Source: an uncultured Acidobacteriota bacterium (GTDB lineage: Bacteria; Actinomycetota; Acidimicrobiia; Acidimicrobiales; SHLQ01). Taken from it: 64,000 bases of DNA. The notes below the pieces were generated by a model. It saw nothing but the letters and a program-made list of their open reading frames with translations. It made no database searches and was not told the DNA's origin. The first letter of the stretch is position 1. Each line of letters starts with the position of its first letter. The stretch covers positions 51,976 through 115,975 of the forward strand of contig CAVTWS010000007.1 of NCBI GenBank assembly GCA_963738445.1, given 5' to 3'. Positions 1-64,000 of the stretch are shown here, piece by piece. The position numbers and the translations under genes were made by a program.

Positions 1-1164
1 CTCGATGCTGAGGACGGTCGGTGAGAGCCAGACGGCGGTGACATCGGCGGACGCCGTCGAGCGGGTGAGGCTGCCGTCCCGGGTGAACGTGATCGGATCG
101 GAGTCGGCCGGATCGGTGACCTGGACCTGGACATCGGGGGCCGTGGACGTGATCAGGACCGTGAACCGGCGCATCGACCCGTCGACATCGACGGTGTGAC
201 GGCCGCTCTCACACGGCGTGCCGCCACAGACCTCGATCGTCTGCTGGGGCGCGACGACGCCACCGGAGATCGTGCCGGCAACGGAGTCGAACGTGTTGAG
301 CAAGCTCGTCAAGTCACTCGCCGGGAGGTACTGGCCTCGCGTGCCGGGTGCCTCACCGCACGACGTGGTGTCGGAGGTTCCCGTCGTGAGCGCCTGGATG
401 AACGACTGATCCTCGGCCGCGATCGAGCTGGCCAGAGCGATGGTGATGACGTGCAGCCCACTGGTGCGCAATCGGTCGGCCACGCCACCGGCATCGCACA
501 GGGTGCCGACCGCCCGCTGCTCGGCGAGGTCGGCGTTCCCGGGCACGTTCAAGGGCAGGTCGGGGGCGTACGACTTGACCTCCCCCGAGGCGCGGGTCTC
601 GATGTCGAGCTTGCCGTCCGTGAACAGCATCAGGGCGTTGCACCCGGTGATGCCCTGCTGGAAGAGCGCCGACGAGTGCTCCGACAAGGTGAGCTCGGCG
701 CCGAGCAGCGCGTTGGCGAAATCGGTGTCCTGAGCCGTGTTTCGGGTGGCGAAGCTCGCCACGACCGGGACGAGGTCGTCGAGGGTGGTCCGGTCGAGCG
801 GGCTCCAGTCGGTCACGGCGCGGAAGTCCGCGCCGAAGGCGGCGAACTGGACCTCGACCGTCGGAGTCGCCCCGGCCACCTGGGTGGATGCGAGGTCCGC
901 CAACGTCGTCAGGGCCGCCTGGGCGGCGATGATCCGCTGGCCCGAGGGGTCGGTGGTGGCCAGGCTGCCGCTCTCGTCCAGCAGCATGAGCACCGACAGG
1001 TGGCCGTCCTGCTGGATACAGCTCGACAGGCTCTCGATCGCCGAAACCGGCGCGGTGTCGCCGTCCTGGGCGGCGACCGGAGGCGGTGTCGCGACCACCA
1101 TGGCCGTCAGCGCGGCAGCGGCGATGGCGATGGCGCGAGTCCAACGGCGCGGCGAGAGAGGCAC
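1..1164 (-). CDS. Secreted von Willebrand factor A (VWA) domain protein, 3' end runs off the window
   Basis: Not in the ORF track; translated by hand from GTG 1164: VPLSPRRWTRAIAIAAAALTAMVVATPPPVAAQD (signal peptide), LMLLDESGSL (MIDAS DxSxS), TDFANAL, LFTDG; open to position 1. Confidence 0.8.
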   Translation of the reverse strand, partial: MPLSPRRWTRAIAIAAAALTAMVVATPPPVAAQDGDTAPVSAIESLSSCIQQDGHLSVLMLLDESGSLATTDPSGQRIIAAQAALTTLADLASTQVAGATPTVEVQFAAFGADFRAVTDWSPLDRTTLDDLVPVVASFATRNTAQDTDFANALLGAELTLSEHSSALFQQGITGCNALMLFTDGKLDIETRASGEVKSYAPDLPLNVPGNADLAEQRAVGTLCDAGGVADRLRTSGLHVITIALASSIAAEDQSFIQALTTGTSDTTSCGEAPGTRGQYLPASDLTSLLNTFDSVAGTISGGVVAPQQTIEVCGGTPCESGRHTVDVDGSMRRFTVLITSTAPDVQVQVTDPADSDPITFTRDGSLTRSTASADVTAVWLSPTVLSIE

Positions 1165-1276
1165 ATTTGAGGTATCGGCAGAACTGACTGATGGCTGAGG
1201 GGCCGATCGTCACCTTTCCATGGGCTGAGCAACCCATTCTGGGTGCTCGGAGCACGTCGGACTCGTCGAGAAGCGC

Positions 1277-2005
1277 TCAGCGACGGCGAGCGGACACGAT
1301 GAAGGTGTAGGCGAAGAGGCCGGGGCGCAGGTTGCCGATCCGGTGAGCGACCCGGCACGCGGCAGCCGAGGTCAGCCCCGGCACCGGCACCGAGCCGACG
1401 ATCGAGGTGACCTCGAACCCGGCGCTCGACACCATCTCGGCGAGCGAGGCCCGGGTGTAGAAGCGGAGATGGGTGCGGTCGAGGATGCCCCGATCACGGT
1501 ATGGGAACCGCCCGGCCAGCAGGGACAGCCGGATTCCCCAATTGGCCACGTTGGGGATCGACAGGACGAGGGCACCGCTCGGCACGAGCTTGGGAGCCAG
1601 TCGCCGCAGGGTCTCGGCGGGGTCAGGCAGGTGCTCCAACGTGTCGCCGAAGAGCAAGGTGTCATAGCTGTGGTCGGGCACGACGGAGTCGAGGTCGAAG
1701 GTCGACAGGTCTCCGGTCCAGACGGAACGACAGACGGTCCGGGCCTCCTCGGCGGCAACGGGATCGAGCTCGAAGCCGTCGACGGTGAGGCCGCGCCGCA
1801 CCAGCAGGCGGGCGAAGTACCCCGTCGACACGCCGCCCTCGAACACGGTTCCACCGTCCGGGGTGGCGTCGATCACCGCCCGGGCGAGCAGATGGTGACC
1901 CCGGAACGGAATGGCCTGGAGCGGCACGTAACCAGCCGGGGCGGCGGCCGCGACCGTGGCGAGGTCGGCCAGGAGCTCGTCGGCGGCAGAGGTCGGCCCG
2001 GACAC
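1277..2005 (-). CDS. Class I SAM-dependent methyltransferase (glycan-associated)
   Basis: VFEGGVSTGYF, FGDTLEHL, GILDRTHLRFYT motifs; GTG start preceded by a TAGGCT -10-like box. Confidence 0.85.
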   Translation of the reverse strand: MSGPTSAADELLADLATVAAAAPAGYVPLQAIPFRGHHLLARAVIDATPDGGTVFEGGVSTGYFARLLVRRGLTVDGFELDPVAAEEARTVCRSVWTGDLSTFDLDSVVPDHSYDTLLFGDTLEHLPDPAETLRRLAPKLVPSGALVLSIPNVANWGIRLSLLAGRFPYRDRGILDRTHLRFYTRASLAEMVSSAGFEVTSIVGSVPVPGLTSAAACRVAHRIGNLRPGLFAYTFIVSARRR

Positions 2006-2055
2006 GCCCTCCAGCCTACGGAGCCGAGCGGTGGAGCGAGGCGACCCGCTTCCCC

Positions 2056-3078
2056 TTACACCCAGCGGCGCACGAGGCGCCACCAGACCCCGAGCAGCCG
2101 ATCGACGATCTTGGCCGGCGCGGGAAGCGGGTAGGGCTGGAAGCTCAAGCTGGTCGTCAGCAACGGCACGAGGTCACGGTCCGGGACGATTCGGACGGCC
2201 TGGCGTTCGCGGCGGTGTTGACGGAGCCAGTCCCGGTTCCGCCACAGCCACCACCAGCCCTTCACCTTGGGGCCGAACCATCCCTGGACGACCGACAGGC
2301 CGAGCACGCCCGCCTCCATGACCACGAACGCCGGGGCCAGCAGCCACAGCGTCCGGGTCTCGAAATTGGTGATGACGAAGGCGAGACGGTTGCGATCGAC
2401 GATGCCGAGTTTGAAGGTGTTGCGGGAGAACTCGTACCGGTGGCGGGTGACGGCATCACGTACCCAGACGATGTCGAAGCCGCGAAGGCGGAGACCGAAA
2501 CAGAGGTCGACGTCCTCGTGATAGGCGAAGTAGGGCTCGGCGAACCCGCCGACCTCCCGCCACCGAGCGAGCGGGATCACGACGGTCGACGCCATCGCCG
2601 TCGTGACCGACATCTCCGCCGGGAAATCGGCCGCTGGTTCGTTGATGTGCCCACACCAGCTGAATCCGAGGAAATGGATGGTGTTGCCGCCGCTGTTCAG
2701 CAGTTCAGGTTGCTCGTAGAGCCGGATGCTGGCGCCCGCGAGCCCCACCTCCGGCCGGGCCGCGACGGCGACGAGGCGTGATAGGCAGTCGGGATCGACC
2801 ACCGCGTCGCCGTTGACGAGGGCCAGGTATTCGCCCGTGGCGTACGTGGCGCCGAGGTTGCAGCCCCCGGCGAATCCCAAGTTGGTGGCCTGGCCCACCA
2901 CGGTGACGCCGTCCCGGCCCCGAAGGTGTTCGATCCGGCCGTCCGTGCCGCCGTTGTCGACGAGGACGACCGTGCACTCCACCTCCGTCGAGGCCAGCAA
3001 CGCGTCCACGCAGTCGCCGATGAGCGGCTCGGGCCCGTAGGCCAGCACCACGGCGGTCACCCTCGGGAGCGTCAGCAC
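2056..3078 (-). CDS. GT2 glycosyltransferase (WbbL/rhamnosyltransferase-like)
   Basis: VLVDNG, NLGFAGGCN, NGD, YFAYHEDVDL motifs. Confidence 0.88.
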   Translation of the reverse strand: MLTLPRVTAVVLAYGPEPLIGDCVDALLASTEVECTVVLVDNGGTDGRIEHLRGRDGVTVVGQATNLGFAGGCNLGATYATGEYLALVNGDAVVDPDCLSRLVAVAARPEVGLAGASIRLYEQPELLNSGGNTIHFLGFSWCGHINEPAADFPAEMSVTTAMASTVVIPLARWREVGGFAEPYFAYHEDVDLCFGLRLRGFDIVWVRDAVTRHRYEFSRNTFKLGIVDRNRLAFVITNFETRTLWLLAPAFVVMEAGVLGLSVVQGWFGPKVKGWWWLWRNRDWLRQHRRERQAVRIVPDRDLVPLLTTSLSFQPYPLPAPAKIVDRLLGVWWRLVRRWV

Positions 3079-3085
3079 GCTCGCC

Positions 3086-4264
3086 TCACCGCCGGTCGAG
3101 CGTCAGGACGCTCAACATGAAACTGGCCAGGATGACCTCGACGCCGAGGCTGAACGCGGTGACCGATGGTGCCACCAGACGCATGGTGTCGGAGGCGTCC
3201 AAGCCGCCGAACGAGGTCTCGCCCCAGCGGCGGATGGCCACGAACGAGCCGATGGCGCCACCGAGGCACAACAGGGCGCCGATCCACAACCCGACCTCGA
3301 GCTTGGCCACCTTGAGCACCCGATCGAGTCCCGTCGACGGTGGGACGAGCCCGCTCGCCGTCACGTACATGCGGGCGAACACGGCGAAGAACACCGCCTG
3401 GGCGCCGATGGTGATGGCGGTCAGGGCATAGAGCAGCGCGTGGATGTCGAAGGTCACGTTGCCGACGGTGCGCGGGCCGGGCAGCAACCAGGCCGTCCCG
3501 GCGACGCCGATCACCGACAGGATCAGCCCGGGGATGAGGAAGAGCCAGCGGGGGCTGTAGAGCAGCAGGAAGCGCAGGTGACGCCACCCGTCACGCCAGG
3601 TGCGGAGATGAGGTGGGCGGCTGCGGCCGTCCTTGCGCAGGGTTGTCGGTACCTCGCGGACGTCGAGTCCGGCCAGCGTCGCCCGCACCACCATCTCGCT
3701 GGCGAACTCCATCCCGGTCGTGCGCAGCTCGAGGTCGACGATCGCGTCTCGACGGAACCCGCGCATCCCGCAGTGGAAGTCGCCGATCGGGGTGCGGAAG
3801 AGGAGTCGACCGAGGAAGCTGAGCGTCGGATTGCCCAGGTAGCGGTGCAACGCCGGCATGGCGCCGGGTTCGATGCCTCCCTGGAACCGGTTGCCCATGA
3901 CGAGATCCGCGCCGGCCCGGAGCTCGTCGACGAACCCGGCCAGGCCTTCGAGGTCGTAGCTGTCATCGGCATCGGCCATGATCACGAACCGCCCGCGGGC
4001 CGCCTCGATTCCGCCGATCAGGGCGGCGCCGTACCCGCGGCGGTCGACCGGCACGATCCGACCTCCGGCGGCGATGGCGAGCTCCTGGGAGCCGTCGGTG
4101 CTCCCGTTGTCGGCCACGACGACCTCGCCGGCGATGCCGGCCCGTTCCATGGCGATCATCGCCTTGGACACGCACGCAGCGACCGTTTCGGCCTCGTTGA
4201 GGCACGGTAGGACGACCGTGAGCTCGACCGCCGGGCGCGTCTCGGTCGACTGGTCCTCGCTCAC
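3086..4264 (-). CDS. GT2 polyprenol-phosphate glycosyltransferase (DPM1-like) with C-terminal TM helices
   Basis: VVLPCLNE, VADNGSTD, GYGAAL, MADADDSY, GMEFASEM, LRTWRDGWRHL; GTG overlaps the upstream stop. Confidence 0.9.
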   Translation of the reverse strand: MSEDQSTETRPAVELTVVLPCLNEAETVAACVSKAMIAMERAGIAGEVVVADNGSTDGSQELAIAAGGRIVPVDRRGYGAALIGGIEAARGRFVIMADADDSYDLEGLAGFVDELRAGADLVMGNRFQGGIEPGAMPALHRYLGNPTLSFLGRLLFRTPIGDFHCGMRGFRRDAIVDLELRTTGMEFASEMVVRATLAGLDVREVPTTLRKDGRSRPPHLRTWRDGWRHLRFLLLYSPRWLFLIPGLILSVIGVAGTAWLLPGPRTVGNVTFDIHALLYALTAITIGAQAVFFAVFARMYVTASGLVPPSTGLDRVLKVAKLEVGLWIGALLCLGGAIGSFVAIRRWGETSFGGLDASDTMRLVAPSVTAFSLGVEVILASFMLSVLTLDRR

Positions 4265-5763
4265 CGGATGCTCCCGTCGGGGGACGAGTCGGTGAGCAGG
4301 CGGGAGCCGAGCCAGCCGAGGCTGGCCGCGCTGACCGCCGCGGCGAGGAGGAGCAGCCACGTGGTGGTGGGTGGGCTCCACACGGGCTCGGACATGGTCT
4401 CCCAGAACGGGCGGTTGGTTCCGATCGAGTTGCGCCGGAGCGCGGCACCGAACGACACGAAGTGGCCGACGGCGACCACGCCGCAGACGACCAGGGCGAG
4501 GCGGTGCACGAGCGGGCGGATCGCCATGTCGATCCGGGCCCGAGCGGCCGCGAAGACGACGATACCGAGCGCCAACGGAAGCGTGTACCGGCCTTGCCAG
4601 GTCTGTCCGTGGGTGCGGACGCTGGTGGCCTCGATGACGGTCGGGAGCGCGATCGTCACGGCGACGAGCGCGGCGAGCACGATGCCGTCACGCCGACGGG
4701 CGGTCAGCGCGGCCAAGGTGACCAACAGCAACGCCGCGGCCAGCCAGGTCGACGTCACCGCGCTCGGGCCGCGGAGGTCGAGCCAGCCGAACCAGGCGAT
4801 CATCTGGATCAGGAGCAGTGATTGGCGCCCGAAGGCCAGGGCCGCCAACTCGTTGTCGGAGTCGTCCGTCGTGACCCGGATGTCGGTGCCGGCCTCGAGA
4901 GGGCGGTAGGCCAGCATCCACACCGCGGCGGCCACCGACGCGACCGCGATCACGCCGAGGGCGACCTGGGCCGACCGGTAGCGGAGCAATTGGGCGATCC
5001 GGTTCCACCCGGCGGCGACGGCGAGCGTGGTCGCGGCGACGGCCAGGATGACCGGCGACAGCTGTCGATCGAGCACCAGCACGGACGCACCGACGGCCAG
5101 CCCCGTCGCAGGGATTCGAACCGGCAGCGGGTAGTCGTCGTCGATGAGGACGACCCCGGCGACCCAGGTGAGCGCCGCTCCGGCGATCTCCCAGGTGCTG
5201 GGGTTCAGCACGCCGGAGAGGAAGGCGGCCGTCGGAGTCCACGCCAGGAGCACCGCGGGAACCAAGAGAACCCGGTTCCGATGGAACGAGGCCAGGCTCA
5301 GCGCCGCTCCGACCAGGGCGGCGGCGACGGCGGCCGACCACAGACGGGCGCCGAAGAGGCCCGTGCGTCCGGCAGCAGCCCTCAGCGGCAGGCCGGTGGC
5401 CAGGTGGTAGAGGGGTGGCGCCTGTCCCGCCCGGGTGACGATCTCCGAGCGGGTGGTGTCGGTGCCGACGTGGGGAGCGCACGAAACCGGCTGATCGGTG
5501 TGAAAGGCGTAGCAGCCCGCTTCGAGGCGGGTGATCCATGCCGCCACCTCGACGGCGGTCGAGCCACCGCCGAGGTCGGTCTCACCGCCCACCAAGGTGC
5601 CGCCGACGGCCGAGAAGCCGCGGGACGCGTGGTCCCGCTCGTCGGGGCCACCCCCCATCGGGGTCGACAGGCTCCAGACGACCGACAGCGAGAGAAGGAC
5701 CAGCGCGGCGAACGTGGCCCGCCGGTGGAACGACGGGAGCGGCAGCTGGGGACCCGTCGGCAT
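4261..5763 (-). CDS. DUF2142-like multi-pass membrane protein (GT-C-like)
   Basis: TP..GGPDE..H near the N-terminus, PPLYH, QGRYTLP, many hydrophobic segments. Confidence 0.75.
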   Translation of the reverse strand: MPTGPQLPLPSFHRRATFAALVLLSLSVVWSLSTPMGGGPDERDHASRGFSAVGGTLVGGETDLGGGSTAVEVAAWITRLEAGCYAFHTDQPVSCAPHVGTDTTRSEIVTRAGQAPPLYHLATGLPLRAAAGRTGLFGARLWSAAVAAALVGAALSLASFHRNRVLLVPAVLLAWTPTAAFLSGVLNPSTWEIAGAALTWVAGVVLIDDDYPLPVRIPATGLAVGASVLVLDRQLSPVILAVAATTLAVAAGWNRIAQLLRYRSAQVALGVIAVASVAAAVWMLAYRPLEAGTDIRVTTDDSDNELAALAFGRQSLLLIQMIAWFGWLDLRGPSAVTSTWLAAALLLVTLAALTARRRDGIVLAALVAVTIALPTVIEATSVRTHGQTWQGRYTLPLALGIVVFAAARARIDMAIRPLVHRLALVVCGVVAVGHFVSFGAALRRNSIGTNRPFWETMSEPVWSPPTTTWLLLLAAAVSAASLGWLGSRLLTDSSPDGSIR

Positions 5764-5845
5764 GGCTGGTGATGCTAATGACCTACGCGGTCGCTGCGTG
5801 TACCCGCACGACGTCGCCGAAATCCGCCAGAATGTGGCGGTGCCC

Positions 5846-6187
5846 ATGCGACAGGAATGCAAGCATTTCGAGAGCCGCTCCTATCCGAACGGCGACACCG
5901 TGCGGAAGTGCAACCTCGATCTGGCGCCGGAGGCGCCGTGGCGGTGCCCCGACGACTGCCCCCGCTACGAGCGACGACTGGTCGACGTGAACTGGAGCCA
6001 CGGGACCCTCGTGACCCCGCCGACGCCGGACGAGCCGGCCAGTGTGGGGGCGGACACCTCGATCGCCGCCCTGCTCGACGAAGCCGAGGACATCATCAAT
6101 GCGGCTGGGCCCCGGATCAAGGCCGAGGTCGAGGCCGAGCGGACGAGTCGCCGCCGTGGGCTCGGACGATTCTTCCGGCGGGGTTGA
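5846..6187 (+). CDS. Small Cys-rich hypothetical protein
   Basis: MRQECKHFESR...KCNLDLAPEAPWRCPDDC; typical codon usage; may start at GTG 5840. Confidence 0.75.
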   Translation: MRQECKHFESRSYPNGDTVRKCNLDLAPEAPWRCPDDCPRYERRLVDVNWSHGTLVTPPTPDEPASVGADTSIAALLDEAEDIINAAGPRIKAEVEAERTSRRRGLGRFFRRG

Positions 6188-6314
6188 GAGAAGTCCCGCC
6201 GACCCTGAGCACTCCGTCGGCCACGGCCGGGCCGGTTCTCCGGCCGGGCCGGTGCTGCCGCCGGTAGGATCAGGGCCCGTCCCGCTCTCTGCTGGTCCCG
6301 TCAGTCAGTCGATC

Positions 6315-7645
6315 ATGTCACCGCTGCCCGCTCATCTGCTCGAACCTGTTGCCCCGACCGAGTCGCATCCAGCGTGGTGGGCCGACGTTCTCGTCGCATC
6401 CGCATCACGTCTGGCGACATCGGAGCTTCCGTCCGATGCCGAGGAGGTGTGGCGATACAGCCGCATCGAGTCGCTCGACCTGTCGTCGTTCCCCCTCGCA
6501 CCCGCGACCTCCACCGTCACCGGGTCCGACGTGATCGGCCTCCACGATCTGCTGGGCCCCGATCTGCTGGGCCTGGATGCGGCCTTGTCGATCGTCGTTC
6601 CGGTCGTCGACGGCCGGGTCGGTGCCGTCTCCGGCGCATCGGTGCCCGACGGGCTGTACGTGGGCCCGCTCTCGGGCCACCCGTCGGCTCCCGACCTCTG
6701 GAACGAGGTCCACGTCGATGCCGTCGACGTGTTCGCCGAGATCGTCGCCCGTCACGCCACCGATCCGCTGGTGATCGACGTCGAGTCGCGGCGTGCGGGT
6801 CGTCCCGACGATCGTCGTCCTCGTCCATGCCGCATCGGCCGGTCGCACCTCGGTGCCCCACCTGCTGGTGCGGGTGGCCGACGACGCGTCGGTCACCATC
6901 CTCGAGCATCACACCTCGGTCGACGACCCGGTCCTCGTCGTCGCCCGGACGGACTCCACGGTGGGCGTCGGCGCCCGGTTGGCCCACGGCGTCGTCCAGA
7001 CGTTGTCCGCCTCGGCGCTGTCCATCTCCAACACGGTCGTGCGCGGCTCGGCGTCGTCGCATGCGGCCTACGGGCTGGCCGCCGTCGGCGGTTCCACGGC
7101 CACGGTCGCGGACCGATTGCCGACTCGGCGGACGCGGCGCCCGGGCGGACCTGTCGGCGCTCTACTACGGGCGCGATGGCCAGCTGCACGACGTCCGGAC
7201 CTTCCAGAACCACGAGGCCCGCGACACCACCAGCGAGTTGTTGTTCAAGGGTGTCCTCGACGATCACGCCCGTTCCGTCTACACCGGCCTGATCCGCATC
7301 GTCCCCGAAGCCCGGGGCAGCGCCGCGTTCCAGACCAACCGGAACCTGAAGCTGTCCGACGACGCCTGGGCCGAATCCGTCCCGAACCTCGAGATCGAGT
7401 GCCGCGACGTGCGGTGCAGCCACGCCTCCACGGTGTCGCCCATCGATCCGGAACAGCTCTTCTACCTGGCGAGCCGGGGGGTCCCGCCCGACAAGGCGGG
7501 GCGCCTCATCGTGGCCGGGTTCTTCGAGGACGTGATCGAGCGTTTCCCGGTGCCCGCCGCACGCGCCCACGTGCGCACGCTCGTCGATCGCGCCGTCGCC
7601 CGCAGCGTCGATGGGCACGCCGACGAACTGGAGGTGGTCGGGTGA
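6315..7645 (+). CDS. sufD: Fe-S cluster assembly protein SufD (two apparent frameshifts near 6790 and 7105)
   Basis: EEVWRYSRI N-terminal motif; C-terminal FKGVL..SVYTGLIRI, QTNRNLKLS, PNLEIECRDVRCSHAST, LFYLASRG; parts lie in different frames. Confidence 0.85.
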
Positions 7646-7986
7646 GCTGCGACCCCATCGAGACCGTGCGCCTGTGCGGCATCGACGATCTGACCGAGTC
7701 GGTCCCGTGCCGGATCGATGTCGGCGGCCACCGCTTGTGTGTGGTTCGCATCGGCGACACCGTGTCGGCGATCGATGACACCTGCTCGCACGCCGATGTC
7801 TCGCTGTCCGAGGGTGAGGTCGACCCCGAGGAAGCCACGATCGAGTGCTGGAAGCACGGCAGCCTCTTCAGTCTCACCACCGGTGAGCCGCTCACGCTGC
7901 CGGCCACCCGACCCGTCGCGGTGTACACCGTCTCGGTCCGTGACGACGAGGTCCGCGTCGCCCTCCCGGCTCGGAGCGAACGATGA
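7642..7986 (+). CDS. Rieske-type [2Fe-2S] ferredoxin (Suf-associated)
   Basis: CSH...CWKHGSLF Rieske ligands; GTG overlaps the sufD stop. Confidence 0.9.
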   Translation: MSCDPIETVRLCGIDDLTESVPCRIDVGGHRLCVVRIGDTVSAIDDTCSHADVSLSEGEVDPEEATIECWKHGSLFSLTTGEPLTLPATRPVAVYTVSVRDDEVRVALPARSER

Positions 7987-8786
7987 CCGCCGACGCGTCC
8001 CGGGGGCTCGAGGTCGAGGGTCTGCGGGTCGGCATCGGCGGGGTCGAGATCATCAAGGGGATCGACCTCACCGTTCGCCCCGGCGAGGTCCATGTGATCA
8101 TGGGCCCGAACGGGTCCGGGAAGTCCACGCTGTCGCACGTCCTCGCCGGCCGTCCCGGCTACGAGGTGCTCGGCGGGAGCATTCGGCTCGACGGCCATGA
8201 TCTCGTCGGCCTGCCGGCATGGCGTCGGGCCCAGCTGGGAATGTTCCTGGCCATGCAGTACCCGACCGAGGTGCCAGGGGTGTCGTTGATCGACGTGCTG
8301 GCCGCCGCCGGGGCCGACCGGCCGTCGCTGGCGTCGCGCCTGCGGTCCGAGGCCGACCTCGTCGGTCTGGACCCGGACCTGCTCGACCGTCCCGTCAACG
8401 TGGACCTGTCGGGGGGCGAGAAGAAGCGCACGGAGACCCTGCAGCTGGCGGTGCTCGACCGGGGTCTCGCCATCCTCGACGAGGTCGACTCCGGCCTCGA
8501 CGTCGACGGGATGCGCCTCGTCAGCCGGCGGGTCGCCGAGCTCGTCAAGGAACGCAATCTGGGCGTGCTGGCCATCACCCACTTCGCCCGCCTGCTCGAC
8601 GAACTGCCGGCGGATCACGTCCACATCCTCGTGGGCGGCCGCATCGTCGCTCGCGGCGGTCCCGAGTTGGCCGCCGAGTTGGAGGTATCCGGCTACGGCC
8701 GCTGGGTCACCGAGGCCGCTCCGGGGCCGAACGGCGGCGAGCGCCCGGTCGGAGTGCCCGCAGGCGTCGCCGATCCGTTGGCCTGA
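7983..8786 (+). CDS. sufC: Fe-S cluster assembly ATPase SufC (copy 1)
   Basis: GPNGSGKST, FLAMQYPTEVPGV, LSGGEKKR, ILDEVDSGLDVD, ITH. Confidence 0.92.
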   Translation: MTADASRGLEVEGLRVGIGGVEIIKGIDLTVRPGEVHVIMGPNGSGKSTLSHVLAGRPGYEVLGGSIRLDGHDLVGLPAWRRAQLGMFLAMQYPTEVPGVSLIDVLAAAGADRPSLASRLRSEADLVGLDPDLLDRPVNVDLSGGEKKRTETLQLAVLDRGLAILDEVDSGLDVDGMRLVSRRVAELVKERNLGVLAITHFARLLDELPADHVHILVGGRIVARGGPELAAELEVSGYGRWVTEAAPGPNGGERPVGVPAGVADPLA

Positions 8787-8791
8787 TCAAG

Positions 8792-9085
8792 GTGCCCCGT
8801 CCCGCCGCGCTGACCGATCCCGAGATCGCCGCCGCCCTGGCCGAGCTGGCGGATTGGACCCTGCTCGACCGACGGCTGCACCGGGTCGTCGAGCTGGCCG
8901 ACTTTCCCGCTGCGCTGGCCTTCATGGTCCAGGTCGGTTTCGTGGCCGACCAGCTGGATCACCATCCCGACTGGTCCAACAGCTACCGGCGGGTGACCAT
9001 CGACCTCACGACCCACGATGTCGGTGGCCTCACCCGGCTCGACCTCGAGCTGGCTCGCGCCATCGACAGGATCCTCTCGGCCTGA
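8792..9085 (+). CDS. Pterin-4-alpha-carbinolamine dehydratase
   Basis: DHHPDW...IDLTTHDVGGLT..DLELA motif. Confidence 0.9.
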   Translation: MPRPAALTDPEIAAALAELADWTLLDRRLHRVVELADFPAALAFMVQVGFVADQLDHHPDWSNSYRRVTIDLTTHDVGGLTRLDLELARAIDRILSA

Positions 9086-9126
9086 TCGGGCGACCACCCG
9101 CCGTGGCGCTGGTGGTCGGCGCGCCG

Positions 9127-9849
9127 TCAGGTCGGGCGACGGCCGATGGCCAGGACCGAGAGGCCGGCGGGTAGGTCGATCCGGCGCAGCAGCGAGCGTT
9201 CCGCGGCGGCCAGGCGGGGCAGCACGCCTCCGCCCCCGGACTCGTTGCGACCGGTGTCGCTCGCCACGCGGCCCCGTTCGATGACCGCGAGTGCAGCGGC
9301 GGGGGGCACGAGGAAGCTGTAGGCGGCCGTGGTCCGGACGACGTCGAGCCCGGCACCGCGGACGAGCGCGGCCAGATCTCGGCGCGAGAAACGTCGGGCG
9401 GTGTGGGTCACCCGGTCGTGGCCCCGCCGGAGCCGGCGCACGCCGGGCTCCATGAGCGCCACCACGCCGCCGGGTCTGGTCACCCGGGCGAGCTCGCGGA
9501 CCACGGCCGCCGGATCCGCGATCGATTCGTGGCACAGCACGGTGACGCACAGAGTGACGCCGAACGTGTCGTCGGGATGGGGCAGCTGGTGGATGTCGGC
9601 GAGCTCGCGGCCGATCTCGGGATACCGCCGGGCGGCGTGGTGGAGCGCGACCGGCTCGAAATCGGCCAGTACGACGGTGCCGCGATCGGCCATCCACGCA
9701 CCCGTCGCGCCGTTGCCGCCGCCGGCATCGAGGTAGGGCCCCTGGCCGAGGTGGGGGGCCAGGACATCGGCGAGGAGGCTTCGGGTGGCGTCGTACCACC
9801 AGTGGCGGTCGGTGGCCGCAGCCATGTTCTCGTACTCGTGCTGGTCCAC
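9127..9849 (-). CDS. Class I SAM-dependent methyltransferase
   Basis: DRHWWY, LDAGGGNG, RVTRPGG, GHD..THTARRF. Confidence 0.85.
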   Translation of the reverse strand: MDQHEYENMAAATDRHWWYDATRSLLADVLAPHLGQGPYLDAGGGNGATGAWMADRGTVVLADFEPVALHHAARRYPEIGRELADIHQLPHPDDTFGVTLCVTVLCHESIADPAAVVRELARVTRPGGVVALMEPGVRRLRRGHDRVTHTARRFSRRDLAALVRGAGLDVVRTTAAYSFLVPPAAALAVIERGRVASDTGRNESGGGGVLPRLAAAERSLLRRIDLPAGLSVLAIGRRPT

Positions 9850-9912
9850 GATGTGTTCCTGGTTCGGCGGTCGGCTCTGATCGGGCCGCAGCGATGCCGT
9901 ACGCTACCGACC

Positions 9913-10935
9913 GTGCTGGCGGCCGACTCGACCGAACCCTCTGCGCTCGCGCCCGACCTCGCCGGATTTCGTGGCGTCCGGTGTGTCGTGACCGGCGGCT
10001 GTGGCTTCATCGGCTCCAACCTCGTCCACGCCCTGGTCGAGGCGGGCGCGCTCGTGCGCGTGGTCGATGCCCTGGTGCCGGGACATGGCGGGGATCGTCG
10101 GAACCTGGCCGAACTTCCCGTGGAGATCCACGAGTCCCTGGTCGGAGATCCATCAGTGGCCGATGTCGTCGCTGACGCGGATGTGGTGTTCAACCTGGCC
10201 GGGCAGGTGAACCACCTCGACTCCATGCGGGTCCCCGAACGTGATTTCGCCCTCAACGCGGTCAGCCACCTGCGGCTGCTGGAGATCCTTCGGGCCGTGA
10301 ATCCGGGCGCGCGGATCGTGTACGCGTCGACCCGTCAGGTCTATGGGCGAGCGCAGCGCGCCGTGGTCGACGAGCGGCACCAGACCCGGCCGGTCGATGT
10401 CAACGGCGTCAGCAAGCTGGCGGCTGAGCAACTGCATCTGGTGTACGCCAGCGCCCACGGCATGGAGGTCACGGCGCTTCGCCTCACCAATGTGTACGGC
10501 CCCCGGCAGCGGCTCGACAGCGACGAGCTCGGCGTCCTGCCGGTGATGATCCGACGCGCGCTCTGCGGCGAGGAGCTCGTCGTGTACGGCGACGGTCGGC
10601 AGCGTCGTGACTGCCTCCACGTCGACGATGTGGTGAGGGCCTTCGCCGTCGCCGCGACCTCGGGCCAGGCGGTGGGCGACGTCTACAACGTGGGCGACAC
10701 CCGGTCCTACGAGCTGGTCGACATCGCCCGCACGATCCTGCGGGCCGCCGGCCGTTCCGACGAGCCCCGCCTGGTCCCGTGGCCGGACGACCGGGAACGC
10801 ATCGACATCGGTTCCTTCACCAGCTCGATCGATCACATCCGTGCCGGATTGGAGTGGACTCCGCGGATCGCGCTGGCCGCGGGTCTGCAGTCGACCATGA
10901 GGTTCTACCGTTGCCGCCCGTGGTACCTGTCATAG
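9913..10935 (+). CDS. NAD-dependent nucleotide-sugar epimerase/dehydratase
   Basis: VTGGCGFIGS, NLAGQ, YASTRQVYG, NGVSK (N in place of the usual Y of YxxxK), LRLTNVYGP. Confidence 0.88.
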   Translation: MLAADSTEPSALAPDLAGFRGVRCVVTGGCGFIGSNLVHALVEAGALVRVVDALVPGHGGDRRNLAELPVEIHESLVGDPSVADVVADADVVFNLAGQVNHLDSMRVPERDFALNAVSHLRLLEILRAVNPGARIVYASTRQVYGRAQRAVVDERHQTRPVDVNGVSKLAAEQLHLVYASAHGMEVTALRLTNVYGPRQRLDSDELGVLPVMIRRALCGEELVVYGDGRQRRDCLHVDDVVRAFAVAATSGQAVGDVYNVGDTRSYELVDIARTILRAAGRSDEPRLVPWPDDRERIDIGSFTSSIDHIRAGLEWTPRIALAAGLQSTMRFYRCRPWYLS

Positions 10936-11966
10936 ATCTCGCCCGTCGGGGCGCTCGTTACGCAACGTCGTTCGCCGAGGTGGCCGAACGGGTCGCTCGC
11001 TCCGGTCGTTTCCTGTTGGGCGATGAGCTCGCCGGACTGGAGGCCGAGCTCGGTGAGGCGGCGGGCGGTGCACACGTCGCCGGCGTGTCGTCGGGTGCGG
11101 GTGCGCTCCAACTGGCTCTGGTCGGCCTGGGCGTCCGGCCAGGGGATGAGGTGATCCTGCCTGCGTTCACCGCCGTGCCGACCGCCAGTGCCGTGGTGGC
11201 CGCAGGTGCCGTGCCGGTCCTGGCCGACGTCGATCCCCGCACGGCGGCCGTGACCACCGGGAGCGTGGAACGGGTGCGCTCGGCGCGCACCCGCGCCGTC
11301 GTCCTGGTCCACCTCTACGGCCGCCGGGCCGAACCGGTCCTCACCGACCTCCCCGTCATCGACGACGCCGCCCAGGCCTTCGGGACGGTGATCCCGTCCG
11401 CGTCGTCGGCGGCGGTGGTCTGGAGCTTCTATCCGACGAAGAACCTCGGTGGTCTCGGCGACGGCGGCGCCGTGGCGAGCCGGGATGCTGACCTCGCCGA
11501 GCGCGTCCGGTTGCTCCGCAACCACGGGATGACCGAGCAGTATCGCCACGAGTTCGTGTCGCAGAACTTCCGGATGTCGGAGATCGAAGCGGCGTGGCTC
11601 CGACTGGCCCGTCCCGACACCGGGGCCGACAACCGGCGTCGCCGGGCGATCGCGGGTGCCTACCGATCGGCCGCGCCTCGCCTGGGGTGGTCGGCCGACG
11701 ACCCGGATCACGTCCACCACCTCGTCGTCTTCCGGCACGTCGATCGCGATCAGGTGCGGGCGGCGCTGGCCGATCGAGGAGTGGCCACGGCCGTGCACTA
11801 CCCGCGATCGATCGGGCAGCAGCCGGCGTTCGCCTCGCTGGGCCCGTCGTCGAACCCGAACGCCGACGCGTGGGCCGCTGAGTGCATCACGGTGCCGTGT
11901 TTCCCCGAGATGACCGACGACGAGGTCGAACAGGTGGCGTCGGCCCTGAGCGAGGTGAGCTCGTGA
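10920..11966 (+). CDS. DegT/DnrJ/EryC1/StrS sugar aminotransferase
   Basis: DEVILPAFTAVPT, VHLYG, DDAAQA, SFYPTKNLG (PLP lysine), GDGG. Confidence 0.9.
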   Translation: MVPVIDLARRGARYATSFAEVAERVARSGRFLLGDELAGLEAELGEAAGGAHVAGVSSGAGALQLALVGLGVRPGDEVILPAFTAVPTASAVVAAGAVPVLADVDPRTAAVTTGSVERVRSARTRAVVLVHLYGRRAEPVLTDLPVIDDAAQAFGTVIPSASSAAVVWSFYPTKNLGGLGDGGAVASRDADLAERVRLLRNHGMTEQYRHEFVSQNFRMSEIEAAWLRLARPDTGADNRRRRAIAGAYRSAAPRLGWSADDPDHVHHLVVFRHVDRDQVRAALADRGVATAVHYPRSIGQQPAFASLGPSSNPNADAWAAECITVPCFPEMTDDEVEQVASALSEVSS

Positions 11967-12688
11967 CCCCCAGCCCACCCGTCACCGTGACGAGCGTGAC
12001 GGCGATGTTCCCCTGTTACAACGATGCCCGCACCATCGGCGGTCTGGTCGACTCGGTCCACGCCGCGCTCGAAGCGGTCGTGCCCGATCACGAGGTCGTC
12101 GTGGTCGACGATGGCTCTTCGGACGGCGCGGGCGATGTGCTCGAACGCATGGCGGTCGATCGTGGTTGGTTGCACGTCGTGCGCCACGACGTCAATCGGG
12201 GGTACGGCGGCGCCTTGATCAGCGGGTTCGGGGCCGCCACCAAGGAATGGATCTTCTACACCGACGGTGACGCCCAGTACGACCCGGCCGAGGTGGTCGA
12301 TCTGCTCGCCGCTGTGCGGCCGGGCATCGATGTCGTCCAGGGATACAAACGCGGCCGCGGCGATGGATGGCACCGGGTCGTCATCGGACGCGTGTACCAC
12401 CACGTCGTCAAGCTCCTGTTCAACCTCCACGTGCGTGACACCGACTGTGACTTCCGGCTCTTCCGCCGGGAGCTGGTCGTCGAGCCGCCGCTGTCGTCGC
12501 ACACGGGCGTCATCTGCGTCGAGATGATGCGTCGTTTCGAACGCTCCGGCGCCCGGTTCGTCGAGGTGCCGGTCTCCCACTTCCCCCGGCCGCATGGGCG
12601 GTCGCAGTTCTTCCGCGTGGGGGCGGTCGGTCGGAGCGCCGGTCAGCTGGTGGCGTTGTGGTATCGCCTGATGATCCGGCGGTCATGA
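11963..12688 (+). CDS. GT2 polyprenol-phosphate glycosyltransferase (ArnC/DPM1-like)
   Basis: FPCYND, VVDDGSSD, NRGYGGAL, TDGDAQYD, DTDCDFRL. Confidence 0.88.
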   Translation: MTPSPPVTVTSVTAMFPCYNDARTIGGLVDSVHAALEAVVPDHEVVVVDDGSSDGAGDVLERMAVDRGWLHVVRHDVNRGYGGALISGFGAATKEWIFYTDGDAQYDPAEVVDLLAAVRPGIDVVQGYKRGRGDGWHRVVIGRVYHHVVKLLFNLHVRDTDCDFRLFRRELVVEPPLSSHTGVICVEMMRRFERSGARFVEVPVSHFPRPHGRSQFFRVGAVGRSAGQLVALWYRLMIRRS

Positions 12689-14136
12689 TGGCTGCGGGCC
12701 GCGCCCGACTCGGCGCCCTCGCCCTCGGATTGGTGACCGGTCGGGCTCCCACCTGGTTGCTCCGACGACGCTCGGCCCACGTGTACAGCGCCCTGGCGGT
12801 GGTGGGCGGCGTCGCCTTGTTCATCGCCGTGAACCATGGTCAATGGTTCGTCCGGGACGACTGGGCCTTCGTGTCGACCCGTGATCATCAGCGGCGCGAC
12901 GGGGGTTGGGACTGGCTTCTCGAGCCGCAGAACGGCCACTTCATGGCGGTTCCGGTAGCGTTGTTGGCGCTCGTCGACCGCGTGTTCGGCCTCGACTCGT
13001 ATGCGCCGTTCCTGGGCCTGGCTTTCGCTGCCCACCTGGTCTCGGTCGGTCTCGTGGGAGCGATCGCCCGGCGCAGCGGCGCCGGACCGTGGGCGACCGC
13101 CGGGGTGTGCGGGATCCTCGGGGTCTTCGGGAGCGGTTGGGAGAACCTGGTGTTCGCGGTCCAGATCACCTTCAACCTGTCGATGGCCTGCGCGCTCGCC
13201 CAGTTGGTGTTGGCGGACCATCGGGGCCGGGTCGGTCGGCGCGATCTGGCCGCCGCGGCCGTGGGAATCGTCGGCGTGATGTCGTCGGGCTACGGCGTGA
13301 TCCTCGCCGGGGCGTCGATCCTGCTGCTCGGCGCCCGGCGACGCTGGGCGAGCCTGACCGTGGTCGCGCTCCCCGGCGTGCTCGTCTTCGTGGTGTGGTA
13401 CCTGGCGTACGGCGACGCTCGATCCGAGCCCGCCGCTCCGGGGTCGATCACCGATCTGGCCGAGTTCGCGGGACGGGGCCTGGCCGCCGCGGCCGGCGGG
13501 CTGGTGGGCGGGCCCGGTCTGGGTTTGGCGCTCGGCGGGATGGTCCTGGCGGTGATCCTCGTGCTCGCGCTCGGGATCGCTCCGCCGGGCGGGTGGCGGA
13601 GCGACTTCGATCCTCCGACGGGGGCCGAGGCCCGATGGTTCTCGCTTCTCGCCGGGCGACTGAACCCGACGGCGGCCGCCGTCGCCGCTGCCGTCGCCGC
13701 TCCGACGGTCGTGGCTCTCCAGCGAGCCGGTCTCGGCCCGGCGACCGGCTCCTCGTCCCGTTACGTCTACATGATCGGATTCCTGCTGGCGCCGGCGCTG
13801 GCCGTGGCGTCGACCCGGGTGGTCGAGCGGGTCCCGGTCACCCGGTGGCTCGTCGTGGGCCTGTTCGTGATCGCCACCGGTCAGAACGTCGACGAGCTCG
13901 ACGACCGGGCCACCCGCTGGGCCACCGACACCGACCAGCAACGTCGGACCCTCGAGTTGTTGGCCGGCTCTCCCGCGGTCTCGCAGCTCGATCCGCAGCT
14001 CCAGCCCATCGCGCCGTGGAGCCCCGATGTGTTCGTGCGCGACCTGCCCGAGTTGGTCGAACGGGGCGCCATCTCGCCGCGACCCCCGTCGACCCCGGAC
14101 GATCAGGCGATCTTGGAGTCCTTCGGGCTCGCCTGA
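12685..14136 (+). CDS. Multi-pass membrane protein, probable GT-C-fold glycosyltransferase
   Basis: WFVRDDW after the first TM, PQNGH, SSRYVY, about 11 hydrophobic segments; ATG overlaps the GT2 stop. Confidence 0.65.
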   Translation: MMAAGRARLGALALGLVTGRAPTWLLRRRSAHVYSALAVVGGVALFIAVNHGQWFVRDDWAFVSTRDHQRRDGGWDWLLEPQNGHFMAVPVALLALVDRVFGLDSYAPFLGLAFAAHLVSVGLVGAIARRSGAGPWATAGVCGILGVFGSGWENLVFAVQITFNLSMACALAQLVLADHRGRVGRRDLAAAAVGIVGVMSSGYGVILAGASILLLGARRRWASLTVVALPGVLVFVVWYLAYGDARSEPAAPGSITDLAEFAGRGLAAAAGGLVGGPGLGLALGGMVLAVILVLALGIAPPGGWRSDFDPPTGAEARWFSLLAGRLNPTAAAVAAAVAAPTVVALQRAGLGPATGSSSRYVYMIGFLLAPALAVASTRVVERVPVTRWLVVGLFVIATGQNVDELDDRATRWATDTDQQRRTLELLAGSPAVSQLDPQLQPIAPWSPDVFVRDLPELVERGAISPRPPSTPDDQAILESFGLA

Positions 14137-14195
14137 CCCCAGCGGGTGCCGCCGGCGCCGCCAGGTCCGGTCAGCTCAGGTGAGCTCAGGTGAGA

Positions 14196-14690
14196 TCAGG
14201 TCTCGGTGTCGATCGCCTGCAGGAGTGTGTTCCACGACAAGGTGGCGCACTTGATGCGTACAGGGAACTTGACCACGCCGCGCAGCGCCTCGAGGTCGCC
14301 GAGCGTCAGGTCGGCCGGCAGCGCGGCTGGGTCGTCGGCGTCGGGGTCGTCGGCGCCGCTGCCGTCGCCGCCGAGACCGTGCTCGTGGATCGACATCATC
14401 GACTTGAACGCCCGGGTGAGCGCCCGGGCGTCGGACACGGTGTGGCCCTTGACCGCCGCCGACATCATCGACGCGGACGACTGGCTGATCGAGCAGCCCT
14501 GGCCGCCGATCTTGACATCGGTGATCAGGCCGTCGTCGTCGATGTCGAGGTAGACGACGATCTCGTCGCCACACAACGGGTTGAAGCCCTCGGCCCGGCG
14601 AGCCGGCGGCGAGACCAGCTCACCGCGGTTCCGGGGGCTCCGGTAGTGATCCAGGATGATCTCCCGGTAGAGGTCTTCCAGACCCGACAT
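14196..14690 (-). CDS. sufU: SufU (NifU-family) Fe-S scaffold/sulfur-transfer protein
   Basis: LYREIILDHY, NPLCGD, GCSISQSSAS, RIKCATLSW. Confidence 0.95.
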   Translation of the reverse strand: MSGLEDLYREIILDHYRSPRNRGELVSPPARRAEGFNPLCGDEIVVYLDIDDDGLITDVKIGGQGCSISQSSASMMSAAVKGHTVSDARALTRAFKSMMSIHEHGLGGDGSGADDPDADDPAALPADLTLGDLEALRGVVKFPVRIKCATLSWNTLLQAIDTET

Positions 14691-14703
14691 GAACGGTCTC
14701 CAG

Positions 14704-15996
14704 TCAGAAAGCGAAGAAGTCGGCGGCGTGTTCGAGGGCGTCGGTGAGCGCATCGACGTCGTCGGTGTCGTTGTACACGTAGAAGGATGCCCGCGCCGTG
14801 GCCGCCACCCCCAGCCTGCGCATCAGCGGTTTGGCGCAGTGGTGGCCCGGGCGGATGCACACCTGGTGCTCGTCGAGGACCTGGGCGACATCGTGGGCGT
14901 GCACGCCGTGCAGGTCGAGGGACAGCACGCCACCCCGGGCGAAGGGTTCCGCCGGGCCATGGATGGTGAGACGGTCACCGAGGCGGTCGGTCAGGGTTCG
15001 CAGGGCGTAGGCCGTGATCTCGACCTCGTGCTGGCGCACGTTGTCCATGCCGAGGGCGTTCAGGTAGTCGATCGCCGCATGGAGCCCGACCGCCTCGGCG
15101 ATCGGCGGCGTGCCGGCCTCGAACTTGGCCGGGATCTCGGCCGGGGTGAAGCCGTCGAGGCGGACATCACGGATCATGCCGCCGCCGCCGAGGAAAGGCG
15201 GCATGGCCTCGAGCAGTTCGGCCTTCCCCCACAACACGCCGATCCCGCTCGGACCGCACATCTTGTGGGCGGAGAAGGCGGCGAAATCGGCGCCGAGGGC
15301 GCCGATGTCGGTCGGGTTGTGCGGTACGAACTGGCAGGCGTCGACGAGGACCAGGGCGCCCGCCGCGTGTGCGGCATCGGCCAGGCGTCGCACCGGGGGC
15401 AGGGTGCCGAGCACGTTCGACATGGCGGTGACCGCGAGCATCTTGACGCCGTCGAGCAGGGTGTCGATCGTGCTCAGGTCGAGCTGGCCATCGTTCGTGA
15501 TCGGAATCCAGCGGAGCTCGATGCCGCGCTCGTCGGCCAGCTGGAGCCACGGCACGATGTTGGCGTGGTGCTCCATCTCGGTGAGCACGACGGCGTCGCC
15601 GGCTCGGAGGTTGGCGCGGCCCCACGACATCGTCACCAGGTTGATGGCCTCGGTGGCGTTCTTGGTGAAGACGATCTCGTCGGCCGACGGCGCGTGGATG
15701 AACGCCGCAGTGGCCGCCCGGGCCGCCTCGACGGCGGCGGTCGACTCCTCGGCGAATCGGTACACACCGCGGTGCACGTTGGCGTAGCTCGTCTCGTAGA
15801 ACGAGGTCATGGCGTCGAGCACGACCTTGGGCTTCTGCGACGACGCGGCCGAATCGAGGAAGACCACCCGCGACCCGTCGATGCAACGGCTCAGGATGGG
15901 GAAGTCGGCGCGGACGAGGCGCCCGTCGAGCGGCGTCGGTCCAGCCGCGTGCGGGGCCCCGCTCACCGGGGCCTTGTTTGCTGGGGACCCGCTCAC
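14704..15996 (-). CDS. sufS: SufS cysteine desulfurase
   Basis: FLDSAASSQKP, EHHANIVPW, SAHKMCGP, FEAGTPP, RPGHHCA. Confidence 0.95.
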   Translation of the reverse strand: MSGSPANKAPVSGAPHAAGPTPLDGRLVRADFPILSRCIDGSRVVFLDSAASSQKPKVVLDAMTSFYETSYANVHRGVYRFAEESTAAVEAARAATAAFIHAPSADEIVFTKNATEAINLVTMSWGRANLRAGDAVVLTEMEHHANIVPWLQLADERGIELRWIPITNDGQLDLSTIDTLLDGVKMLAVTAMSNVLGTLPPVRRLADAAHAAGALVLVDACQFVPHNPTDIGALGADFAAFSAHKMCGPSGIGVLWGKAELLEAMPPFLGGGGMIRDVRLDGFTPAEIPAKFEAGTPPIAEAVGLHAAIDYLNALGMDNVRQHEVEITAYALRTLTDRLGDRLTIHGPAEPFARGGVLSLDLHGVHAHDVAQVLDEHQVCIRPGHHCAKPLMRRLGVAATARASFYVYNDTDDVDALTDALEHAADFFAF

Positions 15997-16820
15997 CGCG
16001 GCCGCCAGGCGTCGTAGCCGTTGCGGTCGAGCTCGGAGACCAGTTCGGGGCCACCGGAGGCCACGATGCGGCCGTCCATCAGCACGTGCACGTGATCCGG
16101 GGCCAACTCGTCGAGCAGGCGTTGGAAGTGGGTGATGGCCAGGACGCCCATCTTGGGCCGGTCCGCCTTCACCGTGCGGACGCCGTCAGCGACCACCTGG
16201 AGCGCATCGATGTCGAGCCCGGTGTCGGTCTCGTCGAGGACGGCCAGCTCGGGATCGAGCAACGCCATCTGGAGCACCTCGTTGCGTTTGCGTTCACCGC
16301 CCGAGAACCCTTCGTTCAGATAGCGGTTCGCGAAGGCCGGGTCGATGCCGAGCTTGTCCATCCACTCGAGGATCTTCACCCGCAGTTCGAGGAGCGACAA
16401 GTCGATGCCTTTGCGGGCGGTCACGGCCTGGCGGAGGAAGTTCATGACCGAGACTCCGGGGATCTCCTGGGGGTACTGGAAGGCCAGGAACATGCCCGCC
16501 TTGCCCCGCACGTCGGCGCCCCACGACGTGATGTCGTCGCCGAGGAAGCGGATCGTGCCGGACGTGACGACGAACTCGGGGCTGCCGAGCAGCACGGACG
16601 CCAAGGTGGACTTGCCGGATCCGTTCGGACCCATCAGCGCGTGGACCTCGCCGGGCATGATGCGCAGGTTCACGCCTCGGAGGATCTCGATGCCCTCCTC
16701 GGTGCCGGCGTGGAGATCGTCGATCTCGAGGACGGGAAGGGTGGATCGGCGCGGCTTCCGAAGCGACACCAGCGCCTCGGCCGGGATCGCCGTGTCAGCA
16801 GTGGTCGGTGAGGCGGTCAC
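15993..16820 (-). CDS. sufC: Fe-S cluster assembly ATPase SufC (copy 2)
   Basis: GPNGSGKST, FLAFQYPQEIPGV, RYLNEGFSGGERKRNE, LDETDTGLDID. Confidence 0.95.
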   Translation of the reverse strand: MTASPTTADTAIPAEALVSLRKPRRSTLPVLEIDDLHAGTEEGIEILRGVNLRIMPGEVHALMGPNGSGKSTLASVLLGSPEFVVTSGTIRFLGDDITSWGADVRGKAGMFLAFQYPQEIPGVSVMNFLRQAVTARKGIDLSLLELRVKILEWMDKLGIDPAFANRYLNEGFSGGERKRNEVLQMALLDPELAVLDETDTGLDIDALQVVADGVRTVKADRPKMGVLAITHFQRLLDELAPDHVHVLMDGRIVASGGPELVSELDRNGYDAWRPR

Positions 16821-16847
16821 AGCAACATCCTAGAAGCCCGAGGTGGA

Positions 16848-16871
16848 TTAGCACTATGGGCGTAGTGCAAA
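16848..16871. promoter_or_regulatory. Palindromic operator candidate over the -35 region of the sufC-sufS-sufU promoter
   Basis: TTAGCACTATGGGCGTAGTGCAAA inverted repeat; TAGGAT -10 on the minus strand (16827-16832) 6 nt before the GTG start. Confidence 0.5.
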
Positions 16872-16892
16872 TACCCGCCTGGTGTGAGTGGG

Positions 16893-17522
16893 TCACCAGC
16901 CCCGCGCGACCCACTCGTCGAGGTGGGGGATCTCGTGGGCGAGGGTGGTGTCCTTGCCGTGGCCCGGGAGGACCAACGTGTCGGCCGGAAGCAGGCGGAA
17001 CAGGCGGTCCTCGATCGAGGTGATGATGGTGGGGAAGTCGCCGAGCTCGTGGGCCGTGTTCCCGGGCCCGCCCGGGAAGAGGGTGTCCCCGCTGAGCAGG
17101 ATCGGGGCCGTATCGAGCTGGAAGCACACCGAGCCCGGCGTGTGGCCCGGCGTGTGGATCGACCGTAGTCGGAGGTGCCCGACGGCAATGGCGATGTCGT
17201 CGTCGATGATGTCGTCGTACGACGGCAGCATGGCGGCGTCGGCCGCGGTCACCGCCACCCGGTATCCGGCGGCACGGAGCTCAGGGACCGCCTGGATGTG
17301 GTCCCAGTGGCCATGCGTCTCGAGCACGGTGGTGACCCCGAGCAGGCGGCACAGTTCGAGCAGCCGATCGTGCTCGTTGGCGGCGTCGATCAGGGCCGCC
17401 TCCCCGGTCTCGCGGCACCGGATCACGAAAACGTTGTTCTCGAACGGACCGACGACCACCTGGTGGATCTCGGCCCGGGCATCACGAAACACGAGGTCGG
17501 CAGGGATCTCCGGTTCACTCAT
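16893..17522 (-). CDS. MBL-fold metallo-hydrolase (glyoxalase II-like)
   Basis: THGHWDH, HTPGHTPGS, SGDTLF, PGHG. Confidence 0.92.
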   Translation of the reverse strand: MSEPEIPADLVFRDARAEIHQVVVGPFENNVFVIRCRETGEAALIDAANEHDRLLELCRLLGVTTVLETHGHWDHIQAVPELRAAGYRVAVTAADAAMLPSYDDIIDDDIAIAVGHLRLRSIHTPGHTPGSVCFQLDTAPILLSGDTLFPGGPGNTAHELGDFPTIITSIEDRLFRLLPADTLVLPGHGKDTTLAHEIPHLDEWVARGW

Positions 17523-17548
17523 GAAGGTCAGTCTCGTCGATGATCCGA

Positions 17549-17965
17549 TCAACCGGCCAGCGGGCTGACGACGGTGAGGCCGAGCCCGGCGGCGGCGGCG
17601 AGGTGGCGGGCATCGAAGGTGAGGTACCGCACCTCGCCGGGGAATCGGGTGGCCGCGGCCAGGTGGATGGCGTCGATCGACCGCACCCGGAACCGGCTCC
17701 CGATCTCGGCCGCGGCGGCGAGGCAACGATCGTCGACCGGTACGACGTGGAACGCCGCCCAGTCGACGTGGAAGCGGCTCCACAATTCGCTCAGCGTGTA
17801 CGGATCGGTGGCCAGCGCGTGGAGCAGTTGGGTCGTCTCGGTTCGGGCCACGGCCGAGGCGCCCCACACCGTCGCCGCGGCCATCTCAGCGAGCACGAGG
17901 TCCCGGTCAGGGTCCGTCACGTATCGGCGCACCAGGGCGCTGGCATCGAGAACGAGCGCGCTCAC
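17549..17965 (-). CDS. vapC: VapC PIN-domain toxin
   Basis: VLDASAL, RSIDAIHLA, LTFDAR. Confidence 0.85.
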   Translation of the reverse strand: MSALVLDASALVRRYVTDPDRDLVLAEMAAATVWGASAVARTETTQLLHALATDPYTLSELWSRFHVDWAAFHVVPVDDRCLAAAAEIGSRFRVRSIDAIHLAAATRFPGEVRYLTFDARHLAAAAGLGLTVVSPLAG

Positions 17966-18264
17966 CGACCGCTCCCGCCCCGGATCTCGGCCAGCACGTG
18001 GCGGAGACGGATGTCGACCGGCAGGGCGATCGCGGGCGGCGCCGGGGGCCGATCCGACCGCAGCGGGGGAGCGATCAGGCCGGCCGCCACCAAATCGGCC
18101 AGGGTCGGCGCACCGGCGGTCTCGATCGGCCCGAGTTGGGCGACCGCCCGCCCGTCGACCGTGACGACGACTCGCTCACCGGCACCGGCTCTTCGCACGG
18201 TCGCCGCCAGTCCGGCCCGCAACTCACGGATGCCGACCGAACCGGGGTTGTCGACGATGCTCAT
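17962..18264 (-). CDS. Phd/YefM-family antitoxin
   Basis: VGIRELRAGL..VRRAGAGERVVVTVDGRAVA; 4-bp overlap with the toxin gene. Confidence 0.85.
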   Translation of the reverse strand: MSIVDNPGSVGIRELRAGLAATVRRAGAGERVVVTVDGRAVAQLGPIETAGAPTLADLVAAGLIAPPLRSDRPPAPPAIALPVDIRLRHVLAEIRGGSGR

Positions 18265-18380
18265 GATCGAAAAGCGTACACCCGTGTACACGGCCGGGAT
18301 GGACGGCGCGGACCCCGAGGGCTAGCGTGTCCGGCTGACCGCACCGGCCGTTCGGCTGATTCGCCCGAGGAGCAACCGTC

Positions 18381-19496
18381 GTGAACTTCGCCTTCAGTGA
18401 GGAGCAGGAAGAGCTCCGTCGCATCGTCCGCCAATTCCTCGATGACAAGTCGCCCGAATCCGCCGTCCGTGACCTGATGGCGACCGAGAAGGGCTACGAC
18501 GACGCCGTCTGGAGCCAGATGGCGGAGCAGATGGGCCTGCAGGCGCTGATCATCCCCGAGGAGTACGGCGGCGCCGGCTACTCCTACGTCGAGCTGATCG
18601 TCGTGCTCGAGGAGATGGGCCGGAGCCTGCTGTGCGCCCCCTACTTCTCGACCGTGGCCCTGGCGTCGAACGCCCTCATCCACTCCGGCGACGAGGCGGC
18701 CAAGAGCGCGCATCTGCCGGGGATCGCATCCGGTGAGACCATCGCCACCGTGGCCTTCACCGAGGACAACGGCCGCTGGGACGAGTCGGGGATCACCATG
18801 GAGGCCTCGGGTGGCGATGGTTCGTACACCCTGACCGGCTCCAAGATGTACGTGCTCGACGGGCACGTCGCGAATCTGCTCGTGGTCGCGGCCCGCACCG
18901 GCTCGGGGGTGTCGTTGTTCACCGTCGCCGGCGACGCGGCCGGCCTCACCCGCACCTCGCTGGCCACCATGGACCAGACCCGTAAGCAGGCCCGGATCGA
19001 GTTCTCCGGCACCCCGGCCACGCTGCTCGGCACCGAAGGCGGTGGCTGGGCGGTCCTGGAGCGGGTCCTCGACCTCGCCGCAGTGGCCCTGGCCGCCGAG
19101 CAGGTCGGCGGCGCCCAGAAGTGCCTCGACATGGCAGTCGAGTACGCCAAGGTGCGGGTGCAGTTCGGTCGACCGATCGGCTCGTTCCAGGCGATCAAGC
19201 ACAAGTGCGCCGACATGCTGCTCGAGGTCGAGTCCGCCAAGTCCGCCGCCTACTACGCGGGCTGGTGCGCCGCTGAGCTCAACGACGAGCTGCCGTCGGT
19301 GGCCAGCCTGGCCAAGGCGTACTGCTCGGAGGCCTACTTCCACACCACCGCCGAGAACATCCAGATCCACGGTGGGATCGGGTTTACGTGGGAGCACCCC
19401 GCGCACCTCTACTTCAAGCGTGCCAAGAGCTCCGAGTTGCTCTTCGGCGACCCGACCTACCATCGCGAGCTGCTGGCGCAGCGCATCGGCATCTGA
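18381..19496 (+). CDS. Acyl-CoA dehydrogenase
   Basis: IPEEYGGAG, RVQFGRPIGSFQAIKH, QIHGGIGFTWEH; GGAG RBS. Confidence 0.95.
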   Translation: MNFAFSEEQEELRRIVRQFLDDKSPESAVRDLMATEKGYDDAVWSQMAEQMGLQALIIPEEYGGAGYSYVELIVVLEEMGRSLLCAPYFSTVALASNALIHSGDEAAKSAHLPGIASGETIATVAFTEDNGRWDESGITMEASGGDGSYTLTGSKMYVLDGHVANLLVVAARTGSGVSLFTVAGDAAGLTRTSLATMDQTRKQARIEFSGTPATLLGTEGGGWAVLERVLDLAAVALAAEQVGGAQKCLDMAVEYAKVRVQFGRPIGSFQAIKHKCADMLLEVESAKSAAYYAGWCAAELNDELPSVASLAKAYCSEAYFHTTAENIQIHGGIGFTWEHPAHLYFKRAKSSELLFGDPTYHRELLAQRIGI

Positions 19497-19547
19497 CCGG
19501 GTCCGGAGGGCGCTGATGCCCGGCGCCCGTCATCGTGAAGGGGTGAC

Positions 19548-19997
19548 ATGGAGATCGTGATCTTCGTGCTCGCCGGCCTGGCGGTGCTGGCCGTAGCGTT
19601 CGGGGTGGTGGGCCGCGCCGTGTTCCGCCTCGAGCGGCAACCGGAGCCGGCCGTGCTCGAGGTCGAAGCCGCCGTGGCCTGGATCGCCGATCGGGTGCCC
19701 ACCGAGGTGGCGGGTCGGCTGAGCGAAACCGATGTCCGCCGCCTCGTCAACTGGCACATCGACGAGCTCGACCGCATCGGCCTGACGAGCGACAGCGGCG
19801 CGGAGATAGCGCCGGTCGACGGCTCGGCCGATCCCGGCCCGGTGACGATCGCCACCGCGCAATTCGACGAGATCACCGACGCCATCGTGGCGCGTGGTCT
19901 GGCCGCGGACGAACCGTACGAAGCGGTGGATGTCGTCGTCGTCCTCGACCTCTACAACCAGTACCTCGCCCACATCGGTGCCGTCAGGAATTCCTGA
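19548..19997 (+). CDS. Hypothetical protein with an N-terminal membrane anchor
   Basis: Hydrophobic N-terminus, RBS-like GAAGGGG, ends QYLAHIGAV. Confidence 0.7.
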   Translation: MEIVIFVLAGLAVLAVAFGVVGRAVFRLERQPEPAVLEVEAAVAWIADRVPTEVAGRLSETDVRRLVNWHIDELDRIGLTSDSGAEIAPVDGSADPGPVTIATAQFDEITDAIVARGLAADEPYEAVDVVVVLDLYNQYLAHIGAVRNS

Positions 19998-20029
19998 GAC
20001 GACATCGACTCTCCTGTGTCACACTGGTT

Positions 20030-20291
20030 TCACCAAGGAAAGGAGGTGGTCCAGCTGAACGAAGGTAGATCTGGGACCTTGGAGGTGGCTGGCCGCTAGG
20101 CCGGTTGCTGGAACAGCTTGGCGAAACCCCGCCGGCCACCATCGGACCTCGCGGTCGGGCCGAGTCCCGCCCGACTGCCCCGGACCACCGAGCATCTGCT
20201 CGGGACGTCCAGCGGCGAACGCGAACCGAGCTCCAGCCCATCATTTCCAAACCGGCCGGGAGTCTGCCCTTGGTGGCGGCTCCCGGCCGGT
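20030..20291 (+). ncRNA. Candidate structured RNA with an extended anti-16S leader and an internal 14-codon ORF
   Basis: GGAAAGGAGGTGGTCCAGCTG (20037-20057); stems 20151-20178, 20188-20203 and 20251-20291; no long ORF with coding-like bias; ends approximate. Confidence 0.5.
20055..20099 (+). CDS. Putative small peptide (L/M)NEGRSGTLEVAGR, CTG start
   Basis: CTG at normal spacing after the AGGAGGTG core, TAG at 20097-20099; translation unproven. Confidence 0.4.
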   Translation: MNEGRSGTLEVAGR

Positions 20292-20409
20292 GCCGTTGTG
20301 GAGGTGGTGTGGGGTTCGGTGCCCGAACTCCTCAACTCCGCACTCCTCAACAATGGCGTCGGTTGTCCGATGGGGCTCAGGCGTAGCGTCGTGGCAAGGA
20401 GTGGACATC

Positions 20410-21234
20410 ATGGGCGAGAAGTGGCACGGGAAGTTCGTGTTCCGGGCGTTGCTGGGGCTGGTGGCCGTCGCCGCCGTCGCCGGCGCGGTGACGATGTCGG
20501 CGGCGTCGGGCGAGCCCGAGGCCGATGGCGAGACGGCTGCGCCGAGACTCGAGGGCGGTCTGAAGATCGTCAAGACGCACCCCGGGTTGCCGAACTCGGA
20601 CCCCCGTCTCGGTACGACCCTGTTCTTCCGGTTCGACTACACGTGCACCGACGGCACCGTCGGCCAGGTGATCTACCCCACCGATTTCAATGGGGCGAAC
20701 TCCCAAGCGGAGGATGCGTTGCCGCTGGGCACGGTCTGCACGGTCACCGAATCGATCGTGGGTGACGCCGCCGCCAACTGGACGGTCACCAGCCACGTGG
20801 AGAGCCAGGGCGGAGGGTTCCTGCCCATCAACCCGGCCACCGTCCCGATCAACAACGCCACCGGCAACAACGTGGTGCAGTTCAAGAACGAGTACGACCC
20901 GATCGTGACTCCCGGACCCGGCACGCTCACGGTGATCAAGGACTTCGTCGGCGGATCCACCCCGGTGACGATCGGCTACGTCTGCGGGAACAGCACCGGC
21001 AGCTTCACCTTCAGTGCCGATGGCCAGGCCTCGGTATCGATCCCCGCCGGTACGACCTGCGTCCTCACGGAGACCTTCGACAACGGCGATGCTGCGGCGT
21101 GGACGACGTCCGCCAACGGCGCGTGTGCCCTGAGCACCTCGGTGGTGGTGGCATCGGCGCAGACCGCCACGGCAACCTTCGTCAACACGCTCGTCGACTA
21201 CTCGGTGACGTCGACGTGCCCGCCCAACGGGTGA
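20410..21234 (+). CDS. Secreted protein with two Ig-like DUF5979/prealbumin-like repeats
   Basis: Signal peptide; two repeats of L.(I/V).K...YxC...P.GT.C..TE...F.N; AGGAG RBS. Confidence 0.7.
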   Translation: MGEKWHGKFVFRALLGLVAVAAVAGAVTMSAASGEPEADGETAAPRLEGGLKIVKTHPGLPNSDPRLGTTLFFRFDYTCTDGTVGQVIYPTDFNGANSQAEDALPLGTVCTVTESIVGDAAANWTVTSHVESQGGGFLPINPATVPINNATGNNVVQFKNEYDPIVTPGPGTLTVIKDFVGGSTPVTIGYVCGNSTGSFTFSADGQASVSIPAGTTCVLTETFDNGDAAAWTTSANGACALSTSVVVASAQTATATFVNTLVDYSVTSTCPPNG

Positions 21235-21346
21235 GGGCCCGTTCAGGAAAGAGCGGCCGCCGCTTCCGGTGGCGAACCGAAATCGAGTCGAAGGCATCAG
21301 GTGTCTCTTCGGGCGCCACCGGTAGCGTCTCGCACGAGGCAGGGCT

Positions 21347-23209
21347 ATGACGGGCACCACACAGATCGAGGGCAGCGGCGACCCGGGCATCCCGTCGGAC
21401 GTTCCCGACCCGGGCGGGGTGATCGACACGGATCCCCCCACCCTGCCGGACCTCCCCGCGGCGCGACCCTGGTGGCGCCGCCGCCGAAACGTCGTCGCTG
21501 TCGTGGCGCTGCTGCTCGCCGGTTACGGCGCCCTCGTCGCCGTACGGCTGCTCTCGGCCCGATCCGACCTGGAGGCGGCGCGCGACATCTTGAACGAGTG
21601 GCGCGCCGACACCGATGCCGACACGCTGCTCGACGCCGGCGACGACCCCCGCCTGGCCGAGGCCGAAGCGCTGCTCGAGGGGGCCACCGGCGGTGTCACC
21701 GGACCGCTGTTCCTTCCCGTGCGGCTGATCCCCGTGGCCGGCACCCAGATCGATTCCGTGCAGTCGCTCACCACCTCGGCCCGCGATCTGGTTCGCGCCG
21801 GGCGGGTGGCGCTCGCCGCCATGGCCGAGGAGGTCGACGCCTACGAGGTGTCCGGTGATCGGCTGGCGCTCGTCGATGCCGCCGGCACGCACATCGATCG
21901 GCTCAACGAGGTTGTCAACGATGTGGACCTCGGCCCCGGATCCGGCTTGGTCGGGCCGCTGCCGGGCGTGCGCGACGAGTTCGCGGCGGACTACGTCGAG
22001 CTCGTCGAGGCCGTCGACGACGCCTCGGCGGCGGTGTCCAGCCTCGATGCGTTCCTCCGGACCGATGGTCCCTACCTCGTGCTCGGCGCCAACAACGCCG
22101 AGATGCGAGCCGGGGGCGGCATGGTGCTCTCCCTGGGCGAGATGACGATCGACGAGGGGGAGATCGATCTCGGCGACATCCAGCCGGTCTCCCAGCTCGC
22201 CGAATTCGATCCGGTCGAGATCGATCGGGAGCTCGAGGATCTCTACGGCAACCTCGGCCCGGGCCGTGAGGTGCGAAACATCAACGTGCTTCCGGCCTTC
22301 CCCCGGGTGGCCCAACTGGCGGCGGACCAGTGGCGGGCGATCACCGGGCGCGAAGTCGAGGGCGTGATGCTCCTGGATTCGGCCGGGTTGGCCTCGATGG
22401 TGGGTGCCACGGGCCCGATCGAGGTCGACGGCGAGACGTACGACCAGCAGGGCATGCTCGACTATCTCCTGACGGGCCAGTACCTGGAGTTCCACGAGGT
22501 CGACCAGACCCTCGACGATGTCGACGACCGGCGCGACCGGCTGGGCGAGATCGCCGACACGGTGTTCAACGCCCTGCAGGCCGATGTGGATGCCCCCGCC
22601 CTGGTCCGTTCCCTGCAATCGGCCGCCCGCCAACGTCATCTGATGATCTGGTCGACCGATCCGGAGATCCAGGCCGGTTGGGAGGCCATCGACGTCGCCG
22701 GGCTGCTCCAGCCCGAGTCGCTGATGCTGTCCATCCTCAACCGGGGCGGCGACAAGATGGACGCCTTCGTGAACATCGACGCCGACCTGACCTTTACCGA
22801 CGCGACCGGCGGCGGGGTCGACGCCACGTTGGTGCTGTCGCTCGAGAACGCGACTCCGGACGGCATGCCGCACTACGTCACCGGCCGGGCCCCGGAGTAC
22901 CACGACATCCGCGAACAGATCGCCGAGTACGTCGGGATCTTGAGCATGTCGTTGCCCGGCGCCGCGACCAGCGTCGAAGTCGACGGCGCGGAGGTCACGA
23001 CCCAGGGTCCCGACGGACCGAGCCAGGTGGTCGGTGCCCAGTTCACCTTGCTCCGCACCGAGTCGACCGCACTGACGGTGAGGTTCCACCTCCCCGACGA
23101 CGTCGACGAGATCCGGATCGAGCCCACCGGTCGTGGTCGCGCCGTACCGTGGACCGTCGCCGGCGTGCAGTTCCTCGACGGGTGGGCCCACACCGTACCG
23201 GTCGGCTGA
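21347..23209 (+). CDS. DUF4012 domain membrane-anchored protein
   Basis: One TM helix, helical region, YLVLGANNAEMRAGGG, NRGGDKMD. Confidence 0.8.
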   Translation: MTGTTQIEGSGDPGIPSDVPDPGGVIDTDPPTLPDLPAARPWWRRRRNVVAVVALLLAGYGALVAVRLLSARSDLEAARDILNEWRADTDADTLLDAGDDPRLAEAEALLEGATGGVTGPLFLPVRLIPVAGTQIDSVQSLTTSARDLVRAGRVALAAMAEEVDAYEVSGDRLALVDAAGTHIDRLNEVVNDVDLGPGSGLVGPLPGVRDEFAADYVELVEAVDDASAAVSSLDAFLRTDGPYLVLGANNAEMRAGGGMVLSLGEMTIDEGEIDLGDIQPVSQLAEFDPVEIDRELEDLYGNLGPGREVRNINVLPAFPRVAQLAADQWRAITGREVEGVMLLDSAGLASMVGATGPIEVDGETYDQQGMLDYLLTGQYLEFHEVDQTLDDVDDRRDRLGEIADTVFNALQADVDAPALVRSLQSAARQRHLMIWSTDPEIQAGWEAIDVAGLLQPESLMLSILNRGGDKMDAFVNIDADLTFTDATGGGVDATLVLSLENATPDGMPHYVTGRAPEYHDIREQIAEYVGILSMSLPGAATSVEVDGAEVTTQGPDGPSQVVGAQFTLLRTESTALTVRFHLPDDVDEIRIEPTGRGRAVPWTVAGVQFLDGWAHTVPVG

Positions 23210-23302
23210 TCGTTGCCGCCCGGTGGCCGACGGGCTGGTCGCCGGCGGGCTGCTAGCAGGCGGGTGACGCTCGGGCATCGAGCCTTCGGTAGGGTTGGCT
23301 TC

Positions 23303-23491
23303 ATGGAACGCCCGGCCCGATACGCCGAGAATCGCTTCATCGGCGACAAACGCACCCAGGTCGTGTACGACCTCGATGTACAGGCCGATTCCGCCACCAT
23401 CGACGAGCTCGTGGTCTCCGAGCAGGTGGCCACGTTCGGTCCGGACACGTTGGCCGAAGCGCGCAACCGCGGCTACCGACTGGCCCGGTGA
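23303..23491 (+). CDS. Small conserved-looking hypothetical protein
   Basis: MERPARYAENRFIGDKRTQVVYDLD...FGPDTLAEARNRGYR; TAGGGT -10 just upstream. Confidence 0.7.
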   Translation: MERPARYAENRFIGDKRTQVVYDLDVQADSATIDELVVSEQVATFGPDTLAEARNRGYRLAR

Positions 23492-24283
23492 AGACCCCGC
23501 CCGGCCTTGCCGACGGGCCTGGCCGGTCGTTCGAGGTCGCCGCGCCGGGACGCCGCCTGGCGTCGTACCTGGCCACGCCGGCGGCTCGCCCGATCGGCGC
23601 CCCGGCGGTGGTGCTGGCGCACGCCTTCCCCGGCGGACCCCGCGGCAGCGCCAACAACCCCGCGACCCTGCGCCGCGCTGGCCGACCGGGTGGCCGACGA
23701 GCTCGGCTGGTTGGCGCTCACCTTCACGTTCACGAGCGTCGGCGAGTCGACGGGGCTGTTCTCGATCGCCACCTGGGTCGACGACCTCCGCGCCGTCACC
23801 CACCATCTGGTGCAGGAGGAGCGGGCCAACGGTGTCTGGCTCGTCGGGTTCGGTACCGGTGGTGCGTTGTGCATCTGCGCCGGCGCGGCCGATCCGAGGG
23901 TGCGGGGCGTGGCCTCGGCCGCGGCCGCGGCGGACTTCGACGACTGGGCCAAGAACCCGCGTCAGCTGCTCGATCACGCGGCCGCCGTCGGCATGAGGAT
24001 CGCTCCCGCCTACGCCCGCGATCAATCGACGCTCGTGGCCGAGCTCCGCGCCGCCAACGCCGAGCGGGCCGCGGCGGCGCTGTCCCCGCGTCCCCTGCTG
24101 GTCCTACACGGTTCCGACGATGAGGCGGTGCCGGCGCTCGACGCTCGGGCCGTGGCCGATGCGCACGGCATGGCCGACCTCCGGATCCTGCCGGGAGCGT
24201 CGCATTACCTGCGCCACGACCCCCGGGCCATCGCCATCCTGTTCGGATGGCTCGAGCGCCAGCGCAGCCAGAACCTGGTGTGA
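23488..24283 (+). CDS. Alpha/beta-fold hydrolase-like protein (one frameshift near 23670)
   Basis: VVLAHAFP in one frame; WLVGFGTGG, LLVLHGSDDEAVP, GASHYLRHDP in another. Confidence 0.75.
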
Positions 24284-24311
24284 ACCGGCGGGGTGGCGGT
24301 GAGCGCCGGGT

Positions 24312-26015
24312 TTACCCGTCGGCCGAACTGGCCACCAGGTCGACCTGGTCATCGAGCACCGACCCGAACTGATCGAACGCGGTGGCGGTGGCCACCGCGT
24401 CGGTGCCTTCACAGAACCACTCCCACACCTCGGCGGGGTCCAGGACCTCGTCGCCGTTGCCGTTCGGGCCGAGCTGAGGCTCGCAGTCGGTGTCGGCGAT
24501 GGGTCGGAGCTCCACCTGGGTGAGCGGGGACGTGCCGGTGTTGGTGAGGTTCCAGGACGTGCCGTCGACGACCGGGACGAGGGTGAGCTGCATCTGGGCG
24601 TCGTAGGCCTCGAACTCCAGCGGGTACTGCTCTTCGACCAACTCGCCGCGGTCGTCGATCTCGGCGATGACCGAGATGAGCGCGGTGGCCAGAGGCAACG
24701 ACTCGGTGGAGCAGATGAACGTCCACACCTCGCCGGCCTCCATGGTGCGGTCGTCGTCGATGTCGCCGCGGCCGAGCGAGGAAGGCTGATCGCAGACGTC
24801 GGTGGTGACCGCGACGGAGTCGGCGGTGCTGTCGGGGAGGTTGAGGCTCACGCGGATCTCGAAGTCGACCGGGTCGCCCGTGCGGTGGCCCGGCTCGTCG
24901 GCCTCGAGGAGCACCGTGAAGGTCACGCCGCTGATGATGGGGACCTGGGCCTCGGAGTCGACGCTCGAGGTGTCGAGGGCATCGAGGTAGGTGAGCTCGG
25001 ACCGGTGGCAGACCCGGGGCTGGCGGTTCGTGCAGGCGGACCCGGGCGTCACGATCTCGCCTTCCGGAAGGTCGGTGCTCATCGCGGTGGCGGTCACGGT
25101 CACAGCCACGATCTCCTCGGGGGCGAGGAAACCGACCTCGCACTCGTAGGAGCCGCCGGTGGTGGTGCACGAGGTGAGGGATCCGAGCAGATCGGTCACG
25201 ACGAGGTCCGTCACGGTGGCGTTGTCGCCGACCGTGCCGGTCAACGTCACACGGCTGAGGGGCTCGACGTCGGACGGGTTGCTGAACGTGACCGTGCTGG
25301 TCAGCTGCGACTCGAGCCGTACGTTGGCGTCGGGCGACGTGACCTCGATGGTGGGGTCGTCGCCGCCGCGGTTCGAGCGGGCGATGTCGGTGGAGAAGGC
25401 CAGCGCCCCACCGCCCACCAGAGGATCCTCCCCGGGGGCCGCCATGACGGGCGCCAGGGTGAGCGACACGGTGGCGTCGTTGCGGTCGTCGGCGGCGAGC
25501 ACGGACCACAGCTCGATGACCACGGTCTCGGCGTCGTCGAGGCCGGTGAGCTCCAGGAGATCCCCGTCGATGCCGGCGGCGGCATCGGTGCCGTCGGGGG
25601 ATTCGAGCAGTACGGGATCCGAGTCATCGACGAAGGCACAGGCGATGCCGCCCGACAACGCGTCCGACGAGGTGATGTTCCAGCCGACCGTGTCGCCGGT
25701 CGCCCCGGACGGACCGGTCACGGCGACGGTGAGCACGACGACCTGACCCTCGGCGAAACCGGAGTCGGCCAGGCTGACGCCGCGGTCGTGGTCGGTGTCG
25801 GCGATGGGGGACGCACCCCGGCCGTCGGGGCAGGTGACCCGATCGAGGGCGGTGTGGTCGTAGAGCAACGGATCGGCAACGTGCACCTGGAGCGCGTCGT
25901 CGGTGGTGCCGCTGCTGTCATCGCCGGTCAGGGCGAGGATGCCCACGGCACCCACGCCGAGGACCGCCGCGCCGATCAGTCCGGCGACGAGAGTTCGTGA
26001 TCGAGAACGATTCAT
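24312..26015 (-). CDS. Acidic membrane-anchored/secreted protein with DUF11/DUF7507-like Ig-type repeats
   Basis: N-terminal TM; CEVGFLAPEE; repeated GD.D....GEVWTFIC and NGDEVLDPAEVWEWFC. Confidence 0.65.
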   Translation of the reverse strand: MNRSRSRTLVAGLIGAAVLGVGAVGILALTGDDSSGTTDDALQVHVADPLLYDHTALDRVTCPDGRGASPIADTDHDRGVSLADSGFAEGQVVVLTVAVTGPSGATGDTVGWNITSSDALSGGIACAFVDDSDPVLLESPDGTDAAAGIDGDLLELTGLDDAETVVIELWSVLAADDRNDATVSLTLAPVMAAPGEDPLVGGGALAFSTDIARSNRGGDDPTIEVTSPDANVRLESQLTSTVTFSNPSDVEPLSRVTLTGTVGDNATVTDLVVTDLLGSLTSCTTTGGSYECEVGFLAPEEIVAVTVTATAMSTDLPEGEIVTPGSACTNRQPRVCHRSELTYLDALDTSSVDSEAQVPIISGVTFTVLLEADEPGHRTGDPVDFEIRVSLNLPDSTADSVAVTTDVCDQPSSLGRGDIDDDRTMEAGEVWTFICSTESLPLATALISVIAEIDDRGELVEEQYPLEFEAYDAQMQLTLVPVVDGTSWNLTNTGTSPLTQVELRPIADTDCEPQLGPNGNGDEVLDPAEVWEWFCEGTDAVATATAFDQFGSVLDDQVDLVASSADG

Positions 26016-26590
26016 TGGGCCTTGGTCTTGCCTTGAGCTTTCTGCTGCTTCTTCCAGGCCCGGACGCGTTGTAGCGCTTCCTCGGAGTCGATGTCGGCCA
26101 CCGACCTCGGGGAGTCGTCACCGAACACCCCCGCCTTCTCCCGCCACCCTGCCGGTTGCACGTTGGTGCGTTTGCCGAGGATGGCGAGGAAGATCTTGGC
26201 CTTCTCGTCGCCATACCCCGGAAGATCCTTCAGCCGACCGAGGACGGTCGCGGCGTCGGCGTTGTCCGACCAGATGCGCGTGGGGTCGCCCTCGTACCGT
26301 TCGACGAGGTGCGCGCACAAGGCGTGGGTTCGCCGGCCCATGGCGCCGGGGTAGCGGTGCAACGCCGGTTTGGTGCAGAACACGGTCTCCACGGCCTCGC
26401 TCCCCATCTCGGCGATGGTTCGGGCGTCGAGGCCACCCACCCGGGCGACGAGGCTCGACGGTCCCCGGAAGGCCCATTCCATGGGTACCTGCTGATCGAG
26501 CAACATGCCGATCAGCAGGGCCAACGGGTCGCGGTTGAGCAACCCATCGGCGGCGTCATCGCCGGTGACGGCGAGAGTTCCGGACAGCAC
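26012..26590 (-). CDS. HhH-GPD-type base-excision repair family protein
   Basis: PLALLIGMLLDQQVPMEWAF, PALHRYPGAM, LPGYGDEKAKIF, PRSVAD. Confidence 0.88.
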   Translation of the reverse strand: MLSGTLAVTGDDAADGLLNRDPLALLIGMLLDQQVPMEWAFRGPSSLVARVGGLDARTIAEMGSEAVETVFCTKPALHRYPGAMGRRTHALCAHLVERYEGDPTRIWSDNADAATVLGRLKDLPGYGDEKAKIFLAILGKRTNVQPAGWREKAGVFGDDSPRSVADIDSEEALQRVRAWKKQQKAQGKTKAQ

Positions 26591-26664
26591 GGGATCGAGT
26601 GTAGTGAGTCGACACCCACCGACGGTACTCAACCACGCAGTGTGGTCGTCGGTCGACCCGAGGG

Positions 26665-29434
<2,770 letters not shown>

Positions 29435-29496
29435 GGCCCCCATGATCGCGCCGAAAGGGACCGGTTCGCGTCGCGTGAGCGGGCACGAGGTCCAGA

Positions 29497-30483
29497 ATGG
29501 TCGCCGTGAACGAGTCGCCGACGGTCGTGTACACCGACGGCGCCTGCAGCGGTAACCCGGGTCCGGGCGGTTGGGCGTGGGCGGTCCCGGAGGGTCCCTG
29601 GGCCTCCGGCGCCGAGTCGGCCACGACCAACCAGCGCATGGAGCTGACGGCGGCCGTGGAGGCCGTGGCGACCCTCCCGCGGCCGCTGGTGGTGGTCAGC
29701 GACTCGACTTACGTCGTCAACTGCTTTCGGCAGAGTTGGTGGAAGGGCTGGCTGGCCAAGCAGTGGCGCAACAGTCAGGGCAAACCCGTTGCCAACCGCG
29801 ATCTCTGGGAACCTCTCATCGAAGCCCATCGCCAGGACGGCATCGAGTGGCAGTGGGTGAAGGGACACAGCGGGGATCGCTGGAACGACGTGGTCGACGC
29901 GTTGTCGGTCGCCGCCTCGCGGGATCAGCGAGGGGCCCGTGGCGTCCGGCCCGGTGATGCCGTGAGCTTCGACGACGAGGTGCCCGCCCCATGGCGGGTC
30001 GTGGTCCATGGTCCGGGGCCGGAGCTCGCCGCCGATTCCGCGGTCTGGCATTCGGTGCGCACCCGCATGGCCGACCTGCTTGAGGAGCTCCGGAGCTCGC
30101 ACCCTGGGCTCGTCGTGGTGTCGGGACTCCGTCGCGGCGTCGAGGAGCTGGGCGCCGACATCGCCGTCGAGCTGGGCCTGCCCCTGTGGGTCGTGCTGCC
30201 GTTCCCGGATGCCGAGAGCTCATGGCCCGATGCCGACCGCCGCCGGTTCGCCGAGCAGATGGCGCTCGCCACCCACGTCGAGCTCCTACGCGCCGATGCC
30301 CCGGCGACATCGGCCGGGGACACGGCGGATCTGCGCCGACGCGACGAGTGGCTGGCCGACGACGCCGACGCCGCCGTCGTGGTGTGGGACGGCGCTCCGG
30401 GCCGGCTCGCCCGTGCCGTCGACGCCCTCAACGACCGGATTCCCGACGAGGTGTGGGTCCTCGACCCCGTCAACCGGCGCTGA
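29497..30483 (+). CDS. rnhA: Ribonuclease HI fused to a C-terminal SLOG (YspA/DUF1273-like) domain
   Basis: [47 protein letters not shown]; then [27 protein letters not shown]. Confidence 0.85.
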
Positions 30484-30551
30484 CGCGGTACTTCCGGGCG
30501 GTCAGCTGGCGCTGACGCGGTACTTCCGGGCGGTCAGCTGGCGCTGACGCG
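30476..30551. repeat. 32-bp tandem duplication (2.4 copies) between convergent genes
   Basis: GGCGCTGACGCGGTACTTCCGGGCGGTCAGCT twice plus a 12-bp partial copy. Confidence 0.9.
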
Positions 30552-31073
30552 CATGCGTTCCACGTTGCGGAGGACCCGTCGAAGCTCGGAGTACGCCGCG
30601 TTGACCTCGATCATGGTCTGCTCGGCCTCGAACCGCGAGCTGACCTCGTGGAGGTCCGGGTGGTACTGCTTGGCCAGCTGGCGATGGCGGACCGTGATCT
30701 CGGCCAGCGTTGCCCCAGGACGGACGCCGAGCACCTCGAACGGGTCACGGCCATGGCCGGGATAGGACGGCAACGGAACCGACCGGATCGGTTCACCGGG
30801 ATCGGCGGCCGGCTCCGCCCCCGGGGGGCGCCGGTCTGCCGATTCGAACAGGGACTCGGTGGTGAAGTACGTCTGGAAACCGCCTCGGCTCGGCTCGTTC
30901 TCTCGTGGGATGTCGGCCTCGCGTCCCTGTCGGGGCGGGTTGACCCGGTGGTCCAGGTGGTCCCGCTCGGTCCACCAGCGGTTGGCCTCGCCGTCGATCT
31001 CGACGCAGTCGTCGTCCTCGTCCGGGCGCCCGCGGCCGAACAGGCCGCGCCCCTTCTCGCGCTTTCGAGACAT
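30534..31073 (-). CDS. Protein with a C-terminal J (DnaJ) domain
   Basis: DPFEVLGV...RQLAKQYHPD...MIEVNAAY. Confidence 0.85.
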   Translation of the reverse strand: MSRKREKGRGLFGRGRPDEDDDCVEIDGEANRWWTERDHLDHRVNPPRQGREADIPRENEPSRGGFQTYFTTESLFESADRRPPGAEPAADPGEPIRSVPLPSYPGHGRDPFEVLGVRPGATLAEITVRHRQLAKQYHPDLHEVSSRFEAEQTMIEVNAAYSELRRVLRNVERMRVSAS

Positions 31074-31157
31074 GCGACAGTTGTACCGGTGAGGTCGAGC
31101 GGCCGGAATGGGCCTTTCGAACCATTGGCGATGAGTCCGCCGTCCCGGTGCCCGGAA

Positions 31158-32054
31158 TCAGTCGTCGACCAGGTCCTGCAACGCCGCGTCCAGCTCGGGG
31201 TAGGTGAACGTGAACCCGCCCCTTTCGAGCACCCGGGGGAGGACCCGGGCGCTGTTCAACAGGAGGGCCTGGGTGAGCTCCTTACCCAGCTTGAGATGCA
31301 GGGCGAGCTTCGGGGGACGCAGGATCGCCGGCCGGTGGAGCGCTCGACCCAACGCTCGGGCATGGTTGGCGTTGGTGGCCGGGTTCGGAGCGGTCAGGTT
31401 GGCCGGCCCGCTGATGTCGTTGTCGACCAGATGGAGCAGTGCGGCGACCGCGTCGTCGATGTGGATCCAGCTGACCCATTGGGTGCCCGGGCCGATCGGT
31501 CCGCCGAGGCCCAGGCGGAAGAGGGGGAGTTGGGTGCCCAGGGCGCCGCCCTTGGTGCTCTGCACGATGCCGATACGCGGGTGGGCGACCCGCACGCCGG
31601 CGTCCCTCGCCCTGTCGGCCGCCTGCTCCCACCGCTGGCACAGGTCAGCGAGGAAATCGTCGCCGGGCGAGGACGATTCGTCGAGGGCGGCGTCTCCCCG
31701 GTCGCCGTAGTAGCCGATCGCCGATGCCGAGACGAGGATCCGGGGACCAGAGTCGCCGAGGTCCGCCAGGGCCCGGGCGATCGTGCTCGTGCCCCGCACC
31801 CGGCTCTCCAGCAGCTCGGCTTTGTGGTCGTCGGTCCACCGCTTCTCGGCGATCCCTTCGCCGGCCAGGTGGATCACGGCGTCGATCCCACGCAGCGCTT
31901 CGACGTCGATGGTCTCGGCGCGGGGATCCCAGTCGACGTGGGGGCCCGATGTGGGTCGCCGGGTCACGGGTATCGGTTCGTCGCCCCGTTGGACCAGCGC
32001 CTCGCTCACCGCAGTCCCGATCATGCCGCTCGCTCCGGTGACTGCGACTCGCAT
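31158..32054 (-). CDS. TIGR01777-family NAD-binding oxidoreductase (YfcH/Rv2216-like)
   Basis: VTGASGMIG, HLAGEGI, SASAIGYYG, LGLGGPIG.G.QWVSWIH. Confidence 0.9.
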   Translation of the reverse strand: MRVAVTGASGMIGTAVSEALVQRGDEPIPVTRRPTSGPHVDWDPRAETIDVEALRGIDAVIHLAGEGIAEKRWTDDHKAELLESRVRGTSTIARALADLGDSGPRILVSASAIGYYGDRGDAALDESSSPGDDFLADLCQRWEQAADRARDAGVRVAHPRIGIVQSTKGGALGTQLPLFRLGLGGPIGPGTQWVSWIHIDDAVAALLHLVDNDISGPANLTAPNPATNANHARALGRALHRPAILRPPKLALHLKLGKELTQALLLNSARVLPRVLERGGFTFTYPELDAALQDLVDD

Positions 32055-32099
32055 CTCGTGCTCCTTTGGATCGGTCGCCCACGGCGGTCACGCCGTGGC

Positions 32100-32655
32100 G
32101 ACCGGCCGTTCTGACACCGGCGATGTTGTTGAACCTACGACGGGACGCGGCGGTTCGGATGCAGCGGTGGCGCGCTCGATGTCCTGTGCCCAGGCGGGTT
32201 GGTGGATTCGTCGGTGGTGGCGTCGATGGGGTTGCCGTGGATGTCGCGGAGCAGGAGCCGGATGAAGGCGTCGTTGTAGAGGGGGCTGTAGCCGGGGCCG
32301 GGTAGGGGTGCCGTCGGGGAGGCAGGCCCAGGTCGTGCCGTCGGGGCGGACGCCGACGTTGAGGAGGACTTCGACGTTGATTCGGGCGCCTCCGTTGGTG
32401 GGAGGCGGGCGGTGAGGACGACCATGCCGTCGATGTCGACCCGCCAGGTGAGGTTGCGGGCGTCGTGGTGACGTTGCGCGAGGTCGGCGGGGTCGAGGTG
32501 GCCTTCGGCCCACGCGGCGATGGCTTGCGCGAGCTCGGACGCGGGGTAGGCGTGGGCGAGGCGGACGTGTTCGCGGGCGGTGGCCGGTTCGATGTCGCAC
32601 ACGTCGGCCAGCCACACCGCACACGACGTGGCGCCGGTGGCGAGCCGAGCAGGAT
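32100..32655 (-). pseudogene. Degraded DUF222 (REP13E12)/HNH-type element remnant
   Basis: Fragments GATSCAVWLADVCDIEPATAREHVRLAHA, DGMVVLTARLPP and DAFIRLLL; no start, broken frames, no HNH motif left. Confidence 0.55.
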
Positions 32656-32866
32656 CGAACGCTAGTTCGATCCCTGAACAGCCCGACCGGTCCGTGGCGG
32701 ACGCGTCCGCGGATGCGCCTCGAGGAGATCGCCGTGAGCGTCCTCGCCTCCCAGCTCGCCCCGAGCTCCGCCGCGCCTTGAGGACGATCGACCGCACCCT
32801 CACCGGAACCGACGCCGCTCGACTCGGCACACCTTGGGAGGTTTGGGCCTCTCGCGCGAGGGCGCG

Positions 32867-34675
32867 CTAGGTCGTGTCGCGGCGGCGGCGGCGAACCGGA
32901 CGATCGGCGGGGACGCCTTCATCGCCTTCGTCGGCGACGAAGACCGAGCGGCGGGTGCGCTTGTTCTCGTACTGGTTCTCGTCGGCGGCTCGGAGGAGGT
33001 CGCTCGGAGACTCCATGTCGAACGTCGCGACGGCCACGCCGACCGACAGGGATCGATCGTCGCCCGTTCGTTCGAACAGCTCCACGGCCCGGCGGGCGAT
33101 GGCTGGCCCCGAGAGGAGCCCGCCGCCATCGACCACGATGCAGAACTCGTCGCCGCCGACCCGGCACACCGTGGTGTTCGGATGATCGACGACCGACTGC
33201 CTGAGGGTGATACCGACCTCGGCGAGCAGGCGATCGCCGACCTCGTGGCCGAGGTTGTCGTTCACGAACTTCAACCCATCGACGTCGCACATGATCACGG
33301 CGGTGTCCTGCCGTTCGATCGGTGGCCGGGCGAACACTTCGCGCAGGGTGGCCTCGAGGACGCGGCGGTTGCCGAGGCCGGTCAGGGGATCGCGAAGGGC
33401 CAGCTCCTCGAGCTCGGCGAACCGTTCGGCCTGGGACACGCCGGACGCGACGAGCGACGCCACGAGGCGGAGGGTCTCGACGTCGTGCTCGCCGAGCTCA
33501 CGATGGCCGGTGCGGGTCGTGGCCCAGACCACGCCCCAGGCCCGATCGCCCATGAGGATCGGCGACGCGATCTCACTGGCCAACCCTCGTTCGATCAGCT
33601 CCTCGGCCGTGTCGCGGTCGACGGGGTCCGAGGCGTGGCGGGCCAACGACAGGCCGGCGAGCAGGACCTTGAGATGAGGGTGGTGGTGGAGCAGATAGCT
33701 CTCGGCCGCCGGGAACCGTTCTCCGCCGGGACCGAGCTCGCCGACGTTGACGAGCACGTCGACGCTGCCGTCGTGGTCGTCGAACCGGCCGATCGACACC
33801 GTCGACGACCCGAGCGCGGCGCGGGCGTTGTCGGCGATGAGGGAGAGGACGTCGTCGATGCGGTCGGCGGCCTCGATGGCGGCGCCGATGTTGAGCAGCG
33901 ACTCCACGGGCGACGCCAGTGAGCGCCGTCGGGCAATGAGCTCGTCGAGGAGGGCGAGGGCCGAATCGACGGAGACGTCGTCGACGGGTGCGGTGCCGCT
34001 GCGAAACGCGTCGACCGCGTGGTCGACGAGGACGGGGTCGAGCTCGGTGCCGGCCCGGGACAGCGCGTCGACGAGGCGGGCCGTGATGCCGGGCATGTCA
34101 CCCGGACGGGGTCGGCCGACGAGCCTGGAGGCGACCGCCAGCAGCCGCGCCGCCTCGGGGATGCGCAGGCTGTCCAGACCGTGCGGAGACCCGGTGCCGT
34201 CCCAGCGTTCGTGACGGTGCCGCAGGGCCGCAGCCGCGCCGCCGAGACCAGGGAGTCGATCGACGAGCCCGGCGACCAGGACGGCGTTGACGGGGTCGTC
34301 GTCGGACGCGGTGCTGACCCGATGGGCGAGGAGCGAGCCGACGTCACCGAGGAGGGCGCCGGCGATGGCGTCGGCCTCGGTCTCGGAGTCGGCGCCCGAT
34401 CGGACGGCGAGCTGGTGGACCACCGCGGCCACGTGGGCGCCCCGGCGGGCGCCTGTCGGGTCGTGCACCGACAGGGCCAGAGCCAGCGCGGCGACGGCGG
34501 CTCGACCCTCGGCCCCCATGCCGGAACCGCCACGTCCGACCGGACGGCCGGCGCGGCTCGTGGGACCGGTGGTGCTGGCACCGGCACGCTCAGCGAACGG
34601 AGGAGGGCTCGAGGGATCGGTCACGGGGCCAACGGTCAGGGGTCGTCGACGGGCTTCTGGCGGCATTGATAGCAC
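32867..34675 (-). CDS. Diguanylate cyclase with degenerate HD-GYP, GAF and GGDEF domains
   Basis: HERWDGTGSP (HD site appears as GD), GAF-like SEIASPI..WGVVW, DPLTGLGN, DVDGLKFVND, RVGGDEF; start uncertain. Confidence 0.88.
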   Translation of the reverse strand: MLSMPPEARRRPLTVGPVTDPSSPPPFAERAGASTTGPTSRAGRPVGRGGSGMGAEGRAAVAALALALSVHDPTGARRGAHVAAVVHQLAVRSGADSETEADAIAGALLGDVGSLLAHRVSTASDDDPVNAVLVAGLVDRLPGLGGAAAALRHRHERWDGTGSPHGLDSLRIPEAARLLAVASRLVGRPRPGDMPGITARLVDALSRAGTELDPVLVDHAVDAFRSGTAPVDDVSVDSALALLDELIARRRSLASPVESLLNIGAAIEAADRIDDVLSLIADNARAALGSSTVSIGRFDDHDGSVDVLVNVGELGPGGERFPAAESYLLHHHPHLKVLLAGLSLARHASDPVDRDTAEELIERGLASEIASPILMGDRAWGVVWATTRTGHRELGEHDVETLRLVASLVASGVSQAERFAELEELALRDPLTGLGNRRVLEATLREVFARPPIERQDTAVIMCDVDGLKFVNDNLGHEVGDRLLAEVGITLRQSVVDHPNTTVCRVGGDEFCIVVDGGGLLSGPAIARRAVELFERTGDDRSLSVGVAVATFDMESPSDLLRAADENQYENKRTRRSVFVADEGDEGVPADRPVRRRRRDTT

Positions 34676-34756
34676 ATCAGGTTCTTTCCTGCCACGCGAT
34701 GTGGTTTCCAGGACACGATGCGTGACGCCATCGTCGGGCGACTAACGTTCGGCGCC

Positions 34757-34846
34757 GTGAGCACCCGCCGTTTGATCCTCGCTGCGCTGTTGTGCGGCCT
34801 GGCCATCCTGGTGGCGTTCACCGTGCAGGTCCTCATCGCTCGCTGA
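34757..34846 (+). CDS. Putative 29-aa single-TM small protein
   Basis: VSTRRLILAALLCGLAILVAFTVQVLIAR*; TAACGT -10 just upstream; below the ORF-track cutoff. Confidence 0.55.
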   Translation: MSTRRLILAALLCGLAILVAFTVQVLIAR

Positions 34847-34919
34847 GGTCAGGCGCCCGGCCCCGGTAGGCTTCGTGCGCTGGGCGGGGACCTGCCCGGT
34901 GCCGGCCAGGAGGACACCG

Positions 34920-36323
34920 GTGGCGACCACGCAACACGATCTGATCGTCATCGGCGGCGGGCCCGGCGGGTACGCAGCGGCGCTCTACGGCGCCAGCGCC
35001 GGACTCGACATCGGCCTCGTCGAACGGTCGAAGGTCGGCGGCACCTGTCTGCACGTCGGGTGCATCCCGGCCAAGGAGCTGCTCGAGACCGCCGCAACCC
35101 TCCGCCACGTGCAGCACGCATCGGCGTTCGGCATCACGGCGGGAGATCCGACCATCGACATGACGGTGGCCCAGGCTCGCAAGCAGGGCATCATCGACGG
35201 CCTCCACAAAGGTCTCAGCTCGTTGCTCAAGGGCCGCAAGGTCACGGTGTACGACGGCGTCGGCGCCTTGCACGCCGGTCATCGGGTGACCGTGAGCGGC
35301 GGCGCATCGGGTGATGTCGAGCTCACTGCGGCCCATGTCGTGCTGGCCACCGGATCGCTCCCCCGCCTCCTGCCCGGTTTCGATGTCGACGGCCGGATCG
35401 TCATGACCTCCGATGAGTTCCTCTCGCTCGATCGGGTCCCCGGTTCGGCCGTGGTGATCGGTGGCGGGGCGATCGGTTGCGAGTTCGCGTCCATCCTGGC
35501 CGACCTCGGCGCCCAGGTCACCATCCTCGAAGCGCTGCCGAAGATCCTGCCGGGGTGCGATGCCGAGGCCACCAAGGTCGTCGAGAGGTCCTTCGCCAAA
35601 CGGGGCATCGCCATCCGCACCGGCGTAATGGTGCACGGTCACACGCCCTCCGGCGACCGCACGACCGTCAAGTTCGGCGAGGGCGAATCGCTCGACGTCG
35701 ACCTGGTGGTGCTTGCCGTGGGTCGTCGGCCACGGACCGACGGCCTCGGGCTCGAGGGCACGGCCGTGGGGGTCACCGAACGGGGTTTCATCGACGTCGA
35801 CGCTCGGTGCCGCACCGCCGAACCGGGCGTGTGGGCCATCGGCGACGTGATCGCGACCCCGCAGCTGGCGCATGTCGGATTCGCCGAGGGGATGCTCGTC
35901 GTGCGGGATGCGCTCGGCGAGGATCCGGCCCCGATCGACTACGGCAAGGTGCCGTGGTGCATCTACTGCCAGCCCGAGGTCGCGTTCGCCGGGCACACCG
36001 AGGAGAGCGCGGTGCAGGCCGGTTTCGAGGTCGTGACCTCTACCCACCGCTTCGCCGGCAACGGTCGAGCGATGATCGTGGGCGAGACCGAGGGGCTCGT
36101 GAAGGTGATCGCCGAGCGTCGGGCCGACGGCACGGCCGGGACGATCCTCGGCGTGCACATGGTCGGCCCCTGGGTCACCGAGCAACTGGGTCAGGCCTAC
36201 CTGGCCGTCAACTGGGAGGCCACCGTCGATGAGGTGGCCGCCTTCATCCAACCCCACCCCACCATGAGCGAGCTGTTCGGCGAGACCGTGCTGTCGCTCA
36301 CCGGGCGCTCCCTCCACGGCTGA
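34920..36323 (+). CDS. lpdA: Dihydrolipoamide dehydrogenase
   Basis: GGGPGGY, GGTCLHVGCIP, IGGGAIG, HPTMSE; AGGAGG RBS. Confidence 0.95.
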   Translation: MATTQHDLIVIGGGPGGYAAALYGASAGLDIGLVERSKVGGTCLHVGCIPAKELLETAATLRHVQHASAFGITAGDPTIDMTVAQARKQGIIDGLHKGLSSLLKGRKVTVYDGVGALHAGHRVTVSGGASGDVELTAAHVVLATGSLPRLLPGFDVDGRIVMTSDEFLSLDRVPGSAVVIGGGAIGCEFASILADLGAQVTILEALPKILPGCDAEATKVVERSFAKRGIAIRTGVMVHGHTPSGDRTTVKFGEGESLDVDLVVLAVGRRPRTDGLGLEGTAVGVTERGFIDVDARCRTAEPGVWAIGDVIATPQLAHVGFAEGMLVVRDALGEDPAPIDYGKVPWCIYCQPEVAFAGHTEESAVQAGFEVVTSTHRFAGNGRAMIVGETEGLVKVIAERRADGTAGTILGVHMVGPWVTEQLGQAYLAVNWEATVDEVAAFIQPHPTMSELFGETVLSLTGRSLHG

Positions 36324-36342
36324 CACGAGCGAAGGACTCCCC

Positions 36343-37855
36343 ATGCCCGACATCACGTTGCCCCAACTCGGCGAGACGGTCACCGAAGGAACCATCACCC
36401 GGTGGTTCAAGGCCGTCGGCGACCCGGTGCAGGAAGACGAGGCGCTGTTCGAGTATCAGCACCGACAAGGTCGACAGCGAGGTCCCGGCCCCGTCGTCGG
36501 GCGTGCTCCTGGAGATCCTCGCTCCCGAAGGGGCGCTCGTGCCGGTCGGAGCCGTACTGGCGCGCTCGGGGAGGTCGGCTCGGACGGCGCCGCGCCGCCG
36601 GAAGCCTCCGCCCCCCCAGCACCCGCTCCGGCTCCGGATGCCCCGGCGGCTCCGGCCTCGGGCGCCCCGGCTGCCGAGGCTCCGGCGCCGCCCCCGATCC
36701 CGGCGCCTCCGGCTGCGTCCGCGCCCGTCGATCAGGTCCCGACCGCGCCGTCGTCGCTCCCGGCCCCGCCCGTCGCCGTGGCGGATGAGACCTCCGCTGC
36801 CGACCCGGGCCCGGACGGCACCGACGAGGCATCGGGCCTGCTGCTGTCGCCCGTCGTGCGACGGCTCATCAGCGAGCACGGTCTCGATGCCCGCACGATC
36901 GTCGGTACCGGCGCCGGCAACCGCATCACCCGGGCCGACGTCGAAGCCATCGTGCAAACGCGCATGGCCGGTGGGGCGCGACCAGCGGCCCCAGCGGTGG
37001 ATACCACCCCGGCTCCCGCTCCGGCGGCTCCCGCCGCCCTGGCTCCTGCGGCTCCCGCGGCGGCCTCGGCTCCGCGGCCCTCCTGCGGCCGCGGCGGCGT
37101 CGGTCGACGATCCGGCGCCCACGGCCTCCGCCGCACCGAATGCGGCGGACCAGCGGGTTCCGTTCAGCACCATCCGGCGCCGCACCGCCGAACACATGGT
37201 GGCGTCGAAGCACGCCTCGCCCCACGTCCTGACCGCCGTCGAGGTCGACTACGAGCGGATCGACAAGGTCCGTCGAGCGCAACGCGAACGTTTCAAGGCG
37301 GATGAGGGCTTCAGCCTGACGTACCTGCCCTTCATCGCCCGAGCGTTGTCCGACGCCCTCCGCGAGTTCCCGAATCTCAACGCGAGCGTCGGCGACGATG
37401 AGCTGATCGTCCACCATCGCATCAACCTGGCCATCGCCGTCGATCTCGACTTCAACGGCCTGCTGGCGCCCGTGGTCCACGACGTCGACGGCAAGCGCCT
37501 GCGAGCCATCGCCCGCGAAGTCCTCGACCTCGCGGACCGCGCCCACACCAAGAAGCTCGTTCCCGACGATCTGGCGGGCGGCACGTTCACCATCACCAAC
37601 GCCGGGTCCTACGGGACGATGATGCAGTTCCCCATCATCAACCAGCCCCAGGTGGCGATCCTGTCGACCGACGGAGTCTCCCGGAAACCGGTCGTGGTCA
37701 ACGACGAGTTCGGCAACGAGTCGATCGCCATCCACTCCGTCGGGATCCTGGCCATGGCGTGGGATCACCGGGCCATCGACGGCGCCTACGCGGCGGCGTT
37801 CCTCAATCGCATGCGTCAGATCCTCGAGACGCACGACTGGGACGCCGAGATCTGA
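36343..37855 (+). CDS. 2-oxoacid dehydrogenase E2 dihydrolipoamide acyltransferase (DlaT/SucB-like; frameshifts near 36455, 36565 and 37080)
   Basis: LPQLGETVTEGT, lipoyl site STDKVD, SPVVRRL...GTG.GNRITR, GGTFTITN, WDHRAIDG. Confidence 0.9.
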
Positions 37856-37878
37856 TCGGGTCCGAGCGAGCACCCGGC

Positions 37879-39647
37879 ATGACCCCGGCCCTGCACATCC
37901 GTTGGCTCGGCTCGGTCCGCTACCGCGACGCCCTCGCCCTGCAGCGCGGGCTGTTCTCCCGATCGCCCGACAACCACCTGCTCCTGCTCGAGCACCCACA
38001 CGTCTACACCCTCGGAGCCCGCGCCGACCTGCGCCACGTGCTGGTCGATCCGGCTTCGGTCGGCGCCGACCTGGAGCGGGCCGACCGTGGGGGCGATGTC
38101 ACCTACCACGGGCCGGGACAGCTGGTCGGATACCCCATCGTCTGGGTCGACGGGCAAGCGCGGCGGCGGCATGGCCGACACGGTGGCCTACGTCCGTTCG
38201 GTGGAGCAGCTGGTGATCGACACGCTGGCCGATGTCGGGCTCCCGGGCGCCGGTCGCCTCGCCGACTACCCGGGGGTCTGGGTCGATCCGCTCGGGCCGA
38301 ACCCGCGGAAGATCGCCGCCATCGGCATGAAGCTCACCCGTGGTCGTTCGATGCACGGGTTCGCCCTCAACGTCGCGCCCGATCTGGCCTACTTCGGGTA
38401 CATCGTCCCGTGCGGGATCGCGGACAAGCCGGTGACCTCGTTGGCGGCTCGAAGGCATGTTCGGCGTCGATGGCTGATGTCGTCGAGGCGGTCGCCGAAC
38501 GCGCGCGGGTCCTCTGGGGCAACGGCGTTCCGGGCACGCGCGCCGATCAGGTGTGGCGGACCACCCCGCAGGATCTGAGCGCGTTCACCCGGGGAGAAGG
38601 TCCGGGTACCCCGGTCGGTCGTGATGGCGTGACCTACGGCAGGCCCGTGGAGTTGGCGCCGGCGATTCCGGAGGCGGGCCACAGTGGGGGTGTCGGTGCG
38701 GCTGCGGGGGCGGTTCGCCGAAGCCGGGGTCGTCGACGGGCTCCGGATCGCCACCCGCAAACCGGAGTGGATGCGGGTCAAAGCCGACATGGGGCCCGAG
38801 TATCGGCGTCTCAAGTCCGTGATGCGTGACCTGTCCCTCGCGACGGTGTGCGAGGAAGCCGGTTGCCCCAACATCTTCGAGTGTTGGAACGACGGCACTG
38901 CGACGTTCATGATCAACGGGGAGCGTTGCACCCGGGCCTGCGGGTTCTGCCTCGTCGACACCCGCAAACCGGAGCGGCTCGACCCCGGCGAGCCGGCGCG
39001 GGTGGCCGAGGCGGTCGAGCGAATGGGGCTGCAGTACGCCGTGATCACGGCCGTGGCCCGCGACGACCTCGCCGACGGCGGGGCGGGCGCCTTTGCGGCG
39101 ACCATCGCCGCGATCCGCGCTGCGAGTCCCGGCGACGGAGGTCGAGGTGCTGATCGCGGACTGCAAAGGCGACCCCGACGCTCTCGGCACGATCTTCGCC
39201 GCCCGCGCCCGATGTGCTCAACCACAACATCGAGACCGTGGCCCGACTGCAGCGGGCGGTCCGTCCGTCGGCGTCGTACGCGCCGGAGCCTGTCGGTGCT
39301 CGCTCGGGCCCAGGAGGCGCGGGCTCGTGACCAAGTCATCGATCATCGTCGGCATGGGCGAGACCTTCGACGAAGTGGTGGAGACGATGATCGATCTCCG
39401 CGGCGTCGGCGTCGACATCGTCACCATCGGCCAGTACCTCCGACCGACCTCGACCACCTGCCGGTCTCGCGGTGGTGGACCCCCGCCGAGCTTGCCGAGC
39501 TGGAAGCGCAGCGGTGAGCAGGAGCTCGGCATCGCCCACGTGGAGGCGAGCCCCCTCACCCGCTCGAGCCATCACGCCGCCCAAGCGGCGCACGCGGCGC
39601 GTACGGCACGCGCCGCCGACATCAGCCCGACCCCGACCGGCCGGTAG
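37879..39647 (+). CDS. lipA: Probable LipB-LipA fusion (octanoyltransferase plus lipoyl synthase), several frameshifts
   Basis: [39 protein letters not shown]; then [36 protein letters not shown]; no stop-start junction evident. Confidence 0.8.
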
Positions 39648-39657
39648 CCTCCGCTCC

Positions 39658-40769
39658 ATGTTCCACGAACGCATGGCACGGCTACGCGAGGGCATGTCCG
39701 CACGCCGGCCTCGACCTCGTGTTGCTCTCCGTCGGAGCCGACCTGCCGTACTTCAGTGGGTACGACGCGATGCCCCTCGAACGTCTCACGATGCTCGTGG
39801 TGCCCCGGGAGGGCGATGCCACCCTCGTCGTCCCGCGACTCGAAGCCCCCCGCGTGGTGGAGCAGCCCGGCGTGTTCGACATCTGCAGTTGGGGCGAGAA
39901 CCGAGGATCCGATCGCCATCGTCGCCCGGCTCGCCGGATCCAGCCCCACCGTCGCCATCGGTGACAAGACCTGGTCGCGGTTCCTGGTGGCCCTCATCGA
40001 CCAGATGCCGTCTGCCACCCGGTTCCGCACCGCCACCGAGGTCACGGGGCCGATCCGGGCCCGCAAGACCGCCGACGAGATCGCCCGCCTCCAGGCCGCG
40101 GCGACCGGGGTCGACCGGATCGCCGCCCGCTTGCAGGCCGGCGAGATTCCGTTGGTCGGCCGGACGGAAGCCGCCGTTGCCGCCGATCTGGCCGCCAGAT
40201 CCACGACGAAGGTCATCACCGGGTGAACTTCACCATCGTGGCGTCGGGCCCCAATGCGGCGAGCCCGCACCACGAGGCCGGGCCCCGGGTGATCCAACCG
40301 GGCGAGGTCGTGCTGTGCGACTTCGGCGGCACCATGGTCGGCGCCGATGGCGTGGGGTACTGCTCCGACATCACCCGGTGCGTGCACACCGGCGATCCGA
40401 GCGCTGCGTTCACCGCGCTCTACGACGTGCTGTTCGAGGCGCAGGCCGCCGGCGTGCAGGCGGCGACCGTGGGCACACCGTGCGAGGAGGTCGACTCACG
40501 CCAGCCGCCGGGTCATCGACGACGCGGGCTACGGCGAGTACTTCATCCATCGCACCGGCCACGGCATCGGCGTCGAAGCCCACGAGGATCCCTACATCGT
40601 CGCCGGGAACAGCACGCCGCTCGCGCCCGGCCACGCCTTCTCGATCGAACCGGGCATCTATGTCCCCGGTCGCTTCGGCGCCCGCCTGGAGGACATCGTC
40701 GTGGCCACCGACCAGGGACCTCTCGCCCTCAACACGGCCGATCACCGGCTCGTCGTCGTCGACGCTTGA
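39658..40769 (+). CDS. M24-family Xaa-Pro peptidase (frameshifted)
   Basis: [24 protein letters not shown]...[15 protein letters not shown]...HEDP, SIEPGIY, RLED. Confidence 0.88.
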
Positions 40770-40809
40770 GCCGCACCGGGGGCTCGATCGGCACGGGTCG
40801 GTTGCGGCG

Positions 40810-41661
40810 ATGATCGAGCTCGACGCGGCCACGTTCCTGCTGCAGTGGGCGGTGGGCGGCTCGTTCTTCGTGTGGGTCACGACCCGCCGGCGCGAGGTCG
40901 GGCTGGGTTACGGCTGGCTCATGCGCGCCACGTTCGCCTTGATGTCGGCGGGCGCGGTCGTCGTGGCCCTGTATGTCGACACGGTGCCGGTGCGGGACAC
41001 GAGCGCGGTGCTCGTCACCGTGGCCCTCGTGGTGGCGACGGTCGTGTCCGTCATCCGCCGGGGAGCCGGAGTCGCCGGCCAACGTGAGGGTGAGGAGCGG
41101 CGCTCGGCCCGGGTGGCCGCGATGACCGGGATCGATCGCGACGAGCGGTCGTTCGACCGGTCCGGGCCCGAGTTCCCCCCGGTGCTCGATCTCGTGGCCC
41201 CGGTGGTCGGCCTGGTCGGGCTCGTGGCGGCGGGGATCGAGGCCGGCGATCCGGCCCTGCTGTCGGTGGCCCGGGTCCTCGTCGGAGCCGCCTTCATCGG
41301 TGCCGTCACCGATGCCATGCTCCTCGGTCACTGGTACCTCGTGCAGCCCGGGCTGGCCCGGGGGCCGTTGCTCGAGCTCGTCCGCTGGACCGGTGTCCTG
41401 TGGGCGCCCGAGGTCGTGGTCATGGTCTGGCCCACGGGCATGCTGTCGGCTCTCACCGGAGATGTCGATGACGGCTACAACGGTCTGCTCACCTGGTTCT
41501 GGTGTGCCTGTGTCGTCACCACGATCGGCCTCGTCGTGGTGACCCGCCTGGCGCTCAAGGAGCGCCAGTACTCCGCCGTCATGGCGGCCACCGGGCTGCT
41601 CTATCTGGCCATCCTCACCGCCTTCGGCATGGACCTGGTGGCCCGCGCGGTCCTCGCCTGA
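40810..41661 (+). CDS. Conserved multi-pass membrane protein
   Basis: MIELDAATFLLQWAVGG, DAMLLGHWYL, ATGLLYLA; multiple TMs. Confidence 0.75.
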   Translation: MIELDAATFLLQWAVGGSFFVWVTTRRREVGLGYGWLMRATFALMSAGAVVVALYVDTVPVRDTSAVLVTVALVVATVVSVIRRGAGVAGQREGEERRSARVAAMTGIDRDERSFDRSGPEFPPVLDLVAPVVGLVGLVAAGIEAGDPALLSVARVLVGAAFIGAVTDAMLLGHWYLVQPGLARGPLLELVRWTGVLWAPEVVVMVWPTGMLSALTGDVDDGYNGLLTWFWCACVVTTIGLVVVTRLALKERQYSAVMAATGLLYLAILTAFGMDLVARAVLA

Positions 41662-41684
41662 GCCGAGTGTCGGGCTATGGAGCC

Positions 41685-42093
41685 TCAGCGAAGGGCGACG
41701 TGGAGCGGTGTCTCGGTGGGCGCCCATCGATCGACGGCCGTTCGCAGGATGTCGAGGAGCGTGCACCAGGCGGTGCTGGCCATCGTCGCCGGCCCGTCGG
41801 CACCATCGACGACCAGCAGTCGGGGATTGCCGGGGAGCCACGACAGGTCCCGCAGCGCGTCGTCGAGGGCATCCCAGTTGTGTCCGACCCAGCCCGGCGA
41901 GCGGACCGAGCTCCGGACCGCCTCGAGGAGCTCGTCCTTGGAGGTCGCGGTGCCGACCCGGGCGACGAGGACCGTTATCGCCTCGCCTGGGACCGCCTCG
42001 ACCGGGATCTCATCAGCTGGGGCTCCGCCGGTGGCCGACAGCGCGTAGATGCCCGGCGGCGGACGCGAGCACGGAAGCCAGATCCCGGCTCAT
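41685..42093 (-). CDS. Barstar-family RNase inhibitor (one frameshift near 42055)
   Basis: Hand translation: SKDELLEAVR...PGWVGHNWDALDDALRDLSWLP; ATG overlaps the RNase stop. Confidence 0.8.
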
Positions 42094-42590
42094 GGCGACT
42101 CGTCGACGATCTCGGAGAACGAGTCGTAGTGATCGTCGGAGTAGTAGCGCTCGCCGTCCGCGCCGGTCACGATCCGTCGGGCACCGCGGTCGTCGGATCC
42201 GGGGGTGACGACCGTGTACTCGCGATAGTGCCCGTCGGGTTCGTCGGGCAGGATCGCCTCCCGGTTCTGGAAGACGCCTCCGTCCTGGTCGAAGAGGAAC
42301 GGGCCGCCGTCGTCGATCAGGTCGAGGGTGTCGATCGCTTCCGGGGGGAGGTCCGACACGTCGATCGGCGGCAGGTCGCTGAACGGTCCGACCGGGCCCG
42401 TGGTGTCCTCCACCCCGGTCGTGGCGGAGGTGCCGGCGCCGATGACCTCAGTCGGGTTCGGGATGGTCGGGGTCGACGCGCTCGGGCCGTCGATGATGGC
42501 CGATATCTGGACGATCAGACTGGCCAGGACGCCCAGCACGAGGACGGCGAGCAGCAGGCGCGCCGCATGTCGTTGTCTCCGGGCGTCCAC
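42090..42590 (-). CDS. Membrane-anchored/secreted guanyl-specific ribonuclease (N1/T1/Sa family)
   Basis: DGGVFQNRE.ILP, YREYTV.TPG..RGARRIVTG, YYSDDHY.SF; N-terminal hydrophobic helix. Confidence 0.9.
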   Translation of the reverse strand: MDARRQRHAARLLLAVLVLGVLASLIVQISAIIDGPSASTPTIPNPTEVIGAGTSATTGVEDTTGPVGPFSDLPPIDVSDLPPEAIDTLDLIDDGGPFLFDQDGGVFQNREAILPDEPDGHYREYTVVTPGSDDRGARRIVTGADGERYYSDDHYDSFSEIVDESP

Positions 42591-42631
42591 CCGGCACACC
42601 CTAGATCGCGGGGTCGGCCAGACTGGGCTTC

Positions 42632-43675
42632 ATGGGTGTGCGTGTACTCGTCGTCGGGCGCGGGTTCGGGGCTCGGGTCGTGGCGCCCTCGTACGCGTCG
42701 GCCGGGGCGACCGTCGTCGACGTGGTGGCGCCGCGGGAGGTCGATTCGATGCGGCGCGCGTGCGCCCGGCCCGACATCGACCTGGTGTCGGTCCACGCCC
42801 CGCCGTTCCTCCACGGGGTCGCCACCCACGCCGCCGTGACGGCCGGACATGCGGTGGTGTGCGACAAGCCGTTCGGACTCGATGTCGATGACACCACGGC
42901 CATGCTGGCCCACGCCGAAGCAGCGTCGGTGGTGCACGTCGCCAACTTCGAGTTCCGGTTTCACCCCGGCCGCCAGATGCTGCGCCGACTCGTCCGGGCG
43001 GGTGCCGTCGGTGCCGTGGAGCACGTGTCGTGGGTCCACGACACGTCCGGTTCCCGAGTGCCCCTCCGGCCCCACGGCTGGTTGTTCGACTCGTCGTCGG
43101 GTGGGGGTTGGATCGGCGCCTGGGGGGCCCACGTGGTGGACGCGGTGCAGTGGATCTTCGGCGACGTTCAGGCCGTCGCCGGTCGACGCCGCCAGGTGAT
43201 CGAGGAACGACCCGGGCTCGATGGCGTTCTCGTGCGCGGCGACGCCGAAGACGGCTTCTCCGCGGCACTCGTACTGGCCGGAGGAGCCACGGTCACCATC
43301 GACTCCACCTTCGCGGCGACGCGTTCGTTGCCGTCGCGGATCACGGTCCTGGGCTCCGACGGGGTCATCGACGTGGTCGCCGATCAGGACATCACGGTGC
43401 GTCGCGCCGACGGCACCAAGGAAGCCATCGTGGTCACGTCGCCCGAGGGCGATCCGCACCTCGGTCCGATGGCGACCATGGCCGACCGGATCGTTCGGGC
43501 GGTCCGCGGTGACGAGCCGGCGGACCCTGATCTGGCGACCTTGACCGACGCGCGGGCCTCCGCGTCGGTGATGGACGAGCTGCGCTCGCTGCCCCTGGCG
43601 CCCGTCAGCGGGCGACGTTCACGGGCGCCCGTCAGCGGGCGACGAAATACTTGGCCTGAGGGTGATGGCAGATGA
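42632..43675 (+). CDS. Gfo/Idh/MocA oxidoreductase
   Basis: VVGRGFG, HAVVCDKPF, NFEFRF, GGGWIGAWGAH. Confidence 0.85.
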   Translation: MGVRVLVVGRGFGARVVAPSYASAGATVVDVVAPREVDSMRRACARPDIDLVSVHAPPFLHGVATHAAVTAGHAVVCDKPFGLDVDDTTAMLAHAEAASVVHVANFEFRFHPGRQMLRRLVRAGAVGAVEHVSWVHDTSGSRVPLRPHGWLFDSSSGGGWIGAWGAHVVDAVQWIFGDVQAVAGRRRQVIEERPGLDGVLVRGDAEDGFSAALVLAGGATVTIDSTFAATRSLPSRITVLGSDGVIDVVADQDITVRRADGTKEAIVVTSPEGDPHLGPMATMADRIVRAVRGDEPADPDLATLTDARASASVMDELRSLPLAPVSGRRSRAPVSGRRNTWPEGDGR

Positions 43676-46600
43676 GCGCCGAGGTGGTCTGCTCGGGCTG
43701 GTACTGCCAGCCGGTCTCCTCGGTGCAGACGATGCCGAGACGGTCGGCGCCGAGGAGCTCGGCGATCTTCTGGTTGTCCTCGAGGTCCGGGCAGGCGGGG
43801 TAGCCGAACGAGTAGCGGCCGCCGCGGTACTGCTGGCGGAACAACCCGGCGATGGACGGCCCGTCCTCCTCGGCGAACCCCCACTCCTCTCGGATGCGAC
43901 GGTGCCAGTACTCGGCCAGGGCCTCGGTCATCTCGACGCCGAGGCCGTGGAGGAGGAGATAGTCCTGGTACTTGTCGGCCGCGAAAAGCTCGGCCGCCAG
44001 CTCCGACACTCGATGGCCCATGGTCGACGAGGTGGAAGGCGGCGTAGTCGGCCTCGCCGGAGCCGGTCGAGCGGTAGAAGTCGGCGATGCACAGGTACGG
44101 GTCCTGGCGCTGCCGGGGTAGCGAGAACCGCAGCCGCTCCGAGCGGCGGGTCTCGTCGGTCCAGATGACGATGTCGTTGCCGTCGCCGTTGGCCGGGAAG
44201 TAGCCGTAGACGACCTGAGGCACGAGCGCGCCGTCCGCCTTGGCGGCGGCCAGCTGTTGGCGGAAGGTGGCGCGGATACGGTCCTTGAACTCGTCGTCGG
44301 ACTCGCCGCCTTCGGGCCGGAACTGCCACTGGTTGCGGAACAGTGCGGTCTCGTTGACGTAGCCGGCGATGTCGTCGAGGGCGACGCCCTTGACGACCTT
44401 GGTGCCGAGGAACGGCGGCACGAAGATCGGGTTGTCGGTCGCGACGGAGGGGGCCCGGACGGGCAGATCGATGGCGGTGTCGGCCGCGGGGCGTTCGGGG
44501 CGGATGCGACCCGTGGGGACGAGGCCGAATTCGGTGTCGTCGATGTCGCCGCGTTTGATCTCGCCCAGCCGATCCATGACCCGGAGGCCTTCGAAGGCGT
44601 CCTTGCCGTAGAACACCCGGCCGTCGTACACCTCGCGGAGATCTCGTTCCACGAAGCTGCGGGTCAGCGCGGCGCCGCCGAGCAGCACGGGGATGCGGGC
44701 CAGCCCGCGGTTGTTCAGCTCCTGCAAGTTGTCCCGCATGATCAGCGTGGACTTGACCAGCAGGCCGCTCATGCCGACCGCGTCGGCCTCGACCGCCAAC
44801 GCCTTCTCGATCATCTCGTTGATCGAGATCTTGATGCCCAGGTTGTGGACCTCGTACCCGTTGTTCGTGAGGATGATGTCGACGAGGTTCTTGCCGATGT
44901 CGTGGACATCACCTTTCACCGTGGCGAGGACGAGCACGCCTTTGGCGCCGGACTCGCCCTCGAGTTCGGTCCATGTGCGGCTCGAGGTACGACACCGCCA
45001 TCTTCATGGTCTCGGCGGACTGCAGAACGAACGGCAGCTGCATCTCTCCCGTCGCGAACAGTTCGCCCACGACCTTCATGCCCGACAGCAGCACGTCGTT
45101 CACGATGGCCAGGGCGGTGAGGCCCGCACCGAGGGCTTCATCGAGCTCGTCGACGAGGCCGTCGCGTTCGCCGTCGATGATGCGCTGCGACAGGCGACGC
45201 TCGACCGGCCAGCCCGATCGGTCCTCGCGGACCGTGGTGGTGCTCGACACGTCGGCGAAGACGTCGAGCAGCTTGGTCAGAGGGTCGTACGTGGCGTTGG
45301 TGTGGTCGCCGCCCTCGAGTCCCCGGCGATCCCACACCAGGTCGAGGCAGACTCGGCGTTGCTCGTCGGGGACGCGGGACAGCGGCACGATCTTGCCGGC
45401 GTGCACGATGGCCGAATCGAGCCCGGCCTCCACGCACTCGTGGAGGAAGACGGAATTGAGGGCGTGACGAGCGGACGGCTTGAGACCGAACGAGACGTTC
45501 GACAGACCGAGGGTGGTGTACACGCCGGGGAGCTCGACTTTGATGCGGCGGATCGCTTCGATGGTGGCGATGCCGTCGCGGCGGAGGTCGTCGTCGCCGG
45601 TCGACAGCGGGAAGGTGAGGGCGTCGAACACGAGGTCCGAGGATTCGAGCCCGTACCGCTCGACGGCGAGGTCGTGGATGCGATGGGCGATGCGCATCTT
45701 CCACTCGACGTCGCGTGCCTGGCCCTCCTCGTCGATCAGGAGGCAGACCACGGCGGCGCCGAACTCCTTGGCCAGGCGGAAGACGCGGTCGGCTCGGCTC
45801 CCGTCGCCGTCACCGTCTTCGAGGTTGGCCGAGTTCAGCAGGGCCCGCCCGCCGATCCAACGCAGACCCGCTTCCATGACCTCGGGCTCGGTGGAGTCGA
45901 GCACGAGCGGAGCGGCGATCTGGGTGGCGAAACGGCGGGCGATCTCGTCCATGTCGACGGCGCCGTCGCGGCCGACGTAGTCGACGCAGACATCGATGAT
46001 GTGGGCGCCTTCTTTGACCTGCTCGGTGCCGATCTTGAGGCACTGGTCCCAGTCGCCGACGAGCATCGCGTCACGGAAGGCCTTCGACCCGTTGGCGTTG
46101 GTGCGTTCGCCGATCATCAGGAACGAGGTGTCCTGACGGAACGGCACGAGGCTGTAGATCGAGGTGGCGCCCGGCTCGGCCTGGGGGGTGCGCGGCGCCG
46201 GCACGAGGTCGCGGCAACGTTCGATGACGGCGGCCAGGTGCGCGGGGGTGGTGCCGCAGCAGCCACCGATGACGGTCACCCCGAGCTCGGTGACGAAGCG
46301 GCTGAGGTGATCGGCGAGCTGATCCGGCGTGAGGTCGTAGTGCATGTGTCCGTCGACCACGGACGGCAGACCGGCGTTCGGGATGCACGAGATCGGCACG
46401 CGGCTCTGGTGCGACAGCACCCGCAGGTGCTCACCCATCTCGGCGGGGCCCGTAGCGCAGTTGATGCCGAGCACGGCGGGCCGCAGCGGTTCGATGGCGG
46501 CGATCGCCGCGCTCGATCTCGGTGCCGGGGAGCATGCGGCCGGTGAGCTCGATCGTGACCTGGGTCTGGATCGGCACCTCACGGCCGGCCTGGGCCATGG

Positions 46601-47142
46601 CTCGACGGCAGCCGTTCATGGCCGCCTTCACGCCGAGCAGGTCGAACATCGTCTCGACGATGAAGAGGTCGACCCCGCCTTCGAGCAGGGCCGTGGCCTG
46701 CTGCTCGTACTGGTCGCGCAACTCGACATAGGTGATCTGCCCGAGCGACGCGAACTTGGTGCCCGGCCCGATGGAACCCGCCACCCAACGGGGGCGGTCC
46801 GGCGTGCTGTAGCTGCGGGCCAGCTCCACGGCGATCTCGGCGCCGCCGCCGGTTGAGGTCGGGCCGACCTGATGGGCTTGGCCGTACTCGCCGAGGGGAA
46901 TGCCGAAGGCACCGAACGTCGCCGTCTCGATCACGTCGACGCCGAGGTCGAGGTAGGTCTCGTGCATGCCGACGATCACGTCGGGTCGGGTCAGGCAGAG
47001 GATCTCGTTGCAGCCTTCGAGCTCGGGTCCGCCGAACGTCGTCCGCGTCGAGGTCGAGGGTCTGGACGTAGGTGCCGAACGCACCATCGAACACGAGCAC
47101 CCGCTCGGCTGCGGCTCTCGCGTAGTCGGGGGGAGAAGTCAC
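43632..47142 (-). CDS. metH: Cobalamin-dependent methionine synthase (multiple frameshifts)
   Basis: VFDGAFGT, INCATGP, GGCCGT, IGERTNANGS, ATVKGDVHDIGKN, SGLL, RYSFGYPACP. Confidence 0.93.
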
Positions 47143-47188
47143 GGGAGCAGGCTACCGGCGTCGATCGGGGGGCCAGTAGCCTTTCGCC

Positions 47189-47749
47189 GTGCGCATCTAC
47201 ACCCGAACCGGTGACGACGGCACCACCGGACTGTTGTTCGGCGGCCGAGTCGCCAAGGACTCCGTGCTGCCGAGCGCGTACGGCGACGTCGACGAGGCAC
47301 AGGCGGCGCTGGGCGTCGTCCGGGCCGATCTCGAAGCCGACGCCGAGTTGGCGACGATCGTGCTCGGGCTCCAACGGGACCTGTGGGTGCTCATGGCCGA
47401 GCTGGCCACGTTGCCCGAGAACCATCACAAGCTCACGCCCGGGCAGACCCTCGTCACCCCCGAGATGGTGGAGGCGCTCGAGCGCCTCATCGACCAGGTC
47501 ACCGACCGCTTCGAAGCGCCGACCGAGTTCGTGGTGCCCGGCGGCAACCGAGTGGCCGCCGGGCTCGATGTGGCCCGAACCGTCGTACGGCGGGCCGAAC
47601 GTTCCTGCCAGCGCGCCGCCGGCGAGAACGCCGTTCCTGGCCACTCCGAGGTGCTGCGCTACCTGAATCGGTTGTCCGACCTGTGCTGGACCCTGGCCCG
47701 CTGGGCCGAGGGCGACACCACCATCCGGACCCGATCGCTACCCCACTGA
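47189..47749 (+). CDS. PduO-type cob(I)alamin adenosyltransferase
   Basis: IYTRTGDDGTT, AYGDVDE, RTVVRRAER, YLNRLSD. Confidence 0.93.
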   Translation: MRIYTRTGDDGTTGLLFGGRVAKDSVLPSAYGDVDEAQAALGVVRADLEADAELATIVLGLQRDLWVLMAELATLPENHHKLTPGQTLVTPEMVEALERLIDQVTDRFEAPTEFVVPGGNRVAAGLDVARTVVRRAERSCQRAAGENAVPGHSEVLRYLNRLSDLCWTLARWAEGDTTIRTRSLPH

Positions 47750-47794
47750 CCCACCCTGGCCGCAGTCCGTGCCGGGCCCCTATCTGGAGCACCT

Positions 47795-49240
47795 ATGACC
47801 ATCTCCTTCACCACGGGACGCAAGGCCCCGGCTTCAGCTGACGCCCTGGTCCACGGCGTGCCGTCGGACCGGCTGGGTAGCGCACCCGGCGGAGCGACCG
47901 AGGCGGCGTTGAAGTCGCTCGGTTTCGAGGGCAAACCGGGCCAGACCCACGTCCTGGCCGGCCCGGGCCGGGGGGTGACGGTGCTCGTCGGCCTCGGCGA
48001 GTCGTCGAAGGTCGATGCGCACGCCATCCGGCGCGCCGCGGCGCAGGCGGTGCGACTGCTGACGAGCAAGGCCAAGGTGGCGACGACCCTGGTGGCCGAT
48101 GTCGCCGGTCTGGTCGACGCCGCGTCGGCGAGCGGCGCGGTCGTCGAGGGCATGCGCCTCGGCTCCTACTCGTTCGACCGGCACAAGCCGTCGGCGACCA
48201 AGCGGGCGCTGGCATCGGTCATCATCGTCGACGGTGACAAGCGGGCCGCCGCCCGAGGCTCGGTGATCGCCGAGGCCGTGTGCTTCGCCCGTGATCTGGT
48301 CAACGAGCCCGGCGGGACCCTGACCGCTCCCGAGTTCGCCGACCGTGCGGCGGCCGCGGCCCGCGCCGCCGGGGTCAAGGCCAAGGTGCTCGACGAAGCC
48401 GGCATCCGGAAGGCTCGGCTCGGCGGCCTGCTCGGGGTGAACCGGGGATCGGTGCAGCCGCCCCGGTTCATCGAGCTCTCCTACGACCCACCGAAAGCCA
48501 CTGCGTCGACTCCCACCCTGGCCCTGATCGGCAAGGGCATCACGTTCGATTCCGGCGGGCTCGACCTGAAGACGGCGGCGGGCATGCTCACGATGAAGTG
48601 CGACATGGGTGGGGCCGCCGCCGTCGTCGGTGCGCTCGTGGCCATCGGGCAGATCGGCGTGCCGGTGCGGGTGCGGGGCTACGTCCCGACCACCGACAAC
48701 ATGACCGGTGGCGACGCCACCCGGCCCGGCGATGTGCTCACGTACCGCAACGGCAAGACCGTCGAGATCGGCAACACCGACGCCGAGGGCCGGTTGATCC
48801 TCGCCGACGCCTTGTGCGTGGCGTCCGAGGCCAAGCCGTCGGCCATCGTCGACCTCGCCACGCTGACCGGGGCGTGCATGGTGGCGCTCGGCGACCGCAT
48901 CGCCGGTCTCATGGCCAACAACGACCGGCTCGCCGAGCAGATCGGCACCTCGTCCGAGCGGGTCGGCGAGGCGTTCTGGCGCCTCCCGCTCCCGACCGAG
49001 TACCGCAAGCAGCTCGACTCCCAGATCGCTGACATGAAGAACATCGGCGGCAGCTACGGCGGGGCGCTCACCGCGGGCCTGTTCCTCCAGGAGTTCGTCG
49101 GCGAGGGCATCCCATGGGCCCACCTCGACATCGCCGGCCCGGCCTACGTCGATTGGGACGACGCCGAGATCACCAAGGGCGGCGTCGGTTTCGGCGTCCG
49201 CACCCTCGTCGACCTCGCCACCCACTTCGTCGCCCCCTAG
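47795..49240 (+). CDS. pepA: Leucyl aminopeptidase (M17)
   Basis: GKGITFDSGG, MKCDMGGAA, NTDAEGRL, DLATLTGA, HLDIAG. Confidence 0.95.
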   Translation: MTISFTTGRKAPASADALVHGVPSDRLGSAPGGATEAALKSLGFEGKPGQTHVLAGPGRGVTVLVGLGESSKVDAHAIRRAAAQAVRLLTSKAKVATTLVADVAGLVDAASASGAVVEGMRLGSYSFDRHKPSATKRALASVIIVDGDKRAAARGSVIAEAVCFARDLVNEPGGTLTAPEFADRAAAAARAAGVKAKVLDEAGIRKARLGGLLGVNRGSVQPPRFIELSYDPPKATASTPTLALIGKGITFDSGGLDLKTAAGMLTMKCDMGGAAAVVGALVAIGQIGVPVRVRGYVPTTDNMTGGDATRPGDVLTYRNGKTVEIGNTDAEGRLILADALCVASEAKPSAIVDLATLTGACMVALGDRIAGLMANNDRLAEQIGTSSERVGEAFWRLPLPTEYRKQLDSQIADMKNIGGSYGGALTAGLFLQEFVGEGIPWAHLDIAGPAYVDWDDAEITKGGVGFGVRTLVDLATHFVAP

Positions 49241-49276
49241 CGGCGCCGTGCGGGTCGCCCCCGTCTTCCACTTCCG

Positions 49277-49397
49277 TTCTGGGGGCCCAGCGTGCACTTG
49301 TGAGTGTCATCTGGGCCCCTAGAACGTGTGGGGGCGGGGGCTCTTCCGTTTCTGGGGGCCCAGCGTGCATTCATGACGGTCATCTGGGCCCCCAGAA
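49277..49397. repeat. Two tandem 48-bp palindromic REP-like elements (49277-49324 and 49350-49397)
   Basis: TTCTGGGGGCCCAG-core-CTGGGCCCC(T/C)AGAA in both copies. Confidence 0.85.
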
Positions 49398-49444
49398 CGG
49401 TTTTGGGGGAGGGCGGCTAGGTGAAGGAGGGGGCGGGACGGCGG

Positions 49445-50092
49445 TCAGCTGGTGTTGGCGGGCACGCCGGCGGGGACGGTGCTCGGAGGCAACAGGCGGG
49501 CGCTGTGGGTCTGGGCCGCCCACGTGACCGCGGCGGCGCAGACCGATGGGGCGAACCGCCAGCGGCGGAGCTGGAGCTCGACATCGGCGGCCGACTCGCC
49601 GAGCTCGACCAGGCTCAGCGCGAGTTCCTGGGCGCGGCGCTGCTGATCGCCGGGGACGGGCGCCAGCTGGTCCTCGAACCAGCGTCGGTGGGCCAGTTGG
49701 AGGTCTCGGGGCAGGCGTTCGACGTGACGCCGAGCCAGCGGTGGGACTCGGAGCCGAACCTCGAACGTGTCCGAGTCGGCCACCCGGGCCAGCCCGAAGT
49801 GGGTGACACGTCCCATCGTCCGTAGGAGCGGACTCTGGCGTCCGATGCGGTGACCGATCCCCAACGCGCTGGCCAGCAGGTCGAGGTCGACGGGCACCGG
49901 GGTGACGGCACCCTCGATGTTGCCGGCCAGATAGCGGATCAACCACAACGAGGAGGGACCGATCGTGGGGAGCCAGAATCGCTCGACGTAGGTGGATCGG
50001 GGGTCGTGGCCTCGCTCGTCGACGACGGGATCGAGCCAGGGGCTGATCAGGATGTGGGACGCGTCGGCCCAGGTGTCAGGGATCGATGTCAT
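49445..50092 (-). CDS. Hypothetical protein, possibly winged-helix DNA-binding
   Basis: 215-aa ORF with GGAAGAAG upstream; YVERFWLPTIGPS, DLDLLASALG...RTMGRVTHFGL. Confidence 0.7.
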   Translation of the reverse strand: MTSIPDTWADASHILISPWLDPVVDERGHDPRSTYVERFWLPTIGPSSLWLIRYLAGNIEGAVTPVPVDLDLLASALGIGHRIGRQSPLLRTMGRVTHFGLARVADSDTFEVRLRVPPLARRHVERLPRDLQLAHRRWFEDQLAPVPGDQQRRAQELALSLVELGESAADVELQLRRWRFAPSVCAAAVTWAAQTHSARLLPPSTVPAGVPANTS

Positions 50093-50188
50093 GGGAGTTC
50101 TTCTTCCGAAGCAGTGCTGAGCGGAGGGGAAGTCCCATCTTTCTATGTTATTTCATGTGATCCTGTCAACCGGTGATCGTGCCAGCGG

Positions 50189-50214
50189 GGCTCCCCCCAG
50201 CGGAGGGGGGAGCC
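50189..50214 (-). terminator. GC-rich hairpin after the sirtuin stop codon
   Basis: GGCTCCCCCC-AGCGGA-GGGGGGAGCC, 10-bp stem, no U-tract. Confidence 0.5.
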
Positions 50215-50219
50215 GATGC

Positions 50220-50993
50220 TCACACCATCGACGGGAGCGCCTCGCTGATCGAACCTCGCACGACGGGGTCGGCCAGATGGTCCATCTCGGTGGGTTCGCC
50301 GTTGACGATGATCACCCGGGCTCCGGCCCGGGCGGCGATGGGGACGACGCCGGCGATCGGGTACACGGCCAGCGACGTGCCCACGGCGAGCAGCAGGTCG
50401 CAGGTCTGAGCCGCCTGCTCGGCCCGCCGGAGATCCTCGGCCACCAGGGACTGCCCGAACGAGATCGTGGCCGACTTGAGGACGCCCGAGCACTGCGGGC
50501 ACTCCGGATCCTCCTCGCCGGCTCGGACCCGATCGAGCACGACCTCCATGTCGTCTCGATAGTCGCAGGCGAGGCACATGGCCCGGCGGGTGGTGCCGTG
50601 GATCTCCACCACCTTGGCAGGGTCGGTACCCGCCTTCTGATGGAGCTCGTCGACGTTCTGGGTGATCAGCAGGAGGAGCTTGCCGGCCCGGTCGAGCTCG
50701 GTCAGGGCACGATGTCCGGCATTGGGTTCACGATTCGCCCACAGCTCCCCGGACACCCGGCGCGCCCAGTTGCGGCGGCGCACGGCGGGATCGTTGACGT
50801 AGTGCTCGATGCGGGACGCCTTCTCGGCCTCGGGATCCCGGGTCCACAGTCCCTGCGGGCCGCGGAAGTCGGGGATGCCGCTGTCGGTGCTGATGCCGGC
50901 CCCGGTGAGCACGACGATCCGGCGAGCCTCGGCCAGGACGGCGCGAGCCTGGGCGACCGACGGCTCGGGCGACGACGGATCCACGTCCACCAT
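50220..50993 (-). CDS. cobB: NAD-dependent sirtuin deacylase (CobB/Sir2)
   Basis: GAGISTDSGIPDFRG, TQNVDELH, EIHG, CxxC...CxxC, GTSLAVYP. Confidence 0.92.
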   Translation of the reverse strand: MVDVDPSSPEPSVAQARAVLAEARRIVVLTGAGISTDSGIPDFRGPQGLWTRDPEAEKASRIEHYVNDPAVRRRNWARRVSGELWANREPNAGHRALTELDRAGKLLLLITQNVDELHQKAGTDPAKVVEIHGTTRRAMCLACDYRDDMEVVLDRVRAGEEDPECPQCSGVLKSATISFGQSLVAEDLRRAEQAAQTCDLLLAVGTSLAVYPIAGVVPIAARAGARVIIVNGEPTEMDHLADPVVRGSISEALPSMV

Positions 50994-51106
50994 GGTCGGC
51001 ACGGTATCGCGCCCCGACCCGCCAGTGAGCTCGTGGGAATGCGTCGTGGTGACGCGGCGTTGGCCAGGTTTGCTGGTAATCCCGATCAAGTTGGTAGGAT
51101 TTCGTC

Positions 51107-52276
<1,170 letters not shown>

Positions 52277-52355
52277 CCCGGCACCCACTCGCGCCCAGCC
52301 CTATTCGACGGGTATGGCGCAGCAAGCAGGTCGTACTGCCCTAGGGTGATGCACC

Positions 52356-53651
52356 GTGTTGCAGCGACTGAGGGCCTTGCAGGGCGAAGGAAGCCCGCTT
52401 CCCGAAGGGGCCATCCCGCTCGGCATCGGACTGGTGATCAACGGCGTGACCACCTACGGCTTCTTGTCCGTGGCGAACCACGCGCTGTCCGAGCACCACT
52501 ACGACAGCCTGGCGGCCCTCTGGTCGCTCGGTTTCATCCTCGCGCCGGGGTTCTTCCAGCCCCTCGAGCAGGAGGTCGCGCGCGCGACGGCGTTCCGCGC
52601 CGCCCGATCGGTGGGATCGGCACCCGTGCTCCGCAAGGCGTTCCAGCTCGGGGCGGTGCTGCTCGGCGTCGTGACCCTCGCCGCCGTCGTCGCGTGGCCG
52701 CTGGTGCTTCGCGACGAGGTCTTCGACCACAACGTCACCCTCCTCGCGAGCTTGATCCTGCTCCTGATCGGCTTCTGGGCCACGGAGCCGGTGCGGGGCA
52801 TCCTGGCCGGCCGAGGTGAGTTCGGCCGGTACTCCGTCTACTTCGCCGTCGAGGGTGCGTCGCGGCTGGCCTTGGGCCTGGCGTTGGCCGCCACCTCCTT
52901 GACGGTCGGTCCGTTCGGACTCGCGTTCGCCGTCGTGCCGCTGATCGCGGGAGCCTGCGCGGTCTGGGGGATGCGGCCGGTGGCCACCGAAGGTCCGAAC
53001 GCCCCGTGGTCGGAGGTCAGCCAATCGCTCGGCTACCTGCTCACCGCGTCGCTGTTCACCAACCTGTTGCTCAACATCGGGCCGGTGGCGGTCAAAGGCC
53101 TGAGCGACGATTCCGACAAGGGCGCCGCCGGGGCCTTCCTCAACGGTCTGATCATCGCCCGCATCCCGTTGTTCTTCTTCCAGGCCGTGCAGGCGTCGCT
53201 CCTGCCCCAGCTCGCCGCGCTGGTGGGGGCGGGCCAGATCGTCGAGTTCCGGCGGGTGCTGCGGCGTCTCGTGCTCGCCGTCGGGGCGCTGGCGGTCGTC
53301 GGGGTCGTCTTCGCCTTCGTCGCCGGTCCGTTCATCGTCGATCTGGTGTTCTCGAAGGAGATCGGTCGCCGGGACATGGCGCTGCTGGCCGGGGCGTCCG
53401 GGCTGTTCATGCTTGCCATGTCGTACGCGCAGGCCCACATCGCCTTGCACCGTCAACGGCGGGTCACGGCCGGGTGGGGAGCTGGTGTCCTCACGTTCCC
53501 GATCGTCGTCAGCCTGTTCGACGATCTGTTTCTCCGGGTCGAGCTCGGACTCGTGGCCGGCGGCGCCGTGGCCACGGCGGTGATGATGGCGCTTCTGCCC
53601 CATCACCTGGAGTCCAAGATCAGTCACGCTCCGGCTCCGTCGGTCGCATGA
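52356..53651 (+). CDS. Polysaccharide biosynthesis membrane protein (Wzx/MOP flippase-like)
   Basis: About 12 TMs, PLEQEVAR, EGASRL, ARIPLFFFQAVQASLLP; directly upstream of rfb genes. Confidence 0.75.
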   Translation: MLQRLRALQGEGSPLPEGAIPLGIGLVINGVTTYGFLSVANHALSEHHYDSLAALWSLGFILAPGFFQPLEQEVARATAFRAARSVGSAPVLRKAFQLGAVLLGVVTLAAVVAWPLVLRDEVFDHNVTLLASLILLLIGFWATEPVRGILAGRGEFGRYSVYFAVEGASRLALGLALAATSLTVGPFGLAFAVVPLIAGACAVWGMRPVATEGPNAPWSEVSQSLGYLLTASLFTNLLLNIGPVAVKGLSDDSDKGAAGAFLNGLIIARIPLFFFQAVQASLLPQLAALVGAGQIVEFRRVLRRLVLAVGALAVVGVVFAFVAGPFIVDLVFSKEIGRRDMALLAGASGLFMLAMSYAQAHIALHRQRRVTAGWGAGVLTFPIVVSLFDDLFLRVELGLVAGGAVATAVMMALLPHHLESKISHAPAPSVA

Positions 53652-53751
53652 GCTCGAGCGGTCACATCTCGAGCCCGATACGGGTGGGTGCGGTGAGGTC
53701 GGGTCGACTGACCCAGGCCATGGGCGGGGCGAGCCGGTACGCTCGGGCAAC

Positions 53752-54849
53752 GTGAAGGGTCTCATACTCTCCGGCGGCGCGGGCACTCGACTGCGCCCCA
53801 TCACCCACACCAAGGCCAAGCAGTTGGTTCCCATCGCCAACAAGCCGATCCTGTTCTACGGGATCGAGGACATGGCGGCGGCCGGGATCACCGACATCGG
53901 CATCATCATCGGCGACACCGGTGACGAAGTCCGGGCCGCCGTGGGTGACGGCTCCCGCTTCGGGGTGCACGTCACCTACATCCCCCAGGATGCCCCGCTC
54001 GGTTTGGCGCACTGCGTTCGCATCGCCCGGGAATTCCTGGGCGACGACGATTTCGTCATGTACCTCGGCGACAACATGCTCGAGCAGGGACTCACCGAAT
54101 TCGTGACCGAGTTCGAGTCGGCCCGGGCCCGGGCCGGCTCCGCCGATGGATCGGGCGCGCCGACCGCGCAGATCCTGCTGGCCGAGGTCGACAACCCGTC
54201 GTCGTTCGGTGTCGCGGAGATCGATGACCGGGGCGAGGTCGTGCGGCTGGTGGAGAAGCCCAAGGATCCACCGTCGAACCTGGCCCTGGTGGGTGTCTAC
54301 CTCTTCGACCCGACCATCCACCTCGCGGTGGCGTCGATCGAGCCGTCGCCGCGGGGTGAGCTCGAGATCACCGACGCCATCCAGTGGTTGATCGAGCACG
54401 GCTACTCCGTTCGCCACGAGGTCCTCCGTGGCTGGTGGATCGACACCGGCAAGAAGGATCCCCTGCTCGAGTGCAACCGTCTCGTGCTCGACGCGGTCGC
54501 CACCCAGATCGACGGCGAGGTCGACGACACGTCGCGGATCGAGGGCCGGGTCGCGCTGGGCGCTGGTTCGAAATTGATCAACTCCACCGTCCGCGGCCCC
54601 GCGGTGATCGGTGACGGCACCATCATCGAGGACAGCTACATCGGGCCCTACAGCTCGATCGGCGACAACTGCTCGATCGTGCGGTCCGAGCTCGACAACT
54701 CGGTGATCCTCGAGCACAGCTCGATCAGCGACATCCCCCGGCTCACCGATTCGCTGGTCGGTCACCACGTCGAGGTGGTGCGCAGCACCGCCCGCCCCAA
54801 GGCCACCCGCGTGATGCTCGGCGACCATTGCCGGGTCGAAGTCGACTGA
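53752..54849 (+). CDS. rfbA: Glucose-1-phosphate thymidylyltransferase (long form)
   Basis: GGAGTRLRPIT, KQLVPIANKP, YLGDN, EKP, RGELEIT, C-terminal beta-helix. Confidence 0.93.
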   Translation: MKGLILSGGAGTRLRPITHTKAKQLVPIANKPILFYGIEDMAAAGITDIGIIIGDTGDEVRAAVGDGSRFGVHVTYIPQDAPLGLAHCVRIAREFLGDDDFVMYLGDNMLEQGLTEFVTEFESARARAGSADGSGAPTAQILLAEVDNPSSFGVAEIDDRGEVVRLVEKPKDPPSNLALVGVYLFDPTIHLAVASIEPSPRGELEITDAIQWLIEHGYSVRHEVLRGWWIDTGKKDPLLECNRLVLDAVATQIDGEVDDTSRIEGRVALGAGSKLINSTVRGPAVIGDGTIIEDSYIGPYSSIGDNCSIVRSELDNSVILEHSSISDIPRLTDSLVGHHVEVVRSTARPKATRVMLGDHCRVEVD

Positions 54850-54906
54850 CGAACCCGGACTGACGAGCCCAAACCGACGAGCACAGGACCGAGGAGCAAC
54901 GCACCC

Positions 54907-55473
54907 ATGGCCACCATCAAGGAGTCGTCGATCATCGCCGGCGTCTTCCACGTCGCGCCCAAGCTCTTCGGCGACGAACGAGGCGTGTTCGTCGAGACCT
55001 ATCGCCGTCAATGGTTCCCCGCCGGGCGGGAGATGATCCAGGGCAACCGGGCCGATCGCATGGCGGGGTGCGTCGTCGGCCTTCACTATCACCTGCACCA
55101 GGCTGACTACTGGTACGTACCCAACGGGCGTGCCCGGGTGGTGCTCCACGATCTCCGGCACGGCTCACCGACCGACGGTGCCACCCAGATGCTCGATCTC
55201 GGTGAGGGCACCGACGGCGTCAACTCACATCACGGGGTGTACATCCCGCCCGGCATCGCTCACGGGTTCGCGTCCCTCACCGACATGACCATCACGTACC
55301 TGGTCGACGGGTACTACAACCCGGCCGACGAGCTGGGTGTCGCATGGGATGACCCCGCCATCGGAGCCGACTGGGGTGTGGTCGACCCGGTCCTGTCGAA
55401 CCGCGACCGCACCAACCCCCTCCGGACCGACATCGATGCCGCCTGGCAACCCCACGTCGCCCTGCGTACCTGA
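54907..55473 (+). CDS. rfbC: dTDP-4-dehydrorhamnose 3,5-epimerase
   Basis: DERGVFVE, GLHYH, DLR.GSPT, IPPGIAHGF, WDDP. Confidence 0.9.
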   Translation: MATIKESSIIAGVFHVAPKLFGDERGVFVETYRRQWFPAGREMIQGNRADRMAGCVVGLHYHLHQADYWYVPNGRARVVLHDLRHGSPTDGATQMLDLGEGTDGVNSHHGVYIPPGIAHGFASLTDMTITYLVDGYYNPADELGVAWDDPAIGADWGVVDPVLSNRDRTNPLRTDIDAAWQPHVALRT

Positions 55474-55533
55474 TCTGATCCGCGCCGCCGCCCCCGTGCG
55501 GGCGGTCGCTCTCCCCTGGAGCTGTCACCTCTC

Positions 55534-56493
55534 ATGAAGCTGTTCGTCACCGGCGCTGCCGGTTTCATCGGGTCGAACTTCGTCCGCCATCTCCTGAGCT
55601 CGAGCGACGACGAGGTGACCGTCTACGACTCCCTCACCTACGCCGGCAACCTCGACAACCTGCGTGACCTCGAGGGCCATCCCCGGTTCCGGTTCGTGCG
55701 GGGCGACATCTGTGACCGTCCGGCGGCGCTGGCGGCCATGGACGGACACGACCAGGTGGTCCACTTCGCGGCCGAGAGCCACGTCGACAACTCGATCAAG
55801 AACCCGGACGTGTTCGTCCGCACGAACTGCGACGGCACCAACGTCATGTGCGACACCGCTCGCCAGGTCGGCGTCGAGCGCTTCCTGCACATCTCGACCG
55901 ACGAGGTCTACGGGTCGATCGACGAGGGCTCGTTCCGGGAGACCGACGGTCTCGGGCCGCGTTCGCCGTACTCGGCCTCCAAGGCCGGCTCGGACCTGAT
56001 CGCCCTCTCCTACCACTCGACGTACGGGCTGCCCGTGGTCGTCACCCGCTCGTCGAACCAGTTCGGGCCCTTTCAGTTCCCCGAGAAGGTGATCCCGCTG
56101 TTCGTCACGAACCTGCTCGACGGCCAGAAGGTTCCGCTGTACGGCGACGGCATGAACGTTCGTGACTGGCTGTTCGTGCTCGACAACTGTGCCGCCGTCG
56201 AGCTCGTGCTGCGCTCGGGCACGCTCGGGGAGATCTACAACATCGGTGCCGGGAACGAAGTTCCGAACCGGGAGCTCACCGAACGCATCCTGGCCCTGAC
56301 CGGAAGCGGCGAGGAGATGATCCAGTACGTGGAGGATCGCCTGGGCCACGACCGCCGGTACTCGGTCGCCACCGACAAGGTCGAGGCGCTCGGGTGGAAG
56401 CCCCAACGCGAACTCGGCGAGGCGCTCGAGGAGACGGTGGCCTGGTACCGCGACAACCGCTGGTGGTGGGAACCGCTGAAGGCGGGTCGCTGA
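55534..56493 (+). CDS. rfbB: dTDP-glucose 4,6-dehydratase
   Basis: GAAGFIGSN, AAESHVD, STDEVYG, YSASK, RLGHDRRY. Confidence 0.95.
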   Translation: MKLFVTGAAGFIGSNFVRHLLSSSDDEVTVYDSLTYAGNLDNLRDLEGHPRFRFVRGDICDRPAALAAMDGHDQVVHFAAESHVDNSIKNPDVFVRTNCDGTNVMCDTARQVGVERFLHISTDEVYGSIDEGSFRETDGLGPRSPYSASKAGSDLIALSYHSTYGLPVVVTRSSNQFGPFQFPEKVIPLFVTNLLDGQKVPLYGDGMNVRDWLFVLDNCAAVELVLRSGTLGEIYNIGAGNEVPNRELTERILALTGSGEEMIQYVEDRLGHDRRYSVATDKVEALGWKPQRELGEALEETVAWYRDNRWWWEPLKAGR

Positions 56494-56494
56494 C

Positions 56495-57352
56495 GTGGCG
56501 GGTCGGCGGCCGGTCGTCGCCGTGACCGGCGCGGCGGGGCAGCTGGGTATCGACGTGTGCCGGGCCTTCGACCCGACCCATGACGTCGTGGCCCTCGACC
56601 GAGCCGCGCTCGACATCGGCGATCGCGGCATGGTGCTCGGCACCATCGGCTCGGTTCGTCCGGATCTCGTGGTCAACTGTGCGGCCTGGACGGCGGTCGA
56701 TGCGTGCGAATCGGAGCCCGATCGCGCCTACCGGGACAACGCCCTCGGCGCCCGGCATGTCGCCGAGGCCTGCCGTCGTTTCGACGCCCACCTCGTCCAC
56801 GTCTCCACCGACTACGTCTTCGACGGCACCCAGCCCGAGCCGTACACCGAATGGGACACCCCGGCTCCGGCGTCGGTCTACGGTGCCTCGAAGCTGGCCG
56901 GTGAGCGGGAGATCGATCCCGGGTTCACCGTCGTGCGCTCGGCGTGGGTGGTGGGTCCCCACGGCGCCAACATGGTCAAGACGGTGCTCCGGCTGCTCGA
57001 CACCATGCCGGTGCTGCGGTTCGTGTCGGATCAGCGGGGGTGCCCGACCTTCACGGGAGATCTCGCCGGGATCCTGCGCCAGCTCGCGGTGGAGCGTCGG
57101 CCCGGCCTGTTCCACGCCACCAATCAGGGCGCCGTGTCGTGGTACGACTTCGTTCGTGAGGTCGTCGCCGCCGCCGGCGAGGACCCATCGCGGGTGGAAG
57201 CCATCGTGACGGCCGATCTCGATCCGCCTCGCCCGGCGCCCCGGCCCGCCAACTCGGTGCTCGACAACGCGGCGCTCCGGTTGTCCGGGGTGCCCCTCTT
57301 GCGTGATTTCCGTGAGCCGCTGGCCGAAACCGTCGCCCTACTCCGCGCCTGA
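56495..57352 (+). CDS. rfbD: dTDP-4-dehydrorhamnose reductase
   Basis: GAAGQLG, NCAAWTAVD, STDYVFDG, YGASKLAGE, PAPRP. Confidence 0.95.
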   Translation: MAGRRPVVAVTGAAGQLGIDVCRAFDPTHDVVALDRAALDIGDRGMVLGTIGSVRPDLVVNCAAWTAVDACESEPDRAYRDNALGARHVAEACRRFDAHLVHVSTDYVFDGTQPEPYTEWDTPAPASVYGASKLAGEREIDPGFTVVRSAWVVGPHGANMVKTVLRLLDTMPVLRFVSDQRGCPTFTGDLAGILRQLAVERRPGLFHATNQGAVSWYDFVREVVAAAGEDPSRVEAIVTADLDPPRPAPRPANSVLDNAALRLSGVPLLRDFREPLAETVALLRA

Positions 57353-57380
57353 CGGTGCGGTGATGCGCCGACGGGAGGGT

Positions 57381-59234
57381 TCAGCGCGTGGACTGCGCCG
57401 GTGATTCGAACAGCTGGCAGCCGAGCACGACCCACTGGTCCGGCGGCTCGGGTTCGATGAGCGTCGGGGTTCTCGCTTCGTCGAGACCTTCGGCGCAGAT
57501 GGCGTGCAGGCCCGGAGGAACCATGACCGGGGCGGCGAACCCGATGGTGAGCGACGAGTCGGTGGCCGCGGGGCCGTGGTTGGTGGGCTGATTGGCCAGG
57601 ACCACGGCGACGGGAAGTCCGTCGATCGTGACCCGGACCTGGACGACGGGCGGATCGCCGTCGGCGACCTCACCTTCGGCGACCCCGCGGTCGCCGATGG
57701 GGCGGTCGGTGTCGACCGCCCATCCCAGAGCCAGCTGGCCGAGCTCGCCGCCGACGATCGCCGCTGCGCCCCGGGGCACGCCAGGGGCGTCAGCTCGCAC
57801 CGGCGGATGGTCCGCGAGGACGGCTCCGATCAGATCGGGCGGAGCCGGCTCGGTTGGGCCTGTACTGGCCGGATCGGCACTGGCTGGATCGGTACTGGCT
57901 GGATCCGGGCTGGCCGCCGGGTCTGTGCTGGCCGGGGCTGGCTCCAACGGCTGAGCGAGCGACAGGCTCAACTCGGGGATGGCAATGACCGCGACGGTGA
58001 ACCGGGTCGACAGCAGAAGTTGGTCGCCGCGACCGGCGTCGGAGAGGCCGGCGTTGAGCAGATCCCGCAGCTGTCGGCCCGCGATCTGCGCTTCACCGGT
58101 CGTGCCGACGATGTGGACGAGGGCCTGGTCGATGCGACCGGACAACCCGGTCGGGCCGATCACCGACAGGGTCACCAGGTCGCCGATGTCGCCGGTCGCG
58201 GGTCGGAGCCACGCCGTCGCCTCGGCCCCCGGAATGGAGCGTTGCCACACCGCGTTGGGGTTCTGGTACGCGTCCCACGGGTCGACGTAGGCCGCGGCGA
58301 TGTCGTCGGGGCCACCGAAGACGTACGAGCCGGAGTCAGACCAGCCGCCGTTCGACGAGCTGTAGAACGCCAGGACCGGTCGCCCCTGTCTCGCCACGTA
58401 CTGGCCCGATGTGGCATCGACTGCGGTCATCCAGGCGGCGGCCCCGGGCGCCGCCTCCTTGTCGTACCCGGCGTAGACCTGATCGGCGGTGGTCGCCACG
58501 AGGTCGTACGGGGAGCCGGCGCTGCGGCTGGTAGCGGCGCGGTGGGCGGCATAGCTGCGGGCCGCCAAGGCCTGAGCCTGCAACGCCGCGGCCGGCCACC
58601 CGGCGGGCATCTCGGCCAACCCGTAGAGGTACTGGTCAGGGGTCAGGCCCTCCACGGCGACGGAGATGCCGGCTCCGTCGGGGCGCAGGACGAGGCTGCC
58701 CCGGTGGTAGTGCCGGCCGGTCGTGCTCAACGTAACGGGCTGGCCCTCGGCGAGCGGCAGGCGTACCACCGCACCGACACAGGCTCCGGGATCGCAGACA
58801 CCGGGCAGCTCGACGTTGACGACCGGGACCAGGCTGTCGGTGCGGTAGGCGTGGAGCACCGCGCCTCCGGGCGCCAGAGCAGCCTGCTCGTCGGCCAGGA
58901 CCAGGAGCGGGCCGCTGGTGGTCACATCGACGGTCGGGGCGGTACCGAGGTGAACCCGAAGGTCGGTGATCTCGCTGGCGATCGGGCCGACGGTGGAACC
59001 GGGGTAGTAGGCCGTGACGATCTCGGTCGCTGATGCGCCCGCGACGGCCCGGCCGTAGGCGCCGTACTGGCTCATACCGACGCCGTGGCCCCACCCGCCA
59101 CCGCGGATCACGACGACCGCCGCCTGGGTCTGGCCGATGGCCGGCTCGCCGATGAGGCCGAGCGGGAGCAGCGTCGCGGCAACCGCCAGCGCCAGGCGTC
59201 GCCGGGTGGTCGCGCTCGCGGCTCGATTCGACAT
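57381..59234 (-). CDS. SpoIID/LytB-domain cell-wall lytic enzyme (paralogue 1)
   Basis: Signal peptide, GGGWGHGVGMSQYGA, YLYGLAEMP.GWP.AALQAQ, DQVY, FYSSSNGG; PAST-rich linker and one C-terminal repeat. Confidence 0.88.
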   Translation of the reverse strand: MSNRAASATTRRRLALAVAATLLPLGLIGEPAIGQTQAAVVVIRGGGWGHGVGMSQYGAYGRAVAGASATEIVTAYYPGSTVGPIASEITDLRVHLGTAPTVDVTTSGPLLVLADEQAALAPGGAVLHAYRTDSLVPVVNVELPGVCDPGACVGAVVRLPLAEGQPVTLSTTGRHYHRGSLVLRPDGAGISVAVEGLTPDQYLYGLAEMPAGWPAAALQAQALAARSYAAHRAATSRSAGSPYDLVATTADQVYAGYDKEAAPGAAAWMTAVDATSGQYVARQGRPVLAFYSSSNGGWSDSGSYVFGGPDDIAAAYVDPWDAYQNPNAVWQRSIPGAEATAWLRPATGDIGDLVTLSVIGPTGLSGRIDQALVHIVGTTGEAQIAGRQLRDLLNAGLSDAGRGDQLLLSTRFTVAVIAIPELSLSLAQPLEPAPASTDPAASPDPASTDPASADPASTGPTEPAPPDLIGAVLADHPPVRADAPGVPRGAAAIVGGELGQLALGWAVDTDRPIGDRGVAEGEVADGDPPVVQVRVTIDGLPVAVVLANQPTNHGPAATDSSLTIGFAAPVMVPPGLHAICAEGLDEARTPTLIEPEPPDQWVVLGCQLFESPAQSTR

Positions 59235-59283
59235 CGTGGTTCCGCCTCGCATGATGGCCGGCAGGTTAACGGAAGTTCCCGCG

Positions 59284-59331
59284 TTCTGGGAGACATGCCG
59301 GTCGCCACGGCGACCGGCATGTCTCCCAGAA
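59284..59331. repeat. Perfect 48-bp palindrome (23-bp arms), REP-like
   Basis: TTCTGGGAGACATGCCGGTCGCC-AC-GGCGACCGGCATGTCTCCCAGAA. Confidence 0.9.
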
Positions 59332-59345
59332 GGGATCAGAGGGGA

Positions 59346-61886
59346 TCACAGTTGGACGGTTCGGCACGCCATGTTGGGATTCACCGTGCCGGGCCCGGCG
59401 TTGATGCCGAAGATGCACACCTGGTGCCGGCCGGGAGTGGGGGCGGGCACGGTGAACGAGAATCCGGTCGACGGTCCCAACCCGTGCGCGGCGGCGACAT
59501 CGGGTCGGGCGAGGCCGGTGCTGCCGGCACCGGCCACCCGGCCGTCGACGTAGACGTGCACGCCGATGGAACCCGTCGGCGCGTCACGGTCGACCGCCCA
59601 CCCCGACACCCGGAGCTGGCCCTCTTCGAGTACCGCAGCGTCGATCGAGCCCACCGGACGGCGGTCGAGCTGGTCGAGGGTGCGGCAGCCCAGGGCCGGG
59701 TTCACGCCGCCGGGTCCGATGTTGATGGCATACAGGCAGATCGGGGCGTTTGACGGGAGACCGGCCGGGATGGGGATGGTGGTGTCGAAGCCGTAGTTGC
59801 CGCGCACGCGGAAGGCCGCGGCGACATCGGCGCGGAAGGTGGACGCCGGGGCCGCGGCGAGGAATGCTCCGCCGGCCCAGATGTGGATCTCGGTGGAACC
59901 GTCGAGATCGTTGCCGTCGGCGGTCCAGCCAGCGAAGCGCACCGTCGTCGGCGATGCTTCGGCGATGTCGATCGTGCCGATCGGTGGGCGCTCGAGCTGC
60001 TCCAGGGTGCGGCAGGTGATCGCCGGGTTGGCCGATCCCGGCCCGGCGTTGATGGCGTACAGGCAGATCGGGGCGTTCAGCGGCAGCCCGGGTGGGATGT
60101 CGACGGTGATCGAGTACCCGTGGTTGGGGCCGACCGAGAACGCGGCTCCGACATCGGGCCGCGCCAGGTCGGCGACCTGCCCACCGAGCAGCGAACCGGC
60201 CGCCCAGGCGTGGACCTCGGCCGGGGTGGTGGGCGCGTCGGGGTCGAAGACCCAACCCGAGAAGCTGACCGTGCGCTGCGTTGCAGTGGCCGATTCGTTG
60301 TTGCCGAACGGGATGCGGTCGGTCACGGTCACCGTTCGGCAACCGAGCGCCGGATTCGGCTCGGGAGGTCCGACGTTGATCACGAACACGCACACCGAAT
60401 GGGTGCCCGGGGAGGCCCGGAACGCAATGTCGAAGCCGCTGAGCACGGCGGTGCCGGTGAGTGAGGCGACGTCGTCCCGGTCGAGCGTGGGGTTGCCGAC
60501 CGTGGCGAAGACACCGTCGACGTAGACGTGGACCTCCACCGGGGTCGCGGAGTTGCGGTCGACGGCCCAGCCCGATGCGACCACGGCGGGCCCGGACTGG
60601 CGCAGCGACTCGAAAGAGCCCTCGGGGGAGTAGGACACGTTGGCGATCGAGTAGCTGGTGGACAGCAGTTGGCGGCTCAAGCCGCCACCGTCGGCGGTGA
60701 TGCCGGCGTTGACGACGGTCCGGAACCGGGAGCCGGTGACGGTCTTGGTGCCCACCGAGCCGATCAAACGCACGTTGGCCCGGTCGTTGCGACCCGACAC
60801 CCCGAACTGTCCCGTCATCTCGATGGCCCGGATCGTCCCGATGCTGGTGTCGGTCGCGGCGGCCAACCAGCGGCTCAGGTCGGCGATGGTGTACTGGCGT
60901 TCCCAGGAGCCGAACGGGTTCTGATGGGAGTCGAACGGGTCGGGCACGCCGCGGGCGTAGGGGAGCGACTCGGTGAAGACGTACTCGCTGTGCTCGGAGT
61001 GACCGCCGTTGGACGACGTGTAGAAGGCGGTGATCGGTGCGCCGCCGTTGGTGAGCACCTGGCCGGCGGTGGCGTCGACGGCGGCCACCCAATTGGAACC
61101 CTGTGCGCCCCGTTCCTTGTCGTAGCCGCTGAAGGCCTGGTCGGACGTGGTGGCGAAGAGGTCGAACGGTGAACCCGACGCGCGCCGCGAGATGACGCGG
61201 GACTGGGCGTAGGAACGACCGGCGATCGCCTGGGCCTGGAGGGTCGCCGCCGGCCAACTCGAGGGGACCTCGGCCAGGCCGTACAGGTACTGGTCCATCG
61301 TGAGCGAATCGTTCAGGATCAGCATTGACGTTCCGTCCGGAATGATGCGCAGGCGGCCCCGGTGGTAACGGTTGCCGGTCGCGGAGACTCGCACCGGCTG
61401 ATCGACGGTGAGCGGGCTCACCAACTCGGCCCCGACGCAGGCCCCGGGCGCGCAGATGCCGTTCACCTCGACCTGGATCGCCGACCCCGTGTAGACGACC
61501 CGGACCGACGAACCGGCCGCCGCGGAGCCCCGGTTCACGCCGTCGAGGATGATCGGAAGCGGGGCGGTGGGCTCGAGGATGACATCGTTCTGGCGGCCCA
61601 GCCGGATGCGCAGATCGTTGGTCACGGCATAGGGACCCAGAGTGGTGTTCTGGTAGTAGTGCGCGAGAATCTGGGCCGCGGACTGCCCTGCCGCGCCGCG
61701 CCCGAACGCGCCGTACTGGCTCATCCCGACCCCGTGACCCCAGCCGCCACCGCGGATGACGATGGGGTCCGACAAGGTCGAGGTCGGCGTCTGGGCCGCG
61801 GCGAGCGGGGCCGATCCGACGGTGACGAGGATCGACGCGGCGATCACGCCGAGGGTGGTGAGGGCAGCAAGGACGGAGCGGCGCAT
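59346..61886 (-). CDS. SpoIID/LytB-domain protein with four C-terminal ~95-aa repeats (paralogue 2)
   Basis: GGGWGHGVGMSQYGA, YLYGLAEVPSSWP, FYTSSNGG; four repeats of GW..D...R.DV...C...IN.GP..NP...CRT. Confidence 0.88.
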   Translation of the reverse strand: MRRSVLAALTTLGVIAASILVTVGSAPLAAAQTPTSTLSDPIVIRGGGWGHGVGMSQYGAFGRGAAGQSAAQILAHYYQNTTLGPYAVTNDLRIRLGRQNDVILEPTAPLPIILDGVNRGSAAAGSSVRVVYTGSAIQVEVNGICAPGACVGAELVSPLTVDQPVRVSATGNRYHRGRLRIIPDGTSMLILNDSLTMDQYLYGLAEVPSSWPAATLQAQAIAGRSYAQSRVISRRASGSPFDLFATTSDQAFSGYDKERGAQGSNWVAAVDATAGQVLTNGGAPITAFYTSSNGGHSEHSEYVFTESLPYARGVPDPFDSHQNPFGSWERQYTIADLSRWLAAATDTSIGTIRAIEMTGQFGVSGRNDRANVRLIGSVGTKTVTGSRFRTVVNAGITADGGGLSRQLLSTSYSIANVSYSPEGSFESLRQSGPAVVASGWAVDRNSATPVEVHVYVDGVFATVGNPTLDRDDVASLTGTAVLSGFDIAFRASPGTHSVCVFVINVGPPEPNPALGCRTVTVTDRIPFGNNESATATQRTVSFSGWVFDPDAPTTPAEVHAWAAGSLLGGQVADLARPDVGAAFSVGPNHGYSITVDIPPGLPLNAPICLYAINAGPGSANPAITCRTLEQLERPPIGTIDIAEASPTTVRFAGWTADGNDLDGSTEIHIWAGGAFLAAAPASTFRADVAAAFRVRGNYGFDTTIPIPAGLPSNAPICLYAINIGPGGVNPALGCRTLDQLDRRPVGSIDAAVLEEGQLRVSGWAVDRDAPTGSIGVHVYVDGRVAGAGSTGLARPDVAAAHGLGPSTGFSFTVPAPTPGRHQVCIFGINAGPGTVNPNMACRTVQL

Positions 61887-61978
61887 GGCGACACGGCCCG
61901 GCCCAGAGGAGAAATGTTCACGCATAGCAGCGGACACACTACTTGTCGCGGTCGTGCCTGCTGGGGCACCCCACACGA

Positions 61979-63154
61979 TCAGGGAACGCGCTGCTCGACC
62001 TCGACCGGCACGGCGATGGTGGTGACGGGCGGAACGTCCATGTCCGCGGGCCGGACCCCGATGGGGGCTCGACCCCCGGCGAGCACCTCGCCGGTGGTGC
62101 TGACGACCCGAGCCTCGATGGCATACCGGCCCGGGGGAAGCGGCAACGCCGGGAGCCGGAGCGCCACCTTGGACAACCCGATCCCGGCGATGTCGACGGT
62201 GGCCCGGAACGGCATCTCGCCCTGCTGGTAGCGGAAGCGGATGTCGACGCTCGCGGCGTCGACGAGGAGCGGGCTGGCCACGTGGAAGCTCACCGGCAGG
62301 CCGGCGTAGACGAGGTCGTTGCCCTCGAGGGACTCGACCCGCACGGTCGCCGGTTCGGGGAAGTTGCCGCGATCGATCTCGTCGCTCGCACCAGTCATGT
62401 AGTCGAGGTATTCGTGGACGATCTCCACCGGCTCGCCGATCGCACGAACCTGGCCGTGGTCGAGCCAGACGACCTGGTCACTCAGGCGCTGGACCAACGC
62501 CAGGTCGTGGCTGACGATGACGATGGTCATGCCCGAGGCCACCAACCGGGCCAGGTGGTCGCGGCACTGGCGCTCGAACCGGGCGTCGCCGACCGAGATG
62601 ATCTCGTCGAGCAGCAGGATCTCGGGGTCGAGGTGCACCGAGATGGCGAACCCCAGGCGGGCACGCATGCCCGAGGAGTACACCTCGACGGGGGAATCGA
62701 TGAACTGGCCGATGTCGGCCATGTCGATGACGGAACCGGCGATGGCATCGATGTCCTCGCGCTCCATCCCCATGATGGCGCCGTTCATGTAGATGTTCTC
62801 GCGCCCGGAGAGCTCGTCGTGGAAGCCGGCGCCGAGCTCGAGGAGAGCGGTGACCCGGCCCCGGGTGACGACCTGCCCGTTGGTCGGGCGGTACACGCCG
62901 GCCAGGACCCGCAACATGGTCGACTTCCCGGAGCCGTTGTGCCCGATGATGCTGGTGATGGAGCCCTTCGGCACGGTGAACGAGACATCCTGGAGGGCCC
63001 AGAAGACCTCGGGACGGGCTCGATGGAAGCCCGTGAGCACGCCTCGCAACGAGCGTCCGCGTTCCTTGTAGAGACGGAAGCTCTTCGACACCCCGGCGAG
63101 CTCGATCGCCGGTTCTCGGACCGAGCGCGTCGGGTGATCGGGATCGATGCTCAT
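61979..63154 (-). CDS. Wzt/TagH-type polysaccharide ABC exporter ATPase with a C-terminal extension
   Basis: FWALQDVSF, GHNGSGKST, YSSGMRARLGF, LLDE, VSH; ATG overlaps the permease stop. Confidence 0.92.
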   Translation of the reverse strand: MSIDPDHPTRSVREPAIELAGVSKSFRLYKERGRSLRGVLTGFHRARPEVFWALQDVSFTVPKGSITSIIGHNGSGKSTMLRVLAGVYRPTNGQVVTRGRVTALLELGAGFHDELSGRENIYMNGAIMGMEREDIDAIAGSVIDMADIGQFIDSPVEVYSSGMRARLGFAISVHLDPEILLLDEIISVGDARFERQCRDHLARLVASGMTIVIVSHDLALVQRLSDQVVWLDHGQVRAIGEPVEIVHEYLDYMTGASDEIDRGNFPEPATVRVESLEGNDLVYAGLPVSFHVASPLLVDAASVDIRFRYQQGEMPFRATVDIAGIGLSKVALRLPALPLPPGRYAIEARVVSTTGEVLAGGRAPIGVRPADMDVPPVTTIAVPVEVEQRVP

Positions 63155-64000
63155 ACGCCCTCGCTCGCGTTCGGAGCCAGGCGGGCGAAGGAGCTCCAGC
63201 CGACGACGAAGGTGACGACCGCCGCGACCACCATGATCGACCACAGCTTGAGGTCCGGCCACTGGAGCACGTAGGTGCACCGACGGGCGGCATCGACGAA
63301 GTGGGTCACCGGGTTCAACTTCAACACGAACTCGAGGTCGAGACCCCACAAGGACTTCCCCTCGACCAGCTCGGCGGGGTACACGAGCGGCGTGAGGTAG
63401 AAGAACAGGCGAAGGAACACCGCGTAGAGGTAGCCGACATCGCGGTACCGGATGTTGGCGACGGCCAGGAGCAGACCGACCCCGAGGCCGAAGACGGCGG
63501 TCAGGAACAGGACCGGGATGAGGCCGAGGAAGCTGGTACCGATGTTGCCGTACGCGACGTACGCAACGATCAGGACACCGAGCTCGACGCCGTTCATCGT
63601 CACCGAGGTCAAGGCCCGGGCGAACAGCGGCGCGGCGGGCGGGAAGTACACCCGCTGGCGCAGGTGGATCGACTGGGCGAAGGCGTGCATCACGTCGGTC
63701 GACGTGATGGAGAACACGTTCCAGATCACCAGGCCCGAGATGAGGTAGTGGGCGAACGATTTGAGGTCGTTGGCGCCGACGGTCACGGTCTCGTTGGCGC
63801 CGAGGATGAGCCCGAACACGGTGCCGTAGATGAGGAGCGTGGTGAGCGGATTGAGCACCGACCAGATCCAGCCGAGGAAGCTGCGGTTGTACTGGGTCCG
63901 GAGCTCTCGCCGCCACGTGTGCCGGATGAAGGGCCAGTAGCGGACGGTCTCGACGAACTCGGCGAGGACGCCGCGTTGTTCGGCTGTGTGTTGGGTCGTG
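63151..64000 (-). CDS. Wzm/TagG-type ABC-2 permease (5' end outside the window)
   Basis: RELRTQYNRSFLGWIWSVLNPL, RVYFP, YRDV, FYLTPLVYP, LNP. Confidence 0.9.
   Translation of the reverse strand, partial: TTQHTAEQRGVLAEFVETVRYWPFIRHTWRRELRTQYNRSFLGWIWSVLNPLTTLLIYGTVFGLILGANETVTVGANDLKSFAHYLISGLVIWNVFSITSTDVMHAFAQSIHLRQRVYFPPAAPLFARALTSVTMNGVELGVLIVAYVAYGNIGTSFLGLIPVLFLTAVFGLGVGLLLAVANIRYRDVGYLYAVFLRLFFYLTPLVYPAELVEGKSLWGLDLEFVLKLNPVTHFVDAARRCTYVLQWPDLKLWSIMVVAAVVTFVVGWSSFARLAPNASEGV

What the first reader, a model, noticed from the sequence alone, without database searches (positions are those of the whole stretch)
20030..20291. Stand-alone structured RNA carrying a 21-nt antisense match to the 16S rRNA 3' end
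Seen: 20037-20057 reads GGAAAGGAGGTGGTCCAGCTG. Known: the reverse complement of the usual actinobacterial 16S 3' end is AGAAAGGAGGTGATCCAGCCG. All three differences would form G-U pairs, so 21 contiguous pairs are possible, far longer than an ordinary Shine-Dalgarno and reaching into the 3' strand of helix 45. No normal gene follows. Instead there are stems: GGTGGCTGGC/GCCGGCCACC, GCGGTCGGGC/GCCCGACTGC (20151-20178), CCGAGCA/TGCTCGG (20188-20203), and a closing 12-bp stem (20251-20262 with 20280-20291). A CACACT -10-like box lies just upstream. I could not match it to tmRNA, RNase P, SRP, 6C or a riboswitch I know. Inference: an RNA that captures or sequesters 30S subunits or pre-16S rRNA, which is notable because many neighbouring genes look leaderless.
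Basis: partly seen in the sequence, partly recalled or inferred. Interest (0 to 1): 0.85.

Follow-up and report, generated by a model that had tools for sequence, protein, structure and literature searches.

The report
Known sRNA with super-strong ribosome site
The stretch is a divergent copy of a known but uncharacterised actinobacterial small RNA whose long match to the ribosomal RNA tail is a maximal ribosome-binding site in front of a tiny conserved 14-codon reading frame.

Summary
Window 20037-20057 can form 21 contiguous pairs (18 Watson-Crick, 3 G-U) with this genome's own 16S 3' end. That is the longest such run at any of 17,282 GGAGG sites in the genome, apart from the antisense of the 16S gene.

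The element is not unmatched. It is a sub-threshold hit (38.7 bits, cut-off 45) to Rfam RF02471, Ms_IGR-5. Relatives, including one of the same genus, pass the cut-off.

Across the family, 17 nt complementary to the 16S tail are conserved. They lie inside a covarying hairpin. They are followed 7-13 nt later by a start codon and an open 12-15-codon frame. Here the start is CUG at 20055. A stop codon (UAG, UAA or UGA) lies exactly five codons after an invariant GAGGUG.

The frame runs through one strand of hairpin P1, a covarying pseudoknot partner and helix P2.

Best reading: a stand-alone small RNA with a maximal Shine-Dalgarno and a translated mini-ORF, so that ribosome loading remodels the RNA. 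A pure 30S decoy is not excluded. The physiological role is unknown and I found no description of it in print.

The parts
20017..20025 (+). Promoter-like extended -10 (TG-n-CACACT).
   Evidence: It aligns with a conserved TGTG-N5-(A)CT motif 6-7 nt upstream of the RNA 5' end in 21 relatives. The E. coli-type consensus scan found nothing. Function is inferred.
20032..20295 (+). The whole RNA: a predicted transcript of about 260 nt, a Ms_IGR-5 family homologue.
   Evidence: The Rfam RF02471 match covers 20032-20188, 38.7 bits, E 2.6e-7, model positions 1-184. The 5' end is inferred from the model start and from the +1A reported for M. smegmatis IGR-5. The 3' end is inferred from the hairpin 20251-20291. 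No RNA data exist for this genome.
20033..20036 (+). P1 outer stem, 5' strand (CCAA). It pairs with 20079-20082 (UUGG).
   Evidence: On 136 sequences, 3 of the 4 pairs show compensatory changes in 49, 38 and 42 sequences, and the helix is 95.2% paired.
20037..20057 (+). Complement of the 16S 3' tail, i.e. an extended Shine-Dalgarno (SD1). The part conserved across the family is 20037-20053. Positions 20037-20047 form an 11-nt bulge between the two P1 stems.
20048..20052 (+). GGUCC, the 3' extension of SD1. It can pair with 20074-20078 (P1 inner stem) or with the 16S sequence GGAUC.
   Evidence: It is 92-98% paired in alignments. It stays GGUCC in the variants listed even where its partner X changes; one exception, L150, has GAUCC.
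20055..20099 (+). Mini-ORF: CUG AAC GAA GGU AGA UCU GGG ACC UUG GAG GUG GCU GGC CGC UAG, translated as (M/L)NEGRSGTLEVAGR*.
   Evidence: Translation. The start position, open frame and stop position are conserved in 119 of 122 and 42 of 44 unique relatives. The other two frames give 24 and 4, and 14 and 1.
20073..20077 (+). Segment X (GGGAC, codons 7-8). It is the pseudoknot or alternative partner of the P3 loop GUCCC (20164-20168).
   Evidence: All 22 type-A sequences are complementary, 2 of them through a compensatory change GUGAC/GUCAC.
20081..20088 (+). Second Shine-Dalgarno-like motif (GGAGGUGG), inside the ORF. The conserved hexamer GAGGUG (20082-20087) ends 9 nt before the stop codon.
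   Evidence: GAGGUG is invariant in alignment A2. A stop lies exactly 5 codons after GAG in 135 of 138 hits.
20084..20093 (+). P2 5' strand (GGUGGCUGGC). It pairs with 20131-20140 (GCCGGCCACC).
   Evidence: 91.8% paired in 22 sequences. Across the family, position 9 takes C-G 44, U-G 35, G-C 28 and U-A 10.
20094..20101 (+). P2b 5' strand (CGCUAGGC, which contains the stop codon). It pairs with 20116-20123 (GCUUGGCG).
   Evidence: 87.7% paired in 22 sequences. It is present in the minimum-free-energy folds.
20124..20130 (+). Bulge AAACCCC, at the place of the family-wide GAAUYCC motif that precedes the P2 3' strand.
   Evidence: Seen in the sequence listings, by eye.
20151..20178 (+). P3 hairpin (GCGGUCGGGC / GCCCGACUGC) with the loop CGAGUCCC.
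   Evidence: The conserved GUCCCGCC is seen. Stem covariation cannot be judged in the MAFFT alignment (45% paired).
20182..20189 (+). GGACCACC, an internal segment that looks like an anti-Shine-Dalgarno. It is the exact complement of GGUGGUCC in SD1.
   Evidence: The window's own duplex z-score is only -0.98. Similar segments occur in other lineages. Suggestive only.
20188..20203 (+). P4 hairpin (CCGAGCA / UGCUCGG). It was seen only in the window's copy.
   Evidence: The same-genus relative L009 carries a different hairpin at this place.
20242..20248 (+). CAUUUCC, a pyrimidine motif. UUUCC is complementary to GGAAA at the 5' end of SD1, and this region pairs with SD1 in the full-length fold.
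   Evidence: Full-length folds. TTCCA is invariant in 22 of 22 type-A sequences.
20251..20291 (+). Terminal 12-bp hairpin, the putative 3' end or terminator. It has no clear U tract.
   Evidence: It is conserved in the same-genus relative L009. The consensus terminator scan does not call it.

Best explanation
This is the Acidimicrobiia-type copy of the Ms_IGR-5 small-RNA family (Rfam RF02471). It is a stand-alone RNA of about 260 nt with its own promoter.

Anatomy. The first hairpin (P1) has a 4-bp covarying outer stem. Inside it sits a purine stretch complementary to the whole free 3' tail of 16S rRNA. Seventeen nucleotides of this are conserved in the family and 21 pair in this genome. The start codon lies in the apical loop; here it is the near-cognate CUG at 20055. 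From it a 14-codon frame runs through three elements:
- the 3' strand of P1
- a segment (GGGAC) that also pairs with the loop of hairpin P3
- the 5' strand of helix P2, which carries a second Shine-Dalgarno-like GAGGUG 9 nt before the stop. The stop codon itself lies in P2b.

Inferred mechanism. A 30S subunit docks on the maximal Shine-Dalgarno. It initiates, translates the mini-ORF and, in doing so, must unzip P1, the P3-loop contact and P2/P2b. Ribosome loading would then switch the RNA between a closed form and an open form. The open form would expose pyrimidine-rich segments that resemble an anti-Shine-Dalgarno.

Shown: family homology; conservation of the 16S complement; the start, frame and stop signature; and covariation in P1, P2 and the P3-loop contact. 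Inferred: that translation occurs in this organism, that the RNA switches, and what it regulates.
For: Family.
- RF02471 hit over the full model, 38.7 bits, E 2.6e-7.
- One copy in the genome.
- 21 of 41 related genomes match, 7 above the cut-off. One same-genus genome scores 49.3 bits; the other scores 44.3 bits, below the cut-off.
- 44 of 151 genomes of the phylum match, 19 above the cut-off.

16S complement.
- Positions -5 to +11 around GGAGG are pairable in at least 40 of 43 sequences found by the covariance model, not by my pattern. Pairability then drops to 3-30 of 43.
- The position opposite the U of GAUCA is G in 39 and A in 4, never a pyrimidine.
- GGUCC stays unchanged in the variants (one exception, L150) where its intramolecular partner X changes, while the P3 loop changes with X.

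Mini-ORF.
- A table-11 start 7-13 nt after AGGAGG plus an open frame is found in 119 of 122 pattern-set sequences and 42 of 44 model-set sequences. Frames +1 and +2 give 24 and 4, and 14 and 1.
- The two model-set misses, L011 and L014, were anchored on the wrong motif by the script. Both show the frame when read by eye.
- The stop lies exactly 5 codons after GAG in 135 of 138 hits: TAG in 115, TAA in 12, TGA in 11.
- Where ATG, GTG or TTG is missing, the aligned codon is CTG, ATT, ATC or ATA.

Structure.
- P1: 91.0% paired against 78.9 +/- 0.6 in shuffles (0 of 500 as high); 130 cells with changes on both sides against 33.2; slid controls at most 43%.
- P2 and P2b: 91.8% and 87.7% paired.
- Match between X and the P3 loop: 4.40 against 3.94 +/- 0.056 in shuffles.

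Context and literature.
- In class Actinomycetes the flanking genes are divergent and convergent. That fits a stand-alone unit.
- Passages I read report ribosome footprints on MS_IGR-5 homologues in M. abscessus and M. smegmatis, RNA-seq validation in S. lividans, a small-RNA transcription unit in S. avermitilis, and an NAD-capped +1A transcript in M. smegmatis.
Against: - The window's Rfam score is below the curated cut-off (38.7 against 45). Eleven pairs of the model's terminal stem are missing.
- The start here is CUG, a weak start codon. No expression or ribosome data exist for this organism.
- The paper that reports footprints says that many classical non-coding RNAs (6C, F6, tRNAs) also give footprints and that clear evidence of translation is lacking.
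- Every conserved residue of the peptide (E-V-A/T) coincides with an invariant RNA motif, GAGGUGRCU. This holds even at third codon positions, including GCU, which I recall as a rare codon in high-G+C actinobacteria. The frame signature therefore rests on the start, the stop and the openness of the frame, not on amino-acid selection.
- The large sequence set was selected with my own pattern, and relatives are not independent of each other.
- The 16S tail of this genome was assumed for all genomes.
- The conserved purine stretch could also be kept for intramolecular pairing. GGACCACC-like and CCUUUCC-like partners exist.
- The switch and its output are pure inference.
Confidence: 0.6

Rival explanations
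1. Untranslated ribosome or 16S-tail decoy. The RNA binds the 16S 3' tail of 30S subunits or of precursor 16S rRNA and holds it. The small frame is incidental, or serves only to let the ribosome leave.
For: - Seventeen conserved nucleotides cover the whole free tail, far more than initiation needs.
- The predicted duplex energy is -25 to -39 kcal/mol, against -8.7 for GGAGG.
- GGUCC is conserved independently of its internal partner in most variants.
- Weak start codons (CTG, ATT, ATC, ATA) occur in 23 of the 42 model-set sequences with a start.
- Ribosome-associated reads are reported in two mycobacteria.
Against: - A decoy needs no start codon at a fixed spacing, no open frame and no stop at a fixed place. 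All three are kept, and the stop varies among TAG, TAA and TGA.
- There is one copy per genome, so stoichiometric titration of ribosomes would need very high expression.
- The pairs that reach into helix 45 are not conserved.
Confidence: 0.12
2. A small-protein gene. The 12-15-residue peptide (...T-x-E-V-A-x-x) is the active product, and the RNA structure only controls its synthesis.
For: The start, frame and stop are conserved across a phylum and beyond. E-V-A/T is nearly invariant.
Against: - Residues 2-4 and the last two residues vary freely.
- The only conserved residues coincide with an RNA motif that is invariant at synonymous positions and is base-paired in P2.
- About 200 nt of conserved, covarying RNA lie downstream of the stop.
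Confidence: 0.13
3. Leader peptide or attenuator. Translation of the mini-ORF decides whether transcription reads through the downstream hairpins into the next gene.
For: - A short frame lies ahead of strong hairpins.
- In Acidimicrobiia a co-oriented alpha/beta-hydrolase-like gene lies about 120-550 nt downstream in many loci. That name was given by eye and was not tested against Pfam.
- In the window a DUF5979 protein gene starts 118 nt after the last hairpin.
Against: - In class Actinomycetes the next gene is convergent (THAP4/nitrobindin-like, 35 loci) and the upstream gene is divergent.
- The downstream gene is not the same across lineages.
- Passages I read describe a discrete small-RNA unit with mapped start and end in S. 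avermitilis and call IGR-5 one of three validated but uncharacterised small RNAs in M. smegmatis.
Confidence: 0.08
4. A purely structural purine strand. The 16S-like complementarity exists only because the RNA carries internal segments that look like an anti-Shine-Dalgarno (GGACCACC, CCUUUCC) and pair with it. Ribosomes play no part.
For: - Internal complements of SD1 recur in several lineages.
- The full-length fold pairs SD1 with 20233-20248.
- The G at the GAUCA position gives G-C with the internal partner but only G-U with 16S.
Against: - Only 17% of 166 sequences have an internal duplex with z below -2.
- The partners differ in place and sequence between lineages, while SD1 itself is nearly invariant.
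- This reading does not explain the start, frame and stop signature.
Confidence: 0.05

Closest known systems
Ms_IGR-5 small RNA (Rfam RF02471; M. smegmatis IGR-5 between MSMEG_5794 and MSMEG_5795)
   Same: - A full-length match to the model.
- The same 5' motif ACnnnGGAAGGAGGUGGUCC, the same GAGGUGGCUG...GCUAG, the same P2 and the same GUCC hairpin.
- The sequences closest to the model (L143-L145, 165-186 bits) carry the same mini-ORF.
   Different: - The window scores 38.7 bits, below the cut-off of 45.
- The long outer stem of the last hairpin is missing.
- About 70 extra nucleotides (the GGACCACC segment, P4 and a further stretch) lie before the terminal hairpin.
- The start codon is CUG at 8-nt spacing, not UUG, AUG or GUG at 10-13 nt.
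- The synteny differs.
- The passages I read call the family's function uncharacterised.
Dual-function small RNAs that also encode a small peptide (SgrS/SgrT, RNAIII/delta-haemolysin, SR1/SR1P; named from memory)
   Same: A structured small RNA with its own promoter that carries a short translated frame.
   Different: In those RNAs the peptide has its own conserved sequence and the base-pairing region is separate from it. Here the frame is buried in the conserved helices, and the peptide shows no conservation beyond the RNA motif. No sequence relation was tested.
Attenuator-derived small RNA rnTrpL with leader peptide peTrpL of Sinorhizobium (PMC6614838; only the search listing and abstract were seen)
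   Same: A short leader-type frame in a small structured RNA that is released as a stand-alone RNA.
   Different: rnTrpL comes from an attenuator ahead of trp genes and senses Trp codons. Here no conserved downstream operon and no tell-tale codon run were seen.
Autoregulated non-AUG initiation as in infC (AUU start read by IF3; named from memory)
   Same: Near-cognate start codons (CUG, AUU, AUC, AUA) at the start position in 23 of the 42 model-set sequences with a start.
   Different: Nothing links this RNA to initiation factor genes, and many lineages use AUG. Not tested.

Membership tests
Rfam RF02471 Ms_IGR-5 | An Infernal score at or above the curated gathering score (45 bits). | tested here: not met
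   The window scores 38.7 bits, E 2.6e-7, over model positions 1-184. One same-genus genome, G001, scores 49.3, and 7 of 41 relatives pass. I therefore file the window as a divergent homologue through that chain, not as a hit in its own right.
Rfam RF02471 Ms_IGR-5 | The conserved 5' block (GGAAGGAGGUGGUCC in a hairpin) and the GAGGUGGCUG...GCUAG block. | tested here: met
   The cmscan alignment has posterior marks of 9 or * across these blocks. The alignments with relatives agree.
Rfam RF02471 Ms_IGR-5 | The helix formed by GGUGGCUG and CAGNCACC (P2). | tested here: met
   20084-20093 pairs with 20131-20140. P2 is 91.8% paired in 22 sequences. Position 9 covaries across the family.
Rfam RF02471 Ms_IGR-5 | The long terminal hairpin (model positions about 127-178) with the inner GUCC loop. 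| tested here: inconclusive
   The inner hairpin with GUCCC is present (20151-20178). Eleven pairs of the outer stem are deleted in the window.
Rfam RF02471 Ms_IGR-5 | Expressed as a discrete small RNA. | not testable with these tools
   Only published data for other species are available.
Translated small ORF (dual-function small RNA) | A Shine-Dalgarno, then a start codon at working distance, an open frame and a stop, all conserved. | tested here: met
   119 of 122 and 42 of 44 unique sequences, against 24 and 4, and 14 and 1, in the other two frames. In the window: CUG at 20055, 8 nt after AGGAGG, and UAG at 20097-20099.
Translated small ORF (dual-function small RNA) | Selection on the amino-acid sequence. 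| tested here: inconclusive
   Only E-V-A/T is conserved, and it coincides with the invariant RNA motif GAGGUGRCU.
Translated small ORF (dual-function small RNA) | Direct evidence of translation. | not testable with these tools
   Published ribosome footprints exist for mycobacterial homologues, with the authors' caveat that non-coding RNAs also give footprints.
Leader-peptide transcription attenuator | A conserved co-oriented downstream gene under its control. | tested here: not met
   The downstream gene is convergent in 35 loci of class Actinomycetes, and the co-oriented genes differ elsewhere.
tmRNA | A tRNA-like domain and a tag frame recognised by ARAGORN. | tested here: not met
   ARAGORN finds 0 genes in 19000-21500. 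No Rfam tmRNA hit, even at E up to 10.

The most novel reading that the evidence does not exclude
The RNA is a conserved docking site for ribosomes. A complement to the entire free 16S tail captures idle 30S subunits, or tests whether their anti-Shine-Dalgarno tail is intact. The often weak start codon and the 12-15-codon frame act as a gated exit: only a translation-competent ribosome can pull itself off. While leaving, it flips the P1 / P3-loop / P2 switch. The cell would thereby read out its free translation capacity and pass that on through the exposed anti-Shine-Dalgarno-like segments.
Probability: 0.15. Interest if true: 0.85.

Novelty: new member of a known kind. Interest (0 to 1): 0.6.

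Why it matters
Ms_IGR-5 is one of the most widely conserved actinobacterial small RNAs. It matched in 44 of 151 sampled genomes of the phylum. Copies in Blastocatellia (Acidobacteriota) also pass the Rfam cut-off. The passages I read still call it uncharacterised.

This analysis gives it a concrete and testable anatomy:
- the longest possible Shine-Dalgarno, complementary to the whole 16S tail
- a mini-ORF that often starts with a non-canonical codon
- a second Shine-Dalgarno-like site placed to meet the terminating ribosome
- a covarying pseudoknot that translation must break

If the ribosome-driven switch is real, it would be a simple device by which bacteria sense or buffer ribosome availability. 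It can be studied in M. smegmatis or Streptomyces with standard tools.

For genome annotation, the result shows that Acidimicrobiia copies fall just under the Rfam threshold.

Tried and rejected
- Rfam at gathering thresholds found nothing in the 64-kb window. Only the E-value mode showed RF02471. The other weak hits (prion pseudoknot, miRNA families, CC2171, ASdes) are far below their cut-offs and were dismissed.
- tmRNA or tRNA: none found.
- The longer ORFs that overlap the region on both strands (88, 93, 85 and 215 aa) have no Pfam family. They run across conserved RNA helices, so I treated them as spurious.
- GTG at 20046 inside the Shine-Dalgarno was rejected as the start. The distance from GGUCC to GAG takes all three values modulo 3 across the family, so that frame is not kept.
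- The consensus promoter and terminator scan found nothing. It is built on E. coli-type signals.
- RNAalifold on alignment A1 gave a poor consensus. It missed P2 and proposed GCUGGA/UCCAGC, with 1 compensatory and 3 broken cases. I did not adopt it.
- The test for an internal anti-Shine-Dalgarno mimic was weak: median z -0.14, and 17% of 166 sequences below -2. I keep it only as a suggestion.
- P3 stem covariation could not be judged because MAFFT misaligns it (45% paired). I built no covariance model of my own.
- Expression: the look-up of sequencing runs listed no RNA holder, only DNA metagenome runs of one study.
- Literature searches found no paper on the function, mini-ORF or extended Shine-Dalgarno of this family. 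The searches were Ms_IGR-5, RF02471, IGR-5 with smegmatis, Rv0812/Rv0813c, ncRv and ncMSMEG names, and anti-Shine-Dalgarno with small ORF and actinobacteria. A further search for the original M. smegmatis heterologous-Hfq screen returned related papers, none on this family. Ribo-seq or small-ORF lists in those supplements may already contain this frame.
- The smORF in the 5' UTR of Rv0813c is a different element, by the passage's account a membrane protein lying in that gene's own 5' UTR.
- My placing of the mycobacterial copy between Rv0812 and Rv0813c, and the boundary of helix 45, are recalled from memory and were not tested.
Full report
**1. The observation**

Window 20037-20057 reads GGAAAGGAGGTGGTCCAGCTG. 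The assembly holds one detectable 16S gene. It ends ...GCGGCTGGATCACCTCCTTTCT. The window stretch can therefore form 21 contiguous pairs with that end: 18 Watson-Crick and 3 G-U.

I scanned all 17,282 GGAGG sites on both strands of the 5.26-Mb assembly and extended each one along the 16S tail. This site gives the longest run, apart from the antisense of the 16S gene itself. The next runs are 17 (one site) and 15 (four sites).

Predicted duplex energies are -39.1 kcal/mol for the 21-mer and -29.5 if only the last 16 nt of the tail are offered. The 15-mer 20039-20053, which lies within the conserved stretch, gives -25.1, and GGAGG alone gives -8.7.

The + strand folds better than shuffles (z -4.35, 0 of 200 as good). 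The - strand gives z -2.51.

**2. What family it is**

At Rfam's curated thresholds the 64-kb window has no hit. At permissive thresholds, 20032-20188 on the + strand matches RF02471 (Ms_IGR-5, 'Actinobacteria sRNA') over the whole model. The score is 38.7 bits against a cut-off of 45, with E 2.6e-7. The loss of score comes mainly from 11 deleted pairs of the model's terminal stem.

The genome has one copy. The wider searches gave:

| Sample | Genomes with a match | Above the cut-off |
|---|---|---|
| Close relatives (including G000) | 21 of 41 | 7 |
| Sample of the phylum | 44 of 151 | 19 |
| Sample of the phylum of one Blastocatellia genome | 4 of 101 | 1 |

- Among the relatives, one same-genus genome scores 49.3 bits and the other 44.3.
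- Four of the 44 phylum matches are unpublished genomes. Without them the tally is 40 of 147.
Most are from Actinomycetota: Micromonospora, Mycobacterium, Nocardioides, Amycolatopsis and Acidimicrobiales. A few carry titles of Blastocatellia, Terriglobales, Syntrophobacter, Sumerlaeota, Eisenbacteria and Leptospira.
- Two Blastocatellia copies pass the Rfam cut-off (52.3 and 49.6 bits).
- The model was trained on Actinobacteria and the filters were strict, so the 4 of 101 is a lower bound.

**3. What is in print**

I saw passages only.

- M. smegmatis IGR-5 lies between MSMEG_5794 and MSMEG_5795. It is NAD-capped, starts with an A, and is called 'validated but yet uncharacterized' (bioRxiv 10.1101/2021.12.14.472595).
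- It is seen again as ncMSMEG15794c (PMC10454040).
- The S. lividans copy is confirmed by RNA-seq (PMC8079986).
- S. avermitilis has it as a small-RNA transcription unit (PMC8780764).
- Homologues in M. abscessus and M. smegmatis carry 'significant ribosomal reads' (PMC4974804). The same paper warns that 6C, F6 and tRNAs do too, and that clear evidence of translation is lacking.
- No search returned a paper on the function of the family, on a small ORF in it, or on its long Shine-Dalgarno. Supplementary tables were closed.

**4. The 16S complement is a family property, but it is 17 nt long, not 21**

I used 48 sequences found by the covariance model, not by my pattern: 21 loci and 27. They give 43 unique sequences, of which two were wrongly anchored by the script.

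- Positions -5 to +11 around GGAGG, that is RGRAAGGAGGUGRUCCR, can pair with the tail in at least 40 of 43 sequences.
- Beyond that, pairability falls to 3-30 of 43.
- The commonest run length is 17. Six sequences reach 21 and three reach 22.
- The position opposite the U of GAUCA is G in 39 sequences and A in 4, never a pyrimidine.

This count assumes that all these genomes share the window genome's 16S tail. I did not check that.

By my recollection of the 16S fold, the 17 nt cover the whole single-stranded tail plus one or two residues of helix 45. The window's four further pairs (GCUG) would need helix 45 to open. They are lineage-specific and contain the candidate start codon.

**5. A mini-ORF follows**

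In every relative a stop codon lies exactly five codons after an invariant GAG GUG. This holds in 135 of 138 pattern hits, and the stop is TAG in 115, TAA in 12 and TGA in 11.

| Set (unique sequences) | Frame of GAG: table-11 start 7-13 nt after AGGAGG plus open frame | Frame +1 | Frame +2 |
|---|---|---|---|
| Pattern set (122) | 119 | 24 | 4 |
| Model-derived set (44) | 42 | 14 | 1 |

The two misses in the model-derived set, L011 and L014, were anchored by the script on a GTGTGGTTC in the promoter. Both show the frame when read by eye.

The distance from GGUCC to GAG takes all three values modulo 3. The frame is therefore set by the loop start codon, not by the GTG inside the Shine-Dalgarno.

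Start codons differ between lineages.
- Class Actinomycetes uses AUG, UUG or GUG at 10-13 nt.
- Acidimicrobiia and another family (f28) mostly use CUG, AUU, AUC or AUA at 8-9 nt.
- In the model-derived set the counts are CTG 15, ATT 4, ATC 3 and ATA 1, against TTG 10, ATG 5 and GTG 4.

Some Acidimicrobiales have AUG in the aligned place. One example is MNDGCCGTLEVAGR in L127, against the window's LNEGRSGTLEVAGR. The window's frame is 20055-20099.

Only E-V-A/T is conserved in the peptide. It coincides with the RNA motif GAGGUGRCU, which is invariant even at third codon positions. The coding signature therefore rests on the start, the openness of the frame and the stop, not on amino-acid selection.

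**6. Structure**

*P1.* The outer stem is 20033-20036 with 20079-20082. The inner stem is GGUCC 20048-20052 with GGACC 20074-20078. SD1 sits in the 11-nt bulge between them, and the start codon lies in the apical loop.

On 136 sequences:
- 91.0% of cells pair, against 78.9 +/- 0.6 in shuffles (0 of 500 as high).
- 130 cells have changes on both sides, against 33.2 +/- 4.3.
- Slid controls pair at 43% or less.
- Three of the four outer pairs show compensatory changes, in 49, 38 and 42 sequences.

An independent script count gave 3.8 of 4 paired, against 2.92 +/- 0.06 in shuffles.

*P2 and P2b.* P2 is 20084-20093 with 20131-20140. P2b is 20094-20101 with 20116-20123 and contains the stop codon. 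They are 91.8% and 87.7% paired in 22 Acidimicrobiia-type sequences. Position 9 of P2 takes C-G 44, U-G 35, G-C 28 and U-A 10 across the family. The script chose the 3' strand by best fit with a CACC anchor, so this count leans towards pairing.

*A pseudoknot or alternative contact.* The segment GGGAC (20073-20077, codons 7-8) is the exact complement of GUCCC in the loop of P3 (20164-20168).
- All 22 sequences of alignment A1 keep this complementarity. Two do so through the compensatory change GUGAC/GUCAC.
- Other lineages show UGGAUG/CAUCCG, GGAUU/AUCCG, UCGAYC/GGUCGA, GCGACC/GGUCG and GGAACC/GUUCC.
- The longest Watson-Crick match between this segment and the first hairpin loop after P2 averages 4.40, against 3.94 +/- 0.056 when segments are shuffled among sequences (maximum 4.11 of 300).
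- The flanking bases pair in 68 of 115 cases against 47.5 expected, and in 54 of 115 against 33.1 expected.
- In those variants the Shine-Dalgarno extension stays GGUCC (L150, with GAUCC, is the exception). The pair between its first G and the base after GGAC holds in only 69% of sequences.

The P3 loop therefore follows the changes in this segment, and in most variants the Shine-Dalgarno extension does not. This is the best internal evidence that GGUCC is held by something other than P1. Pairing with the 16S tail is the obvious candidate.

Relatives are not independent of each other, so all these shuffle figures overstate significance.

**7. Further anti-Shine-Dalgarno-like segments**

- Many lineages carry a near-perfect complement of SD1 downstream of the stop. 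Examples are GGACCACCUCC, CUGGACCACCUG, GGAUCACCCCC and GACCACUUCCUU.
- The window has GGACCACC at 20182-20189.
- A UUUCC(A) motif before the last hairpin is invariant in 22 of 22 Acidimicrobiia-type sequences. It pairs with the 5' half of SD1 in the full-length fold.
- The shuffle test is weak: z is below -2 in 17% of 166 sequences.

I treat this as a hint that the finished RNA can close over its own ribosome site.

**8. Genomic context**

In the window the element lies between two co-oriented genes. Upstream is a 149-residue protein with no Pfam family (19548-19997). Downstream is a secreted DUF5979 protein (20410-21234).

The 149-residue protein is directly upstream in 16 Acidimicrobiia loci. 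A co-oriented alpha/beta-hydrolase-like gene follows in many of them. That name was given by eye from the sequence and was not run against Pfam.

In class Actinomycetes the neighbours are different and lie on the opposite strand. GcvT/YgfZ-like and Fur-family genes lie upstream. A THAP4/nitrobindin-like gene is convergent downstream (35 loci). A DsrE-like gene is also found downstream.

The element thus keeps its own conserved promoter-like motif while its neighbours change. That fits a stand-alone gene and argues against a leader of one particular operon.

**9. How it most likely works**

*Shown:*
- a conserved complement to the whole 16S tail
- a start codon in a loop at working distance
- a short open frame
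- a second Shine-Dalgarno-like GAGGUG that ends 9 nt before the stop. That is about the distance at which a ribosome with the last sense codon in its P site could pair with it
- three covarying contacts (P1, the P3-loop contact and P2/P2b) whose one strand lies inside the frame.

*Inferred:* a 30S subunit binds SD1 very tightly and initiates. In this lineage it does so at a weak CUG. Elongation then strips the 3' strand of P1, the P3-loop contact and the 5' strand of P2/P2b. This frees their pyrimidine-rich partners. After termination the RNA refolds or closes over SD1.

What the open form does is unknown. It might act on other RNAs, limit its own reloading, or report free ribosome capacity.

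I give 0.6 to the composite statement. Roughly, the parts are family membership 0.95, a real translated mini-ORF 0.75-0.8, and a ribosome-driven switch 0.4.

**10. Verdict**

It is, however, a member of a described family, which lowers its novelty as an element. A conserved mini-ORF changes the likeliest mechanism from sequestration to very strong initiation.

The family-level features worked out here did not appear in any paper returned by my searches, and they are directly testable:
- the 17-nt complement to the 16S tail
- the frequent non-canonical start codons
- the stop-proximal second Shine-Dalgarno
- the covarying pseudoknot inside the frame
- the copies outside Actinomycetota.

Noticed in passing
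window 19548-19997 (+): A 149-residue protein with an N-terminal hydrophobic segment and no Pfam family lies directly upstream of the RNA. Related ORFs occupy the same place in 16 Acidimicrobiia loci, so gene and RNA travel together in this class.
   Followed up: partly
window 20410-21234 (+): The downstream gene encodes a signal-peptide protein with a DUF5979 domain (E 3.3e-18). It replaces the alpha/beta-hydrolase-like gene (named by eye, not tested against Pfam) found after the RNA in many other Acidimicrobiia.
   Followed up: partly
L073 3340-3597; L058 1265-1496; L096; L037; L118; L053; L090: The RNA, with its mini-ORF, occurs outside Actinomycetota. Blastocatellia copies pass the Rfam cut-off of a family named 'Actinobacteria sRNA'. 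Copies in records titled Terriglobales, Syntrophobacter and Sumerlaeota keep the Shine-Dalgarno, the frame ending in EVA-x-x-stop, and the CAGNCCACC strand.
   Followed up: partly
L154, L156-L158, L161-L164 (family f28): A second, separate lineage also uses CUG at 8-nt spacing (GGUCCAGCUG or GGUCCAACUG). It carries GGAUCACCCCC downstream of the stop, a near copy of the 16S tail sequence.
   Followed up: no
own genome G000: C12 near 423405 (+) and C24 near 295951 (-), outside the window: These are among the next-longest 16S-tail complements in the genome: GGGGGAGGTGGTCTGGC (17 nt) and GAGGAGGTGATCCAG (one of four 15-nt runs). I did not check whether they precede genes.
   Followed up: no
L025, L027, L036, L039, L063 and other loci of class Actinomycetes: A Fur-family regulator gene is transcribed divergently about 100-130 nt upstream of the RNA in 21 loci. 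Beside it lie GcvT/YgfZ-like, nitrobindin-like (THAP4 haem-binding) and DsrE-like genes. Control of the RNA by a metal or redox regulator is a lead I did not test.
   Followed up: no
window 20124-20130, and the GAAUYCC motif in relatives: The conserved bulge GNGAAUYCC before the P2 3' strand resembles the CGAAUCC part of a tRNA T-loop (recalled from memory). It may be chance.
   Followed up: no
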